Source: Methanothrix sp. (GTDB taxonomy: Archaea; Halobacteriota; Methanosarcinia; Methanotrichales; Methanotrichaceae). Taken from it: DNA of 64,000 nucleotides. The notes beneath the pieces were generated by a model that had not been told where the DNA came from, searched no databases, and saw nothing but the letters and a program-made list of their open reading frames with translations. The position numbers and the translations under genes are program-made. The stretch spans positions 83,539 through 147,538 of the forward strand of contig JBAXWY010000002.1 of assembly GCA_037128175.1 (NCBI GenBank). Reading direction: 5' to 3'. Positions 1 to 64,000 of this stretch are shown here, piece after piece. The first letter of the stretch is position 1. Each line of letters begins with the position of its first letter.

Positions 1-49
1 GCTCCTTAGACTTTCCTATGAGCTTGAGCTTTTCCAGAAATCCAGCCAT
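1..49 (-). CDS. 5' end of a gene running off the window (MAGFLEKLKLIGKSKE...)
   Basis: ATG at 49 on the minus strand, open frame to the window edge, AT-rich TATA-like region upstream. Confidence 0.4.
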   Translation of the reverse strand, partial: MAGFLEKLKLIGKSKE

Positions 50-100
50 CTAAAAACCCCGCAAAGGAAATGTGTATTATTATATTTATATTTAACGGCA

Positions 101-295
101 TTACAGGTCCACGAGTTTTAATCCTACCAAGCCCATGGCCACCATGAATAGCAGGACGATCAGAGCAAAGCTCGACGACCTCAGCTCGGCGGGAAGGGTT
201 ATTTGTGCCCCCAAAATGAGAACAATCATCAGAAATACGAGGCCAGTACTGAGGCCAATCTCAAGCCAATTCTTCTTCACAAATGTACTGTCCAC
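101..295 (-). CDS. small membrane protein (2 TM helices)
   Basis: 64-aa ORF with two hydrophobic segments, 5 bp downstream of cofG. Confidence 0.7.
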   Translation of the reverse strand: MDSTFVKKNWLEIGLSTGLVFLMIVLILGAQITLPAELRSSSFALIVLLFMVAMGLVGLKLVDL

Positions 296-300
296 CCGCC

Positions 301-1302
301 TTAGAAGATATACTTTTTCACCCGAAGACCGTCCTCGCCCGCCAAGAAATCCACCAACGATCGGGTTTCATGGCCATGCCAGCCCATAGCAATAAAGCGG
401 GGATAAACGGGCAGCCTCTCTCTCAGGTTATAATCCGAGAGACGGTGGTGCAGCTCTTCTTCATCCGGCCAGGGCCTATCAGGATTTATGCCGTCCACAG
501 TAACAGGGCTAATTCCTCCCAGATCGGTTGCACCCGCGGCAAGCATGGGACGCGGGTCCACAAGGTTGGGAGGAACCTGGATTGCCACCTCAGGCGGAAG
601 GATCTCGCGCGCCGCTTCTACCGTTCGGCAGAGATCCATCATCTCTGGCCGGGGTGCATTCTCCAGAGCCGTTCCTGATTTGGGATCCAGCGGCTGGATG
701 ATGACCTCCTGAATATGACCGAAGACGCTATGCAGATGGGCAATTTTGCGGAGCGCGTCTTTCCGGTCCTGCTGGCTTTCGCCAATGCCCACCATTATGC
801 CAGTAGTGAAAGGAATATGCAGTCTTCCGGCCAGGGCCATGTACTGCAACCTTAAGTTTGGCCTCTTTCCCGGCGACTGTGCATGTGCATCCAGCAGGGC
901 AGTCGTCTCCAGCATCAGCCCCATAGAGGCGTTATACGGCTGCAAGCGCCGAAGATCTTCTTCTCCCAGCAGGCCGGCATTGCAATGAGGCAGCAGTCCA
1001 AACTCAAGGGCAAGCTCGCATAGCTCCACCAAATAGTCCATCAAATCCGCGACGCCGGCATTGGCCAGGATGCTCTCAAAGCCCGAGACCGTCCCGGGGC
1101 TCTCACCCATAGTAAAAAGCGCCTCGCTGCATCCACATAGAGCGCCCTGTTCCAGCAGATGCAGCGCGTTTGATCTGGAAATCAAATGAGCGTCTTTTGG
1201 TTCCTTTCGAAAAGAGCAGTAGCCGCAGCGATTCCTACAGAGGTTTGTTACGGGAATAAAAATATTTTTGGAGTAGGTGAGTGTTTTCATATTAAGATTC
1301 AT
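301..1302 (-). CDS. cofG: FO synthase subunit CofG (radical SAM)
   Basis: [21 protein letters not shown] radical-SAM motif; [10 protein letters not shown] and ERLPVYP motifs. Confidence 0.93.
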
Positions 1303-1305
1303 AAC

Positions 1306-1755
1306 CTAACGACGAAACTCCACCAGCTTCAAGACATTTCCCAGCGGGCAGTCCTCGGGAGCCTCGCCCACTATATCCACAATAGTGCATCTTTCGCCAT
1401 CTTTCAGTCCCGATGGGTGGCACATATCATACATGCTGCATTCGGGATCATCGCATTTCATGGCTTCAAAGACGATCTTGGAACCGGGAAATGCTTTTCT
1501 GGCGTCAAAGGCCGCAATTATGGGGCTCTCCGCCACTTCAACCGCCCGCACTCCAGCCTCGTGGATAGGGCAATCATGAACCAGCTCCCCGCGGGTCCCC
1601 AATATCCTGTAGCGCCTGCTTGGCTCCAGGTTGATGCACGTGTTTCTAAGCTTACAGGTCTCGCATTCCGGTGTGGGGCCCACGAAGGTGAACTCCAGGC
1701 CAATGCTGGCAAGTTTCGTTCCAATCAGCGTAATTTGTGTGGATGCCTCGGACAT
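1306..1755 (-). CDS. UPF0179 family Cys-rich archaeal protein
   Basis: ITLIG...[10 protein letters not shown]...HDCPIH pattern; located between egsA and cofG. Confidence 0.85.
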
Positions 1756-1789
1756 AGTTCATTCTCCTTTTTTCATGATTATTATTATT

Positions 1790-2839
1790 TTAGATTATTC
1801 CCGTCGCTTCAGCCGCTTTGGTCGCTGCCATTCGGTTCAGGCCAAAATCAAGAATGGTATAACGTTCCGGTCGAATCTCGTGGGCACGAACCAGGGCAGA
1901 GATCACGCTATCTGCATCCAAACCCGCTTCTGCCGCGGAGATGGGGGCGCCTACCATTGCCAGTGCCCTTTTTATATTCTTCCAGTCCCCGCCATGCAGA
2001 TACATCATCATAATGGTGCCCAGACCGCAAAGCTCGCCATGCAGAGCCTTTCCTGGAGCAATTTTGTTCATGGCATGAGCGAACTTGTGCTCCGAGCCGC
2101 TGGCTGGGCGCGACGATCCAGCTATGCTCATGGCCACTCCGCTGGATATCAGGGCTTTGATTACTATCCGGGCCGATTCCTCCAGGCCCGGCCGAATATC
2201 TGCCGCAAGCTCGACGATCATGCGCGCCGTCATGCCGGAGAGGGCAGCGGCATATTCACTGTACTCCTCATTATGAAGGCGATGGGCCAGTTGCCAGTCT
2301 AAAATGGCAGTGTAGTTGGAGATGATGTCGCCGCATCCGGCAGCCAGTAGCCGCGCCGGAGCCTGGGATATTATCTTGCTGTCGGCAACAATGGCCAGCG
2401 GGGAATGCGCTTTGATGGAAGTGGTCTCCCCGTTGACCGTCAAGGAGGCCTGAGAGGAGCAGATGCCGTCATGCGAAGCGGCCGTGGGCACAGACAAAAA
2501 CGGCACACAAACACCAAGTGATGCGAGCTTGGCAATGTCTATCGATCTGCCGCCTCCGGCACCGATAAGAAAACCTGCCCCCATCTCCCGCGCCAAACGC
2601 TCTGCGCGATCTACCTCTTCCAGCTTGGAGGCGCTGCAAATAAGGGTCTCTGGTTCGTATCCGCCGTCATCTAAGAGCTCAAAGATGGCCTTTCCCATCA
2701 CGTCCTGGGTACGCGGGCCAGTGATGATAAGAGCACGCCCTTGCAACTGCAGACTGGTGCAGATCTCGGATAGCTCCAGTATCACGCCACTACCTACCGC
2801 TACGATGCGCGGGAGTTCCATCCACCTAGATCCGACCAT
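1790..2839 (-). CDS. egsA: sn-glycerol-1-phosphate dehydrogenase
   Basis: GGGRSID, PTAASHDG, SRPASGSEH and LHGE motifs; start moved to MVGSRW. Confidence 0.93.
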   Translation of the reverse strand: MVGSRWMELPRIVAVGSGVILELSEICTSLQLQGRALIITGPRTQDVMGKAIFELLDDGGYEPETLICSASKLEEVDRAERLAREMGAGFLIGAGGGRSIDIAKLASLGVCVPFLSVPTAASHDGICSSQASLTVNGETTSIKAHSPLAIVADSKIISQAPARLLAAGCGDIISNYTAILDWQLAHRLHNEEYSEYAAALSGMTARMIVELAADIRPGLEESARIVIKALISSGVAMSIAGSSRPASGSEHKFAHAMNKIAPGKALHGELCGLGTIMMMYLHGGDWKNIKRALAMVGAPISAAEAGLDADSVISALVRAHEIRPERYTILDFGLNRMAATKAAEATGII

Positions 2840-2896
2840 TGCCTTCTCACCAGCGAAAAACAGGCTAAGATGCATGTGGTCTATGGCGATATAAAA

Positions 2897-3664
2897 TCAT
2901 ATCCTTAACAAGTCACTATTCTCAGAACGTAGGTCGCAGAGTATGCGATCCCTTATAAGATTGACCTCGGAGCTGGTTCTGTTGCGGGGGCGGGGAAGTG
3001 GTATCTCAATGATATCCTTGATTCTCCCCGGCCGGGCGGACATGATCACGATGCGATCCGCGAGGTATATGGCCTCGTCAACGCTGTGGGTGACAAAGAC
3101 AACCGTTTTTCTCTCCTCGTGCCAGATGCGCAGAAGTTCGGACTGCATGATGTTGCGCGTCTGGGCGTCCAGGGCTCCAAAGGGCTCATCCATGAGCAGA
3201 GCCTTAGGATGATTGACCAAGGCACGAGCGATGGCCACCCGCTGTTTCATGCCTCCAGACAACTCATGCGGATAGCGCGTCTCAAAACGCTCCAGGCCCA
3301 CCATTCTTAGGTACTGCCTGCCCTGAGCAAGTCGCTCCGCAGAGGGTACGCCTTTCAATTCCAGGCCGAAGACGATGTTATCGATGACCGTTCGCCAGGG
3401 AAATAACGAGTACTCCTGGAAGACCATACCTCTCTCCGGTCCGGGGCCTATTATGGGTTCGCCATGAAGAGTTACAGTGCCACTCGTCGCCTCCTCAAGG
3501 CCCGCGACTATACGTAACAACGTGGTCTTGCCGCAGCCAGAGGGGCCGATGAAGCAAACGAACTCATTTTCCTCTATTTTCAGGTTGACATCCTGCAGAG
3601 CTACCATCTCTTTTCCGTCCGCGAAAAATTGCTTGGATACGCCCTTGATCTCCAGCAGAGCCAT
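2897..3664 (-). CDS. ABC transporter ATP-binding protein, nitrate/sulfonate/taurine type
   Basis: GPSGCGKT Walker A, LSGGMKQR signature, [19 protein letters not shown]. Confidence 0.9.
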
Positions 3665-3778
3665 TCAATTCGTGGTATCGCGGCGGGTAGGTATAGATCT
3701 TTCCGTTCAGGAAGATTTTGGGAGGTGCGTGTTGCCAAGCACACTATTCTGACCGTCCTGAATATGCGGCGAGGTCGC

Positions 3779-6067
3779 TTACCCTTTGTAGTCCCCGCTC
3801 ACCAGCTCGCGAATGCGCTGTGCGATCTTGGGCCCCACCAGTTCTACCTCTTGCAGCTGCGAAGATGAAGCCGTCATGATCTTCTCGACGGATCCGAAGT
3901 GCTTGAGCAGGTTCTTGGCTACCGTTGGCCCCACGCTGGAAATGGCCGATATCAAGTACTCTTGCTGCTCTTTAAGCGTCCTGGCGGTCTTGTGGCCGTG
4001 CAACTTAGGCTCGCGCCCCTCCCGCAACTCTCTATGGGCCAGCAGGGCAATAACCGCGACCGTTTCGTTCCGGTCTTCCGTGGGAATGATGGGGACGCCA
4101 TAGTCCACAGCCACGGAAATCATTGCTCCGCGAATAGATCCGGCATTCATCTGCGTGGTGTAAAGATCCCTGCCCTCTAAAATCAAAACCGGCCGCTCGT
4201 AAGTCCTGGCCAAATCCGCAATCTGCCGAAATAAGTTTCTCTCTGGATCGATAATCGAAGATACAAAATCATGTGCCGTTTTGCGTTCGATGGCCACCCG
4301 ATCGCTGACCACATAGTCTCCCACCTCCAGATTCTTGACGGTGACTTCGAGGCCCAGAGACTCCAGAAGCTTTGCCATCTCCCTCTCCCTTGAGTCCACA
4401 AAAATTTTTGCCGGAATTTTGCCGGGCTCTTCCGAGTCCGTTTGCTCTTTTTGCACATCTCTTTCATCCATCTTTGCAGGATGGGCCGGATCCTGGGTTA
4501 TCTGCATCTGACGGGGCAAAAACTCCTTCTGCATAGATTCCATAGGTTGATCGCTCAGATCCCGTATCTGCCGGTTCATGTTCTTTTCTTTGCGCTCCGA
4601 TATCCAGTGATAGGCCTCATCGCGCGTACCTTTGGCCATTAATACTACTACTCTGCCAGCTCTTGCCCTGCCGGTCCTGCCTTTGCGCTGAATGCTGCGA
4701 ATCTCGGAGGGCACCGGCTCATAAAAGAGAACCAGATCCGTGGCAGGAATATCGATTCCTTCCTCCCCCACCGAGGTGGCAATGAGGACATTGTAGTCGC
4801 CTGCCCGAAATTTCTGCAGAATCTCGGCTTGCTTTTTTTGGCTGAGGCCTTGATCATTATCGCGGCTGGACTGGCCCACGAATCGCACGGCCCGAATGGC
4901 GGGATCATCTTTCAGGAACGAGAGAAGAGATGTGGCTGTGTCCCGATAGTTAGTAAAGACCATGATGAGAGACTCTGGCTTCGCAGCAATCTGCTCCAGT
5001 AGTATCCTCTTTACGGCGGCAGGCTTAGGATGCTCCACCTTCAGGCTATGCAGGGCATCTACAACCTGCCGGAATCCGGGGTCCTGCATTATCCGGCGGG
5101 AAGCTTTGGAACCGCTACGCGAGAGGGCTTCGCCTTCTAGCCTTTGAAAATATCTGGCCAATGCATCCGGTCCCTGCGTCTCCGCCAGCTCAACGGCATG
5201 ATGCAATTTGAGAATCTCGGCCATGAGAGAAATGGCCGCAAATGTAGATTTATTTGCATGCGTCTTGGCCGAGGACATGAGGGTAGCTTGCAGCCCTAGA
5301 AGCTCTTTCTTAGAGGACTTGGATTCGATTCTGACCGGACTGATGCCTAAAAGGTTCAGATCATCGATTCTGCGGCTGAGGAGCTCCTCGATGGCGGATC
5401 GGATAAGCAGAAGCTCTTTGGGAACGGTAAGCTTCACCCACTCGATCTCCCGCTCGTGAACAAATGGGGCGACATCAGGATCATTTTCCGTGCGGGTCTG
5501 GATCTTCTCAATGGATAGGTTGGTGCATATCTCGGCGATCTTCTCGCTCTGGCTGCCCGGGCTGGCGGTAATCCCCAGGACCAGCGGGCTTTTCGCCTCG
5601 CGATGATAGCGATCGGCGATATAAACATAAGCATAGCCTCCCACTGCTCGGTGCGCCTCGTCGAATATCACCAGGGATACATCCTTAAGATCGATCCTTC
5701 GAGAGAGAAGATCGTTTTCTATCACCTGTGGAGTGGATACAACGATGCGGCTTTTCTCCCAGGATTCGATTCTTTTTTCCGGAGAATTCTCCCCCGTCAT
5801 CATGGTGACGATATCTCTGTCTTTGAGCACACGCTGCAAGAAAACAGCATGCTGCTCCACCAGTGGCTTGGTAGGAGCCAGGAAAAGAACCCTGCCCTTA
5901 TCCATTCGAGCCAGCAACACCATGAGTGCTATGACGGTCTTGCCCAGACCCGTAGGTACTACAATAAGACTGGAGGCCGTGAGAGCCGTGGCGGCCAAAT
6001 CCAACTGGAATAGCCGCTTTTCTACGGTTTGCGGCAACAGATGCGGATGCTCCAGGTAGGAGGACAT
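3779..6067 (-). CDS. hef: Hef helicase/ERCC4 nuclease
   Basis: PTGLGKT, DEAH and QRKGRTGR SF2 motifs; C-terminal VDSRE...GDY...ERK ERCC4 domain and HhH pair; start moved to MSSYL. Confidence 0.93.
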   Translation of the reverse strand: MSSYLEHPHLLPQTVEKRLFQLDLAATALTASSLIVVPTGLGKTVIALMVLLARMDKGRVLFLAPTKPLVEQHAVFLQRVLKDRDIVTMMTGENSPEKRIESWEKSRIVVSTPQVIENDLLSRRIDLKDVSLVIFDEAHRAVGGYAYVYIADRYHREAKSPLVLGITASPGSQSEKIAEICTNLSIEKIQTRTENDPDVAPFVHEREIEWVKLTVPKELLLIRSAIEELLSRRIDDLNLLGISPVRIESKSSKKELLGLQATLMSSAKTHANKSTFAAISLMAEILKLHHAVELAETQGPDALARYFQRLEGEALSRSGSKASRRIMQDPGFRQVVDALHSLKVEHPKPAAVKRILLEQIAAKPESLIMVFTNYRDTATSLLSFLKDDPAIRAVRFVGQSSRDNDQGLSQKKQAEILQKFRAGDYNVLIATSVGEEGIDIPATDLVLFYEPVPSEIRSIQRKGRTGRARAGRVVVLMAKGTRDEAYHWISERKEKNMNRQIRDLSDQPMESMQKEFLPRQMQITQDPAHPAKMDERDVQKEQTDSEEPGKIPAKIFVDSREREMAKLLESLGLEVTVKNLEVGDYVVSDRVAIERKTAHDFVSSIIDPERNLFRQIADLARTYERPVLILEGRDLYTTQMNAGSIRGAMISVAVDYGVPIIPTEDRNETVAVIALLAHRELREGREPKLHGHKTARTLKEQQEYLISAISSVGPTVAKNLLKHFGSVEKIMTASSSQLQEVELVGPKIAQRIRELVSGDYKG

Positions 6068-6340
6068 AACTGATCCAATGCTCTCTTGTTGTATTTGATT
6101 CCATTGTATTAGATCTATTGATGCGCATTTATTATTCATATTATATCATTTTTACGATACTTATCCCCCCAGGCTTTTGAAACTAGTTATGGGATCTGAA
6201 AGTAGGTCGCCCCAATCTAGGCTGTTTTGAAGGATAAATTTATATAATATAAAAGTAAGATATTGATAGAAAGCTAAATTTCGCTTATTTAGCGAAATAG
6301 CTCAAATTAATCGCTTAAAAAAAAGGGGGCGAAAAGAAAA

Positions 6341-7138
6341 ATGAAGGGAGTAATAGTAATAGTAGTTGTGTTGGCAATTGCCCTAATCGGAGGTTGCAAC
6401 ACCGCGCTAGCTAATCCACCACTGGTGCCACCAGTTCAGTATGAACAGTTCTGTGAAGCACAAAAAGTGTCTGGAACGGGAATTATCGATGTCAGCACAT
6501 CGATAATCGATAAAAAGATCGCACTTGAATACTACAACACCATGGCAGGCGACGGCGACTTGGAGCTAGACTCTGAGCATGCTTACTCTCAGGATGCTGA
6601 GAAGCTCAACAGGAATATAAGCTCAGTAAACGGCGGCAACAAGTCTGCCCTTAACCTCTACGAGACCACTAAACTGACATATGCAGGTGAGACGCCCCTG
6701 ACCGGCGGCAAGTACCTGCATTCCAAGGCATTCTACGGCGGCATCGGCGCTGATGTTCAGGAGATGTTCTCCGTAAACGAGATGGAAAAGGATGAAACCG
6801 CATTCTTTGCCTCTACGACGCCTTATCAGCCCCGGAATGTCAGCCCGGAGGACTTGATCAAGAAGCTCAAGGAAGCAGGAAGAAACACCAAGGAGGTCGA
6901 AGATCTCATGACGGCTAGCAATGGTATCTATGTTCCGTCCCACCTCATCGGCCTTGAGACCAAGAACTCCTTCAATGGTACCTGGGGTACCGATGCCAAG
7001 TGGCACAAGATATTCTACAAGGATATCAAGGCCCACGAAATGTTCACAGGAACCTTCGAGGCCGAGAAGCTCATCAAGTTCCATGAGAATCCCGTGCCCG
7101 ACAAAATCCAAGCGCCCTGTGATGGCATTGACTGCTAG
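6341..7138 (+). CDS. secreted hypothetical protein
   Basis: N-terminal signal peptide, gene-like codon usage, upstream TTTATATA box. Confidence 0.8.
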   Translation: MKGVIVIVVVLAIALIGGCNTALANPPLVPPVQYEQFCEAQKVSGTGIIDVSTSIIDKKIALEYYNTMAGDGDLELDSEHAYSQDAEKLNRNISSVNGGNKSALNLYETTKLTYAGETPLTGGKYLHSKAFYGGIGADVQEMFSVNEMEKDETAFFASTTPYQPRNVSPEDLIKKLKEAGRNTKEVEDLMTASNGIYVPSHLIGLETKNSFNGTWGTDAKWHKIFYKDIKAHEMFTGTFEAEKLIKFHENPVPDKIQAPCDGIDC

Positions 7139-7406
7139 GGAAACCTGGCAGCAAACCTATTTTTTGATCCGCTTATAGAGTCGGATTTCCAGGCGTTCTA
7201 ATTGATTGAATAATATAAATATAATCCACCAGCGAATAGGAAATCTCTATAGGCCATCCTCTCATGGCGATATATAGAATTAGATCCCAATAGATTCGAC
7301 CCAGAAAGAAGAGGCTCTTAGAAAGCAAAAGGAATAAATGGTTAAAGCTCACCTACCTGAAAAAGGGGTCTGATTGAGTACCCTTTTGAGAATGGAGGTT
7401 CATGAA

Positions 7407-7814
7407 ATGAAGTTGATTCTTACATTATTCGTCGTCACGGTTCTTCTGGCAAGCGTTGCCGTCACGGCCAGCGCTGCCGATGTTCTGGATTTGAGCACAT
7501 TAGGAAAAAAACCGAGCATAGAGGCCGTTTCTCTGCCCAGGCTCTCACCCACAATGCCGACTATTGCCGCAACCTCTCTGGGGGGCAACCTGAATAGCAA
7601 TGTGCTCGATCTCAGCACCCTGGGAAAGAAAGCACTGCTCAATGTGAACACGACCATGATCAAGGATGCATCTCCGGTTACAATCACACCCATGTTCGCC
7701 ATTAAGAATACCAATGTAACCAACCAGGCCGGATCTGTCATTACCCTGCCCCAGGCAATTTCTGCCAACCCCTCCGTCTACACCCCGCCCATTGCCATCT
7801 TTGGCGGAGCTTAA
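7407..7814 (+). CDS. secreted protein with a duplicated VLDLSTLGKK motif
   Basis: GGAGGT RBS before ATG 7407, signal peptide, internal repeat. Confidence 0.7.
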   Translation: MKLILTLFVVTVLLASVAVTASAADVLDLSTLGKKPSIEAVSLPRLSPTMPTIAATSLGGNLNSNVLDLSTLGKKALLNVNTTMIKDASPVTITPMFAIKNTNVTNQAGSVITLPQAISANPSVYTPPIAIFGGA

Positions 7815-7825
7815 AGAGGAAGAAA

Positions 7826-7975
7826 ATGGATGTTTCGCTGAAAGTGGATGGAATGGCGGTTGATTTAAATGCCTTCACGAAAGAGATCATCGGCAATGTG
7901 GCAGTAGCTATGGCCGAGTCTCTGCGTGGAGTGGGCCAGGACTGGAAAGGAATTGAGATCAGAATAGATAAGTGA
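7826..7975 (+). CDS. 49-aa small protein missing from the ORF track (MDVSLKVDGMAVDLNAFTKEIIGNVAVAMAESLRGVGQDWKGIEIRIDK)
   Basis: translated by hand; AGAGGA upstream; fills the gap exactly; resembles the small C-terminal domain of MobB-like proteins. Confidence 0.7.
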   Translation: MDVSLKVDGMAVDLNAFTKEIIGNVAVAMAESLRGVGQDWKGIEIRIDK

Positions 7976-7983
7976 TTTAACTC

Positions 7984-8457
7984 TCAATCCTTCTTGCCTT
8001 TTTTAAAGACAGATGCGAGATCAATAAAATAAGTGCCTTCCTTGACCGCCATAATCAGTTCATCCCTCTCGAATAGAGACGGCAGATTCAGCTCGTAGGT
8101 GCCAGGTGCCGTTATCTTGACGCTCTCCAAAGTCTTCTCATCACTTTGATGGATATCATCGATTTTTTTCTTGACCGGGATGCAAAGCGTCGGAGAAGCG
8201 GTTGCAGCAGGAGCGGTTTTTTGCGAAGCCTGCATCACCTCATCTATTGCCATCGACTCTTTTTCCCTTCTCCCGGGAGGTATCCGTACACCCATAGCCC
8301 GATTTATGATGGACTTTGGCTGTAGCACCTCTGCCTTCTGATCCTGCTGCTCTTTTTTCACGAACATGAACTTCTTCCAGCCGCAATTGGGGCAGCCCTT
8401 CAGGATATCCTCCCCTAAGTCGAAGACATTGCTACAACGGGTACATATATGGGGCAT
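7984..8457 (-). CDS. oapC: Zn-ribbon protein, OapC/DUF2072-like
   Basis: MPHICTRC...GCPNCG N-terminus and ESVKITAPGTYELNL C-terminal motif. Confidence 0.85.
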   Translation of the reverse strand: MPHICTRCSNVFDLGEDILKGCPNCGWKKFMFVKKEQQDQKAEVLQPKSIINRAMGVRIPPGRREKESMAIDEVMQASQKTAPAATASPTLCIPVKKKIDDIHQSDEKTLESVKITAPGTYELNLPSLFERDELIMAVKEGTYFIDLASVFKKGKKD

Positions 8458-8826
8458 CTAGTCCCCCACGGAGACCTTGGTGCTGATCTGATATTTGTCT
8501 TTCTCAATGGTGCGTAGCTGGTTGGCAGGACCGATGACCGTCATCCTGCCCTTAAGAGCTCTGCCAAATATCTTGTCCAAAAACGATCCTTCCTTCTTGG
8601 AAGGGTAGCTCTCTATCTCTATTCCTGAGAACTCGTCCACCCGAATCTCGGTCATGGTCATCTCGATGAGGCGCACCTCCTCATCAGAGGTCAGGCCGCA
8701 CTCTAAAACCACAATCTTGCCGTTCTTGACCTTGTCCAGGATGAGCCGAATCTTCTCCATGGAGGTCATTTTCTCCAGCTTCTCCCCGGAGATGAGGTCC
8801 ATTTGCACTTCTCTCATCAAGATCAC
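8458..8826 (-). CDS. oapB: DUF2073/OapB family protein
   Basis: [12 protein letters not shown]...[10 protein letters not shown]...TVIGPA motifs. Confidence 0.85.
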
Positions 8827-9461
8827 CCAAAATGAGCTGCTATCGCCTGATAAAGGTTATCTATATTCGATCCTTCCAGGGCGGAGATGGGCACCATGGC
8901 ATGCTGAGGGAAAGCTGCCTTAATTCTGGCCGGCGAGGCGTTGGGCAGATCCATCTTATTGGCCACAATGAGGAGGGGAAGCTTCCGGGCTTCCATGTTT
9001 CCAATCACTACCACATTGACCTGAGTATAAGGATCCTCGGTTGAGTCCATAACTAATAGCACGCCGTCCAGGTCATCCAGCCATTTGATAGCTTCAATGA
9101 CGCCTTCCGTAGCTTCCTTGGCCCTCTTCTTAGACTCGACCTCAGAAAGGCCATAGATCATGAACTCCTTGAAATCGACCTTTGTGGCCATGCCTGGTGT
9201 ATCGACTATATCCAGCTCGATGCTCGATCCGTTGGCGTTGATCACCACGCCCTCCTTTCTCATGGCCCTGCGAGTCTCATGTGGAATAGGGGAAGCCTCT
9301 CCAAAGCTCTCTCCCTCACTCCAGTCGTGCAGAATCCGGTTGGCCAGTGTAGTCTTTCCGGCATTAGGCGGGCCGTAAAGTCCGATCTTGGCCCTCTTCT
9401 TTTTAAATATCCTGTTTATCCAGGTCCCAAGGCTCTCCTTGAGGCTACTGATGATACCCAT
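8823..9461 (-). CDS. oapA: Era-like small GTPase, OapA-like
   Basis: [16 protein letters not shown] and SAL G-motifs; first gene of the trio. Confidence 0.87.
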
Positions 9462-9532
9462 GTCTTACCTCAGAGATGATAAGCGCATATCTCTACTAAT
9501 AATTTTCCATGGAAAAAATTAAAAAAAATGCC

Positions 9533-10627
9533 TTAGCCAAAGATTTCCTGGGCCGGGCAATGGCAGACGAATCCCTCGAACTGCCCAGAGCTACGTAGAG
9601 CCTTCCAGGCATCTTTCAGGGAAGAGTCCTTGATATTGGCATAGCTCTCCTGCAAATAGGGACAGGCCCTGACGCTGCCGTCAACCGCCACATGCATCCA
9701 CCTTCTCCCAGCCATGCAGCCCAGCAATTGGCCCTCAAAATAGGTATTGGCAAAAAGCCGCGGGCCGCCCGGCGTGGAGTTGATCTTCTTGTAGAGGTCT
9801 ATGATCTTCTCCTTCTCAATCAATGTCAGCTTTTCCTCAGGAGTCCTCGGCATGCCCTCCCAGATGGACAGCTCCTGCACCCCCAATTTTGCAGCCAAAT
9901 CGTAGAGATCCGAGATCCTGTCCACCTGACCGGCCTTTATATGACAGGACATAGTTACCATCAATCCCGTCTGTAGAGCGATCTGTATGGCTTCTATTGC
10001 CTTGGCATGAGCCCCTACTACCCCCCTCACCAGGTCGTGCTCCTCGGGATTGGTGCTGTAAACGCCAATGACGAGATTATAAAGCCCGGCTTCTCTGAGC
10101 TTGACCGCCTTCTCTACGGTCATGTCCAGACCCGGCGTGAAGAGGTTGACTACGGCCTTCTCCGGATCGACGTGCTTTATCAGTTCGTTGATATCCTCTC
10201 GCAAAAGGGGATCGCCTTCGGTAAAGGTGACGATGCAGGTGCCCATATCCAGGGCCTGGTCGATGGTGCGCAAAATGTCCTCGCGGGAGAGCTCTCCCTC
10301 GCCCTCTTTTATCAGGCAGTGGTCGCATTTTGCCCCGCAGCGTCTTGTAACCTCGATGGAGAGAGTCTGAGGCACCGGCCGGCCTATCGCTGCCCGTGCT
10401 TCATTGACCAGAAGCCTCCGGAAGGGGCCGCTGGGAATGGGCGGAAGCCATGTACAGGCAACGATATCCTTCAGCCTGACCTGAGCAGGCTTTTCTTCCG
10501 CCAGCCTCTGGTTTATCATCTTCAAAACCGGCTGGATCATCCGTGCCAGAGCGCCCGATGCCTGCAGGGCTCGAAGATCCCGATCATAGTCCACAGATAG
10601 CGCGGCCGTCTTGATAAGCTGGGTCAT
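9533..10627 (-). CDS. radical SAM/SPASM domain protein
   Basis: CGAKCDHC motif, EGDP, C-terminal CMAGRR...G.VRACP SPASM-like cysteines. Confidence 0.85.
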
Positions 10628-10724
10628 TATGCTCCTACTTTTTCGTGGCAGTTATAGAGTTATCGCTACAGGAAGAGATAAGGTTAAATTGACCTTGCCT
10701 CTTGTACGAAAGTGGTGTTGCGAA

Positions 10725-11906
10725 GTGTCTGAAGTTGTACTGGCCTATTCCGGCGGCCTGGATACATCTGTTTGTATTCCGCTCCTCAAAGAGCGCTATG
10801 GATTTGATAGAATAGTCACCGTTCTGGTGGACGTAGGCCAGCCGCGCTCAGATATCGAGCGGGGAAACCGCAGAGCAAAGCAGCTGGCGGACGAGCACTA
10901 CATCATAGATGCAAGAGAAGAGTTCGTAAAGGACTACATCTTTCCGCTCATCAAAGCCAACGGCTCTTATGAGGGATATGTTCTGGGAACGGCCATTGCC
11001 CGGCCGCTGATCGCCATCAAAGCAGTCGAGATCGCCAAGCAAAAAGGCATAAAGAACCTGGCGCACGGATGCACCGGTCGCGGCAACGACCAGCTGCGCT
11101 TCGAAGCCATCTTCCGGGCGACAGACTGCCGGGTCATAGCACCCATGCGAGAGTTGGACTTAGCCCGCGAATGGGAGATAGATTATGCGCGCGAGCACGG
11201 CATTGAAGTTACCGTAACCCGTGATCGGCCCTGGTCGATAGATGAGAACATCTGGTCCAGGTCCATTGAGGGAGGCCTTCTGGAGGACCCCTACTTCGAG
11301 CCGCCCGAGGAGATCTACGGCTGGACCAAAAAGCCGGATGCAAGCAAGAAGGCGCTGGTAGTGGAGATCGGATTTGTCCAGGGTGTTCCCGTCTCTTTGG
11401 ACGGCGTGCCGATGGGTGGTGTTGAGCTGATTGAGAAGCTCAATTTGATGGGCGGCGAGCACGGCGTGGGCAGGACGGATATGGTGGAGGACAGGGTGCT
11501 GGGCCTGAAGGCGCGCGAGAACTATGAGCATCCTGCTGCAACTATTATCCTCACGGCGCATAAGGACCTAGAGCATCTGGTCTTATCCCGGGCCGAGCTT
11601 CGCTTCAAGGTCATGGTGGATGAGGCCTGGTCGGAGCTGGCCTATATGGGCCTGGTGGAGGATCCGCTATATCCTGATCTGAATGCCTTCCTGGATCAGT
11701 CCCAAAAGAGGGTCAACGGCTCGGTCAAGATGAAGCTCTACTGCGGAAATGCCATTCCCCTGGGCCGCCAATCGCCCGATGCACTCTATGCTCAGGACAT
11801 GGTCTCCTTCGACTCCCAGACCTTGAGCCAGAAGGATGCTGAAGGCTTTGCCAAGTACCATGGCTTCCAGGCCAGGCTTCTCAAAAGGAAGCAACTTAAG
11901 AGCTAG
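10725..11906 (+). CDS. argG: argininosuccinate synthase
   Basis: [24 protein letters not shown] and SIDENIW motifs; GTG start inferred. Confidence 0.95.
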
Positions 11907-11911
11907 AAGAA

Positions 11912-12370
11912 ATGATGGTCAGGAGAGCTGAGCCCGGGGATCTGGCCCAGATCGTGCAGATCGAGGGGCTCTGCTTCCCGGAGGAGACCGCTTTTCCGCC
12001 CAAGATGTTCGCCTACCTGATACGCTATGCGGTGTCTCTGGTAGCCTGTGAGCCGGAGAAGAAAGTATTAGGCTTCATCATGGGATATACCAGTGGAAAG
12101 GCAGGTGCCGTCTATACCCTGGACGTCCATCCCGGATACCGCAGGAAAGGCATCGGCAGCAATCTCCTCCAGTCTTTAGAGGATACCTTGGCACAACAAG
12201 GTGCCCAGGCGATCCGACTTGAGGCCGCTTTAGATAAGCCGGGAGCAGTAGAGCTTTACAGAAAAGCCGGCTACCAGGAGAGGGAGCTGGTCAGAAACTA
12301 TTATGGTCGAGGCAATCATGCCGTGCGGATGTGGAAGAATTTGGATGTGTGCTTATGCTTAACGACGTAG
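11912..12370 (+). CDS. GNAT acetyltransferase, RimI-like
   Basis: VHPGYRRKGIG acetyl-CoA motif, LYRKAGY, NYYG. Confidence 0.85.
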   Translation: MMVRRAEPGDLAQIVQIEGLCFPEETAFPPKMFAYLIRYAVSLVACEPEKKVLGFIMGYTSGKAGAVYTLDVHPGYRRKGIGSNLLQSLEDTLAQQGAQAIRLEAALDKPGAVELYRKAGYQERELVRNYYGRGNHAVRMWKNLDVCLCLTT

Positions 12371-13239
12371 CCCGGATGAGAAGCGGCGAGATGGAGGCCG
12401 AGCTTTCTGCCAAGGTAGATAAGCTGATAGACGAGTTCATGGCCATAGTTGACGCGAAGACCATGGAGAGACATCTGCAGAGGGGAATTGCCAGAAGCCA
12501 GCTCCCCTGTAGCATGGTAGCCATCCTGGATAAAAATAGCCTCTCCATTCTGGCGCAGTTTCGGATGGAGAACAGGACCGCAAGCTATTTTTATAAACCT
12601 GATATCGCTCTGACGCCCCAGCAGGCGGCCAATAGCGCCCAGTGGGAGTTCGGCTTCGTGGATGCCTTTATCATCCAGTTTCCGGCAAACTTAATAGAGC
12701 AAAACACCTCGGATCGGCATGCGGCTTTGCAAAAAGCGGCCTCTGAGCATATCGACTCGGAGTTCCTGAGGCTGGAAAATATGCTCAGCCTCATGCGCAC
12801 CCGTCCTATATTTGGACAGGCCGCCGAGCCGGTAGGCGCAAAGACGCTCCTTCTGCTCCTGCCCCAGGATGCGAACCTGCGAGGAAATGAAGAAACCATT
12901 CTAAATGCGAGCCGGGCCAACAACCTGCCTATTGTTGAGGCAGAAGACATCAGGAGCGGTAGATCTGCAGTACGTGAGATGTGGCATTCACTCAATCACG
13001 CGGCTGTGATCATTGCCGATCTCACGGGACCGGACGGCGGGGTGATGTATGGCCTGGGCATTGCTCATACCCTGGGAAAAGAGACGATATTGATTCACCC
13101 GCAAGGCTCAAAATACCTGACGGATATTCCCAGAACATACAGAATAGAGTACGAGGAAAGCGACACCGGCAGGGCAAAGCTGGAAGTGCAGCTTTCCCGT
13201 ATGCTCGGCAACATGCTGGCACCTGCTGTAGAAGATTAG
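12355..13239 (+). CDS. hypothetical protein with C-terminal nucleoside 2-deoxyribosyltransferase-like domain
   Basis: VIIADLTG...VMYGLGIAHTLGKETILI matches the NDT-like ADxTxxNxNVxYELGxAxAxGK pattern. Confidence 0.6.
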   Translation: MLNDVARMRSGEMEAELSAKVDKLIDEFMAIVDAKTMERHLQRGIARSQLPCSMVAILDKNSLSILAQFRMENRTASYFYKPDIALTPQQAANSAQWEFGFVDAFIIQFPANLIEQNTSDRHAALQKAASEHIDSEFLRLENMLSLMRTRPIFGQAAEPVGAKTLLLLLPQDANLRGNEETILNASRANNLPIVEAEDIRSGRSAVREMWHSLNHAAVIIADLTGPDGGVMYGLGIAHTLGKETILIHPQGSKYLTDIPRTYRIEYEESDTGRAKLEVQLSRMLGNMLAPAVED

Positions 13240-13331
13240 GCCAAAGCCATATATATGTCCTGTATTTATACGAAGCTGCGACTCCGAATTCAGGTCTCCG
13301 AGCTTCATTTGACCCAGGAGGGGAAAAGAGG

Positions 13332-14468
13332 TTGAAAAAGATAAGGTTGGCAATCGCGGGCTTGGGAAACTGCGCAAGTTCCCTGATTCAGGGGATCGAA
13401 TATTATAAACATACGGATGAGAAAGAATGCATCGGACTTATGCATTATGATGTATGTGGTTACAGAGCTGGCGATATCGATGTGGTAGCGGCCTATGACA
13501 TAGATGTGCGAAAGGTGGGAAAAGACGTAAGCCAGGCCATATTTGCGCCACCCAACTGCACCAAGATTTTCTATCCTGATGTTCCCCGCAAAAACGTCGA
13601 GGTCAAGATGGGGCCGGTTTTAGACGGCGTTGCTCCTCATATGCTTAATTATCCTGAGGACAAGAGATTCGTCGTAGCTGATGCCAAGCCATGCGACGTG
13701 AGAAGAGAGCTGGTAGAGAGCCGCGCTGATGTGCTGGTAAATTATATGCCGGTCGGCTCGGAAGAGGCCACGCGCTTTTATGCGCAAGCTGCCTTAGATG
13801 CGGGAGTAGGCTTTGTTAACTGCATGCCGGTCTTCATCGCCTCCAACCCAACGTGGGCCAGAAAGTTCCAGGAGGCAGGGGTGCCAATTGTTGGCGACGA
13901 CATAAAATCTCAGATCGGTGCCACCATTGTGCATCGCGCTCTCACCCAGCTCTTCAAAGACAGAGCCTGCGTCCTGGACAGAACCTACCAGCTCAACATT
14001 GGCGGGAATACCGATTTCCTGAATATGCTCAATCGGGAGAGGCTGAAATCCAAGAAGATCAGCAAGACGGAAGCTGTGCAGTCTATTCTGGATGTGCCCA
14101 TGAACGATGATGACATACACATCGGCCCATCCGACTATGTGCCCTGGCAAAAAGACAACAAGGTCTGCTTCCTGAGAATGGAAGGCAGGGTCTTTGGAGA
14201 TGTGCCCATTAATCTCGAGCTGCGCCTCTCCGTGGAGGACTCGCCCAACAGCGCAGGAAGCTCCATTGATGCCATAAGGATCTGCAAGCTGGCCAAAGAC
14301 AGAAAGATAGGAGGGCCGCTTCTAGCCATATCCGCTTATACTATGAAGCATCCGCCGGTGCAGTATCCAGATGACGTGGCAAAAGAGATGGTGAATAAAT
14401 TCATCCTGGGAGATGCAGGCGAACGGGAGAATGCCAAAGCCTCGCTAGCCGCAGGCTGTGATGGGTGA
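13332..14468 (+). CDS. ino1: myo-inositol-1-phosphate synthase
   Basis: GLGNCASS, GDDIKSQIGAT, NIGGNTDFLNM and VEDSPNSAG motifs; TTG start inferred. Confidence 0.93.
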   Translation: MKKIRLAIAGLGNCASSLIQGIEYYKHTDEKECIGLMHYDVCGYRAGDIDVVAAYDIDVRKVGKDVSQAIFAPPNCTKIFYPDVPRKNVEVKMGPVLDGVAPHMLNYPEDKRFVVADAKPCDVRRELVESRADVLVNYMPVGSEEATRFYAQAALDAGVGFVNCMPVFIASNPTWARKFQEAGVPIVGDDIKSQIGATIVHRALTQLFKDRACVLDRTYQLNIGGNTDFLNMLNRERLKSKKISKTEAVQSILDVPMNDDDIHIGPSDYVPWQKDNKVCFLRMEGRVFGDVPINLELRLSVEDSPNSAGSSIDAIRICKLAKDRKIGGPLLAISAYTMKHPPVQYPDDVAKEMVNKFILGDAGERENAKASLAAGCDG

Positions 14469-15842
14469 ACTACCGCGTCCTGAAGGGCGCGGCTTCCCAC
14501 TTCATCGCCAAAACTTGCCTCACAGATATGTGATGTAGAGATTTCGACTCGATGGGCGCTACGGGCTGTTCCATCCCTGAGATGAGTATGTTCCTGGAAG
14601 CATTGTAGTCTCGATTGCATGAGAAGTCGCAATAAGGGCACTCATGTACTCGTACCGACAGATCTTTCTTTACGATGCTTCCACAAGCGGAACACCTTTG
14701 AGTGGTATTTCTGGGATCTACTTTTATCAACTTTCGACCAGCACTTTGAGCCTTGTACGAAAGCATGAATATGAATTTTGACCAGGATGCATCATGTATG
14801 CTGCGATGCATACCATTATTATGGCCTTTCTCTTTCAGACCTTTGACATCAAGATCCTCAACACAAATGATATCAAAGTTATTGACATAGGTACGAGATA
14901 ACTTATGCAGGAAATCGTCTCGTTGACAGTTGATTCTCTTATGCAGCTTGGCGATCTTATCCTTGAGGGACTTATAATTATTAGATCCCCTCACCGCTCT
15001 GGCTAGCTTTCTTTGCAGCTTTGCCAGTTTATCAGCAGATTGCTCGGCACATCTTGGATTCTCTATCTCATTGCCTTCGGAATCAACCACGAAGGAAGTC
15101 AAACCGACATCCAGACCTACTGCTTCCTCGGTTTCTGGTAATGGCTGTGGTTCCTGATCGGCTTGGACTATGGCAAACCATCTCTTGCCTTCTCTCTTGA
15201 TTATGACGGCTTTGATGCAACCTTCGATCTTTCGATAGATCTTGATCCGCATTTCTCCGATCTTGGAGAGATGTAATATTCTATGATCTTGATCGATTTT
15301 GAAACCTGATTGGTTGTAATTTAGGGTGTTATACCAGCCATATCCTTTGAAACGGACATGACCGATCTTTCGACCATTCTTCTTGGATGCTGCAAGTCCC
15401 TTGAAATTAGACCAAAGGGTATAATTCACCATCTGAAGAACTTTAGAATAGACAAGATTCAGCTTCGGATTCTCAAGCTTCAGAGATGGAATCATGTTCT
15501 GAGTATCATAGGTCTTGAGCTTGATGCCTTTTTCTTTCGCTTCATTCAGGTCTTTGAGAAGCCGATTATAGAGCCATCTACAAGCATCCAAATTCTCCGC
15601 TAGCTTCCATTGAGTGATATTGCTCGGGAAGATGGGATACTTGTAGCTGATCATCAAACAAATACAGATATGCACACATAATATTTATATCAGTTGAGGG
15701 CGGCGTGAAAGTAATCATGGCAGGCAAAGGACTCCGCTTTCATCCTGTGGCTGACGTTGTCAGCCACTCCCCCGGGCTTGCAGTCCGGGAGACCACCCTG
15801 AAAGATGGGGACTTCCCGCTTCGTCCTTCGCAATCCTACAAG
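14465..15842 (-). mobile_element. IS200/IS605-family tnpB-only element (E1)
   Basis: right end hairpin CCGCGCCC-TTCA-GGACGCGG then GTTCAC; left end shared with the element at 53126-53198; TTTAA target at 15843-15847. Confidence 0.85.
14470..15654 (-). CDS. tnpB: RNA-guided endonuclease TnpB
   Basis: RuvC GLDVG / VEDL / NRDYNAS, Zn finger CSACG...CPYC. Confidence 0.93.
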   Translation of the reverse strand: MISYKYPIFPSNITQWKLAENLDACRWLYNRLLKDLNEAKEKGIKLKTYDTQNMIPSLKLENPKLNLVYSKVLQMVNYTLWSNFKGLAASKKNGRKIGHVRFKGYGWYNTLNYNQSGFKIDQDHRILHLSKIGEMRIKIYRKIEGCIKAVIIKREGKRWFAIVQADQEPQPLPETEEAVGLDVGLTSFVVDSEGNEIENPRCAEQSADKLAKLQRKLARAVRGSNNYKSLKDKIAKLHKRINCQRDDFLHKLSRTYVNNFDIICVEDLDVKGLKEKGHNNGMHRSIHDASWSKFIFMLSYKAQSAGRKLIKVDPRNTTQRCSACGSIVKKDLSVRVHECPYCDFSCNRDYNASRNILISGMEQPVAPIESKSLHHISVRQVLAMKWEAAPFRTR

Positions 15843-15859
15843 TTAAATAATTGTTCTTT

Positions 15860-16106
15860 CAATGATCAGGCAGGCTACGTTGTCTCTGGAAAGATCCGCA
15901 TTACCGTGGACGGCAAAAGCTGCGATCTGGGCCCGGGGGACAGCTACTTTGCCCCATCCGGCGCCCTGCACTCTGCCCTAGCTTTGCAGGAATCTGTGGT
16001 GGTCGATACATTCAGTCCGCCTAGAGTTGACTATCGCGCCCACCCTGTCGACGAGGGGCCTACTATCCAAACGATTATTAGTAATGAAATCAATAAGAAT
16101 CCTTGA
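15860..16106 (+). pseudogene. 5'-truncated cupin domain gene
   Basis: QAGYVVSG...GDSYFAPSGALHS...DTFSPPR cupin C-half; the upstream part of the ORF is IS left-end sequence. Confidence 0.65.
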
Positions 16107-16113
16107 CTCTCCC

Positions 16114-17595
16114 ATGGATCCGATCAAGAAATTCATAATTAAAGCCCGGCACAGCTTCTTTATCTTTGGCCTGGCCAGCATTCTCTGGTTTATCTTCCGG
16201 ACAGGCAGCAAGCCCACCCGCATGATCTACCCTTGCCAGCAGGCCTCGGTAGCCAGCGGAGGCCTGTGGCTCGCAGCCTACGTTCTGCCTTTATTCATGG
16301 CCGTTCGATCACCAGGGGCAGCCAGGAGAGGCAAAGGCCGGATTCTGGCCGGCTTTCTGCTGCTCCTGATCATTTCTTTATTTGTCCTGGGTGGTTCATT
16401 CAACATCCCGGGCCAGGCAGATGTAGCGGGAGATGATGCGCCTGTGGCCGGCATTGGAGACACGATCTTGATCAACCTTTCCCAAATGCGCTCGCAATTC
16501 CCAGAGCCCTCCGACATCTTTGCGGTAACCGGCACCACAGGAAATGACGATGCGGTGATGAGATTGGTAGAGCTGATGCAGAGCCACGGCCTGCCCTTCT
16601 ATGCCCAAAACGGCTCTTTTGGCATCATCGGCAAAGATGACGTAGTAATAATCAAGGTCAACAGCCAGTGGGATGAGAGAGGTGGCACCAATTCCGATCT
16701 GGTCAAAGCACTCGTACAGGCTATCCAGGAGCATCCCCAGGGCTTTACCGGCGAGGTGGTCATTGCCGACAACGGCCAGGGCCAGTATGGCTCGACTGGC
16801 AGTGGAGGCAGCCTGAGTTATGCTCTAAACAACGCAAAAGACAAAGCCCAATCCATGCAGGCTGTGGCTGACTCCTTCCCGGATCAAAAGGTATCGACCT
16901 ATCTCTGGGATACGATCACCAATAAGAAGGTCGGTGAATATGCGAAGGGTGATATGGCCGACGGCTACATCCTATCCGGGCCGCCTGATGAGCAGACTAA
17001 AATCGCCGTCACCTACCCCAAATTCCAGACCAAATACGGCACCTACATCAGCTTTAAGCTGGGCGTCTGGGATGCCGCCAATGGGAGCTACAACTCCCAG
17101 CGGCTCAAGGTGTTAAACGTTCCTGTACTCAAAACACACGTAATATACGGTGTAACGGCCTGCATCAAGCACTACATGGGAGTGGGCTCCGATAAGCTCA
17201 GCCGGGAAGCAGGCGGCAGGTCCCATAACTCAGTAGGCTCAGGGGGCATGGGAACAGAGATGGCCCAGACACGATTTCCCGACCTGAACATCCTGGATGC
17301 CATCTGGATTAACGCTCATCCCAAAGGCGGGCCCCGCACCTCTTATGAGCAAGCCAGCCATACGGGCATAATCGCTGCCAGCACCGATCCTGCCGCCCTG
17401 GACTATTGGACCGCCAAGAACATCCTCATGCCGGCTGCCCGGAATTTAGGCCATGATGATCTGGAGTCCATGGACCCGGATAACACCTCGCCCGGCTCTT
17501 TTGGTGATTGGCTGAGGCTTTCCTTGGCCGAGATACAAAAAGCAGGGCACAGGACCACGGTGAGTGAAGAGAGCATGAATGTCTATCTCATATAA
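16114..17595 (+). CDS. DUF362 domain membrane-anchored protein
   Basis: VIIKVN, NVPVLKTH, TACIKHYMG and ASTDPAALD motifs; N-terminal TM segments; start uncertain. Confidence 0.75.
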   Translation: MDPIKKFIIKARHSFFIFGLASILWFIFRTGSKPTRMIYPCQQASVASGGLWLAAYVLPLFMAVRSPGAARRGKGRILAGFLLLLIISLFVLGGSFNIPGQADVAGDDAPVAGIGDTILINLSQMRSQFPEPSDIFAVTGTTGNDDAVMRLVELMQSHGLPFYAQNGSFGIIGKDDVVIIKVNSQWDERGGTNSDLVKALVQAIQEHPQGFTGEVVIADNGQGQYGSTGSGGSLSYALNNAKDKAQSMQAVADSFPDQKVSTYLWDTITNKKVGEYAKGDMADGYILSGPPDEQTKIAVTYPKFQTKYGTYISFKLGVWDAANGSYNSQRLKVLNVPVLKTHVIYGVTACIKHYMGVGSDKLSREAGGRSHNSVGSGGMGTEMAQTRFPDLNILDAIWINAHPKGGPRTSYEQASHTGIIAASTDPAALDYWTAKNILMPAARNLGHDDLESMDPDNTSPGSFGDWLRLSLAEIQKAGHRTTVSEESMNVYLI

Positions 17596-17601
17596 AATAA
17601 T

Positions 17602-18495
17602 TTAAGGCAATATTGCAAAAGCCCTTGCAGGAAACCCTGATCCACCCTCGGGTTTTGGAAAGGCAACCACGATCAAAGCTCCATATTCAGGCACCTTGTC
17701 AAGACTAGCGAGCAGTTCTATCTGGAAATGGTCCCGTCCCAGGATATAGGACTCCAGCGTGTAGTTATCTTTAGTCGTCTGGAATCCAGGATCTGTATCG
17801 GTTGTCTCATGACCGGATGCCGTGATCTTCCGATCCTCATAGAGGTAGCGCAGCACCTCCATGCTCCAGCCCGGATAATGCAGTGTCCCATTGCGGTCTC
17901 CATTCAGCATGGCAGTCTGGTTGGGCCAGCGTTTGGACCAGTCCGTCCGAAGAGCCACGAAGCATCCTTCCGGTATCTTGCCATATCTGGATTCCCATGC
18001 TAACACGTCATCCATATTGATGGTATAATCCGGATTTTCAGACACCTTCTGATGTATATCCAGTACTACTAAAGGCAGCACCATCTCCTTGACGTCTATC
18101 TGATCAACGGTGCGTTTCCCTTGATGGAAATGTACAGGAGCGTCAACATGGGTGCCCCATTTCCCTACAATGCTGAACTTCTGGGCCAAAAAGCCTGAGG
18201 TGCTGAAGTTGAAGACCGTCTCTACACTCTCATTGGGAAAGCCCTCCCAATGAGGTATTCCCGGTCTGAAGCTATGGGTCAGGTCTACATAATCCTTTGA
18301 TTTCAATAGATCAAAAACCTGCCACAGAGATGGATTTCCGAGAGAAGAATTGTCTTTTGAGTCTTCTGCCCCTTGGTAAGCATTAGGGTCGGACGGTTCA
18401 TTCAAACCCGCCGACAAGGGGAGCAGCAGCAATAATACAATAATAGAAATCGACCGGATGCATACAATCAAAATGTGTTTGAACGATTTTCTCAT
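17602..18495 (-). CDS. cyclase family (kynurenine formamidase-like) metallohydrolase with signal peptide
   Basis: VDLTH, GTHVDAPVHF, GSGFPARAFAI. Confidence 0.85.
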   Translation of the reverse strand: MRKSFKHILIVCIRSISIIVLLLLLPLSAGLNEPSDPNAYQGAEDSKDNSSLGNPSLWQVFDLLKSKDYVDLTHSFRPGIPHWEGFPNESVETVFNFSTSGFLAQKFSIVGKWGTHVDAPVHFHQGKRTVDQIDVKEMVLPLVVLDIHQKVSENPDYTINMDDVLAWESRYGKIPEGCFVALRTDWSKRWPNQTAMLNGDRNGTLHYPGWSMEVLRYLYEDRKITASGHETTDTDPGFQTTKDNYTLESYILGRDHFQIELLASLDKVPEYGALIVVAFPKPEGGSGFPARAFAILP

Positions 18496-18615
18496 AACCT
18501 TATGACCGGTCCCAGAGCTTCATCTATCTTCATTCAATCTGATTGCGAGAGCTTTCGCAGTGATTTTCAGTATCGTTCTATTCTTTTATAAATTTTCCTG
18601 CAAATGTGCTATGAT

Positions 18616-19167
18616 TTAACGGGATAATAGCTTGCTTCTACTGAAGCGGATCTTTGGCCCAAAGATGGGGCTCAAGCCTGCCTGTCGAGCAATGTCGATC
18701 GTCCTTTCAAAAACAGTTGCCGAAACATGGAACATGGGCTCAACAACCAGCAGCTTTCCTTTGGGCTTGAGCATGGAGGATATCTCCTTCAGGAAGGCTT
18801 TTGCATTGGGCACTTCATGAACCATGTAAAAAGCCAGAGCAAAATCAACCTTCTCAGATAAGCCGATCCGGTCCGGACCGCTCTTATGTGTGACTATTCT
18901 TGATTCCAGTCCCTGCTGGGCCGCTTTTTTCCTCACGATTTGGAGCATTTCCTCCTGAACGTCAACGGCTATGACTTTTCCCGATTCGCCTACCATCTTT
19001 GCCATAGCAATAGAAAAAGTACCTGGCCCGCATCCAAGATCGAGAACGGTCTGTCCTGGTTCAATATATTCACCCATGATTTTTTGTGGATTATGGATGA
19101 TTCTACGAATTGGGTTGTCCAAAGCGAAGGCAATCTTCCAGGAACAGATGTGTGATGTTTCGCTCAT
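18616..19167 (-). CDS. class I SAM-dependent methyltransferase
   Basis: VLDLGCGPG motif I, LKPKG. Confidence 0.88.
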   Translation of the reverse strand: MSETSHICSWKIAFALDNPIRRIIHNPQKIMGEYIEPGQTVLDLGCGPGTFSIAMAKMVGESGKVIAVDVQEEMLQIVRKKAAQQGLESRIVTHKSGPDRIGLSEKVDFALAFYMVHEVPNAKAFLKEISSMLKPKGKLLVVEPMFHVSATVFERTIDIARQAGLSPIFGPKIRFSRSKLLSR

Positions 19168-19371
19168 TTTAGGACCTCATGGTGGATATGCATCTCTCGC
19201 ATGGCACATACTCGTTCTTGTGGATAAAGGTGGTGTACCACTACATGGCATCCGGAGTTCTAATCTAAATGAGATCGGCTTGGGGCATTATCATGGCGTC
19301 AGGAAGATAAGCAAGGAACTGAAAGAAAGATCGGCAAAGGCATTGGTCTGAATCATTGTCTGGGATTAATT

Positions 19372-20004
19372 ATGAGAAATTCGTGGATCCTACTTATCCT
19401 TACATTTGTGTTTATGTCAAGTTCAGCTCAAGCAACATTGGCGAATTGCCCGGCTTGTATGGGAGAACAACCTGATTGGGCACAAAGCGCTACTGCATTT
19501 TTGGAAGGAACGCCCATGCAAGACACACCATCCACTCTGAGCGGGCCAGAGCAGGCTAGACTACTAAATGCACAAATCGATGCAAGGAAAAAAGCAAGTC
19601 AAGCTTCAAATACGGCAGGTAATACAACCGTAAAGCCGATGCATAGTTCGACTGCATTGTTCGACATTGACCTGTTTGACATACGCGCTGTGCCCAATCC
19701 CGCATATTTCAATGATGAGGTCAAAATAATAGCAGTTTTCGGGAATGCCAGCTCTAACTTAACAACTCCGGATAACCCATCGAAAATAATAGATCTGACC
19801 CATCTTACGATCTATGCCGACATCAGGAACTCAGCAGGATTAGATGTTGGCAAGGTTAATCTGAGACCATCATCTGAGAATGGATATTCCGGAATCTGGA
19901 ATGCCAGTGTAGAATCAGACATCTATAATGCAACAATCGAGGCATCTGGCCCCGACGGATCAAAGACGTTTAATGACGCCCTGCAAATAGCAGTAATCCG
20001 GTAG
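19372..20004 (+). CDS. secreted hypothetical protein
   Basis: signal peptide, CPAC motif, Ig-like beta-rich C-terminus. Confidence 0.7.
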   Translation: MRNSWILLILTFVFMSSSAQATLANCPACMGEQPDWAQSATAFLEGTPMQDTPSTLSGPEQARLLNAQIDARKKASQASNTAGNTTVKPMHSSTALFDIDLFDIRAVPNPAYFNDEVKIIAVFGNASSNLTTPDNPSKIIDLTHLTIYADIRNSAGLDVGKVNLRPSSENGYSGIWNASVESDIYNATIEASGPDGSKTFNDALQIAVIR

Positions 20005-20028
20005 GCATTGCTTGTAACGAAAGTCAAA

Positions 20029-20080
20029 CGGCGGCGGCACACCCCGATGCAAGCATCGGGGCATTCAAGGCGACGCCGCT
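20029..20080. repeat. REP/IS605-end-like hairpin
   Basis: perfect inverted repeat CCCCGATGC-AA-GCATCGGGG (20042-20061) inside an outer GCGGCG/CGCCGC pairing. Confidence 0.55.
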
Positions 20081-20124
20081 GGTTTATCCGAAATCGATAA
20101 GCTTTAATTGAGCAGGGTTACGAT

Positions 20125-20559
20125 TCAATTTTCCACATCAGAGACGATCTCAAAGCCCTCTCTTTTCCAGCCCGCTATCCCGCCGGCAAGATCGTAAATC
20201 TCCCGAAATCCCAACGATTTCATGAGCGCTGCCGCCCGCCCCGATCTAACACCGGTGCGACAGTAAACCAGATAAGCATTGCCGCGATCGAGCACTGCCA
20301 GCTCATCGGCAAACGAGGTGGATCTGAAGTCCAGATTAATTGAGCCGTTCAGGTGTCCGGAGCGGTATTCCTGCAAAGTTCTCACATCCAGGATCACCAG
20401 GCATCTTCTATCGGAAGAAGTATCCCCGTACTGCGGGCCGGAGAGCCGCTCGATAAGATCCCGGCATTCGGAAGGACATAGCTGTTTGACGATGCATTCT
20501 TCTGCATCGGCAGGATGCTCCACATTTGTAGGGGTAGTCTGCTCCAATTTTTCTGACAT
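20125..20559 (-). CDS. rhodanese-like protein
   Basis: LDVRT..EY..GHL, YCRTGVRS active-site loop, LAGGIAGW. Confidence 0.9.
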   Translation of the reverse strand: MSEKLEQTTPTNVEHPADAEECIVKQLCPSECRDLIERLSGPQYGDTSSDRRCLVILDVRTLQEYRSGHLNGSINLDFRSTSFADELAVLDRGNAYLVYCRTGVRSGRAAALMKSLGFREIYDLAGGIAGWKREGFEIVSDVEN

Positions 20560-20562
20560 CTT

Positions 20563-21738
20563 CTACACCCGCCAGATCTCCCTGGAGAGAAGGGTCAGCC
20601 TCTCCGGCCCATTGGGTCCGACGAGGAAGGTGTCCTCGATTCCCACCACGCCTTCTCCTGGATAGATCATCTTCGGCTCTACGGCAATGGTCATGTTCTC
20701 CACAATCTCGTGGTCCACGGGACCGATTACCGGATACTCATCTATTTGCAGCCCCACGCCGTGTCCCACAAATCCGGCTTTGCTGCCAGGGGGGCCACCC
20801 AGGAAATCTTGATAGCCCAGCTTGAGGCCTTCCGCCAGAGAGAGGTCCCAGATCTCGCGGCTCAACTTGCCGGGGTGAAGCTCGCTGGCAATGACTTCTT
20901 CGATTCGCAGGGCGGCATGGTGCGCCTCCTCCAATTTTGACGGCAGCTTTCCTAAGGAGAATATGCGCGTCTCATCGGCGATGTAGCCGTTGTAGCATCC
21001 GGCATAGTCCACCAGCACAGGCTCATTGCGCCTGATCCTGGCAAACCCGGGCCCTTGAGCAAAGAAAAGGGACATGCCCCTTCCGCCCGTGGGAGAGGAT
21101 ACGCTGCTTGGTATTGCGGCACCTGCGCCTGCCATGAGATGGCCCATGGGTAGATTCTGATTGAACCGTCTAAATGTTACCTTGCCCTGATGGCCCAGGA
21201 GCCTCATGGTGCCCTCCACAACGACGGCCAGATCAATCTCCCGCATGCCCTCTTTGAGGTTGTCTGCGACAGAGGCGATTCCCTTATCCAAAATCCTTGC
21301 AGCCTCGCGAATGAGCCGGATCTCAAAATCAGACTTCACGGAGCGAATGTGCTTGATATCCTCAGAGATATCGGAAAATTGGACATCCTCATCTAAAGCC
21401 TTTGCCAGCCGGGCATAATTATTGTAAGGAAGCACATCCGTTTCCAGGCCGATTCTCGCACCGGCCGGTAGATCCAGATCTGTTTTGAGGAATTTAAGAC
21501 TCTTTTGCGGCTGCACGGGGAGGGGTGATTCCTGCCTGGCCCTCTCCAGGTTTTTTTTAATCATGAGGGTTGGCAGACCGTCCCTGGGAATGTAGATTAA
21601 ACCTTCCTGAGCTGTGCCTGAGAAATAGCCCAGGTCCGTGGATTCAAACAATATGGCACCGGTCAAATCACCCATCCGGTCTTGCAGCCTCTTTATCCTG
21701 GCATCGATCTCTGAGCAGGGATGTAAAACGTACTCCAT
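20563..21738 (-). CDS. Xaa-Pro peptidase (M24)
   Basis: DYAG...ADETR, GHGVGL, VEPK and GIEDT metal ligands. Confidence 0.9.
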   Translation of the reverse strand: MEYVLHPCSEIDARIKRLQDRMGDLTGAILFESTDLGYFSGTAQEGLIYIPRDGLPTLMIKKNLERARQESPLPVQPQKSLKFLKTDLDLPAGARIGLETDVLPYNNYARLAKALDEDVQFSDISEDIKHIRSVKSDFEIRLIREAARILDKGIASVADNLKEGMREIDLAVVVEGTMRLLGHQGKVTFRRFNQNLPMGHLMAGAGAAIPSSVSSPTGGRGMSLFFAQGPGFARIRRNEPVLVDYAGCYNGYIADETRIFSLGKLPSKLEEAHHAALRIEEVIASELHPGKLSREIWDLSLAEGLKLGYQDFLGGPPGSKAGFVGHGVGLQIDEYPVIGPVDHEIVENMTIAVEPKMIYPGEGVVGIEDTFLVGPNGPERLTLLSREIWRV

Positions 21739-21775
21739 TTATTCCACCTTTTCAAGATACCTTGATGCGAGCTCT

Positions 21776-22450
21776 TCAGTGGCTATTTTCATGGCTTCCG
21801 ATTTCCTCTTCCAGGTCCCAAAGGTATCTTCTCAAAATCGTTGTTCTTCCTGCCGCAAGCTTTTTTCCGCTCTTTGTATGCATGCCAAATTCCAGTTTTA
21901 GCAGCTTTTTGTAGAAATGATCTAGATTCCATTTCGCGTCATCAGGCTCTCTGGCCCTGCAGAAGGGATCGTCAGGATTGTAAAGCTCTCTTCCCAGTGC
22001 TCCTCCCGTGAGAAATACCCGGGCAATTCCAATGGCCCCAATGGCATCCAGCCGGTCGGCATCCTGAAGTATCCTGGCCTCCAGAGTAACCGGAACAATT
22101 TTTCCGGAAAAGCGGTGCACATCGACGGCATAGAGCACCTTTTCTCTTGCTTCCTCTTCCAGCCCGATCGACACCAGAAATGCCTCCACTGACCTTTTGC
22201 CCTGGCCCACAGACTCTCCTTGCTTCGAGGTATGCTTTTTTTCCGATCCCACATCATGCAGCAGCGCGGCCAGGAGCAGAACCTGCATATCTGCGCCTTC
22301 TTCCCTGCCAATGATCGTGGCATTTTTGTAAACACGCAGGATGTGCGAGAAATCATGGGCGGGATCGGCTCCCAGGTACATGGGCCGAATTTCGCTTATC
22401 CAGGATTCTGGATCAAATGAATACAAGGATATCGCCGCCTTATTTTGCAT
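21776..22450 (-). CDS. HD domain phosphohydrolase
   Basis: AHDFSH, LLHD, QDADRLDAIG. Confidence 0.88.
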   Translation of the reverse strand: MQNKAAISLYSFDPESWISEIRPMYLGADPAHDFSHILRVYKNATIIGREEGADMQVLLLAALLHDVGSEKKHTSKQGESVGQGKRSVEAFLVSIGLEEEAREKVLYAVDVHRFSGKIVPVTLEARILQDADRLDAIGAIGIARVFLTGGALGRELYNPDDPFCRAREPDDAKWNLDHFYKKLLKLEFGMHTKSGKKLAAGRTTILRRYLWDLEEEIGSHENSH

Positions 22451-22754
22451 AGAATCTAAGAAGCTCTTTTATCCCTTCTTCCAGGTCGTATCTTGCCTTA
22501 AACCCGAGCACTTTTTCGGTCTTCGCAGTGTCGGAAAGGGTATGCTGGACATAATTCTTAATGGGATTCACCACGTGTTGCGCTTTCATGGTCAATCCCA
22601 TGTTCTTGTTCAAAATCTCTACCGTTTGGTTGAAGGTGTAAGCTTTTCCGGTTTGCATATTGTCCAGGACCACAATATCTTCGCCAACTTTTAAGAGTTC
22701 CTCAACAAGGTTGGAGCCGATAAATCCTGCGCCGCCTGTAATCAGTGTGCTCAT
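22440..22754 (-). pseudogene. internally deleted NAD-dependent epimerase/dehydratase
   Basis: N-terminal TGGAGFIG joined directly to the C-terminal LGFKARYDLEEGIKE; only 104 aa, no YxxxK. Confidence 0.8.
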
Positions 22755-22842
22755 AATTATCTGTTTCTCAAAATTCGCGATCTCCTATATCTGTCTGTCG
22801 AAACTCCACAGGGCGCACTGGCCCGGAAATCTTGATGCGCTA

Positions 22843-23949
22843 TCAACCCACATAAACCCTCTCCGCCTTGTTGCAGATCTCCTCCCAGTCATACTTCCTG
22901 GCCTCTTCTATGCACCGCCCTCGCATTTTTTCTTTCTTTTGCAGCATGCGGCAAATTGACCCGGCTAAAGCCTGCTCGGTTGGCTGGCAAACTGCGCCCG
23001 TCTCCTTCGTGACCAGATCCATCACCGCATTCATTCTGTGCTCTACGGTAACCACAGGAAGCCCGCAGGCATTCGCCTCCAGAGCCGCCATGCCAAAGCC
23101 CTCTCTGCTGGAAGGTGTTGCAAAGACGCGCGAGGATTTCATGAGGGAAAGTGCATCATTGTAGTCTTCCAGAAAGCCCAGGAACAGCACATTTTTTCCC
23201 AGTTCCAGCTCGGATACCAGGGACTTCAGCGTTCCCATCTCCGGGCCATCGCCCACTATCATGGCCTTCACATCCGGGACATCCATTTTCACAGTCTTCA
23301 ATGCCTTGATGAGCAGATCTACGTTCTTGTGCTCGACCAGCCTTCCCACGTAGATGACATCCGACTGCTTGGCCGACGGAGGAACCCGATTTATTTTCTG
23401 CCAATCAATGCCGTTGGGCACAACCTGAACCTCTTTTGCCCCCAGGCTCAAAAGCTCTCTTTGGGTTCTCACCGACACTGCAATGTTCTTTTCCGTTAAC
23501 CGGGCGGCAGCCCACTCGACGATTTGGCCGGCCCTGCCTTTCTCTCCCAGGTACTCGCGCCAGTAATCGCCCCACACCTCATGCCAGGTGATGAAGAGCT
23601 TCTGTCTTTTGAGGCTGGAGATCAGCTTTGCCGAAAAGCAGGATAGGTAAGGGAAATTCTGGCAGTCCATCACATCGCAGTCGGCGCGAATGGTGAGAAG
23701 CTTGCCCGCGAAAAAAGCGGCCTCGTAGATAGACCTCTTGCCGCTGACATAAAGGGGCATGGGCGGGCAGATGCCGTGCAGGTGTACGTTGTCTTTGTGG
23801 ATCTCATTCTCTCCCGTCCACCATTTCATGCCGTAGCAGTGCACCTCATGCCCTCGCTTTGCCAGCCGGCGGGAGAGTTCATAGATCCTTTTTTCCGCTC
23901 CCCCCTTCACCCATGGGTAGACGGCGTCGTAAACATAGGCGATCTTCAT
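22843..23949 (-). CDS. glycosyltransferase family 4
   Basis: GGAE, YVGRL..HK, EGFGMAALEANACG. Confidence 0.9.
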   Translation of the reverse strand: MKIAYVYDAVYPWVKGGAEKRIYELSRRLAKRGHEVHCYGMKWWTGENEIHKDNVHLHGICPPMPLYVSGKRSIYEAAFFAGKLLTIRADCDVMDCQNFPYLSCFSAKLISSLKRQKLFITWHEVWGDYWREYLGEKGRAGQIVEWAAARLTEKNIAVSVRTQRELLSLGAKEVQVVPNGIDWQKINRVPPSAKQSDVIYVGRLVEHKNVDLLIKALKTVKMDVPDVKAMIVGDGPEMGTLKSLVSELELGKNVLFLGFLEDYNDALSLMKSSRVFATPSSREGFGMAALEANACGLPVVTVEHRMNAVMDLVTKETGAVCQPTEQALAGSICRMLQKKEKMRGRCIEEARKYDWEEICNKAERVYVG

Positions 23950-24054
23950 CGAGTCTCTAATCCTGCGACCCGTTATTATGAACATAGCGGAGACTGACGG
24001 TCTGAATCTTCAGGGTGGAAAAGATCGAGGATGACAGTCCGACCGAAACACAAG

Positions 24055-24843
24055 TTAGGACCTCTTGCTTTTTGGTCTATTCACACAGGCAGGAGGAACG
24101 AACAGAGCACTCCGGACTACTGTCGCAAGCTTAGGACCAATTCCCGGGCAATCGTCCAGGTATGTGTCCGGCTTTTTTGGAACCAATGAGACATAGAATT
24201 TTTCCAGGATTCTATTGGCTCTTGCGGGGCCCAGCCCTTTTCCACATAGTATGGACAGCCCTACAGCTTGCCTCTCACCAACCGCCGGTTTCGGTCGAAA
24301 GACACAAATATCGCCGCCCTGCAGGATCTTTTGGACACTATGAAGCATTCGCCGCCAGGGATCGATCTTGAGCCGCCATATCTGAATATTCATGCCGATG
24401 CAGTTGGCCTCAAAGTCTTCCAGCATGGAAATATACTCGGTGATCTTATCCTCTGCTTCTTGACCTCTGATGCCTCTACTGTAAACGACATTGTTGACGG
24501 CCTGAACAACATTGTCATCATCGCCGAGTACTATGATGATAAGGGGATCTTGTAGCTCCCGGCCGGCGAGGATTTGCCGGTAGAGGTGGCCGCTTTGGTT
24601 GATAATCGAGGCTACGTAGTCGCTCTGGGGTTCACCGATCCTTGTGAAGTCCTTCAGCTCTACATTGATGGTCTTACCTTCCCACTGGAAACAGAGGTCA
24701 AAGGGACAATCCTTGGGATCGGCCAGGAAGAAATGATCGTCTTTAAGGATGGCAGCCTTGATTTTTTTCGCTCTGGCTCGATGGGCTTCATTGGTATCCA
24801 GGGAAACGCGTATGCGGGAGATTGGCACCATATTTTCTGCCAA
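24055..24843 (-). CDS. orphan ERCC4/XPF-like nuclease-domain protein
   Basis: SLDTNE...FD...VELK...SDYVASI...LYRQ pattern plus two HhH-like motifs (KGLGPARA, PGIGPKLA). Confidence 0.55.
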   Translation of the reverse strand: MAENMVPISRIRVSLDTNEAHRARAKKIKAAILKDDHFFLADPKDCPFDLCFQWEGKTINVELKDFTRIGEPQSDYVASIINQSGHLYRQILAGRELQDPLIIIVLGDDDNVVQAVNNVVYSRGIRGQEAEDKITEYISMLEDFEANCIGMNIQIWRLKIDPWRRMLHSVQKILQGGDICVFRPKPAVGERQAVGLSILCGKGLGPARANRILEKFYVSLVPKKPDTYLDDCPGIGPKLATVVRSALFVPPACVNRPKSKRS

Positions 24844-25116
24844 CAGTTTTTATTTGTTTAGAATTGGCGGCCTTTGGATATATAGCAAAGTAGCGCGGGG
24901 AGAAAGTGTTCTGGTGCAAAAAGAAACATAATCACACGTCTGCGCTCTAGCAACTTGTCGGCGGCTGCCCGGCCAGAGGTCAGGATCGGTAGCGTTGCTG
25001 GGCCAGGTTGTGGTTCAGTCAGGGCGCGCGAGATTCACTTATGCTATAGATTTCGCGAAAGCTAGATGTACACAGACAGACATTGTTTAGTCCTGAGCAG
25101 TTGGGGCTGATTAGCT

Positions 25117-25342
25117 TTGAGCCTGATGAGGGGTGTGAGTGGCAAGGATGCCGTTAAGGTCTTTGTCATGGCTGGCGATGTTGTGCGTCAGGGCAAAGGC
25201 GACCGTAGTAAATATCAAGATGCCAAATGGCCAGCTCACTATTCCCGTATCCGGAGATCTCAAGATAGGTCTCCTCAAATAGGCAATAAGAAAAGCTGGG
25301 CTGGATGAGGAGGATTTCCTGAAACTCTTAAAAGGTGATTGA
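25117..25342 (+). pseudogene. hicA: HicA toxin pseudogene
   Basis: VSGKDAVK...RQGKGD, frameshift near 25207, then VNIKMPNGQLTIPV...LKIGLLK*AIRKAGLDEEDF with an internal TAG. Confidence 0.75.
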
Positions 25343-25344
25343 CT

Positions 25345-25566
25345 ATGGATTATACAATTTTGATACATCAGGCTGAGGAAGGCGGCATCTGGTCCGAGGT
25401 CCCGGCTCTGCCTGGCTGCTATTCGCAAGGAGAAACCATCGATGAAACCTTGAGAAATAGCAAAGAGGCCATAGAGGTCCATCTGCTGGTCTTGAAAGAG
25501 GACATGGTTGCAGCTCCTGTTGAAGAGAGCCTTTTCATAGGCAGGGTCCAGGTAGAAGTAGCATAG
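25345..25566 (+). CDS. hicB: HicB family antitoxin
   Basis: EEGG...VPALPGCYSQGETIDE...EAI motif. Confidence 0.88.
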   Translation: MDYTILIHQAEEGGIWSEVPALPGCYSQGETIDETLRNSKEAIEVHLLVLKEDMVAAPVEESLFIGRVQVEVA

Positions 25567-25622
25567 AGACTGCTCTTAAGATCTATGCATTTGATTTTCA
25601 AGGTCTTGCATAAAATCGTGCA

Positions 25623-26354
25623 TTAAAAACGATTCAGCTCCCCCAGCTTATCTGGCCTGCCCATCAGCTCTGTTCCCACCAGCAGCGCGTCCGCACCTGC
25701 CTGCATCATGCGCAGTGCATCATCTCTCGTATGCACACCGCTCTCCGCCACCAGGAAGACTCCGGCCTCCTTCGCCCGCGGTGCTAGCCGCTCGAATGTT
25801 CCCAGGTCCACTTCCAGAGTATTCAGGTTGCGGTTATTGATGCCGATGATCCGGGCATCGGTCTTCAGCGCCGCTTCCAGCTCTTCTTCGGTATGGACCT
25901 CCACCAGAGGCTCCATGCCTAAGGCCCTGGCCGCCTCCACAAATCGGTTTAGATCGATGCCCAGCGCGGCTATGAGCAGCACCAGATCAGCCTGCACCTC
26001 GGAAAGCTGCCTTTCCTCGAAAATGAAGTCCTTTCTTAAGACCGGCAGCCCGGCTCTGCGAGCGATCCAAACGTTTTCGAGAGCGCCTTTGAAGTGAGTG
26101 GGCTCGGTCAAAACCGAGATGGCGCAGGCGTTGTTTTCCGAGTAAGCCCCGGCATAGGCCGCCACCTCTTCAGGAGCTAAAGCCCTTCCAACCACCTTGG
26201 GCTTGATCTCGGCAATAATGGGAATTATGCCGCGGCTCTTCAGGGATTGAGCGGAGACGATCAGATCCCATCGCTCGGCCTTCGGCCAGGGGGCCGCAGC
26301 CGCAAAGCCCCGCTCCCGAGAAGCGGCCAGGATTCCATCGATTAGTGAATGCAT
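25623..26354 (-). CDS. trpC: indole-3-glycerol phosphate synthase
   Basis: IIAEIK, ISVLTEP, LRKDFI, GINNRNL, ESG; start moved to MHSLID. Confidence 0.93.
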   Translation of the reverse strand: MHSLIDGILAASRERGFAAAAPWPKAERWDLIVSAQSLKSRGIIPIIAEIKPKVVGRALAPEEVAAYAGAYSENNACAISVLTEPTHFKGALENVWIARRAGLPVLRKDFIFEERQLSEVQADLVLLIAALGIDLNRFVEAARALGMEPLVEVHTEEELEAALKTDARIIGINNRNLNTLEVDLGTFERLAPRAKEAGVFLVAESGVHTRDDALRMMQAGADALLVGTELMGRPDKLGELNRF

Positions 26355-26947
26355 GCTACCACATCCTCGATCCAGTTGCTGATCAGCTTCTTGCCGGAGG
26401 GCGTGAGCACCGACTCGGGATGAAACTGCAGACCTGAGTGGGGCCGGCTCCGATGTCGTACGCCCATGATGATACCGTCTGCGGTCTTTGCTGAGACCTC
26501 CAGCGGCGGAGCCAACCGTTCGATGGCCAGGGAATGATACCGACCACCAACGATCGGATTTTCCAGACCCCGGAAAAGGCCCAGTCCATCGTGCTCTATT
26601 TGCGAGGTCTTGCCGTGCAGTGGCCTGGTGTGGGAGATAGTGCCGCCGTAAGCTATGTTCATGGCCTGGTGGCCCAGACAAACACCCAGGATGGGTGTGC
26701 CCCCAAACTGCTTGATAATCTCCAGGCAGTTGCCGATGTCCCGCTCGTTGGCCGGATGGCCCGGTCCGGGTGATATTACGATTCCCCTGGGCTCTATGGC
26801 TGCTACCTCCGCCAATGTTATGCGATTGGAACGGACAGCCGTCTCCGGGTAAAATTGGGAGACATAGTCCACCAAATTCCATACAAAGGAGTCCTGGTTG
26901 TCCACAAAGAGAATCGGTCGAGGCGTGGGGCGGTTTTCTGGGGTCAT
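26342..26947 (-). CDS. trpG: anthranilate synthase component II
   Basis: SPGPG, GVCLGHQ, RYHSL, QFHPES. Confidence 0.93.
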   Translation of the reverse strand: MTPENRPTPRPILFVDNQDSFVWNLVDYVSQFYPETAVRSNRITLAEVAAIEPRGIVISPGPGHPANERDIGNCLEIIKQFGGTPILGVCLGHQAMNIAYGGTISHTRPLHGKTSQIEHDGLGLFRGLENPIVGGRYHSLAIERLAPPLEVSAKTADGIIMGVRHRSRPHSGLQFHPESVLTPSGKKLISNWIEDVVACIH

Positions 26948-28398
26948 ACCGCCACTCCCAAAGCCCTCTTCATGGCCGCCATCTTCCGCTCTGTCTCCTG
27001 GTATTCCTTCTCTGGATCGGAGTCCGCTACTATCCCCGCCCCGGCCTGCACCGTAGCCACTTTGTCCTTGACCAGAACGCTTCTGATGGCTATGGCAAAG
27101 TCGGAGCTGCCGTCTATGGAAAAGTAGCCTATGCCGCCTCCGTAGATGCCGCGCGCCGCCTGCTCGAGGTCATCGATGATCTCCATGGCTCGCAGCTTGG
27201 GCGCTCCGGAGAGCGTTCCTGCCGGAAAGGCCGCCCGGGCCGCATCGAACTGGTCGCACTCTTCTCTCAGCTCTCCGGAGACGGTGGTCTCAATGTGCTG
27301 CACGTGAGAGTACTTGAGCACGGACATGAAATCGTCTACCATAACCGTGCCGGAGCGGCAGACGGATCGCACATCGTTTCGGCCCAGGTCCACCAGCATG
27401 ACATGCTCTGCCCTCTCCTTCTCGTCTGCCAGCATTATTTTGGCGTACTTGTCGTCCTCTTCTCGCGTCCTTCCCCGGGGACAGGTCCCGGCAATGGGAT
27501 TGACCCTGAGCTTGCGGTCATAGGTATTGAAGAGGGTCTCCGGCGAAGCCCCCACAATGGCCAGGTCGCCAAACTCGAAGAGATAGGTGTAGGGGCTGGG
27601 ATTGATGCTGCGTAGCTTCCGGTAGAGCTTGACGGGATCCGGGCACTCAATTCTGGTCGACCGGGCTAAAACTATCTGGAATATGTCCCCGTCCAGAATG
27701 TGCTCCTTTGCTTTTCGCACGGAATCTTCATACTGCTGCTGCCCTCCGACCGAGAGAACCCGGCCTGACACAAACGGGTCGTCGGCCTGATCGTAGTCTG
27801 GGTCGATTCCACCAATGGTCTCGATCAGGTTGACCTTGGGGCCGGGCAGAATGGGGGCTATGGTGAAGTAGACCTTGCGGGTGAGGTGATCGAAGATGAA
27901 AGTGCTCTCTGCCAGGCCGAGCTTGGCATCGGGTGTATCTGAGGTAGAGATTCTGCCCAGGCGCTCTTTAACCAGATCATAGGCCAGATATCCTATCCCT
28001 CCTCCGGTGAAGACCTGTCTGCCAAAGCTGTTGGGCATGCCCCGGCTACAAGGGATGGCCGCCCGCAGGGCATCAAAGAGATCATAGCCCTCCTTTATTG
28101 GCCCTTGCAGAATGGAGCCCTTCTTTTCCACCTCCACGCACTCGGCTAGCCTCTCTTCGATGGGTCCCATGCCACTGTTGAAAAACTCCATTTGCAGGAA
28201 GCGGTTCTTCACGGTAACCACCGCGGAAGGGTCGGCTCCCACGAAGGAGAACCTGGCCTTTTGGCCCGACTTTTCCACCGACTCCAGCAGATAAGGATAC
28301 CTGCGGCTTCGCAGAGCCAGGTAAAGGGAGAGAGGAGCGTCCACGCTCACCTTATCGGTCACGTCCACATACACTGGTTCTATTGGGGACGAGGACAT
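26944..28398 (-). CDS. trpE: anthranilate synthase component I
   Basis: LLES, NPSPY, PIAGT, AEHVMLVDLGRND, GTLSGAPK; start moved to MSSSP. Confidence 0.93.
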   Translation of the reverse strand: MSSSPIEPVYVDVTDKVSVDAPLSLYLALRSRRYPYLLESVEKSGQKARFSFVGADPSAVVTVKNRFLQMEFFNSGMGPIEERLAECVEVEKKGSILQGPIKEGYDLFDALRAAIPCSRGMPNSFGRQVFTGGGIGYLAYDLVKERLGRISTSDTPDAKLGLAESTFIFDHLTRKVYFTIAPILPGPKVNLIETIGGIDPDYDQADDPFVSGRVLSVGGQQQYEDSVRKAKEHILDGDIFQIVLARSTRIECPDPVKLYRKLRSINPSPYTYLFEFGDLAIVGASPETLFNTYDRKLRVNPIAGTCPRGRTREEDDKYAKIMLADEKERAEHVMLVDLGRNDVRSVCRSGTVMVDDFMSVLKYSHVQHIETTVSGELREECDQFDAARAAFPAGTLSGAPKLRAMEIIDDLEQAARGIYGGGIGYFSIDGSSDFAIAIRSVLVKDKVATVQAGAGIVADSDPEKEYQETERKMAAMKRALGVAV

Positions 28399-29021
28399 GA
28401 TCTCACCTCTCTGACAAAGGAAAAAATCTTTTGCGGGTCCTTCTTGCCGCATGTCTCCAGGCCGCTGGAGGCATCCACAGCATAGGGCCTGACCTTTTCG
28501 ATGGCATCAGCCACATTGGCGGGGTTAAGGCCGCCCGCCAGGATCACCGGCACCTTCAGGCTTTCGACTATGGCGGCGCTTTTGTTCCAGTCATGAACGT
28601 TTCCAGTTCCCCCCAGCTTTCCCTGGGCAACGCTGTCCAGCAGAACGGCATCGGCACTTACTGCATACTTTTGGATCTCAAATAGGCTCGAACCTGCGGC
28701 TACCGCCGCCACCAGCTTCTGAGAAACTCTGCCCTTCAGCTCCGCCAGATCAGAGGCGCTTAAGGAGCCATGCACCTGAAGCACATCCGCTCCGATCAGC
28801 TTCGCCAGCTGCACAGCCCCCTCGACATCCTCCGGTGCGATCACAGCCACGCTCTTGGTGAATAGCGGCACCAGTTTTATCAGATCTGCCGCATCTTTTG
28901 CAGAGAGGCGGTGTCGAGACGAATCGATCTCCACAACAAATCCAACCGCGTCCGCTCCGGCAAAGATCGCTTGCAAGAGCTCGGTGCGGTTCATGATTCC
29001 GCAGACCTTAATTCTCGTCAC
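28380..29021 (-). CDS. trpF: phosphoribosylanthranilate isomerase
   Basis: KVCGI, QVHG, GGTG...DW, LAGGLNP. Confidence 0.93.
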   Translation of the reverse strand: MTRIKVCGIMNRTELLQAIFAGADAVGFVVEIDSSRHRLSAKDAADLIKLVPLFTKSVAVIAPEDVEGAVQLAKLIGADVLQVHGSLSASDLAELKGRVSQKLVAAVAAGSSLFEIQKYAVSADAVLLDSVAQGKLGGTGNVHDWNKSAAIVESLKVPVILAGGLNPANVADAIEKVRPYAVDASSGLETCGKKDPQKIFSFVREVRSCPRPQ

Positions 29022-30052
29022 AAAAACCGCTCCAGCTTTTTTGCGTCGCCGTTCATCTCCACCATTCTTTGCAGGACCTGCAGGGCTTTTCCCGAGTCGA
29101 TGGCCTCTTCTGCCATTTTGGCACCTTCTTTTAGAGTAGGGGCCCGGCCGGAGACGTAGACGGCTGCCCCGCCGTTCATGGCGATGATATCACGGGCAGG
29201 TGACCTTTCCCCTTTCATAACCGCTACCAGCTTTCTGGCATTATCCTCGGGCAATCCTCCTGCGATATCCTGCGGCCTGGCCAGGGGATATCCCAGGTCC
29301 AGGGGCATAAGGCAGTAGCTTTTTACCATTCCGTCTTTCAGCTCCGAGACCTTTGTCTCGCCGGTGTTGGTGATCTCGTCCATGCCCATGCCGTGCACCA
29401 CCAGGGCCCTCTCTGTGCCCAGCATCAGCAAAACCCTGGCCAGCTTCTCGCATAGTTTTGGGTCGTAGACGCCCATCACCTGCGCTTTGGCTCCGGCGGG
29501 ATTGGTCAGAGGCCCCAGGATGTTAAAGACGGTGCGTAGTCCCAATTCGCGCCGGACAGCAGCTACGCGCTTCATGGCCGGATGGAAGACGGGGGCCAGC
29601 ATGAATCCGATGCCAAGGGTCTCAATCATGGCCGCCACCGCTTCGGGCAGAGGACTGATGTTGACGCCCAATTCCAAGAGCACGTTGGCGCTGCCGCATT
29701 TCGAGCTCACGGCATAGTTTCCGTGCTTGGCCACAGGCACGCCGCAGGCGGCGGAGACGATGGCAGCAGCCGTGCTCACGTTGATGGTGTTGGAGGCATC
29801 ACCTCCTGTGCCGCAGGTATCCACCAGGGCGCCTTTGACCTTGGGGCGGATGCAAACCGCGGTGTCACGCATCTTCCTGGCAAAGCCTGCGATCTCCGGG
29901 ATGGATTCGCCTTTCATGCGTAGTGCAATCAGCAGAGCGCCGATCTGGGCATCTGTGGCACTGCTGAAGATCTCACCCATGAGTGCCTCTGCCTCCTCCA
30001 TGGAAAGGTGGTGCCCTTCCAAGATCTTTTGAAGATAACTCAAAGTAATCAC
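29018..30052 (-). CDS. trpD: anthranilate phosphoribosyltransferase
   Basis: DTCGTGGD, NVST, KHGN, RTVFNILGPLTNP. Confidence 0.95.
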   Translation of the reverse strand: MITLSYLQKILEGHHLSMEEAEALMGEIFSSATDAQIGALLIALRMKGESIPEIAGFARKMRDTAVCIRPKVKGALVDTCGTGGDASNTINVSTAAAIVSAACGVPVAKHGNYAVSSKCGSANVLLELGVNISPLPEAVAAMIETLGIGFMLAPVFHPAMKRVAAVRRELGLRTVFNILGPLTNPAGAKAQVMGVYDPKLCEKLARVLLMLGTERALVVHGMGMDEITNTGETKVSELKDGMVKSYCLMPLDLGYPLARPQDIAGGLPEDNARKLVAVMKGERSPARDIIAMNGGAAVYVSGRAPTLKEGAKMAEEAIDSGKALQVLQRMVEMNGDAKKLERFL

Positions 30053-30071
30053 CAGATCAAATGTGTAACAT

Positions 30072-30108
30072 TGTACTATAGTGAGTTAAAAAGTACATTA
30101 TATTTATA
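30072..30108 (-). promoter_or_regulatory. trp operon promoter with putative operator
   Basis: minus-strand TATAAATA box at about 30101-30108 and inverted repeat TGTACT-N14-AGTACA (30072-30097). Confidence 0.45.
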
Positions 30109-30215
30109 GGTTGTGCATTGTAGACCAAATAACGACTTTGATAGTAGAATTAGTAGAAGATGAATAAATTAAAAATAGATAAAACATTTTTAATAACAAA
30201 ATAGAAAAAAAAGAA

Positions 30216-30494
30216 CTACCACTTGCCGGATTCAATGACATTAAGCTTGTCGAGGACCTGAGCGATGGCCTGCTGGCTTAACTTATTCTTCCGGCAAATC
30301 TTCAAGACGCGAGACAGTTCGGTATTCTCGTCCGTTCCCGTGAGTTGCGAGGCATACAGTTCTGCAGCATCAAGGCCTTTCTCCAGCACGATTTTTTTGG
30401 TATCTGCAACTATCTGTCCGGTTATGCAGGCCTTGGCAGCGCCAATCTCCTCGATGGCCTTTCCCATATTTTCCAATTCTTTTGAGCTAAGCAT
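30216..30494 (-). CDS. hypothetical helical protein
   Basis: 92-aa ORF with AAAGGA upstream; no family recognised. Confidence 0.6.
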   Translation of the reverse strand: MLSSKELENMGKAIEEIGAAKACITGQIVADTKKIVLEKGLDAAELYASQLTGTDENTELSRVLKICRKNKLSQQAIAQVLDKLNVIESGKW

Positions 30495-30690
30495 GCGTCC
30501 TTTCTCGTTGCCCTTTTCCTGACCCTGATTTTTTATCGGGATTGTCTTTCCGATCCCTCGTCTTCTCTTCTTCGAGGTCGGATAAATCAGCTCCGCACAT
30601 GGCCTGCATTTTCCTTTCAGCCCCTATAAAAATGCGAGGGCATTTCGGCCACCGCAAAACCTATTATCCCAGGGATAATTTCAGTTAAAC

Positions 30691-31650
30691 ATGGCGAATC
30701 TCAATGTGGCGATCCTGGGGTCCCTGGACTACGGCAAAGAGCTGGGCAAGAAGGGCACGGCCAGCGATCTTACCTTTTACAACCTGAAAAAGGGACAGAA
30801 CACCGTCACCTTCATAGAGCCGTCCCGCTACCCGGAGAAGCTTGCGCCCCTCTTCTACGCCGTTTCCATGGCCCAGAAGGCCCTGCTCATTGTAGACCAG
30901 ATTAATCCCGCCTTCGGAGAGTCGGTCATCATGCTGGACTCGGTAGGCGTTAAAGAGGGCATTGTGGTCCTGAAGAACTACCTCTCCCGCGAGCAGATCG
31001 CCCCTTTCATCAAGGGCACGGTGGTGGATGGCTATGAGTTCCTGGAAGACGACAAGAACGTCCTGCGTGAAAGGCTTTTGCTGGATGTGGGCAAGATGGA
31101 TTCGCCCCAGAATGCAGAGACGGGATCCTTACCGGTCGATCATTTCTTCAATGTGCGCGGCATCGGCACGGTGGTCCTGGGGTGTGTGGCGGAAGGGAGC
31201 ATCAAGAAGCATGACGTTCTCCGGGTATTGCCGGGAGAGAAGACGGCCCAGGTGCGCTCCATCCAAAAGCATGATGAGGACTTTGATACGGCAGGCATTG
31301 GCGAGAGGACGGGCATAGCCCTCAAGGGCATCGAGGTAGAAGACCTGGATCGTGGAACCATTCTCACCAACGATAAATCCATCAAGCAAGTATCTTCCCT
31401 GACCGCCAAAGTGCATGTAGTCAAATACTGGCCCGCGCCACTAAAAGAGGGGATGGTGATGCACATCGGCCACTGGATGCAGTACGTCCCGGCAAGAGTC
31501 GAGGCCGTATCAGTTGAGGGTGATTGGCATAACGTGGTTCTGAAAATCAAGCTGGACAAGATGCTGGTTTACCGGTCGGGGGCAAAGGCGGTTCTCATTT
31601 ATCCCGAGGGCGGCAAGCTGAGAGTGGTGGGTACGATAGACTTGCCGTAA
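30691..31650 (+). CDS. archaeal SelB-like / EF-Tu domain II protein with degenerate G domain
   Basis: VDHFFNVRGIGTVVLG and VRSIQKHD domain II motifs; no canonical GxxxxGKT. Confidence 0.8.
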   Translation: MANLNVAILGSLDYGKELGKKGTASDLTFYNLKKGQNTVTFIEPSRYPEKLAPLFYAVSMAQKALLIVDQINPAFGESVIMLDSVGVKEGIVVLKNYLSREQIAPFIKGTVVDGYEFLEDDKNVLRERLLLDVGKMDSPQNAETGSLPVDHFFNVRGIGTVVLGCVAEGSIKKHDVLRVLPGEKTAQVRSIQKHDEDFDTAGIGERTGIALKGIEVEDLDRGTILTNDKSIKQVSSLTAKVHVVKYWPAPLKEGMVMHIGHWMQYVPARVEAVSVEGDWHNVVLKIKLDKMLVYRSGAKAVLIYPEGGKLRVVGTIDLP

Positions 31651-31738
31651 GAAGAACTGTTCATCTAATTTTTGAAATGCATATTATCCTGGCAAAAATT
31701 AATATCCAAGCAAGTCAAAGTCATTTTCAAGGCGTGAT

Positions 31739-31999
31739 ATGAACAATAAACACAATATAATTCTAAAAGCCGCTGCATTAGTAATGGTATTAATCGGCTT
31801 GCTGGCCATGTTAGTAGCCTGGCAACTTATGCTGGTCTCAGGTATTCACAACTCGACCGTCGTGGTACTGGAGATGGGCGGAGTTGTGGTCTGCATGGTT
31901 GGATACTTCCTATGGCGACGCGTTAAGGGCTTAGAAAATGATGCAAAGAGGCAAATTCAGGCAGCACAATCTGCAGCAAAAGAAGATCTTCAAGAATAA
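31739..31999 (+). CDS. small membrane protein
   Basis: two hydrophobic helices, 86 aa. Confidence 0.6.
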   Translation: MNNKHNIILKAAALVMVLIGLLAMLVAWQLMLVSGIHNSTVVVLEMGGVVVCMVGYFLWRRVKGLENDAKRQIQAAQSAAKEDLQE

Positions 32000-32090
32000 A
32001 GCAGCATGACGGAGACTAAACAGATCCTATTTTCACATGTTTATTCATCCAAGCCAAAAGACCGGCTCTTCGCTATTTCCAATTACTATG

Positions 32091-32164
32091 TTTTTGGTTA
32101 TAACCTAGCGGCTAACAACGTTTCCACCACCGTAGACACAAAGCGCACGGAGGACTCACAGAGG
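32091..32164 (+). repeat. dispersed CACAGAG-type repeat, copy 1
   Basis: GTTATAACCTAGCGGCTAACAACGTTTCCACCAC...CACAGAG aligns by eye with the reverse complement of 50040-50112. Confidence 0.7.
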
Positions 32165-32320
32165 CTTTTTACTACTATTACACACTCGAAACAACGCGGA
32201 ACCAAAAGATCCGGATAATCAAGAGCTTCTTTTCTAATATTATTATAATATTTGCCAAGAACCAATATTAAGATACGTTAAATGAACATTAAATAAAAAA
32301 GGTGTCTCTTGAGCCTTTAA

Positions 32321-33433
32321 TTAAAGCCCAAGAGTGGGGTTGATCCCCAATACGAATACTACTACGAAGTATATGGCGTTCAATACCAATCCGAATGGTA
32401 CACCCAACTTTGCCCACTCGCTGCTGGTGATGCCCAGCTTTCCGGCAGAGATGATGTTGGGGATGTTGCCGGGGATGAGCATGCCGCCGGAGATGAGCAG
32501 ACCGTAGAGTGCAGCGTTAATCTGCTTCTGGGTCAGAGCCTTGGATATCTCAGCTGCGGTCAATGTAGCATTATCCAGGATGGCGGAGATCATGTTCACC
32601 CAGAAGAGCACATAATCTGGGATCTTGGTGAAGTACTTGAATATGAGTACCTCCATTCCCGCGCCCAATAGGAAGAGTGCCGCCACGAAGGCATAAACCT
32701 TGAGGGTTCTTATGACAACCTCCTTGACGCTGCCCTCTTCGTCGCCCTCGCCCATTCTCTCCACCTTGCCGGTTGTCGGCTTGATGTAGTACATGGAAAA
32801 GATCGAGCAGAGTAAGACACCCAGGATGATCAGTATGCCTAGCTGGTCCATGAGGTACCAGAAGCCAGCGTTACCGGGGCCGCCTACATACATGGGCGCA
32901 CCTTGTAATTTAGTGATGGCGATGGTAGACAGGGGCTCGCCCAGGGGGGTGAGCACTGCGCCTAGACCAATGGCAAAACAGGCGATGATCACATAGTTGA
33001 TCTTGTTCTTTCTGTCCAGTGGCAGGGTATTGGCGATCTCGCAGAGGAAGAGCGCAGAGATGATGGCCGTGATGACGGAGCATACCAGTCCCAGAACAAA
33101 GGTGGAGACAAATATGATTACGCCCAGGTTCATCTTCTTGACCAGGCCGCCCATGAAGTTCTTGAAGGCTTTCTGGCCGTAGAGGAATATGAATCCCGCG
33201 ATCAATACTGCAGGTACAATGCCCTTGATTACCGGCTCTTCTGCTGCCAACGTGATCAGGTCTATTGTCCACTTGCTGGTCACAGTGACCGCAGCCGCGC
33301 CCATTATAAATAGAAATACTTCCAAATTCTGTTCAACTATCTTAACTTTAAAGGGGAATATCAAAACTAGCAGGGCTATAAATGCCAATGCTATATCTAC
33401 TTGGGTTACAACTTCACCCAATACAGTAACCAT
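32321..33433 (-). CDS. DUF1646 family membrane protein (putative ion transporter)
   Basis: EQNLEVFLF, LTPLGEPLS, SAILDNATL, LIPGNIPN; multi-TM. Confidence 0.85.
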   Translation of the reverse strand: MVTVLGEVVTQVDIALAFIALLVLIFPFKVKIVEQNLEVFLFIMGAAAVTVTSKWTIDLITLAAEEPVIKGIVPAVLIAGFIFLYGQKAFKNFMGGLVKKMNLGVIIFVSTFVLGLVCSVITAIISALFLCEIANTLPLDRKNKINYVIIACFAIGLGAVLTPLGEPLSTIAITKLQGAPMYVGGPGNAGFWYLMDQLGILIILGVLLCSIFSMYYIKPTTGKVERMGEGDEEGSVKEVVIRTLKVYAFVAALFLLGAGMEVLIFKYFTKIPDYVLFWVNMISAILDNATLTAAEISKALTQKQINAALYGLLISGGMLIPGNIPNIISAGKLGITSSEWAKLGVPFGLVLNAIYFVVVFVLGINPTLGL

Positions 33434-33597
33434 TAGACCACCTCGTTTCTATTAATCCTACATCCACTCTCCCGAGGGAGAGTTTGCTAGTCGGATGCTC
33501 TTCCAATATTAAACGCTTTTGGCTTTTATTTTGGCGATTAAACTGGCCTTAATCGTGATAATTCGTATTGATTTGAGTTTTAATGGTTCAAACGGAA

Positions 33598-34431
33598 TTA
33601 AGGTGAATTCTTGATGCATTTTACGTAGATCCTGTAGCCCAGGAGATTGAGACCTGGCCGTCCGGGCAGTACCTTGCGCTCCAGAAAGCGAGAGAGCCTC
33701 TCCTGGAAATAGCAGGGATCAATGATCGGTCGCCAACGGCTCAGGAAGAGGTAGCCCTGGCAGGGCTTGAAGTCAAAGCCGCGGCAAGCGAGGACCGCAA
33801 AGCCCGCGTCTTCCAGTGCTCTTTGAAACTCCGCAGGCGAGACGTATTCGGGCGGATTTATCGATTCCCGAAAGAGATGTTTTCTGATCAGGGTATAGTG
33901 GGAGATACGGGAAAAGAAGTCCACTACCAGCACACCTTCAGGTTTTAAAACGCGATAGAATTCTTGCAAGGCGCTTTCTGCCGCATGGGAGTTAGGCAAG
34001 CAGGTCAGAACACCGCTGCTTACCACCCGCTCGAAGGACTGATCCCGGAAGGGGAGACTGGTCACCGAGCCCTGCAAAAATCCGGCCCGGTCATCGCTCT
34101 TCGCTCTATGGACCGCCCGGCCCAGCATGTTGCCGGAGAAATCCATGCCGATGATCTGCAAGGCCGCTCTATTCGCCACAGCTATTCCTTTTTCGTTTTT
34201 CAGGGATCGCATGAGCAGGTTGCCGTTGCCGCATCCTGCATCCAGGACCCTGCCCTCTGCCCCGGAAAAACAGAACCTTGCTGCCTCATCTTCGAAATCG
34301 CCCATCATCTTTAATATGAAATCCGGCGTGTCGTCGGGCAGGTCGCGCGCCAGCTTGAGGTCCATCTCTTCTTTGCCCCTCTTCTGGCCTTCCCAAAAAT
34401 CCAGTTCCTCCTTTTGCAGGTGGCAGTCCAT
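33598..34431 (-). CDS. class I SAM-dependent methyltransferase
   Basis: VLDAGCGNG, LPFRDQSF, RVLKPEG. Confidence 0.85.
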   Translation of the reverse strand: MDCHLQKEELDFWEGQKRGKEEMDLKLARDLPDDTPDFILKMMGDFEDEAARFCFSGAEGRVLDAGCGNGNLLMRSLKNEKGIAVANRAALQIIGMDFSGNMLGRAVHRAKSDDRAGFLQGSVTSLPFRDQSFERVVSSGVLTCLPNSHAAESALQEFYRVLKPEGVLVVDFFSRISHYTLIRKHLFRESINPPEYVSPAEFQRALEDAGFAVLACRGFDFKPCQGYLFLSRWRPIIDPCYFQERLSRFLERKVLPGRPGLNLLGYRIYVKCIKNSP

Positions 34432-34613
34432 CTCTAAGGCAACTCCTCCCTTACTTTAAGAAAATTTGAATGCTTGGCTCAAGGTCGATTCACCCAAAGC
34501 CATGAGGCGACCGTTGTGAGGTGAGACTTATTAATAGTTTGCCGGTTGATAGAGTGTGGCTGTTAAAAAGTCGCAAAAAAAAAGATGATCTGCAAGAGAG
34601 ACGGGAGGGATCT

Positions 34614-35225
34614 ATGATATCTAGCGTTCTTGTCATGGTGGCATACTTTGTGCTTTTTGCCCTTGTACACAGCTTCCTTGCCGATCCTAGATTCAAGAGC
34701 CGGGCCAAAATGGTCTTCGGTGAAACCTTTGATCGCTGGCAGCGGCTTGCTTACAATCTGCTAGCTCAGCTCATGATGCTGCCCTTCCTCTTAATCATGA
34801 TCTTCCTGCCTGACAAAATTCTCTACGCCGTCCCCGTGCCCTGGAGCTGGCTTATGGCAGGAGGCCAGATCTTGGCAGTCTCAGCGTTGCTGCAGACGAT
34901 TCGCCAGACGGGCGTCTCCTATTTCCTTGGCCTGTCCCAATTGCGAGGTGAAAGTGATGCATCGAGCACAAAGGGAGAGCTGGTGATAGAGGGCTTTTAC
35001 CGCTATATCAGACATCCTCTCTACTTCTTTTCCGCTCTTTTCCTCTGGCTCACTCCTACCATGACTGAGAATCTGCTGGCCTTCAACATCCTGGCCACGA
35101 TCTACTTTTACCTGGGTGCCCGGCACGAGGAGAGATCTCTGCAAGAGGAGTTCGGACAGGAGTACGAGGAGTACCAGAAAGCTGTGCCCATGTTCCTGCC
35201 AAGATTAAAATGCAAATGCAAATAA
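34614..35225 (+). CDS. isoprenylcysteine carboxylmethyltransferase/NnrU-like membrane protein
   Basis: FALVHS, GFYRYIRHPLY, EERSL..EFG..Y..Y..VP. Confidence 0.8.
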   Translation: MISSVLVMVAYFVLFALVHSFLADPRFKSRAKMVFGETFDRWQRLAYNLLAQLMMLPFLLIMIFLPDKILYAVPVPWSWLMAGGQILAVSALLQTIRQTGVSYFLGLSQLRGESDASSTKGELVIEGFYRYIRHPLYFFSALFLWLTPTMTENLLAFNILATIYFYLGARHEERSLQEEFGQEYEEYQKAVPMFLPRLKCKCK

Positions 35226-35271
35226 TTGATAATATCCAAATCATCATAGCCTAACAAAATGGATGGATTAA

Positions 35272-36396
35272 ATGACAGATGATAGCTCAATGCTCTCGAA
35301 AAAGAAAAAAGAACCAGTTCAGAGGAATTTTGGCTTATCCTTGGGCATTCTTGCCCTGGCCATGCTACTGTTAGCACTCATTTTCTATGCGCCGCCCACT
35401 ATGGCAGCCGAAAGCGGCGCCCCCATTCCACCGGAGAGGTTCTCCGATGATTTCTACAAGGTCTACGGCACACCCAATCTGACCGTCTCCCTGGAGCAAA
35501 CTCGCGTCTATCAAGGTGAGCAGACCTCGCTTTTTCTAACTTTGACCAACCGGGGGCGTATAACCTCTTTTCAGGTAAATGAGGAGCCCGGCGCCAATAA
35601 GAGAGAGGAGATCCTGGCCGCGCAAAAAGAGCAGGAGCTGGAAAAGCAGAGAACCGTGGCCCAGGATGTCTCGCTGCTACTTTTGGCCGAGAACGAGAGC
35701 GCCATAGACATTAAGCGGGCCGTGGCCTTCCCCGGCAGCATCCGGGAGGGGCAGACCTCCGCCCGTCTGGAGTTTCCTATTGAGGCCTACAAGAATGCCC
35801 ACCCCGGCCTTTACAAGCTCTACGCAGTCGTCAATTACACCTACCAGAAGGACGTGGCTGTGAAAGGAGACGAAGATCGCCCGGAGAGCCCGGATGTGTT
35901 CTACTGGTACGATAGCCAGAGCCAGATCATTCCCCTGACCCTGACTGTGGAGCGAAGAAGCGGTGCAGAGTTTGAGGTCCTGAATGTCAGCCCCGACGCC
36001 CTATCGGCAGGCTCCCAGGATAATGTGGTCAAGATTCGCATAAAAAATGTGGGCAGTGATACTGCGCAAGATCTGGTGGCAAGGCTTCGTCCCGAGAGCG
36101 GCATTTATGTGAGCGTGGATGAGTCGCCGATAGCGGCCTTGCCGCCGCAGCAGGAGGCGGAGCTTATCTTCAAGCTGGATGTCTCCAAGGATGCCGTGCC
36201 CGGCAAGAGCTACCAGGCTAAGGTTCGCTTCGAGTTTTCCGATAGCTATCGGGATGACCTTCGCGACGAGGAGAATGCCTATCTCAAAATCGAGCCGCAG
36301 AGCACAAGCCGACCGTTGGCAGCCGTCCTTCTCTTCATTGTGCTCGCCGCAGTAATAATAGTAATAGTAGTAATAAAAAAACGGAGCAAGAGCTGA
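35272..36396 (+). CDS. COG1361-like S-layer/CARDB protein with C-terminal anchor
   Basis: signal/TM segment, repeated L.N.G Ig-like domains, C-terminal TM; precedes an ABC pair. Confidence 0.7.
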   Translation: MTDDSSMLSKKKKEPVQRNFGLSLGILALAMLLLALIFYAPPTMAAESGAPIPPERFSDDFYKVYGTPNLTVSLEQTRVYQGEQTSLFLTLTNRGRITSFQVNEEPGANKREEILAAQKEQELEKQRTVAQDVSLLLLAENESAIDIKRAVAFPGSIREGQTSARLEFPIEAYKNAHPGLYKLYAVVNYTYQKDVAVKGDEDRPESPDVFYWYDSQSQIIPLTLTVERRSGAEFEVLNVSPDALSAGSQDNVVKIRIKNVGSDTAQDLVARLRPESGIYVSVDESPIAALPPQQEAELIFKLDVSKDAVPGKSYQAKVRFEFSDSYRDDLRDEENAYLKIEPQSTSRPLAAVLLFIVLAAVIIVIVVIKKRSKS

Positions 36397-36400
36397 AAGT

Positions 36401-37324
36401 ATGGCCGGGAGAGGAGCGATGAGAGAAATAGAGCCGGCAATTTCGGCGCGGTGCGTGACTAAGAGCTTCGGGCGGCAGCGGGTCCTGGACAGCCTTACCG
36501 TGGACATTCCCTCGGGCGTGACCTACTGCCTGCTCGGCCCAAACGGCTCGGGCAAGACCACCTTCATTCGCGCCATCGTGCGATTGTTGCGCTTGGACGG
36601 GGGAGATATGTCCGTGCTGGGCCGGCCCGTCTCCGAAGTTGATAAGATCTACTCCAAGATCGGCTACATGACCCAGCATAAAGCCCTCTATCCCGACCTG
36701 ACGGTGCAGGAGAATATGGAGTTTTATGCCGGGCTCTACGGTCTGAAGAAGCAGCAGCGCGTGGAGAGGCTAGAGGAGCTGCTGGAAATGGTCGATCTCT
36801 TAGAGCACCGCAGCCGTCTGGCAGGAGCTCTCTCCGGCGGCATGTACCAGAGGCTCTCTTTGGCCTGCACCCTCATCCACGAGCCCGAGCTGCTATTGCT
36901 GGATGAGCCCACGGTGGGCGTCGATCCCCGGCTGCGGCAAACATTCTGGGAGTACTTCAACCGCCTGGCCGGGGAGGGCAAGACGGTGCTCATCACCACC
37001 CATCTCATGGATGAAGCGGAGAAATGCCGCATGGTGGGCTACATGCGGGCGGGAAGAATGGTGGCAGAGGGTTCGCCGGAGGAAATTCTGCACCTGGCCG
37101 GGCTGCGGCCCATTCTCAAGCTCTGGTTGGCCGAGCCGGAGAAGGACGCCGCCCAACTTCAAGCCCAGGGATATGAGATAGAAGTTGAAGATGGTGTCGT
37201 GCAGGTCCGCCTGGAGAGCCATGCCCAGATCAAGGAAGTCCTGACATCCGTCTCGCCTCTGGACATGAGGCTGGAAGAGCCCAGGCTGGAAGAGGCATTC
37301 CTGCGGCTCTCGGAGGCGGCATGA
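36401..37324 (+). CDS. ABC-2 transporter ATP-binding protein
   Basis: GPNGSGKT, LSGGM, LLDEPTVGVD. Confidence 0.9.
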   Translation: MAGRGAMREIEPAISARCVTKSFGRQRVLDSLTVDIPSGVTYCLLGPNGSGKTTFIRAIVRLLRLDGGDMSVLGRPVSEVDKIYSKIGYMTQHKALYPDLTVQENMEFYAGLYGLKKQQRVERLEELLEMVDLLEHRSRLAGALSGGMYQRLSLACTLIHEPELLLLDEPTVGVDPRLRQTFWEYFNRLAGEGKTVLITTHLMDEAEKCRMVGYMRAGRMVAEGSPEEILHLAGLRPILKLWLAEPEKDAAQLQAQGYEIEVEDGVVQVRLESHAQIKEVLTSVSPLDMRLEEPRLEEAFLRLSEAA

Positions 37325-38400
37325 GCCGCCCGGTCGCGGGCCGCGTGGGCGTGGTGGCCCTGCGGGTGGTGCGCCAACTGAAGCGAGACCGGCGCACCAT
37401 CGGCCTGATCGTCTTCGCGCCCATCGTCCTCATGATTCTCTTCGGCTATGCCCTCTCCGGGGATATGAGCGGCGTGGCTCTGGGCCTGGTGGACGCAGGC
37501 GGGCACGATGCCCTGCGGGGGCACCTGATGTCCATCCAGGACTTAGATATACTTTACCTGGGATCAGAGTCGGACGCAGAGAAGCTAATAACCGAAGGAA
37601 GGCTGGATGGAGCCGTGGTGCTGGGGGCGGAGGGGGTGCGGGTGCTATTGGACTCCAGCAGCCTGCAGATCGCGGGAGCCATCCAGGCGGCGGTGCAGGC
37701 GGGAACGGCAACGGAAAGGGCCGGCCGGGAGACGACCGGCCTGCCGAAGGGATCGGAAAGCGCGTTCGTTTCGCGCTACATCTTCGGCTATGACCTGAAG
37801 ATGATGGACACGGTGGGCCCGGCCATCCTGGGCCTGGTGGTCTTCTTCTTCACTTTCATCAACGCCGCCATCGCCTTCATCCGGGAGAGATCACAAGGGA
37901 CGCTGGAGAAGTTCATGGTCTCCCCCTTAAGCCGGGTGGAGATGGTATCCGGCTATGTGCTGGGCTTCTCTCTCTTCACCCTGCTACAATCAGCAACAAC
38001 CCTCTTCGTAGTAACCGCCCTCTTCAAAGTGCCCCTGCGCGGCAGTGCCCTCACTGCGCTGGCCGTGGTGATCCTGCTGGGCGCGGGCGCTCTGGTCCTG
38101 GGCGCTTTCTTCTCCAACTTCGCCCGGAGCGAGTTTCAGGTGGTGCAGTTCATACCCCTCATCATCACGCCTCAAATTGTGCTCTGCGGCATCTGGTGGC
38201 CCCTGCAATCGGTGCCCGAGTTCATCCGGCCCTTCTCCTACATCCTTCCCCTCACCTATGCCGCCCATGCCCTGCGAGCGGTGATGCTGAAGGGCGCGGG
38301 AGTCGCCGATATCCTTTATCCCGACCTGCTGGCGTTGGGCATATTCTTCCTGCTCTTCTTTGCGGCGGCGACGCTCATGCTGAGAAGGGAGGTGGCATGA
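37321..38400 (+). CDS. ABC-2 type permease
   Basis: RER..GTLE motif, multi-TM, PLTYA. Confidence 0.88.
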   Translation: MSRPVAGRVGVVALRVVRQLKRDRRTIGLIVFAPIVLMILFGYALSGDMSGVALGLVDAGGHDALRGHLMSIQDLDILYLGSESDAEKLITEGRLDGAVVLGAEGVRVLLDSSSLQIAGAIQAAVQAGTATERAGRETTGLPKGSESAFVSRYIFGYDLKMMDTVGPAILGLVVFFFTFINAAIAFIRERSQGTLEKFMVSPLSRVEMVSGYVLGFSLFTLLQSATTLFVVTALFKVPLRGSALTALAVVILLGAGALVLGAFFSNFARSEFQVVQFIPLIITPQIVLCGIWWPLQSVPEFIRPFSYILPLTYAAHALRAVMLKGAGVADILYPDLLALGIFFLLFFAAATLMLRREVA

Positions 38401-38441
38401 GATGAGGTATGATTTATGAGGACAATGGAGAACGAAAAAAT

Positions 38442-38484
38442 CCTCTGTGCGTTCTTTGTGGTGAAAATCGTTACCCACTGGTTA
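38442..38484 (-). repeat. dispersed CACAGAG-type repeat, degenerate copy 2
   Basis: CTCTGTGCGTTCTTTGTGGTGAAAATCGTTACCCACTGGTTA resembles 50061-50103. Confidence 0.5.
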
Positions 38485-38576
38485 GCCCAAGGTAGATCCA
38501 TCAGTCCATCCGGGGCATAATATCGCTGCCTGATTTCACAAATATTATCAAGAGGATACATTGTGCCCCCAGGCCC

Positions 38577-39413
38577 TCAGGTCAGCTTGCTCTTCACCTT
38601 GGCGTAGAACCCCTCTCTCCCCACTTTTACAAACCTGGCCGGGGTTTTGGCCTTGCTTATGACCACCGTATCCTTGGAGGAGATGACCGTTGAGGTCTGG
38701 CCGTCCACCACCACCAGTGCCTCCTTGTCCGGCAGCTTGAGGCGAACCTCTATGACGCTGTCACCCGGAATCACCCAGGGTCGCGATGAGAGCTTGAAGG
38801 GGGCCATGGGAACGAGCACAATGGCATCCACCCGCGGATCGACGATGGGCCCGCCCGCCGACATGGCATAGGCTGTGGAGCCGGTGGAGGTGGCGATAAT
38901 CACCCCGTCCGCCCGAAAGTCCTCCATGAGTGCGCCATCCACGATGATCTCAAACTCGATCATCTTGGCGGGACTGGCGGTGAGAAAGGCGATCTCATTG
39001 GTGGCGCGGGGCAGGCATACCCCATTAAGGAGCAGCTTCAGGCGCGAACGCACATCCACATCAAAGCCCGCCAGCAGGCGCGAGAGCGTCTCCACGGCGT
39101 CCTTGGGCTCCACGTCCACCAGAAAGCCCAAGGTACCCATGTTTATGCCCAAAATGGGAGCCGGATCTGCCATCTTGTGAATGGTGCGTAGAATCGTCCC
39201 GTCCCCTCCCACGGAGACTATGAAGTCCACCAACTGCCGCTCCATCTCCGCTACGGTTGTGCCCTCTCTGCCGATTTTTAGAGCAAGGTCCTCATCCACG
39301 AATATCGTGACGCCCTTCCCTTCGCTCTCTATCTGGTAGATGAGCATCTGCGCCAGCCGAATAGATTCGGGCTGCTGCCGGGAGACAAAGCCGATCTTAA
39401 TGGGGCCCACCAC
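38577..39413 (-). CDS. nadK: NAD kinase
   Basis: GGDGTIL, GINMGTLGFL, NE, DG...TSTGSTAYAMSAGGP. Confidence 0.93.
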   Translation of the reverse strand: MVGPIKIGFVSRQQPESIRLAQMLIYQIESEGKGVTIFVDEDLALKIGREGTTVAEMERQLVDFIVSVGGDGTILRTIHKMADPAPILGINMGTLGFLVDVEPKDAVETLSRLLAGFDVDVRSRLKLLLNGVCLPRATNEIAFLTASPAKMIEFEIIVDGALMEDFRADGVIIATSTGSTAYAMSAGGPIVDPRVDAIVLVPMAPFKLSSRPWVIPGDSVIEVRLKLPDKEALVVVDGQTSTVISSKDTVVISKAKTPARFVKVGREGFYAKVKSKLT

Positions 39414-40215
39414 CGATGAGTCTGAGCAGGTCAGCGTGCAAGAGGCCGTTCGAGCCGATCAGATCCTTCCTCTGCCACATATTACCGTCCAGATGAAGCG
39501 CGTCTCCCAGAGAGTCGGTCACCATTCCGCCCGCCTCTTCCAGTATGATCTTTCCTGCCGCCACATCCACCACGCGCATCATGCCCCGCAGATCCACGAA
39601 GGCATCCAGTTTTCCCGAGGCGACCAGAGCCATCTCCAGGGCGGTGCTTCCCAGGGTGCGAATACGGCGCACAGTGTCGCCGATGGCCGCCATCCTGCCG
39701 GTATGGGGGCGCAGGGTGTAAGCGGAGATGCTGAAGTGAGAGAGGTCGGATTGGGTTGATACTTGCATGCGGCCGCCCGGCTTTGCATAGGCGCCCCGCC
39801 CGATTTCTGCATAATAGCTTCCGCCCCGCGCCAGATCAGAGATATATCCAAAATGAAAATCGCCCTTGCTCAGGTAAATGGAGACGGAGTAGAAGGGGAT
39901 GCCGGCTATGGCGTTGAAGGTGCCGTCCAGGGGATCGAGGTGCAGGAAATAGTCGGGCTTCTCGCCGATCAAGACCTCGCCGATCTCCTCGCTAAGCACC
40001 TTAAAGCCCAGGCCAGAGGAACGCAGTGTATCGAGAACGGCATTCTCTGCGGCCCGGTCGATTTGCTTGGTGGGGGTGCCGTCCGCGCCCATCTTCACAT
40101 TTTGCCCGCCTGCAGTTGTGCCGGTCATATCTTCTATGGCATCGGTCACGGCTTTAGCCGCATTATCGCACAGTATTTTTAAATCGCTGCCTTGGGGGGA
40201 AAGTCGCTCGCTCAT
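39397..40215 (-). CDS. inositol monophosphatase/FBPase family phosphatase
   Basis: SEE, DPLDGT, D..AG..I..EAGG. Confidence 0.88.
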   Translation of the reverse strand: MSERLSPQGSDLKILCDNAAKAVTDAIEDMTGTTAGGQNVKMGADGTPTKQIDRAAENAVLDTLRSSGLGFKVLSEEIGEVLIGEKPDYFLHLDPLDGTFNAIAGIPFYSVSIYLSKGDFHFGYISDLARGGSYYAEIGRGAYAKPGGRMQVSTQSDLSHFSISAYTLRPHTGRMAAIGDTVRRIRTLGSTALEMALVASGKLDAFVDLRGMMRVVDVAAGKIILEEAGGMVTDSLGDALHLDGNMWQRKDLIGSNGLLHADLLRLIGGGPH

Positions 40216-40326
40216 CCTTCCCCCAAAGGCATGCCCACTATAAAAGTTTCTCACTTGAGATCAAATAGCTTTATAAAATGCTAATTTGCATCATGCTATC
40301 ACGTAACAATCATGGAGGGATTCTAT

Positions 40327-40422
40327 TTGATCATTGGTTTACCTACTGATACCTTTGTTGGAGTCATAATTGTGCCTGTAGCCATCTCACTATTGCTCTT
40401 GATATGGGCTCTGCGGTGGTGA
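40327..40422 (+). CDS. small single-TM symporter accessory peptide (MIIGLPTDTFVGVIIVPVAISLLLLIWALRW)
   Basis: GGAGG RBS, TTG start (alternative ATG at 40312), TGATG coupling to the symporter. Confidence 0.6.
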   Translation: MIIGLPTDTFVGVIIVPVAISLLLLIWALRW

Positions 40423-41960
40423 TGGGTTTGGACTTTACTGGAACCATCATAATAGTACTATATTTCGTTGGCCTGGTGGCCATCGGAGCCATAGCCTCAA
40501 AGAAGATCAAGAACTCAGAGGATTTCCTGGTAGCAGGAAGAAATCTGGGCTTTTGGACCTTTACTCTACTAATTGTGGCCAGCATCTGCAGCGGCATGAC
40601 CATCCTCGGCGTTGCCGGTCTCGGTTATGCTACCGGCTGGCCCAGCATCTGGGAGCAGATCTTCGTGCCGCTCTCGGCTGCGGTCTGCATACTGTTCTTC
40701 GGAACCAAGCTGCACTCCGTCGCCTCCAGAACGGGCTACGTAACGGTGCAAGACTACTTCGCTCACCGCTTCTACAGCCCGAGAGGCATTCGCGGCACCT
40801 CGGCCATAATCGGCATTCTCATATCCATTATCTACCTGGTGGGGCAGTACGTCTCCATCAGCATGGTCCTGTCCTGGCTCTTCAAGATCCCCTATGAGTG
40901 GTCTCTAGTGATTGGCGCAGTCATCGTCATGGCCTACACCATCCTTGGCGGCCTTTACGCCATAGGCATGGCCTCCCTGGTGCAGGGGATAATGATACTG
41001 GCAGGAGTTCTGCTCGTGGGACCTGTAGTCATTTCCGCGGCGGGGGGACTGGAGCACATCAACCTGGTCCTGGCGGGCATCGATGTGAACATGACCAGTC
41101 TCTGGTATCCGCAAGCGCATCCGCCCTATGCCAAGTACGCCTTCCTGACGCCCGAGTACCTGGTGTCGTTCTTCTTCCTGCTCACTCTGGGGCTGGCGGC
41201 AGCACCGCACGTCGTGAACAACGTCCTGGCGGCCAGAGATGTAAAGTACTTCAAGTGGGCTCCTCTGGCAGCCTTCGTCATCTATGCCGTGATCATGTAC
41301 CTGTGCAAGATCACCGGCTTTGCGGCAAGGTCCATGGTCAGCGAAAAAATGATCGCCCTGCCCACGGGGGTCGCCAATCCTTCCGACTACAGCTTTATTG
41401 TGGCAGCGGAGCATGTATTCCCGACCTTCTTCGCGCCGTTGGTGGCCATAATAGTATTATCCGCAGTCATGTCTACCACGGACCGGCTCATGCTGACCAT
41501 CGGCAGCTACGTGAGCTGGGATGTTTACAAGCAGTTCGTCAATAAGGATGCGTCTGAGAAGTCGATCACCCTGCTCAGCCGGGTGGCCATTGGGATTTCC
41601 ACAGTCATTACGCTCTATCTGGCCTGGTCCAATCCGCCCGAGCTTTTGGCCTGGCTGATCTGGATGGCCATTGGCGTGATGCTGGCCTGTTTTGTAACGC
41701 CCCTATTTGCCGGGCTGTACTGGCGGCGGGCCACGCGCGAGGGGGCTCTTGCCTCTATGATTTTGGGGCTGGTGGGGGTATTTGCCTTCAGCTACTACGC
41801 CAAATTCATCGCGCCCATGCCCATGCACCCCAGCATATACGGATTTGCGATATCGCTGGCCGCCATGATTGTGGTTAGCTTGATGACCAAAAAACCGGAC
41901 GAGAAGCTACTGGATGAGACAAGCACCGGCATGTTCATCCGGGATCGCAAGAAGGCCTGA
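40422..41960 (+). CDS. sodium:solute symporter family protein
   Basis: DFLVAGR, YTILGG, SAVMST, GLYWRRAT; about 13 TM. Confidence 0.9.
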   Translation: MGLDFTGTIIIVLYFVGLVAIGAIASKKIKNSEDFLVAGRNLGFWTFTLLIVASICSGMTILGVAGLGYATGWPSIWEQIFVPLSAAVCILFFGTKLHSVASRTGYVTVQDYFAHRFYSPRGIRGTSAIIGILISIIYLVGQYVSISMVLSWLFKIPYEWSLVIGAVIVMAYTILGGLYAIGMASLVQGIMILAGVLLVGPVVISAAGGLEHINLVLAGIDVNMTSLWYPQAHPPYAKYAFLTPEYLVSFFFLLTLGLAAAPHVVNNVLAARDVKYFKWAPLAAFVIYAVIMYLCKITGFAARSMVSEKMIALPTGVANPSDYSFIVAAEHVFPTFFAPLVAIIVLSAVMSTTDRLMLTIGSYVSWDVYKQFVNKDASEKSITLLSRVAIGISTVITLYLAWSNPPELLAWLIWMAIGVMLACFVTPLFAGLYWRRATREGALASMILGLVGVFAFSYYAKFIAPMPMHPSIYGFAISLAAMIVVSLMTKKPDEKLLDETSTGMFIRDRKKA

Positions 41961-41970
41961 GCCGAAAAAA

Positions 41971-42006
41971 CCGGCCGGGCGGCTTCATTGAAGAGACCGC
42001 CTGGCC
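41971..42006. terminator. GC-rich hairpin between convergent genes
   Basis: GGCCGGGCGG...CCGCCTGGCC inverted repeat. Confidence 0.35.
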
Positions 42007-42059
42007 TTTGGCGACGGCGCATTAGTGTAGAGTCCTGAATGTTTGGACTCTATCCGTCT

Positions 42060-45000
42060 TCAAGTCCTCAATATCAGCATGAGTCCCTTTATCCACTCAT
42101 TCATCGCCTGTTTGGCTATGTTCATGTCGTCAAGCTCTTTCTCCTGGTGAGCTATGTACTCGTTTCGGAAAGAATAGATTCTGTCAACCGTATCCAGCAA
42201 ATCCGTTTTTGCCGCATCGACAAATGCAGCCTTTACCGCAGAGAAGATCCCGCCAGGAGGCGTTTTTGGATTCTTGGCATAATCCAAGCACCACTTCAAG
42301 AGGCCCATGGGCATGACACCGTCATTCTCGATGAGCGTCCTCTTCAGGTTATTCTCTTGCCTCTTGTAAAAGCTCTGGTCGCGGGGATGAAGGACGGTGA
42401 GATCCGGCTCGAAGAAGCGCTCCCGTTTCTTGGAGTCTTCAGGAATGGACTCTTTCAGGGTGAAGATAATGAAGGACTTGGCAGCTTCATCAATGGAGCC
42501 CAGGAGAGGAGTGAAGACGGCTGCATAGGATACATCGCTCTTCTTTTCCAGGAACGTGAAGAGGGCAATGGCTTCTTGTATGCCTTTCTTGTATTTGGGT
42601 GGCAAAAGATTGAGATCCTTTTCTGAGATAAACTCGTCCGTGGTGAGCTTTTCCAAATTGCCCTTTTCCAGGCTCAGGGGGGCCTCGATCTTCTCTTGAA
42701 TCAGGCTCTGCTTGGTGGGCTCGCAGAGGGATTCGAGCGTCTCCAGACGGGTGTCATCGATCTTGGCAAAGACCTCCTGGGGAACGTAAAGATATCTCCA
42801 CTCCAGGCTGCTGTGCGAGGCGGCACGGCACCAGGCATCGGCCGCCCGGATCTTGAGAGGCACATCGATGTCCACGCGGCCTTTGGTCTCCAGCATGACG
42901 TATTTCCCGCTGTCCAGCAGCATCAGGAAATCTGGGGTGTAGTGGGCCAGCCGGCCTGCATGGGTCTGGTAGTCGATGCGTACGGCCTCGGGTCCGGCAT
43001 TCTTGTCGAAAGCGACGACATCCGGGGCGCGGTCCAGGAACTGGGCCATCTCCTTCTCGAAGGCATTGGTGCAGGCCACCAGGTTGAAGGCGGTCTTGGC
43101 GGCCTCGATGGCCGGGTGGCGCTCGGAGTGGTTGGCCTGGAAAGGTTTCCAGGTGACAATGGACTTGCTCTGGCCAAGGGCTCTTTGCTCCAGCTTGATG
43201 GTGCTCTTGCTGAGAATAAGGGGCACGAAGACAGCCCGGATGTGCTCACGCACGTCCCGATCGCCTAACCGGTTGATGAGCTGCTGGTCAAAAAGGGTGA
43301 ACCTCTGGCCAAAGAGCATCTCGGTGAGGAAGATCTCCAGCAGAGGAGCAAGCGAGGAGTGCAGGCCGTGCAGCCCGGTGATGTGCTCCAGCTCGTCCCG
43401 GAAGAAGGAGATGGCGCCGATGCCGCTCTCCAGAAGGGGCAGCTTAATGGTCATCTCCTCTACGATCTCATTGGTGAGAAGGTGGCGGCCTTCGTAGTGA
43501 ATCTCATCCTGGGATTGCTCTTTTAGCGCCAGTGGTTTCAGACTGGAAAATTGCCTTCGCACGTCCTCAACGGTCAGGCCGTCCAGTTTCGGTATGCGGG
43601 TGTAGGCAGGGGAGACTGTGGGAAGGAGCAGGTCAAGCTTGTTGAGATCCTTGTGCTCGCCATCGGGAAAGATGCTCACGGTGATTTGTGGGATCTCGTC
43701 CACAGTGGCCACCGTTGGGTAGACGCCTTCTTCCCCTAGCTGCTTTTCGTAAAGCGATATGAAGACAGGATGCTCGATTACCGTGAGGATCTCGGCGGGG
43801 CCGCCGGGAAAGGTCATGCGGCGCAGGCCCCGGCCCAGGGTTTGCTCGGGAAGAATGTTGGCTTTGGAGGTAAAGGGCCGCAGTGGAACGATAGTAGTAA
43901 CATTCTTCACGTCCCACCCTTCTCGCAGCATGAGCACGGAGACGATGCAGCGGTAAGGGCTGGTGCCCAGATCCAGTTCTCGGGATAGCTTTCTCAGCTC
44001 TCGCAGGTCCTCGTCGCTGATCTCCTTCTCGCTGGGATCGAATACCGGGATGCAGTCCTTCTTGGGGCCGATCCACTTGATCTTTCCTTTGAGGCGGGTG
44101 TGCAGGTTGATGGTCCGGTTGTTAAGCTCTGGATAGAGTGGGCTGTTGTTCAATTCCTGGGCGATCTGGTCGGCAGCTTCAGTGTCCTCGGTCATGATGA
44201 AGAGCAGCGCCTTCTTGCCGCTCCTTTCCCATTCCGCTTTGGAGAGGCTCCAGCGTTTGTAGCCGATCATGAGGTGCTGCTGGAACCGGCTGGCGGCATC
44301 GCCGCTGGGGTGCTCCACCAGGCCGTCGCCTCTGCCGATGACCGGGATTTTGACTATCCCAGCATCCACGGCCTCGCCCAGTGGCGTGTCGCAGATGACG
44401 TGCTGGAAGATGTGGCCGTGGTTGTCCTTGGGAGTGGCCGAAAAGTCGAGCTGGGCTACAATGCCGCCTTCTCCGCCGCTCTTCTCCTGGATTTTCTCCG
44501 AAACGTATTCGATGGCCTCGTTCCAGGCGCTGTCTTTGTCCCAGAGGTGGTGGGCCTCGTCGTTGAGAACCATGAGCCGCTGGTGGCTCGTCACGCGCTC
44601 CCGCAGGGCCTCGCCCGTGTCCAGCGCGCGGGCGCGGGAGACGGCCGGTCCCAGCCAGTCGTGCGTCTCTACCGCCTTCTTGCCCTTTCGGTTGGAGAGA
44701 TCGTAAAGGCGGTGGATGTTGGTGAGGTAAATTTTGCCGCCCGTGGCCGCCCCGCCCGCTTCATCCTGTAAGGATATCGACATGTTCCAGTCGCCCCGCC
44801 AGGCGGCGGGGATGAGCGGGTCGGTCTCGAAGATCTTGCCGTCTCCGAAGTCCTCCTTGAGCCGCTCGAAGACGGTGATGTTGGGGGCGATGATGAGAAA
44901 GTCGCGGGCCAGGGTCGAGCCCTCTTCATATAGGGAATGGAAGTAGCTCCAGACGATTGTTAGGCTCATCACTTTGGTCTTGCCTGAGCCGGTGGCCATC

Positions 45001-45527
45001 TTGAAGGCATACTTGGGCCAGAGGTCGTCCTTGGGGTTGACGCCTAAGGCAGAGTCGTAAGCATCGTCCTGGAAGAATTCGGCGGTCAGGTTGGAGAGGG
45101 TTGTGATGGACCGGATCTCGTAGAGATAAATGAAGGTCTCAACTGCCTCTCTCTGGCAGTAGTAGTAACGGAAGGGGAACTGTTCGCCTTCGTTATTTTG
45201 CAGGATGTGCTCCTCATCAAACCAGTAGTGGAGAAGTTCGCGGCTGGTATCGGAGGCTCCGGGATAGTCGCTCTCCCGCCACAGCCGGACAAAGCGGCGC
45301 AAATTCTGGGCAAGGGGGATGTTGGAAGGCCGCCTGCCCAGTTCGATCTTGGCCGGGTCGCCTTTTTTGTCGGCAGGAGCGCGGTAGCGGAAAGGCTCCT
45401 CGTGCGGAGAAAAGAGGGGCTCCAGGGCAGCCGGATTGATGACCGGGCTTGCTGTGTTAGTAATAGTAGTATTGTTAGTAGTGCTGGTAGTATTAGTAGT
45501 ATCTGACTTTTCAGATGGCTCAGTCAT
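42060..45527 (-). CDS. res: type III restriction enzyme Res subunit with C-terminal HEPN-like extension
   Basis: [34 protein letters not shown]...ETKG nuclease; extra ~200 aa ending in RNEYIAH. Confidence 0.85.
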
Positions 45528-47583
45528 AGCGCACCTCCACTACAATGCTGGTGTCGCAGCCGAAGATATCCACCACTTTCACGCAGGCCCGGTAGACGCC
45601 CTTTTTGGGGTAGCCGTCGAAGAGGGCGTCGCTGGTCGTCTTAAGCTTTCGGTCCTTGCGGGTGCGGTAGTCCTGCCAGTGGTGCTCGAAGGGCCGATCC
45701 TCCTGCCAGTTGAAGTCCACTGCCCAAAAGTCGATGAAGTCAAAGCCGTCTTTGGCGGCCCTTTCCTTCAAGGCAGCCAGCTCTTTGCTGGGCACCTCGG
45801 CCAGGGAGGGCAGGAATCTCTTGAGCCGGATGTCAACCTTCCTTTTACCGCCCACTTTGCTGTAGACGGCCTCTGCCTCCAGCACGGCCACCTCGAAGAA
45901 GGGCGGGGCGTCGGTGCGATTCTTTTCCATGATCTCCCGGGGAATGGTGAGCAGCCGGATGTGCACGCCCTCGGAGGCCTCGATCTCCTGCGCCACGAGC
46001 CTCAGGTCCATCTCAAACTCCCAGGCCAGGCAGTGCAGCTCCCGGCCCCCGGCGGCGTGTGCTTCCTGGGCTGCGGCCCGCACCTCGTCTCGGGTCAGCA
46101 GCGAGTCAATGCTGTCCACGTAGACAAAGGCCCCGCCCTTGCGCCCGTGCAGCCAGGTCGTAGGGCGCGCTAGCGGCTCAGCCTTGTAGAAGCCCAGGAC
46201 CACGCGCCGGTGGTCGCTGTCATAGCCTTGCAGCCTTTCCCGTTGCCACCACTGCCGCTCGTAGCGGCCCAGATTGTAGACATCAAAGGCCCGGTAGGAT
46301 TTGCCGTTCGCCTGGAGCTTGCGCTGCAATTCAATGAGCCTTTTGCGGCTGGTGTGGATGGCAAAACGGCCCAGGTCGCACATGATCCAGCGGCGACCCA
46401 GGCGCTCGGCCACAGCGCCCGTGGTGCCGGAGCCGCAGAAGAAGTCGGCCACGAGGTCGCCTTCGTTGGAGGATGTTTGTACTATCCTCTCCAGCAACGT
46501 TTCAGGCTTTTGTGTTGGATAAAATGCCCGTTCATCATCTCTTGCACCGAGACCTGCTAGGCTTTTAACATCATCCCAGAAATCTTGGATGGGCTTTCCA
46601 GGCATTTCATCCAAGTAACGTTTATACTTAGGAACAGTCCCTGGTTTTGTTTGAACAACTCGTCCTTCTTTTATCAATTGTGCCATACGCACTTTGCTAT
46701 AACGCCAATAACGGGTTACACCCATGACTTCGTACTGCGGATTTCCTTTAGCAGCACCACCGGGGCCCTGCAAGTTATCCAGCCAATAACGTCGTTCCGT
46801 TCCATTTTCGATGTATTTGTAATAGGTATCAATATAATCTTGCGAATAGGGACTATATTGCTGATTAAATGCCGCCCCCTCGCTTTTTCTGAAGTAGAAA
46901 ATCGTCTCGTGAATCCGTCCAAAGTGCTCTGAACCTTGCTTGGAATCGTTATGAGAATACCCTCTTCGCCAAACTATTTCGTTAACAAAATTTTCTTTGC
47001 CAAAGATATCTTCTCCAATCAATCTCACAGATTGACTGACTTCTTGGCCCACGTGAACATACAGGCTTCCTTTTTCTGAAAGAAGTTCTTTCATCAAAGA
47101 CAGTCTTTCAAATAACATCTGGAGGTATGAGTCGCTTCCTTTTCCCCACATGTCCTTGTAAGCAACCGTCTCCAAAAGGGACTGATCTTTGCCGACTGCA
47201 TCTTTATCATCGCCGATCGGCACCTGCATCGTGAAATCCGCCCCCACATCGAAGGGCGGGTCGATGTAGATCAGATCGATCTTGCCCCGAAATTCCTTGA
47301 GCAGCGAGGCTATGACCAGCTTGTTGTCGCCCCAGATGAGTCGGTTTCGAAAGTCCTCCTGCAAGGTGGTGGAAAGCTCCCCAAAAGTGGTCTGGCCGGA
47401 TGCTAGGGCTTCACTCCTGGGCATGTCCACCGTCTCGATCTTCTGCATGGGCATGGCTACCCCGGCCACGTCCACGCTGCGACGGCGACCGTACTCGTCG
47501 TACTTGCCATCCCAGACCAACTCGGTCCTCATTTGAGAGAGAGGATGGGGATTGTCCGGCCCCCAGCGGACAGGGTCAGGCAT
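45520..47583 (-). CDS. mod: type III R-M DNA methyltransferase (Mod)
   Basis: YIDPPF (motif IV), [15 protein letters not shown] (motif I), beta-class order, VKVVDIFG C-terminus; overlaps res. Confidence 0.88.
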
Positions 47584-47732
47584 GGGGGTGGGGCTCCGGG
47601 CAGGGAAAGGTGATCGGAAAAGCGAGGCATGACTTCAAAATGAGATTATGGGACTTGTGGCTCAAGGTCAATTACTATTATCCTCCCGATGACGGCTTTC
47701 TGGCGGCTAACGGGAAAAAGCTTTTGCATGAA

Positions 47733-48945
47733 GTCAACTACCCACGAATAAATTCGTGGGCTTGCGGCTCCGCAAAAAATCGGGCCACGATGGGCATATT
47801 GACTGATGCCCGTGCAGCTATATTCCGAGCTGCAACTATGTCTGCTGGATCAGAGAAACCACAGCAGATACAGCAAAATTCATCCCTAGTAGGACGGTTG
47901 GATCGAGAGATATGATGGCAGATCGGACATTCTTGAGATGTATAGGCAGGATCAATGTAAGCAACTGGTACACCAGCAATGGCTGCCTTGTAGCCGATAA
48001 ACTGCCTGAGCTGATCAAAACTCCAAGAGCTATGTCTATGTCTCTGAACCTTAGTTTGGACCGTTGTCCTCTCTCGGATGCCTTTGAGATCTTCAAGGGC
48101 GATCAAAGAAGAGGTGTCTATGGCTTTCTTGACAAGCTTCTTGGAAATGCAATGATTGGTGTCTCTCTTGAACCGGGATTCATGACCCGAAAGTTTCTTA
48201 AGATGCTTTTTGGCACTATCGCTACCACAACTTTGAAGCGATGCTTTGAGATTATCAAGTTTGGCTCTGGTCTTGTCGATCTTTTTCCCTGAGAAAGTTT
48301 CTCCTGTAGAATCTACAGCGATGTTCTTAATTCCGAGATCGACACCAAGAACATTCGTTGGAACGATGAGGACAGGTTCAGGAACCTCGACGATGACACA
48401 AAGATAGAACTCTTTGTTTCTGAAAATCAAATCTGCTTGTCCCTTAATTCGATCCAATCTCGGAGCATGATAATCACAAATCTTAACGGGAGCCTTGATT
48501 CTACCATGAACAGTCAACAACGAAACCGTATCCAGCCCTTTCCAAGAGAGGATTCTTTGGTCGTAGATGACGGCTCCATTGAGATCAAAGGTTGGTTTGA
48601 TAGACTTATCTCGTTTATAGGCCTCGCAAGCTTTAGAAATGGCTCTAACTGCCATTTGGGAGGATATACCAAACTTCTCACGGATATCATGATAAACAAT
48701 GGGCTGCAACTTGATTTTATTGGCTGTATGCATTTGAAAAGCAATTTCAGCTACATAGTTGCAAGCAGCATTGAACTGATGCATAGTCTCATGGAGAGCC
48801 TTCGCTTGCTCTGGTTCAACTACAACTTTGACTTTGAGAGTTTGCATCATGATAGTATAGACATATATGATCAATGTCATAAATACTTAACGTCCGGGAG
48901 TGTCCAATTCCTCCATCGAATAAATTCGTGGCCTCCTTGGACGAA
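47733..48945 (-). mobile_element. IS200/IS605-family tnpB-only element (E2)
   Basis: matching subterminal hairpins CCCACGAATAAATTCGTGGG (47741-47760) and CCATCGAATAAATTCGTGG (48913-48931); left boundary approximate. Confidence 0.8.
47738..48850 (-). CDS. tnpB: RNA-guided endonuclease TnpB
   Basis: GVDLG / ALEDL / PADIVAA RuvC, TSQECPIC...CICC Zn finger. Confidence 0.92.
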   Translation of the reverse strand: MMQTLKVKVVVEPEQAKALHETMHQFNAACNYVAEIAFQMHTANKIKLQPIVYHDIREKFGISSQMAVRAISKACEAYKRDKSIKPTFDLNGAVIYDQRILSWKGLDTVSLLTVHGRIKAPVKICDYHAPRLDRIKGQADLIFRNKEFYLCVIVEVPEPVLIVPTNVLGVDLGIKNIAVDSTGETFSGKKIDKTRAKLDNLKASLQSCGSDSAKKHLKKLSGHESRFKRDTNHCISKKLVKKAIDTSSLIALEDLKGIRERTTVQTKVQRHRHSSWSFDQLRQFIGYKAAIAGVPVAYIDPAYTSQECPICHHISRSNRPTRDEFCCICCGFSDPADIVAARNIAARASVNMPIVARFFAEPQAHEFIRG

Positions 48946-49003
48946 CGATCGTGATAGGAAGAATATTTAAGTCTACGAGTCCATTAAAACAGAAGGCTAA
49001 ATT

Positions 49004-49195
49004 ATGAGTGCATCCAAGACCATTGAATGCGTTTATGAACGTGGTGTCTTAAGGCCGCTGCACGAGGTTGACTTTAGAGAGGGAGAGAAATTGAAGCTTA
49101 CTGTAAAAAAATTCGACATCTCTAAATTCTGCGGAGCATTCGGCGAAGGTTCTATGGAAGAGTTTGAAACGTTTGAAGAAGAGGCCCAGATGTGA
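49004..49195 (+). CDS. vapB: AF2212-like antitoxin
   Basis: IECVYERGVLRPL...EGE motif; overlaps the PIN gene. Confidence 0.85.
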   Translation: MSASKTIECVYERGVLRPLHEVDFREGEKLKLTVKKFDISKFCGAFGEGSMEEFETFEEEAQM

Positions 49196-49647
49196 TTTTC
49201 GTCGATACAAATGTGCTTTACAGCGTCCTGGTGAAAACGAAGTTTAGTAAATCTGCCCAAGACATTATTTTAATGCCGTCCGATCTGGCAACTTCAGCAA
49301 CCGTTTTAAGTGAGCTGGTCTTTATTTCCATTCGCAAGCTTTGCAAGGAACGATATGGAACTAACAACTACTCCGAATTCCGAAGAGCCATCGTTCACAA
49401 TGGCTACGGTCCTTTCAAAGAGGATTTGGATCTGATTTTCAGGCTTGTTGAGGAGAGAGACATTTTAGTGCTTCCGATCAACGATAACCTTGATGATTGG
49501 AGCAACGCCATGATCAGGTACAACCTCATGCCTAATGATGCAATGATCGCCTCGACCTGTCTCAAGCATGAGATCTCTAAAATTGCCACTTTTGATAGCG
49601 ACTTTCTAAGAGTAGACTGGCTGAGTGTAATAGATCAAAACAAGTGA
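49192..49647 (+). CDS. vapC: PIN domain toxin
   Basis: FVDTNV, E, PNDA.I, ATFDSDF. Confidence 0.9.
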   Translation: MIFVDTNVLYSVLVKTKFSKSAQDIILMPSDLATSATVLSELVFISIRKLCKERYGTNNYSEFRRAIVHNGYGPFKEDLDLIFRLVEERDILVLPINDNLDDWSNAMIRYNLMPNDAMIASTCLKHEISKIATFDSDFLRVDWLSVIDQNK

Positions 49648-49685
49648 CTGCTAATGGCCTACCTGCACGGAAAATATAAGCCCAC

Positions 49686-49793
49686 CAGGGTGGTCTCGCC
49701 GGATGCCAGTGGCTCACTCCCGGGGCTGCGGTCCACCGTCTCGATCTTCTGCATGGGCATGGCGCTGCCAGCGATATCCACGCTGCGGCGACG
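49686..49793 (-). pseudogene. fragment of a second mod gene 5' end
   Basis: translates [21 protein letters not shown]...LASGETT versus [21 protein letters not shown]...LASGQTT in mod (47387-47489). Confidence 0.8.
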
Positions 49794-49885
49794 GATGGGT
49801 ATGGAAAGTCAAAGCTTTCGGGACTCCACCTCGAAGGCATAGGAGCGATAAGATCTAATATGACGAGGAGATATTGAAAGGCGCA

Positions 49886-49959
49886 GGGCCCGTGGTCTAG
49901 CTGGTTATGACATCGCCCTTACACGGCGGGGATCACGCGTTCGAATCGCGTCGGGCCCA
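49886..49959 (+). tRNA. tRNA-Val(TAC)
   Basis: GGGCCCG/CGGGCCC acceptor stem, CT-TAC-AC anticodon loop, TTCGAA T-loop. Confidence 0.93.
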
Positions 49960-50039
49960 TATCCTCAATCGTTTTCGCTCTTTGTTATTTCTAGAGTATA
50001 ACCTCAGGTTACTATGTTTTTTAGTTGTTAGTTCGTCGC

Positions 50040-50112
50040 TCTCTGTGCGTCCTCTGTGAACTCTGTGATCTCTGTGGTTGAAAACGTCGTTAGCCGCTGG
50101 TTATAACAAAAT
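50040..50112 (-). repeat. dispersed CACAGAG-type repeat, copy 3
   Basis: four CTCTGTG units at 9-11 nt spacing followed by GTTGAAAACGTCGTTAGCCGCTGGTTATAAC. Confidence 0.7.
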
Positions 50113-50127
50113 GGTTTCGAACTAAAT

Positions 50128-51372
50128 TCAAAGCAAGAATAGCGCAACGAGCCCCACCACTACCGTTGGCAGGAAGATCACCGCCATCTTGTTGCCAAAC
50201 TCCCTGGTCCCCAGCACGTAAGCCAGGACGAGCTTGACCAGGGTGTTGGTTATGGCGGCCAGGGTGATGGTGGTAACGGCCACGGCGGGAACGACGGTCG
50301 AATGAGCCAGGGAGGCCATGGTAAGAGCAATGGCATCGACATCCGCCAGCCCGGAGACTATGCCTGCCGCATAAATTCCAGCATCGCCGAAGTAAACGTT
50401 GGCCAGCTTGGAAATGATGAGCACAAAGGCGAAGAATGCGCCGAACTTCAATGCGGGTATGATGCGAAAGGGATCTTTCACCGGCACATCTTTTCCCTGC
50501 GGGGCGTTCTTTCTGACCAGCAAATAAGCCAGCGCCGCGCCCACAAACGTCATGAGCAGCAGATGGGGCAAAAGGGCGAAGAAGAGATCCCTGTTTACCA
50601 GCAATACGATGAAGAGGATTCGGGGGAACATGGTGCAGCTCGCGATGGCCGTGGCGAAGACGGCGGAGGGCAGTATCTCGGGGCTCTCCCTCACCTCCGC
50701 GGCCATGGAAGAGGTAACGGCGGTGCTGGATACCAGGCCGCCCAGGATGCCCGTTAGGCTTAGGCCCCTCTCCGCACCCAGGATGCGTATCGCGATGTAG
50801 CCCACGTAGCCGATGAGGCTGACCAGCACCACGAAGAGCCAGATCTGGCGGGGGTTGAGCACACCCCAGGGGCCCAGGGGCGTCTCGGGCAAGAGCGGGT
50901 AGATGACCAGGGCGATTATGCCCATCTTCAGGGTATCGAGCAGATCCGTCTCGCTTAGCACTTCTACATAATGGTGCGTGATAGTTCGCGTGGCCAGAAC
51001 CCAAGTGGTGATGATGGACAGGGCTACCGCTAATTGCATGCTCTCGGGAAAGCCGGCCAGCATTCCCAAAGCGAAGGTGACAACGGCAGCCACTGCTGCT
51101 GTGAAATCGACTCTGCCCAGAGTGCTGATCGAAGCGGCATATCCTACGGCCACCAGGATGGTGAAGGTGGCCATGGATGCCATGGCAAAGCCGGAGCCGA
51201 AATGGACGGCCAGGGCGGAGCATAAAGAGCCCAGCAGGGCGATCAAGACGAAGGTGCGTAGACCTGCCACGCCCCGCACCTTATCTTCAACCAGTCGGCG
51301 CTGCCGTTCCGTGCCGATGAGTGCGCCTATGAGCAGGGCGACGAGAAAAGGGTAGATATCGGCGAAGTCCAT
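50128..51372 (-). CDS. MgtC/SapB-DUF4010 membrane protein
   Basis: IGTER, AGLRTF, GGLVSSTA, GLADVDA. Confidence 0.87.
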   Translation of the reverse strand: MDFADIYPFLVALLIGALIGTERQRRLVEDKVRGVAGLRTFVLIALLGSLCSALAVHFGSGFAMASMATFTILVAVGYAASISTLGRVDFTAAVAAVVTFALGMLAGFPESMQLAVALSIITTWVLATRTITHHYVEVLSETDLLDTLKMGIIALVIYPLLPETPLGPWGVLNPRQIWLFVVLVSLIGYVGYIAIRILGAERGLSLTGILGGLVSSTAVTSSMAAEVRESPEILPSAVFATAIASCTMFPRILFIVLLVNRDLFFALLPHLLLMTFVGAALAYLLVRKNAPQGKDVPVKDPFRIIPALKFGAFFAFVLIISKLANVYFGDAGIYAAGIVSGLADVDAIALTMASLAHSTVVPAVAVTTITLAAITNTLVKLVLAYVLGTREFGNKMAVIFLPTVVVGLVALFLL

Positions 51373-51534
51373 TGGTCATTTTTTGTCATTCTCTGGTTAA
51401 TAGCCTTTGCCGTTCGATGCTGTGTCGAGAGTCCCTCCTGCAATTTGTGCGACAGATAGTAATAGCTAGAAGTCCTTGAAATACACTTCGTTGGTTGGCA
51501 AAACACTCAAAAACAGTCATATGCGGGCGGATTC

Positions 51535-51939
51535 ATGCGAAACGTATACTATGTTTTGATAGGCCTGATACTATTAATATCCGGCATGGCAATAGCACAA
51601 GAAGGCTCGACGGAATTTACATTTGCAGGAGCATGGGATGTCAATTACGATGGAACACCTCTATACATGTGGATTTATCCCGAAGGTTATGCCATAATAT
51701 TTGACAATGCTCAAAACATGAAAGGTTTGGCTGATGTGAACGACATGCAGTTGCAAATGGAAAATGAAAAGCAAGTTATGTTTGGTGACTGGGTTGCACG
51801 TGATGTCTGGCCGGGTGCCGAGGGTGGCAATGGAAAATTGTCCCTGCTACAGGGCAACGACTTCAATCATTTCACAGGAAGAATCCAATGGGAAATAGAC
51901 GGGCTGACATTACCGTTCGATGGTACGAGATCGACGTGA
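51535..51939 (+). CDS. secreted hypothetical protein
   Basis: signal peptide, FAGAW beta-barrel-like start; stop codon supplied by the IS right end. Confidence 0.65.
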   Translation: MRNVYYVLIGLILLISGMAIAQEGSTEFTFAGAWDVNYDGTPLYMWIYPEGYAIIFDNAQNMKGLADVNDMQLQMENEKQVMFGDWVARDVWPGAEGGNGKLSLLQGNDFNHFTGRIQWEIDGLTLPFDGTRST

Positions 51940-53198
51940 ACGCTCCCCGCCCTAAAGGACGGGGATTCTATCGCTTTTGCGAACAGACTGCATCCCCAGT
52001 CTGAGAATGTTGATTGCTGCATTGAGATCTCTGTCCATAGTCAAGCCACATTCCGAGCAGTTATGGATTCTTTCCGAGAGATCTTTTTTGACAATCATGC
52101 CGCACCGTGAGCACATCTGAGAAGTGTACTTGGGATCAACCAGGACAACCTTAGAGCCAGCGTATGCTGCTTTACTCGCGGTTGCTTTTACCAGCATTCC
52201 CCATGCAACGTCCGAGATGGATTTTGCTAGGTGATGATTCTTGAGCATATTCTGAATATCAAGATCTTCAAAGACTATTACGCCGAAACGGTTTACCAAT
52301 CGGCGACTAACCTGATTGGAGAAATCGGTTCTCTTGTCTCCGATTCTTTCATGAATTCTAGCCACCACTTTGGACGCTTTTCGTCTGAGAGAAGATCCTT
52401 TAGGAAGCTTATCGCGTTTGCTTTGTGCTTTGGCTAATGCCAACTCATCTTCTCGGAAGAATCTAGGATTATCAATCTTCTCGCCATTTGAGAGGGTGGC
52501 AAAGCTCGCCAAGCCTACATCGATTCCTACAACCGATCCATCTTTCCAAGGAGGCCGTGGGATATCTCCCATATCGACGGAGAAGCAAGCGAACCATTTA
52601 CCAGTTGGCATTCTGCGAATAGTACAGGTCTTAATCTTACCAACAATTGGCCGATGCAACTTGATCTTGATATCTCCAATCTTGGAAAGATGGAGCATTT
52701 CAGAATCCAACTCAAAACCAGATTGGGAGTACGTGATGCTATCGTATCTACTCTTTCCTTTGAACCTTGGAAACCCTGGTTCTTCTCCTGCCTTGACCCT
52801 TCGGAAGAACGCTTTGAACGCCAGTTCCACCCTAAGAGCTACATTCTGAAGAACCAGTGAATAGACATCCTTGAGTTCGGGTACCTCCAGCTTCAGTTGA
52901 GGTAATCTATCCTGAGTCTCAAATCGTTTAACCGTTCTTTGCTCAAGCTCCCACGCATTCTTTCGATATGCAAGCGTATCATTATAGACAAATCTGCAAA
53001 GCTCAAGTTGCCGTTCTAAGATAGTAACCTGAGATTTTGTAGGTTTGAGCCTGTAGCGATACGTTTTAAGCATTACTAGATTATTGATTTATGAGCTTAA
53101 ATAGTTATTGTTAGGCAGAAACAGGGGCAAAGGACTCCGCTTTCATCCCCACCCTGATGGATGGGGACTTCCCACTCCGTCCTTCGCAATCCTACAAG
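51936..53198 (-). mobile_element. IS200/IS605-family tnpB-only element (E3)
   Basis: right end CCCCGTCC-TTTA-GGGCGGGG...GTTCAC; left-end hairpin CCCCATCC-ATCA-GGGTGGGG; TTTAA target at 53199-53203. Confidence 0.87.
51952..53073 (-). CDS. tnpB: RNA-guided endonuclease TnpB
   Basis: YRYRLKP, GIDVG / FEDL / DRDLNAA RuvC, CSRCG...CSECG. Confidence 0.94.
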   Translation of the reverse strand: MLKTYRYRLKPTKSQVTILERQLELCRFVYNDTLAYRKNAWELEQRTVKRFETQDRLPQLKLEVPELKDVYSLVLQNVALRVELAFKAFFRRVKAGEEPGFPRFKGKSRYDSITYSQSGFELDSEMLHLSKIGDIKIKLHRPIVGKIKTCTIRRMPTGKWFACFSVDMGDIPRPPWKDGSVVGIDVGLASFATLSNGEKIDNPRFFREDELALAKAQSKRDKLPKGSSLRRKASKVVARIHERIGDKRTDFSNQVSRRLVNRFGVIVFEDLDIQNMLKNHHLAKSISDVAWGMLVKATASKAAYAGSKVVLVDPKYTSQMCSRCGMIVKKDLSERIHNCSECGLTMDRDLNAAINILRLGMQSVRKSDRIPVL

Positions 53199-53475
53199 TT
53201 AAATTTTTTTCAGGGATTGTCCTCCGAAGGGTGGCAGGGGTAGACCATGTGGGTTTTGTGTATGGTAATTAGTTCTACGACATTTTTCTAAGATATTTAT
53301 ATAATAGTAATCTCTCCAGGATTGTGCATTTATATTTTGGGCAGTATTGTTGTATCTAGTTACTTATATATTACTACAACACATATGTCGAATCACCAAT
53401 CACCACAGTTCTAATCAAAAAGACTTAAATTAAAGGAGTTCCTTTTATAACTAGAAACTACAAGGAGATTTCAAA

Positions 53476-53865
53476 ATGAAAAATGAAAATGCAGAGAAGG
53501 CAACGCCTAATTTTGGGAAAAAAACGGCTACGTCCAGGGCAGATACAGAGAAGGTGGGCGATGCTGATGCAACATTCATAGAGTCAAAAGTTGGAATGAC
53601 GATCGCAGTAGGTTTGCAGGATCGTGAGGAGCATTTCACCATTCTCGACCTCAAGATGCACCATCAAGAATGTGAAGGCGGCTATATCGAGATCCGCGAG
53701 AAAGATGGATATCATTTTAGATGCAAGAGATGTGAGGTATCCAGGGTTATTGCGGGAAGTGATGCGGATAAAGAAGGCATGATTGATGCCGCACTAAAAG
53801 GCACAAAATACAAGACACTGTCTACTCACCTCGATATAGTGATATTTATTCCACTAGATAATTGA
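53476..53865 (+). CDS. hypothetical protein, possible Zn ribbon
   Basis: AGGAG RBS; H..C...CKRC ligands. Confidence 0.55.
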   Translation: MKNENAEKATPNFGKKTATSRADTEKVGDADATFIESKVGMTIAVGLQDREEHFTILDLKMHHQECEGGYIEIREKDGYHFRCKRCEVSRVIAGSDADKEGMIDAALKGTKYKTLSTHLDIVIFIPLDN

Positions 53866-54035
53866 ATTCTATTGAACAACGCTCGCGTGCGCCTCCGCTG
53901 CCCCAGCGCGAAGACCCGGCTGCGCGCGCATGTGCCCGAAAAGTTAGGAATAACTGGTAATTATGCACCATTTTTTCGACTGGTGCCTTGGATACCGGCC
54001 AAGCTTTTAAACGATGCACGTCATCTTCAGTTGAA

Positions 54036-54698
54036 ATGGACCGGCAAAGAGTTGCGACTTGCATTTCCCTTCTGGAGGAGCAATACGGCATTCCCCATCC
54101 GGATAAAACTGACCCAGTGGATCTGCTGGTCATGACCATCCTCTCTCAGAACACCAGCGATACTAACAGCCTGAGGGCCTTTGCCCGCTTGAAGAGCGCT
54201 TTTTGCGACTACGAGGAGATCCTCGCCGCCTCGGATGAAGCTGTGGCTGACGCTATTCGCGCGGGGGGCCTGGCAGAGATAAAGGCCCGGCGCATAAAGG
54301 AGGCCCTTTTTAAGATCAAGCAGGATGCGGGGGCGATCTCACTCGCCTTTCTGGCCGATATGGGAAAGGATAAGGCCATGGCATATCTGCTATCCCTGCC
54401 CGGCGTGGGGCCCAAGACGGCTTCCGTGGTGCTCCTCTTTGCCTTTGGCATGCCTTTCCTGCCTGTGGACACGCACGTCTACCGCATTTCGCGCCGGCTG
54501 GGGCTGCTAGCCCAGGATGTCAGGCCGGAAAAGGCGCAGCCGCTTTTAGAGCGAATCGTTCCTGTGGCGAAGTATCTCTCCCTGCATCTGAACCTGATAA
54601 CGCACGGCAGGCTCATTTGCCGGGCGCGGGGGCCCAGGCACGAAGAATGCGCCCTAAGAAATTGTTGCAGCTATTACTTGCTGGGCCAAAAGCCTTAA
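54036..54698 (+). CDS. nth: endonuclease III family DNA glycosylase
   Basis: ILSQNT, LPGVGPKTA HhH, PVDTH, C-terminal 4Fe-4S-type cysteines; start uncertain. Confidence 0.85.
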   Translation: MDRQRVATCISLLEEQYGIPHPDKTDPVDLLVMTILSQNTSDTNSLRAFARLKSAFCDYEEILAASDEAVADAIRAGGLAEIKARRIKEALFKIKQDAGAISLAFLADMGKDKAMAYLLSLPGVGPKTASVVLLFAFGMPFLPVDTHVYRISRRLGLLAQDVRPEKAQPLLERIVPVAKYLSLHLNLITHGRLICRARGPRHEECALRNCCSYYLLGQKP

Positions 54699-54726
54699 AT
54701 GATAGTAAAAACCACCCCAAGTCCGC

Positions 54727-54801
54727 GCTCCTGTAGTGTAGCTCGGCCAATCATGAAGGACTCTCACTCCTTCGACTCGGGTTCAAATCCCGACGGGAGC
54801 A
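54727..54801 (+). tRNA. tRNA-Glu(CTC)
   Basis: GCTCCTG/CGGGAGC acceptor stem, AAGGA-CTCTCAC-TCCTT anticodon arm, GTTCAAATC. Confidence 0.93.
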
Positions 54802-54966
54802 TTGTTTATCCTGGTCGAAATTTCTTTTTGCATTTTAGAACTCGTAATTCTGCCTGGGGAATTCTTGGCCTAAGTGGGGAAAATGTAGGCACCTAATTTT
54901 TGAAATAGTATGAGGTGCATTTATGATTAGTGATGAGCAAGAGTATTAAGATCTGAGGATGAAATT

Positions 54967-55617
54967 ATGAAAAGAAATCGACTATATCCGATAATATTAA
55001 TATCCGTTTTATTGCTATGTTGCTCTGCCGTTCAAGGAACAGCCGGAAACAGCCTGCGGATAGAGGGACCGGATGGCTGGACAAAGCATCTGGAAGTTGC
55101 CCAGGGATCAACCGCTTTTCTGGTGGTGTTAGCTACAAAAGAAGGCGACGGCACACTTTTTGATCAATATCCAGATGGAAGCACTCATAACATCAAATAT
55201 TACTTCCAGGGTTACAATCGTTTGCCTTTCTGTGCAAACATACCAGGAAGACACGTATTGTCCTATGTCATTAATGGCTTGGAGAGCAACTCGGTTGTAA
55301 TAGATGTGAAAGGCACTCCTGCCCCTTCAACTTCGGTTGGGCCTCAGACCTATGTCATGCCCCGAATGAACATTCGCGCAACATCCACCTACTTTGTGCC
55401 TCGCATTGCACCTATTTCACTCTCTCGTGGGATCCCGAATTATCCGGTGGTGCTTGGGTATAATCCCGTAGGTGCTCATATTATGAATTACCAGAATGGA
55501 ATCGTCATTCCCAAATCTGCATCACAATATCATTTTGGTAAGGATTTCTCGTTAGGGACGATAGATAACAACTATCCGGGCACACCATTCCTGCTCCAGT
55601 ATCTTTCCGATCCGTAA
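54967..55617 (+). CDS. secreted hypothetical protein
   Basis: signal peptide; PGRHVLSYVING.ESN.V.IDV beta-rich domain. Confidence 0.7.
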   Translation: MKRNRLYPIILISVLLLCCSAVQGTAGNSLRIEGPDGWTKHLEVAQGSTAFLVVLATKEGDGTLFDQYPDGSTHNIKYYFQGYNRLPFCANIPGRHVLSYVINGLESNSVVIDVKGTPAPSTSVGPQTYVMPRMNIRATSTYFVPRIAPISLSRGIPNYPVVLGYNPVGAHIMNYQNGIVIPKSASQYHFGKDFSLGTIDNNYPGTPFLLQYLSDP

Positions 55618-55678
55618 TTAGTTTGAGAGCAGGCGCGGTTTTAGCCCGCTCCTTTTTATCATTCTCATAGACGGTTGA

Positions 55679-56455
55679 TCATCTTCCTACTTCTTTGCAG
55701 TTTCCCCGCAAGAGGCAGACGATTCCTGCTGCCAGAAGCACGGCGATGATGCCCGTCAGGAATATGCCGTCGAAGACTCCGGCTCCGCCGATGGAGAGAA
55801 CCAGGGGGCGGGCCTGGTGCAGCTCCAGCGGCGAGAGGGCGGGCAGTATTCCGGGGGTAAGCAGGCTGAAGAGGTCGGCTCCAATCAGCGTTCCCAGGGT
55901 GCCACTGATGTAGGCCAGGGGCGGAGCGCGGCGAAAGCCGCCCGCCAGGAGCAGGCCCATGGCTGCTGCCAGAAGGGGCGATAACCAGACAGGCAGGACA
56001 ATGCCCTCGCCGGGAATGGCCTGTGCGACCCAGTAGGTGATGGCAGCTACCACGGCCATGCCCAGCAACGCCTTTTTCAGGCTAACCTGGCCGCGCAGGA
56101 GAAGGTGGGCGGAGATTAGCAGGGGAATGATGCAACCCCCCAGGTTGACGGCCAGATAGAGGGGGTGAAAGGTGGTGGATGCTTCAGTGGAACCAAGGCT
56201 TTGCAGAGAAACATACCAGTCCGGATAAGATGAAATGGGGGAGCTTATGAGCGGAAAGTCCACCAGGCTTCCCAGGATGGAGCCGAAGACGGCCAGGGTG
56301 GCATGCCAGTGAGAAAAGCCTACCATCTCAAAAGCGGTTTCAGAGAGCCGGAGAAAGAGGTAGATGATGATGAGGGGCGTGACTAAGATCAGCAGCATGA
56401 TGACGATTGTCAAAGGCAGGAAGAGAAGTTCGAACACCGGCTTATGCACCCGCAA
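55679..56455 (-). CDS. DUF1614 membrane protein
   Basis: AVNLGGCIIP, GTLIGAD, SIGGAGVFDGIFL. Confidence 0.85.
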   Translation of the reverse strand: MRVHKPVFELLFLPLTIVIMLLILVTPLIIIYLFLRLSETAFEMVGFSHWHATLAVFGSILGSLVDFPLISSPISSYPDWYVSLQSLGSTEASTTFHPLYLAVNLGGCIIPLLISAHLLLRGQVSLKKALLGMAVVAAITYWVAQAIPGEGIVLPVWLSPLLAAAMGLLLAGGFRRAPPLAYISGTLGTLIGADLFSLLTPGILPALSPLELHQARPLVLSIGGAGVFDGIFLTGIIAVLLAAGIVCLLRGNCKEVGR

Positions 56456-56502
56456 ATAAGTTATCTGTGATAGTTAATAGAGCTTTTGAAAGGTGTTTTA
56501 AG

Positions 56503-56994
56503 ATGACTATCATTACCGGCAGCCAGGCACAAAACCTCGTGGAATCCATGATCGACCCCGAAACGCAGACGCAGATGTGCGGCATGGAAATGACGCTGCA
56601 AAAGATCGAGCGCTTCACATCCGCCGGGGCGGTTGCCTTTGATAACATTGAGAGAGAGCTGCCCCGGACAGAGCCTATGGATTTCGACCCGTCTGGCTGG
56701 ATTGATCTGGCCGCGGGCGCTTACTTGGTAACCTTCAACGAGATCGTGAATGTTCCCCGTGATGCAGCCGCCCTGGCCCGTGCCAGATCCACACTCCTAC
56801 GCTGCGGGGCGAGCCTGGAGACGGCCCTCTGGGACCCGGGCTACCGGGGCCGAAGCCAGAGTTTGCTGGTGGTCTACAATCCCAACGGTCTGCGGCTGAA
56901 GAAGAACGCAAGGCTCATGCAACTGGTATTCCTGCGGCTGGAAAAAGAGGCGGAGAAGGTGTATTCCGGAAAGTACCAGGGCGAGAACATCTGA
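56503..56994 (+). CDS. dUTPase/dCTP deaminase family protein
   Basis: RSTLLRCG, WDPGYRG, YSGKYQGE. Confidence 0.85.
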   Translation: MTIITGSQAQNLVESMIDPETQTQMCGMEMTLQKIERFTSAGAVAFDNIERELPRTEPMDFDPSGWIDLAAGAYLVTFNEIVNVPRDAAALARARSTLLRCGASLETALWDPGYRGRSQSLLVVYNPNGLRLKKNARLMQLVFLRLEKEAEKVYSGKYQGENI

Positions 56995-57039
56995 TCGATG
57001 CTCAAAAAACGAGTGGAAAAAATAGCGAACGGCTCTGGC

Positions 57040-57582
57040 CTAGCTAATGGTCAGAGTCTTAATGGTTTGGGTGGTATTATTCTGATCGAATAGCGATACC
57101 ATTACCGCAAAGTTAGGTCCATCCAGATTCCAGACAGCCATATCGTAACTGCCGCCTAGCTGATCAATGCGTTCGTCATTGGTGCTCAGGGTATGCACGG
57201 TCACATTTCTGCCTTGGCTATCGACAGCCGTCCAGTTTCCAGTCTCCACAGCGCCTTTGGCTTCCACCCCGGAGATGCCTCCGATCAGGAAAAGCTCGGA
57301 AAGCGCGCCCGTGCTCATTTTACTCATGGCCTCATCATAAACACTCATAACGGATACGAATGCCGCACCGGATGCGTTGGTGTTATTGATGATGAAATCC
57401 TGGCTGACCATTCCGTTTTCACTGGCGTTGAATTCGCCTCTAACCATCTCGAAGCCTGGACCCAGATCCAGAGAAATGGTCTTTTCTGTGACGGTGAAGA
57501 ACTTCGATTCCAGGGCGGTGCAGGGCAAGGCCAGACAAGCCAGGAGAAGCATGGCCGGTACGAGAGCTGCGAAAGGCTTCAT
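57040..57582 (-). CDS. secreted hypothetical protein
   Basis: signal peptide; overlaps the stop of the ACT gene. Confidence 0.7.
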   Translation of the reverse strand: MKPFAALVPAMLLLACLALPCTALESKFFTVTEKTISLDLGPGFEMVRGEFNASENGMVSQDFIINNTNASGAAFVSVMSVYDEAMSKMSTGALSELFLIGGISGVEAKGAVETGNWTAVDSQGRNVTVHTLSTNDERIDQLGGSYDMAVWNLDGPNFAVMVSLFDQNNTTQTIKTLTIS

Positions 57583-58013
57583 ATGGCCTGGATCTCTTCC
57601 TTGGTGGCGATCTTGACGTTCTTCTCGCCCAGCACCGTTCTCGCCTTGGCGATGTCGTCCACCCGCAGGATGAGCATGGCGCGCTCTGCCTTGGCTGTGA
57701 CGAAGGCGTAGGCGTAATCCACATTCACGCTGTTCAGTCCCAGGGTGTTCACGATCTCGTAAAGCCCGCCGGGAGTGTCCTTCATCTCCACGGCCAGGAC
57801 ATCGGTCATGGAGACCGTGAAGGCATTTTCTTTCAGAACTTTGTACCCTTTCTCCGGGTCATCCAGGACCATGCGAATGACCCCGAAGTCGCCCGCCTCG
57901 GCGATGGTCAGAGCCCGAATGTTCACACCTGCATCAGATAGCGTCTTGGCAACCTTGGCCGTTCTGCCCGGCCGGTTCTCCACAAAAAGGGAAATTTGTT
58001 TGATCTCCGTCAT
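57579..58013 (-). CDS. tandem ACT domain protein
   Basis: QISLFVENRPG...NIRAL, DTPGGL. Confidence 0.88.
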   Translation of the reverse strand: MTEIKQISLFVENRPGRTAKVAKTLSDAGVNIRALTIAEAGDFGVIRMVLDDPEKGYKVLKENAFTVSMTDVLAVEMKDTPGGLYEIVNTLGLNSVNVDYAYAFVTAKAERAMLILRVDDIAKARTVLGEKNVKIATKEEIQAI

Positions 58014-58025
58014 CTTGAAAGCCTC

Positions 58026-59330
58026 CTACACCTTTCGGTTATCTGTTACTCTCTTGGCCTTGCCCATGGAACGAGGGATGGTGCCGGGCTCAACCAGATC
58101 CACTTCGGCTGCTATGTTCAGCACGCCTTTTAATTCTTTTGAGATTTTCTTTTTGAGCTTCATCAGATCCCCGATCTTATCGGAGAAGCCCGCCGACGTC
58201 AGCTCGACGCGCACCGTCATCATATCCAGCGGCCCTTTGCGGTCCACCAGGATCTCCCAGTGGTCGCCAACCTCCGGGATGTCCATCAAGACCGACTCCA
58301 CCTGGCTCGGGAAGACGTTGATGCCGCGAATGATGAGCATGTCGTCCGTTCGGCCTAAAATCCTCATGATCCGGGGGTGGGTGCGCCCGCATTCGCAGGG
58401 CTCACTGTCCATGATTGTGAGATCGCCGATCCGGTAGCGGATGAGGGGCAAAGCGAACTTGTGCAGCGTGGTGAAGACCAATTCGCCCGTCTCGCCGTCC
58501 GCCACGGGCTCGTCGGTCTTGGGGTCGAGTACCTCGATCAAGAACATGTCTGCCCAGACGTGAATGCCTTTCTTGACATGGCACTCCGTGAACAGTGGGC
58601 CGGAAATCTCGCTGGTGCCGTAGATGTCGTAGGCATTGATGCCCGTGGCGTCCTCGATTCGTTTCCTGGTTTCCAGGGACCAGGGCTCGGCCCCGAAGAT
58701 GCCTGCCTTCAGCTTCGTATCCTTCTTGATGGAGATGCCCATCTTCTCCGCCACCTCCATGATGTGCAGGAAGTAGGAGGGCGTGCAGGCGATGGCAGTG
58801 GTGCCCAGGTCCTGCATCAGCTCGATCTGCCGCTCCGTATTGCCTGTGCCCACGGGCAGCACGGCTGCACCGATGCGCTCTGCGCCGTAGTGCAGGCCCA
58901 GGCCCCCCGTGAAAAGGCCATAGCCGTAGCCCACCTGCACCACATCGTCACTGTCAAGGCCAATGGAGGTCAGGGCTCGAGCCAGCGACTCGGACCAGGT
59001 CTCGATATCGCCCTTAGTGTAGCCGACCACGGTGGGCTTTCCGGTGGTGCCGCTAGAGACGTGGTAGCGCACCACCTGGCTCTTGGGGGCGCTGAACATG
59101 CCTGTGGGGTAGTTGTCCCGCAGGTCTACCTTCCGGGTAAAGGGCAGCTTGGAGACGTCGCCTAATGTGCGGATGTCGCCGGGCTCCACGCCTGCCTCTT
59201 TGAACCTCTGCCGGTAGAAAGCGGAATGATCGTAAACATATCGTACTACGGATTTGAGCCGATCCTCTTGAAGGGCATGCAGGTCCTCAAGAGGCATGCG
59301 CTCAATATGCGGATCCCAGTAACCGGACAT
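58026..59330 (-). CDS. paaK: phenylacetate-CoA ligase family
   Basis: SSGTTGKP, YGLFTGG, YGTSE, RYRIGD, GRTDDMLIIRGINVFPSQ. Confidence 0.9.
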   Translation of the reverse strand: MSGYWDPHIERMPLEDLHALQEDRLKSVVRYVYDHSAFYRQRFKEAGVEPGDIRTLGDVSKLPFTRKVDLRDNYPTGMFSAPKSQVVRYHVSSGTTGKPTVVGYTKGDIETWSESLARALTSIGLDSDDVVQVGYGYGLFTGGLGLHYGAERIGAAVLPVGTGNTERQIELMQDLGTTAIACTPSYFLHIMEVAEKMGISIKKDTKLKAGIFGAEPWSLETRKRIEDATGINAYDIYGTSEISGPLFTECHVKKGIHVWADMFLIEVLDPKTDEPVADGETGELVFTTLHKFALPLIRYRIGDLTIMDSEPCECGRTHPRIMRILGRTDDMLIIRGINVFPSQVESVLMDIPEVGDHWEILVDRKGPLDMMTVRVELTSAGFSDKIGDLMKLKKKISKELKGVLNIAAEVDLVEPGTIPRSMGKAKRVTDNRKV

Positions 59331-59388
59331 TGATGATCAACCACTTGCCATGAATACCCGGATGGATAAAAAGCAATCGATTATCGCC

Positions 59389-59646
59389 TCACATTTTTTC
59401 AGATTCCGAAAGTACAGTTGTCAGCTTTTCCAATTTATGGAGCATGGTCTCTCCGGCAAGAGTGGTTTTATAGACACCTTTTTTTTCTTCCAGAACCAGC
59501 TCGTGAAATTTCAGCCATTCTATGAACTCGCTGGCCTTCTGGAAATTGAGGTTAGATTTGTAGGTTATCTGCGTCTTCTTCATGTCCGGTCCAAGGCATA
59601 AGGTGAGTATATCCTTCATAATATCCAGTTTATCCCTTCTTTGCAT
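59389..59646 (-). CDS. archaeal winged-helix protein
   Basis: RRDKLDIMKDIL...KTQITYKSNLNF...YKTT.G. Confidence 0.8.
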   Translation of the reverse strand: MQRRDKLDIMKDILTLCLGPDMKKTQITYKSNLNFQKASEFIEWLKFHELVLEEKKGVYKTTLAGETMLHKLEKLTTVLSESEKM

Positions 59647-59653
59647 TTCCCAT

Positions 59654-61858
59654 CTACCCCTCATCAGGCCCGATCGTGCGCCACATTCCACAGGGCACCG
59701 TGATCTCAAAGCGTGCTCCTTCGCCGTATGTACCGGTCTCTTTTATCTCAATGCCGGTGATGGAGAGAGACTCCTTGCACAGGAAAAGCCCAAAACCGGT
59801 GTTCCTTCCAAACCCCTGCAAAAATATCTTCTTCTTTTCGTCCTCGGGTATGCCTATGCCGTCGTCCTCCCAGATAATAGTTATGTCGTCCCCAAGAGTG
59901 CGATAGTAGGTATGCACCAGGGTCGAATGTTCACCATGTCGAACGGTGTTGTCCATCAGGTTGGAGAAGACCTTCTCAAGCATGGGATCGGCGTACACGA
60001 AGAGCCCGCGACACTCGTCCCGGACGGGCAGTTTTCCCGAAGAGGCCCTTGCAATAGCGCCGGATACGGCTTGCCATGTAGGCTTCACTGCTTTAGGCTT
60101 TTCGTATTGCCGGGTAAATTCGACATGCCGCTGGATTTCTTTGGTGGCGCTCTCCAGCTTTTCCAGATAATCGATGCTGGATGTATCAATGCTATGATCC
60201 TTTGCCAGTTCAAGGTATAACTGAAGTACGGTTATCTGATTGAGGATGTCGTGACGAGTGATGCTGGAGAGAAGCAGGAGTTTTCTGTTCGCAAGCTGCA
60301 ATGCATCCGCCGTGCGCTTGAGCTCGGTGATGTCTTGGCCCTGAGCAATGACGGCCTGCAGTCCGCCTGATTCGGAATATATATTAGCAGAGTTCCATAA
60401 AACAATGCGTTCCTCTCCGTTCCGTTTAAGTACGGGGATCTCCACCGACACCCATTGCTCTCCCTGAAGGGAACTTTCGATCTTCCGGAGCGAGTCCGCA
60501 CGGCTTAACTCTGGAAAGAGCATGCTCAGATCCTCACCAAGAACCTCTTCTGCATTGTAACCAGTTAGACGCTCAAAGGCCGTATTGAAGCGAACAATTT
60601 TCCGAAGAGGGTCCCAGACTATGATGGGCGCATTGGCATAGCTAATGAGCTTGTCCAGGTATTCCTTGGTCTCCCTGAGAGCCTCTTCTGCGCGCTTATT
60701 CTCGGTAATATCCTGCACCCCGGCAAGGGATCCCCGGTAATTACCAACAATATCGAGGAGAGGTGACGTTTCCAGGCGGGCATAGATGCGCGTGCCGTTC
60801 CTGTGCATAAATTCGAAATCGTGCTGTTCTCCAATGCCTTGTTGGCGGAGTGCAAGCTTTTGCGTGGCGATCTGGACGCCCTGCTTGTCCATGAATGAAA
60901 AGAGATGCTTGCCCAGCATTTCCTCTGCCCTATAGCCCAGCATCTCGGCCATGCGCGGATTGACAAAGGTAGTCACCGCTTTCTCGTCAATCATCCAGAT
61001 GCCTTCGTTCAGGTTTTCGACCAATAGGCGGTACTTGGCTTCGCTCTCGCGAAGAGCCTCTTCCGCCTGCTTGCGCTCGTTGATATCGCTTGTAGTGCCA
61101 AAAGCTTTAACTTGCCCATCCGGCAGGCAATAGGCCGAACCACGGGAACGGACCCAAAGCATGGTTTTGTCGGCCTTTTGCAGACGATATTCGGCGCTTT
61201 TATCCTTCTCAAGTTTTTGTATCCCTTCGGCGAGCGTCTTCTGCAAGGCCGGCAAATCATCGGGATGGACGTAGGAAAAGTATTTGTCGAAGCTGTCTCC
61301 GATGGTGCCGTCCGGCAGACCCAGCATCCTGTCCGCCACAGGCGAGATGTAGGAGCCGACATGCTCTCCGCGTCCATCGACATCATAGCGCCAGACGATA
61401 TCGGATATCATCGAGACTACCTGTTTGTACAAGGTCTTGCTGGCTTGCTCAGCTTGGTTGGATTTAAGCAGAGATAACTCGTTTTTCTTGCGCTCGATAG
61501 AATATCTGATGCACCGGCCCAGCAATGCGCCATTAACCTCATCTTTGACCAGGTAGTCCTGTGCTCCTTCTCGGACGGCTCGATAGGCCATTTCTTTATC
61601 ATTTAGTCCGGTTAGTACTATTATCGGCTTTTCTGAGAATTTTTCATTGATTTTTGTGAATGTCTCCAGGCCCCGGCTGTCCGGTAGGTTCAGATCCACA
61701 AGAATTGCATCTACATCAGTCTCTTCCAGAAATGCAATCCCTGCTGAAAGACTCTCCCTCCAATCCGGATGGAAATTATCATGAGTATCCAGGAAGCTTT
61801 CTTTAATCAGCCTCGCATCTGCCGGATTATCCTCAATCAATAGTATCTTTATCTCCAC
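59654..61858 (-). CDS. REC-PAS hybrid histidine kinase
   Basis: ILLIEDN/DLNLPD receiver, three PAS/PAC domains, RHDILN H-box, DDGIG and GFGL boxes. Confidence 0.9.
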   Translation of the reverse strand: MEIKILLIEDNPADARLIKESFLDTHDNFHPDWRESLSAGIAFLEETDVDAILVDLNLPDSRGLETFTKINEKFSEKPIIVLTGLNDKEMAYRAVREGAQDYLVKDEVNGALLGRCIRYSIERKKNELSLLKSNQAEQASKTLYKQVVSMISDIVWRYDVDGRGEHVGSYISPVADRMLGLPDGTIGDSFDKYFSYVHPDDLPALQKTLAEGIQKLEKDKSAEYRLQKADKTMLWVRSRGSAYCLPDGQVKAFGTTSDINERKQAEEALRESEAKYRLLVENLNEGIWMIDEKAVTTFVNPRMAEMLGYRAEEMLGKHLFSFMDKQGVQIATQKLALRQQGIGEQHDFEFMHRNGTRIYARLETSPLLDIVGNYRGSLAGVQDITENKRAEEALRETKEYLDKLISYANAPIIVWDPLRKIVRFNTAFERLTGYNAEEVLGEDLSMLFPELSRADSLRKIESSLQGEQWVSVEIPVLKRNGEERIVLWNSANIYSESGGLQAVIAQGQDITELKRTADALQLANRKLLLLSSITRHDILNQITVLQLYLELAKDHSIDTSSIDYLEKLESATKEIQRHVEFTRQYEKPKAVKPTWQAVSGAIARASSGKLPVRDECRGLFVYADPMLEKVFSNLMDNTVRHGEHSTLVHTYYRTLGDDITIIWEDDGIGIPEDEKKKIFLQGFGRNTGFGLFLCKESLSITGIEIKETGTYGEGARFEITVPCGMWRTIGPDEG

Positions 61859-61883
61859 CAGTAACTCCCCTTTCGCTTAGATA

Positions 61884-64000
61884 TCAGGTATTGCAGGGAA
61901 TGGTGAAATAGAATGCCGTGCCGCTTTCCTTCACCGACTCCACCCAGATCTGCCCCCCATGTCTTTCCACGATCTTCTTGGCAATGGTCAAACCGATACC
62001 TGTTCCTGGGTACTTATCTCTGGCGTGCAGCCTCTGGAAGATGACAAATATTTTCTCGAAATACTGGGGATCTATGCCGATGCCGTTATCCTGGAAGGAG
62101 AATATCCAGTTCGTCCCTTCCTGCTTTGCCGAGATATGAATCAAAGGCGGCTGTGGGCCGTGGAATTTGAGGCCATTGCCTATTAGATTCTGGAAGAGTT
62201 GCACTATCTGCATCTCGTCGGCCATAATTGCCGGCAGAGGGTCATGAGTTACAGTACCCTTGGTTTCATCCAAAACCATTCTTAGATTTTGCAGTGCATT
62301 CTCCAGCACCTTCTCGCACTCCACAGTCTGCAAGGGATGGCCCCCTGTGCCCACCCTGGAACAATCCAGAAGGGCGGCGAGGAGCTGCTTCATGCGTTTC
62401 GTGCCCTCCACGACATAGCCGATGAACTCATCGGCATCCGGGTCGAGCTTACCTTTGTAACGCATATCTAAAAGCTGCACGTAGCTGGTCACCATGCGCA
62501 GCGGCTCTTGCAGATCATGGTTGGCCACATAGGCGAACTGTGCCAGGTCGGCGTTGGACCTGGCCAGATCTTCCGACTTCTTGACCAACGTCGCCTCTGC
62601 CTTCTTGCGTTCGGTGAGATCGACATCGATGCAAAAGAGCATCGGCGTCTTTTCGGGAAGGCACACCGCCGTGTGGATCGAATGCACAGAGATCTGCGAA
62701 CCGTCCTTTCGCAGAAGGTTCACCTCGCCCGCCGGCAAGAACTCGCCCGATTCCTTGAGGGTGGAGGCTTGCGCCAGAGTCTCGCGGTACATCGGCTTGA
62801 TCTCGTCCGGTATAATAAGATCCTCCAGTTTTCTCCCCATTGCCTCCTCTGCGACGTAGCCGTAGATCAGAGCGCTCATCCGGTTCCAGCAAAAGACCGT
62901 CCCTTCAACGTCGTAGCCCTGTATTGCTACAGGCATATTATCCATGAGGTTTGCAAGCGTGGCCTCGCTCTCATGAATCGCCTCTTCAGTACGCTTTCGC
63001 TCATTGATGTCACGCACTACGCTCACCCAGCCTATGTTCTTGCCTTCATTATCCGTTAGAGGTACTACGCTATTTTCTGTGAAAAAGATGGTTCCATCTC
63101 TGCGTTTCATCTGGAATTCCGGCAAAAATAAGAATCCCTTCTCCGCAATGGAGGATTGCAGACGAACTCTGAAATATTCGAGTAAGGCATTGCTGACATG
63201 GAGAAAACCGGTCGAGCGATTTATCATATCTTCTCGGCTATAACCGAATATATCAGAAGCTGCCGGATTGCAGTCAATTATCTTCGTTGAATTTGCTTCA
63301 ATAATAAAAAGTGCATCATGAAGACTTGAGTAGACCTTTTCCAGCAATTGCATAGACTTATGCAGCGCTTCCTCCGCCCGCTTTCCTTCGGTGATGTCTC
63401 TGGCACTTCCCTGGATACCAACGACCATGCCGGTTTTGTCTCTTAATGGTATCGCATTTGAGCTGTGCCAATGCCACGTCCCGTCGATATGCAGCACGCG
63501 ATACTCGACGCCCGTTTGTCGTTGTCCAGTCTCGATCACTGCTCTCAGGAATGTTCGACACACTGCAATATCCTCCGGATGGACGAATTGCTGGAATGGG
63601 TTTCCGATTACCTGAGTTACCTCATGCCCCAGGAGCGCGGTCCAACCTGGAGAAACAAAGGTGAATGTGCCTTCAGGAGTGAGCGCATAGATAATGTCGT
63701 GGCTGTTTTCGATCAATAAGCGATATTTCTCTTCGCTCTCCCGCAGCGCTTGCTCTGTCTTTCTTTTCGTCTCGCGCAGCTCTCTTTGCACCAGAGCCAT
63801 GACCACGGTCTGGCCCAGACGGGCCATGCGGTCCTTGAGCAGGTAATCAGAGGCTCCCCGCTTCATGAATTCAACGGCCACATCCTCTGATATGGTCCCG
63901 CTGATCACAATAAACGGTATATCCAGCTTCCGCTCCTGCATGAGTTGCAGGGCCAGAAAGGCATCGAACTGGGGCAGATTGTAGTCCGACAGGATCAGGT
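61884..64000 (-). CDS. REC-PAS histidine kinase (5' end beyond the window)
   Basis: frame open to the edge (LILSDYNLPQ receiver), PAS domains, HDLQEPLR H-box, DNGIG and GTGIGL. Confidence 0.9.
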   Translation of the reverse strand, partial: LILSDYNLPQFDAFLALQLMQERKLDIPFIVISGTISEDVAVEFMKRGASDYLLKDRMARLGQTVVMALVQRELRETKRKTEQALRESEEKYRLLIENSHDIIYALTPEGTFTFVSPGWTALLGHEVTQVIGNPFQQFVHPEDIAVCRTFLRAVIETGQRQTGVEYRVLHIDGTWHWHSSNAIPLRDKTGMVVGIQGSARDITEGKRAEEALHKSMQLLEKVYSSLHDALFIIEANSTKIIDCNPAASDIFGYSREDMINRSTGFLHVSNALLEYFRVRLQSSIAEKGFLFLPEFQMKRRDGTIFFTENSVVPLTDNEGKNIGWVSVVRDINERKRTEEAIHESEATLANLMDNMPVAIQGYDVEGTVFCWNRMSALIYGYVAEEAMGRKLEDLIIPDEIKPMYRETLAQASTLKESGEFLPAGEVNLLRKDGSQISVHSIHTAVCLPEKTPMLFCIDVDLTERKKAEATLVKKSEDLARSNADLAQFAYVANHDLQEPLRMVTSYVQLLDMRYKGKLDPDADEFIGYVVEGTKRMKQLLAALLDCSRVGTGGHPLQTVECEKVLENALQNLRMVLDETKGTVTHDPLPAIMADEMQIVQLFQNLIGNGLKFHGPQPPLIHISAKQEGTNWIFSFQDNGIGIDPQYFEKIFVIFQRLHARDKYPGTGIGLTIAKKIVERHGGQIWVESVKESGTAFYFTIPCNT

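Follow-up and report, generated by a model that had tools for sequence, protein, structure and literature searches.

The element and its neighbourhood

The window analysed here is a stretch of 64,000 nt from the Methanothrix sp. assembly GCA_037128175.1 (referred to as G000), which is present in 98 contigs. Within it lies a transposable element with the ino1 gene on one side and the remnant of a cupin gene on the other. The features of the locus are as follows:

13332..14468, + strand: ino1 (myo-inositol-1-phosphate synthase), 378 aa; Pfam PF01658 (Inos-1-P_synth), E = 3.5e-36
14441..14448, + strand: lineage-specific patch CTCGCTAG, 8 nt versus 7 in relatives, giving a +1 frameshift; alignment against 27 relatives
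14445..14464, - strand: right-end flank, predicted omegaRNA guide of 16-20 nt that lies antisense to the 3' end of ino1; from its position beside the right end and the TnpB model
14465..15842, - strand: IS200/IS605-type tnpB-only element, 1,378 bp; 4-copy alignment, empty site of the closest relative and 103 related right ends
14465..14580, - strand: right end with predicted omegaRNA scaffold, ending in the invariant GGTAGTTCAC; 24-sequence alignment
14470..15657, - strand: tnpB, 395 aa, apparently intact; Pfam and alignment to ISDra2 TnpB
14473..14492, - strand: right-end subterminal hairpin; DNA fold, z = -2.74, 0/200 shuffles as good
15658..15842, - strand: left end with hairpins at about 15747-15808; DNA fold
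15843..15847, - strand: target or transposon-adjacent motif, TTTAA on the element strand and TTAAA on the + strand; left-end flanks
15862..16106, + strand: 5'-truncated cupin gene remnant; comparison with the corresponding locus (L020) of the closest relative, G012

Alignment of the four copies of the element in G000 gave common ends, with the start at GTGAAC (14465) and the finish at ...CAAG (15842). On the + strand, GTGAAC represents the right end and TTAAA adjoins the left end, directly following the element in three of the four copies. The first 24 nt of the left end occur 10 times in G000, and TTTAA adjoins 8 of 10 left-end flanks there; family-wide, 47 of 55 paired copies have this motif beside their left end. 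Empty sites consist of one flank joined to the other without extra bases, i.e., without target-site duplication. These empty sites and left-end motifs uphold the first-pass annotation in its description of an IS200/IS605 TnpB element inserted 3' of TTTAA without duplicating its target. The element ends, CTTGTAGG... and ...GTTCAC, do not form inverted repeats, and DNA folding predicted subterminal hairpins at both. At the right end, the last 10 nt are invariant among copies whose TnpB proteins are 63-100% identical, while the adjoining hairpin stem covaries (CG-to-UA and GC-to-AU/CG replacements).

The tnpB product matched the Pfam families OrfB_IS605, Cas12f1-like TNB and HTH_OrfB_IS605 (PF01385, E = 5e-27; PF07282, E = 1.1e-23; PF12323, E = 2.5e-5) and aligned over residues 10-358 with the ISDra2 TnpB chains 8bf8/8h1j (E = 1e-37). 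Both CxxC pairs and the acidic residues of the RuvC catalytic site align with those of ISDra2 TnpB. A search of open reading frames and Pfam matches revealed no Y1 TnpA within the element. Y1_Tnp (PF01797) matches, all above the cut-off, were found at five places representing four other loci in G000, one of them interrupted by TAG. We identify it as an ordinary IS200/IS605 member of the tnpB-only (IS1341-like) group. Its mobilisation probably depends on Y1 TnpA transposases that act in trans from elsewhere in G000.

The right-end region, common to full-length and mini copies, was examined as a putative omegaRNA scaffold. In the 24-sequence alignment the final ~116 columns are conserved, with 27 predicted pairs, 9 of which show compensatory changes. 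The single-sequence RNA fold was no better than shuffles (z = -0.31), and an Rfam scan of 14200-16100 with E up to 1 gave no match, including none to a group I intron. The flank adjoining the right end reads CCATCACAGCCTGCGG... and is antisense to the ino1 3' end, just as the first-pass annotation had it; its first 17 nt match the empty allele of G012, beside TTTAA. RNA run X15 yielded fragmentary contigs and joints from other copies, and such contigs show no RNA ends, strand or level. By analogy with characterised relatives, the tnpB/omegaRNA pair would be active as in those systems, and a guide taken from the ino1 flank would direct cutting of empty alleles adjacent to TTTAA.

Among characterised systems, ISDra2 TnpB with its omegaRNA (8bf8, 8exa, 8h1j) has a TnpB of similar size, with the alignment being distant rather than close. 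In both elements the guide scaffold (here predicted) is situated at the 3' end, overlaps the end of tnpB and runs into the flank. However, the Methanothrix element has no internal tnpA, and its adjacent motif is TTTAA. For SisTnpB1 of Sulfolobus islandicus, an archaeal IS200/IS605 TnpB, left-end flanks gave the transposon-adjacent motif 5'-TTTAA (10.1101/2023.03.06.531077), and a TTTAA motif for an archaeal TnpB is thus already published. The TTTAA elements described in that report have both tnpA and tnpB, whereas ours is tnpB-only and belongs to another archaeal lineage. The IS1341-type, tnpB-only elements of haloarchaea are described as having 3' sense-overlapping non-coding RNAs (PMC4615843), and their combination of a solo tnpB with a conserved 3' non-coding region (here predicted from sequence) resembles the present case.

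On the far side of the element, a 131-bp deletion relative to G012 has taken out the cupin start and its HAHPH motif. The Cupin_2 Pfam match of the remnant spans just profile positions 20-56 of 70, and the open reading frame at 15705-16106 is chimeric, being composed of left-end sequence and the cupin remnant.

The 3' end of ino1 in filled and empty alleles

In G000, ino1 finishes GAT GGG TGA (14460-14468), and its stop codon, TGA at 14466-14468, lies inside the right end of the element, since GTGAAC is that end. This reading of the junction, made earlier, was confirmed by the coordinates and the four-copy alignment. Excising 14465-15842 yields the junction GATGG|TTAAATAATTG, which had been predicted for the empty site; it was found verbatim in G012 and in metagenome contig L270, and was matched up to ...AATTGT in contig L271. 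Run X7 also holds an empty allele.

The reading frame at this junction is a different matter. The G012 ino1, whose DNA is 98% identical to that of G000, is an ORF of 379 aa that ends GCT GTG ATG GTT AAA TAA, i.e., AVMVK followed by the stop. There, TTAAA codes for Val-Lys and the real stop is the next TAA. A genus-typical tail, consisting of a small residue and then K or R, was present in 24 of 28 relatives. The TAA within TTAAA serves as the in-frame ino1 stop in only one of the 28 (G020, which has lost the tail), and the proposal that the element replaced the ino1 stop codon therefore fails. As that TAA is so rarely the stop, the element would, judging from these alignments, have entered the penultimate codon of ino1 in the ancestral frame. 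In that frame, the first stop within the element is met 71 nt in.

The G000 gene comes to stop at the element's TGA through the frame set by the extra base of the 8-nt patch, 22 nt upstream of the insertion. This base was seen only in G000 and near-identical contigs. Because it shifted the frame of the C-terminal tail, the protein ends in SLAAGCDG rather than the CRPQAVMVK of empty alleles, and the last nine residues differ; the earlier claim that the protein was left unchanged does not hold. Among metagenome contigs, the two with the element (L268, L269) have the 8-nt patch and the two with an empty site (L270, L271) the 7-nt version, without exception. L268 and L269 share patch and junction with G000 at 99.92-99.98% identity and represent the same strain. 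The linkage between frameshift and insertion is perfect, with three alleles filled and shifted (all from one strain) and at least 26 empty and unshifted; no intermediate allele, either shifted and empty or filled and unshifted, was found among the four matching metagenome contigs. The tail itself is labile: it is absent in G020, and run X3 carries another (deletion) tail allele.

The patch, 17-24 nt from the motif, was also considered as a repair scar of TnpB cutting. This was rejected because its two substitutions affect positions that are variable in relatives as well, and because a scar beside a filled site would require re-insertion.

Insertions at gene ends across the family

The family survey comprised 103 distinct right ends and 55 paired copies (left plus right end). 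The 47 of 103 right ends lacking a left end by the search pattern were counted in the right-end tally only. Merging of copies that occupy orthologous sites in different species required an identical 30-nt flank, so the counts are not fully independent.

At 13 of the 103 right ends, the element's TGA terminates an adjoining ORF of 100 or more codons, compared with 2 and 4 right ends for the other two frames. Pfam-supported genes among the 13 include those for an IF-2B family protein, AglB, a NUDIX protein, a phosphoribosyltransferase, a malate/lactate dehydrogenase and Iso_dh. At least four of the 13 keep the stop position of their orthologs (IF-2B at 12/13 loci, AglB at 12/13, the dehydrogenase at 1/1, and the phosphoribosyltransferase relative to its G000 ortholog). 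The NNT to NNG change in the last codon is synonymous in 7 of the 13 cases, and the last residue would change in the other 6. Hence, of the general claim that insertions at TAA stops leave the protein unaltered, the part concerning stop position stands, and the part concerning the last residue is true for 7 of 13 only.

Five of the 13 were not clean stop-codon insertions. L115 is a Cas1 fragment (profile positions 133-219 of 283) whose G000 ortholog extends 247 nt more; L177 lies within a gene that runs on for 1,367 nt in G000; L158 counts just 12 codons from its first start codon onwards; and L142 (NUDIX) and ino1 each show an upstream frame change relative to their own empty allele. When the flanks of 54 paired insertions were compared by BLAST with G000 and related loci, seven candidate empty sites were obtained. 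Exact, clean empty sites in G000 were found for two copies of other genomes (L142 and L147); the other five showed divergence or an offset of 1-3 nt or more.

The null distribution was taken from one genome, G000, using stop-to-stop ORFs of at least 100 codons rather than gene calls. Its 5,238 oriented TTTAA sites comprised 192 at convergent stops, 219 at co-directional stops, 1,327 intergenic-like and 3,508 inside long ORFs. The corresponding numbers for the 55 paired copies were 7, 3, 35 and 11, with one copy falling in both stop classes. Relative to all TTTAA sites, convergent stops were enriched 3.4-fold among right ends (13/103 versus 3.7%, p = 1e-4) and likewise among paired copies (7/55, OR 3.8, p = 0.004). 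However, this was not the case when only non-disruptive sites were considered: no enrichment was seen for convergent-stop versus intergenic-like sites (OR 1.38, p = 0.48), 13/103 was no excess over TTTAA sites outside long ORFs (11.1%, p = 0.64), and stops of either orientation versus intergenic-like sites gave OR 0.85 (p = 0.86). Insertions inside long ORFs were strongly depleted (OR 0.12, p = 1.5e-12). The enrichment at stops vanishes because the sites where selection removes insertions leave the denominator. Loss of gene-disrupting insertions through selection is sufficient to explain the enrichment against all sites, although some contribution of design to the 3.4- to 3.8-fold values may be allowed for. 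The expected enrichment at in-frame TAA codons was thus obtained against all sites and was absent against harmless ones.

Elements ending in ...GTTGAC were tried as a no-stop control and set aside, as they belong to different TnpB families (369-399 aa) and their two comparable copies have no TTTAA flank.

Origin and meaning of the element-supplied stop

We propose that the element inserted without duplication 3' of a TTTAA that belonged, in ancestral ino1, to the two final sense codons (GTT AAA). With a right end of ...TCAC and a target reading T-TAA-A on the opposite strand, insertion turns TAA into TGA in the same register (T|TAA-A to G|TGA-A), and a frame that stops at the target TAA keeps stopping there, as a fixed outcome of the end and target sequences. 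The G000 ino1 uses this TGA only through the lineage-specific +1 base in a dispensable, fast-evolving tail. Insertions supplying TGA at convergent gene ends recur across the family, at the frequency predicted by the supply of TTTAA in intergenic DNA and at the ends of genes, once disruptive copies have been purged. The TAA to TGA geometry is real across the family; a preference for stops is unsupported. The element-supplied ino1 stop looks like a tolerated by-product of the target motif rather than the outcome of a stop-targeting strategy, and we consider this account as a whole likely to be right.

The first-pass annotation had suggested a stop-codon safe harbour, in which selection would have shaped both the target motif, with TAA on both strands, and the TCA terminus, making insertions at TAA stops silent. 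The real geometry, the four or more genes that keep their ortholog's stop position by means of the element's TGA, the enrichment against all TTTAA sites and the invariance of the terminal 10 nt beside a covarying stem are what such selection would leave, and convergent-stop sites, not depleted relative to intergenic ones, do behave as harmless. Yet they show no excess over other non-disruptive sites, and co-directional stops, which should be no less safe, tend if anything to fall short of expectation (3 versus 35, OR 0.52, not significant). Conservation of the terminus needs no stop-codon reason, because tnpB's own stop and, by the family model, the right cleavage site and the scaffold-guide junction coincide there. 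Other TnpB elements of G000 end in ...GTTGAC, and that terminus offers no in-register stop; 6 of the 13 cases would see their last residue altered; and in its ancestral frame ino1, the index case, did not receive the element at a stop codon. An adaptive safe harbour is therefore improbable and, as a strategy, is unsupported.

Another possibility, which we regard as a minority one but more plausible than the safe harbour, is that the insertion came first, replacing Val-Lys by a tail of ~24 residues read from the element, and that the +1 frameshift was later selected because it restored a near-native length. The distance to the first element stop in the ancestral frame fits this order, the extra base is seen only together with the element, and the occurrence of two rare events, separated by 22 nt, in a single short lineage points to a connection; the perfect linkage would also fit a selected, compensatory relationship. 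On the other hand, no insertion-only allele was present among the four matching contigs, and the tail is dispensable and indel-prone, so selection for repair need not have been strong. The frameshift-first order is equally simple, and the TGG-to-TAG change in the patch may have preceded a silent insertion. As for an assembly artefact, repeats often break metagenome-assembled genomes such as this one in 98 contigs, and the junctions or the extra base might have been errors. But one contig of run X1 spans 14200-14494 and another 15773-16100 without differences in either, and L268 and L269 carry the same patch and junction, although these supporting contigs possibly come from one population and so are not independent of the assembly source. 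We consider such an error very improbable.

The by-product reading that we favour may be compared with other ways of sparing a target gene. Elements that integrate into tRNA genes rebuild the target's 3' end via site-specific recombinases and a duplicated attachment core. In both situations inserted DNA replaces the displaced gene end; the Methanothrix element differs in having no duplication, merely a 4-nt register coincidence. IStrons, IS605/IS607-type TnpB elements, are reported to lower the cost of genic insertion by RNA splicing (10.1101/2023.11.20.567912), whereas the Methanothrix element is harmless, where it is so, only by the TAA to TGA change at a stop codon. Our literature search, with supplementary motif and insertion-site tables outside its scope, returned no account of stop-codon replacement by IS200/IS605 ends.

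For those mining archaeal TnpB systems, the locus should be useful: it provides filled and empty alleles of a Methanothrix TnpB insertion as a clean natural pair, with exact ends and a TTTAA motif, a guide prediction and numerous mini-derivatives. The TAA-to-TGA swap explains how copies can occupy the very end of a gene without damaging its annotation. The case also calls for caution, as the seemingly perfect rebuilt stop of ino1 exists only in the derived frame of a single strain. Rather doubtfully, insertions at the ends of convergent genes might be silent by construction, with host genes re-tuning onto the element's stop, as ino1 might have done via a compensatory +1 frameshift. If selection does maintain the antisense-TGA arrangement, it would represent a sequence-encoded form of cost reduction for a DNA transposon, alongside IStron splicing.

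The element, its ends and its predicted guide

The IS200/IS605-type element (14465-15842, minus strand) lies between ino1, whose ORF product matches Pfam Inos-1-P_synth (E = 3.5e-36), and a cupin remnant. No tnpA is present within its 1,378 bp, and Y1_Tnp matches were found at four loci of the source genome (G000) outside the element. The features concerned are as follows.

14441-14448, plus strand: patch CTCGCTAG, 8 nt in G000 versus 7 nt in relatives (alignment)
14460-14468, plus strand: 3' end of ino1, reading GAT GGG TGA
14470-15657, minus strand: tnpB, 395 aa, with OrfB_IS605, Cas12f1-like TNB and HTH_OrfB_IS605 domains
15705-16106, plus strand: chimeric ORF, 133 aa, with ~52 initial codons contributed by the left end of the element, followed by the truncated cupin

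Residues 10-358 of the TnpB align with the ISDra2 TnpB structures 8bf8 and 8h1j (E = 1e-37), and both CxxC pairs and the acidic residues match up with ISDra2 TnpB in the alignment. The four long copies in G000 (98 contigs), 87-100% identical, share the ends GTGAAC (14465) and ...CCTACAAG (15842); read in the direction of tnpB, it begins with CTTGTAGG... and finishes with ...GGTAGTTCAC. The base adjoining the GTGAAC end on the ino1 side differs among these copies, and TTAAA adjoins the 15842-side end in three of the four. At the ten G000 sites carrying the element's first 24 nt, the preceding motif is TTTAA (8), ATTTA (1) or TTTAG (1). Single-stranded DNA folding predicts hairpins at both ends, the right-end fold having a z of -2.74 with 0 of 200 shuffles equally good. 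TTTAA is also the published transposon-adjacent motif of the archaeal SisTnpB1 (10.1101/2023.03.06.531077), the same as that of the window element, which belongs to an already known kind of system.

The last ~116 nt of the element are kept in full and mini copies alike. Alignment of 24 such sequences gave 27 predicted pairs, nine with compensatory changes, mainly in the terminal hairpin; the terminal GGTAGTTCAC, within which the tnpB stop codon lies, is invariant. The flank at the right end (CCATCACAGCCTGCGG...), proposed as the guide in the first-pass annotation, is antisense to ino1 as stated there, and is identical to the empty allele of the closest relative (G012) over the 17 nt adjoining TTTAA. 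By analogy with characterised TnpB relatives, as described in 10.1101/2023.11.20.567912, the predicted TnpB and guide would cut empty alleles. The mini-derivatives in G012 are 98-100% identical to the window copy, against about 95-97% for the host flanks, which suggests that the element lineage has been active recently.

Filled and empty alleles of ino1

The ino1 DNA of G012 is 98% identical to that of G000, and its empty site (...GCAGGCTGTGATGG followed directly by TTAAATAATTGTTCTTTCAAT...) equals the two G000 flanks joined, with 0 bases gained or missing; the predicted empty-site junction is found there verbatim. The G012-type empty junction is also present in metagenome contig L270 and, as far as ...AATTGT, in L271, and a contig of sequencing run X7 passes from ino1 to TTAAAT without the element. 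Both filled junctions are spanned by run X1 contigs with 0 differences, and the filled locus also occurs in metagenome contigs L268 and L269 (identity 99.92-99.98%); the X1 contigs, L268, L269 and G000 may represent one population.

The TAA within TTAAA had been taken for the ino1 stop codon, exchanged for TGA with no change in the protein. Neither claim survives comparison with the relatives. In G012, ino1 (1133-2272 of locus L020; 379 aa) ends ...ENAKACRPQAVMVK, with codons GCT GTG ATG GTT AAA TAA, so that TTAAA encodes Val-Lys, the stop is the following TAA and the insertion point falls within the penultimate codon, between G and TT. This type of tail occurs in 24 of the 28 relatives with tails read, and the TAA within TTAAA is the in-frame stop in only one of the 28, G020, in which the tail is gone. 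The extra patch base in G000 shifts ino1 into the frame closing on the TGA that the element supplies. Read in the ancestral frame, the insertion would contribute about 24 extra codons and then TAG, 71 nt in. The final nine residues of G000 Ino1 differ from those of real empty alleles. Among the four metagenome contigs matching the search pattern, the 8-nt patch was found only with the element (two contigs, G000 strain) and the 7-nt patch only in empty sites (two contigs, ~91% identical lineages), and none of the four carried an intermediate allele with the frameshift or the insertion alone. The ino1 case depends on a lineage-specific frameshift. The C-terminal tail is labile: it is absent from G020, and another allele with a deletion occurs in metagenome run X3; past ...NKFILG, its length and sequence vary across the genus (3' ends in loci L020-L048).

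Downstream, 131 bp of G012 (L020 2286-2416), which contained the cupin gene's start and HAHPH metal-binding motif, are missing in G000 at 15861/15862, with 2 nt of junction microhomology. Since the empty-site contig L271 carries a different deletion in this region, the decay of the cupin seems to be unrelated to the element. The chimeric ORF is one that gene callers would report.

Derivatives and spread of the family

A solitary left-end fragment (53126-53204; G000:C2:136664-136742) is preceded by TTTAA and has no right end nearby. Micro-elements of ~66 bp lie at G000:C1:147891 (+) and G000:C1:2509 (-), each preceded by TTTAA; in both, the initial ~55 nt of the left end run straight into a short terminus that resembles the right end and closes on GTTCAC. 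Longer mini-derivatives, in which the left end is combined with the final 133-400 nt, are numerous throughout the genus. Other TnpB families of G000 (369-399 aa; C2:28968, C12:16836, C31:1612 and C57:10650) have the terminal hairpin type in common with the element but terminate ...GGTAGTTGAC, and TTTAA does not precede their two comparable copies. The more than 20 family copies in G027, one 3.6-Mb Methanothrix assembly (L202-L222, L236, L245, L262), suggest a burst in that lineage. The element also lies on short contigs binned as one Deltaproteobacteria and one Negativicutes MAG (L228, L264; protein identity 77-84%), which could reflect binning error or transfer.

Stop codons and target sites

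Right ends were taken from G000, from 78 regions picked among genus-wide DNA-search matches extending to the right end (matches in 39 of 59 genomes) and from 77 protein-search loci. Distinct right ends whose flank reached 330 nt or more numbered 111, and 103 of these end GTTCAC. Read antisense into the element, the frame stopping on its TGA is open for at least 100 codons in 13 of the 103, compared with 2 and 4 for the remaining two frames. Abutting ORFs with Pfam support are IF-2B family, AglB, NUDIX, phosphoribosyltransferase, lactate/malate dehydrogenase and Iso_dh. The stop position is that of the ortholog in 12 of 13 loci for IF-2B, 12 of 13 for AglB (one codon longer in the remaining one) and 1 of 1 for the dehydrogenase, and the phosphoribosyltransferase stops where its G000 ortholog does. 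Preservation of the stop is thus a genuine geometric property of the element. The literature searched contained no account of IS200/IS605 ends replacing a stop codon. Provided that T was the base displaced, the last codon goes from NNT to NNG, a change that would be silent in 7 of the 13 cases, for which the proposed unchanged protein would hold, and would alter the last residue in the other 6.

Five of the 13 abutting ORFs are not clean: one is a Cas1 fragment only, one gene runs on in G000, one has no usable start, and the empty alleles of NUDIX and ino1 use another frame. The G012 NUDIX gene (L142) adjoins a mini-element and terminates at its TGA, while its ortholog at an exact empty site (G000:C27) stops 16 nt earlier in a different frame, making this a second filled/empty pair with an upstream frame change between alleles.

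A single classification rule, based on stop-to-stop ORFs with a minimum of 100 codons, divided the 5,238 oriented TTTAA sites of G000 into convergent-stop (192; 3.7%), co-directional-stop (219), intergenic-like (1,327) and inside long ORFs (3,508). The same rule, applied to reconstructed empty sites of 55 copies with both ends, gave 7, 3, 35 and 11, one copy being in both stop classes; outside this set were 47 right ends without a left end by the search pattern and one with too short a flank. With G000 alone as the null, ORFs as a proxy for genes and orthologous-site copies maybe partly counted twice, the expected enrichment at in-frame TAA codons was borne out for convergent stops against all TTTAA sites (OR 3.8, p = 0.004 for the paired copies; p = 1e-4 for 13/103 versus 3.7%) but not against intergenic-like sites (OR 1.38, p = 0.48). 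Likewise, 13/103 was no excess over the 11.1% (192/1,730) of sites outside long ORFs (p = 0.64), nor were stops of any kind enriched against intergenic-like sites (OR 0.85, p = 0.86). Within long ORFs, insertions were depleted (OR 0.12, p = 1.5e-12). A stop-codon strategy is not shown; the insertion pattern fits a process in which TTTAA would be used at random and disruptive copies would later be lost.
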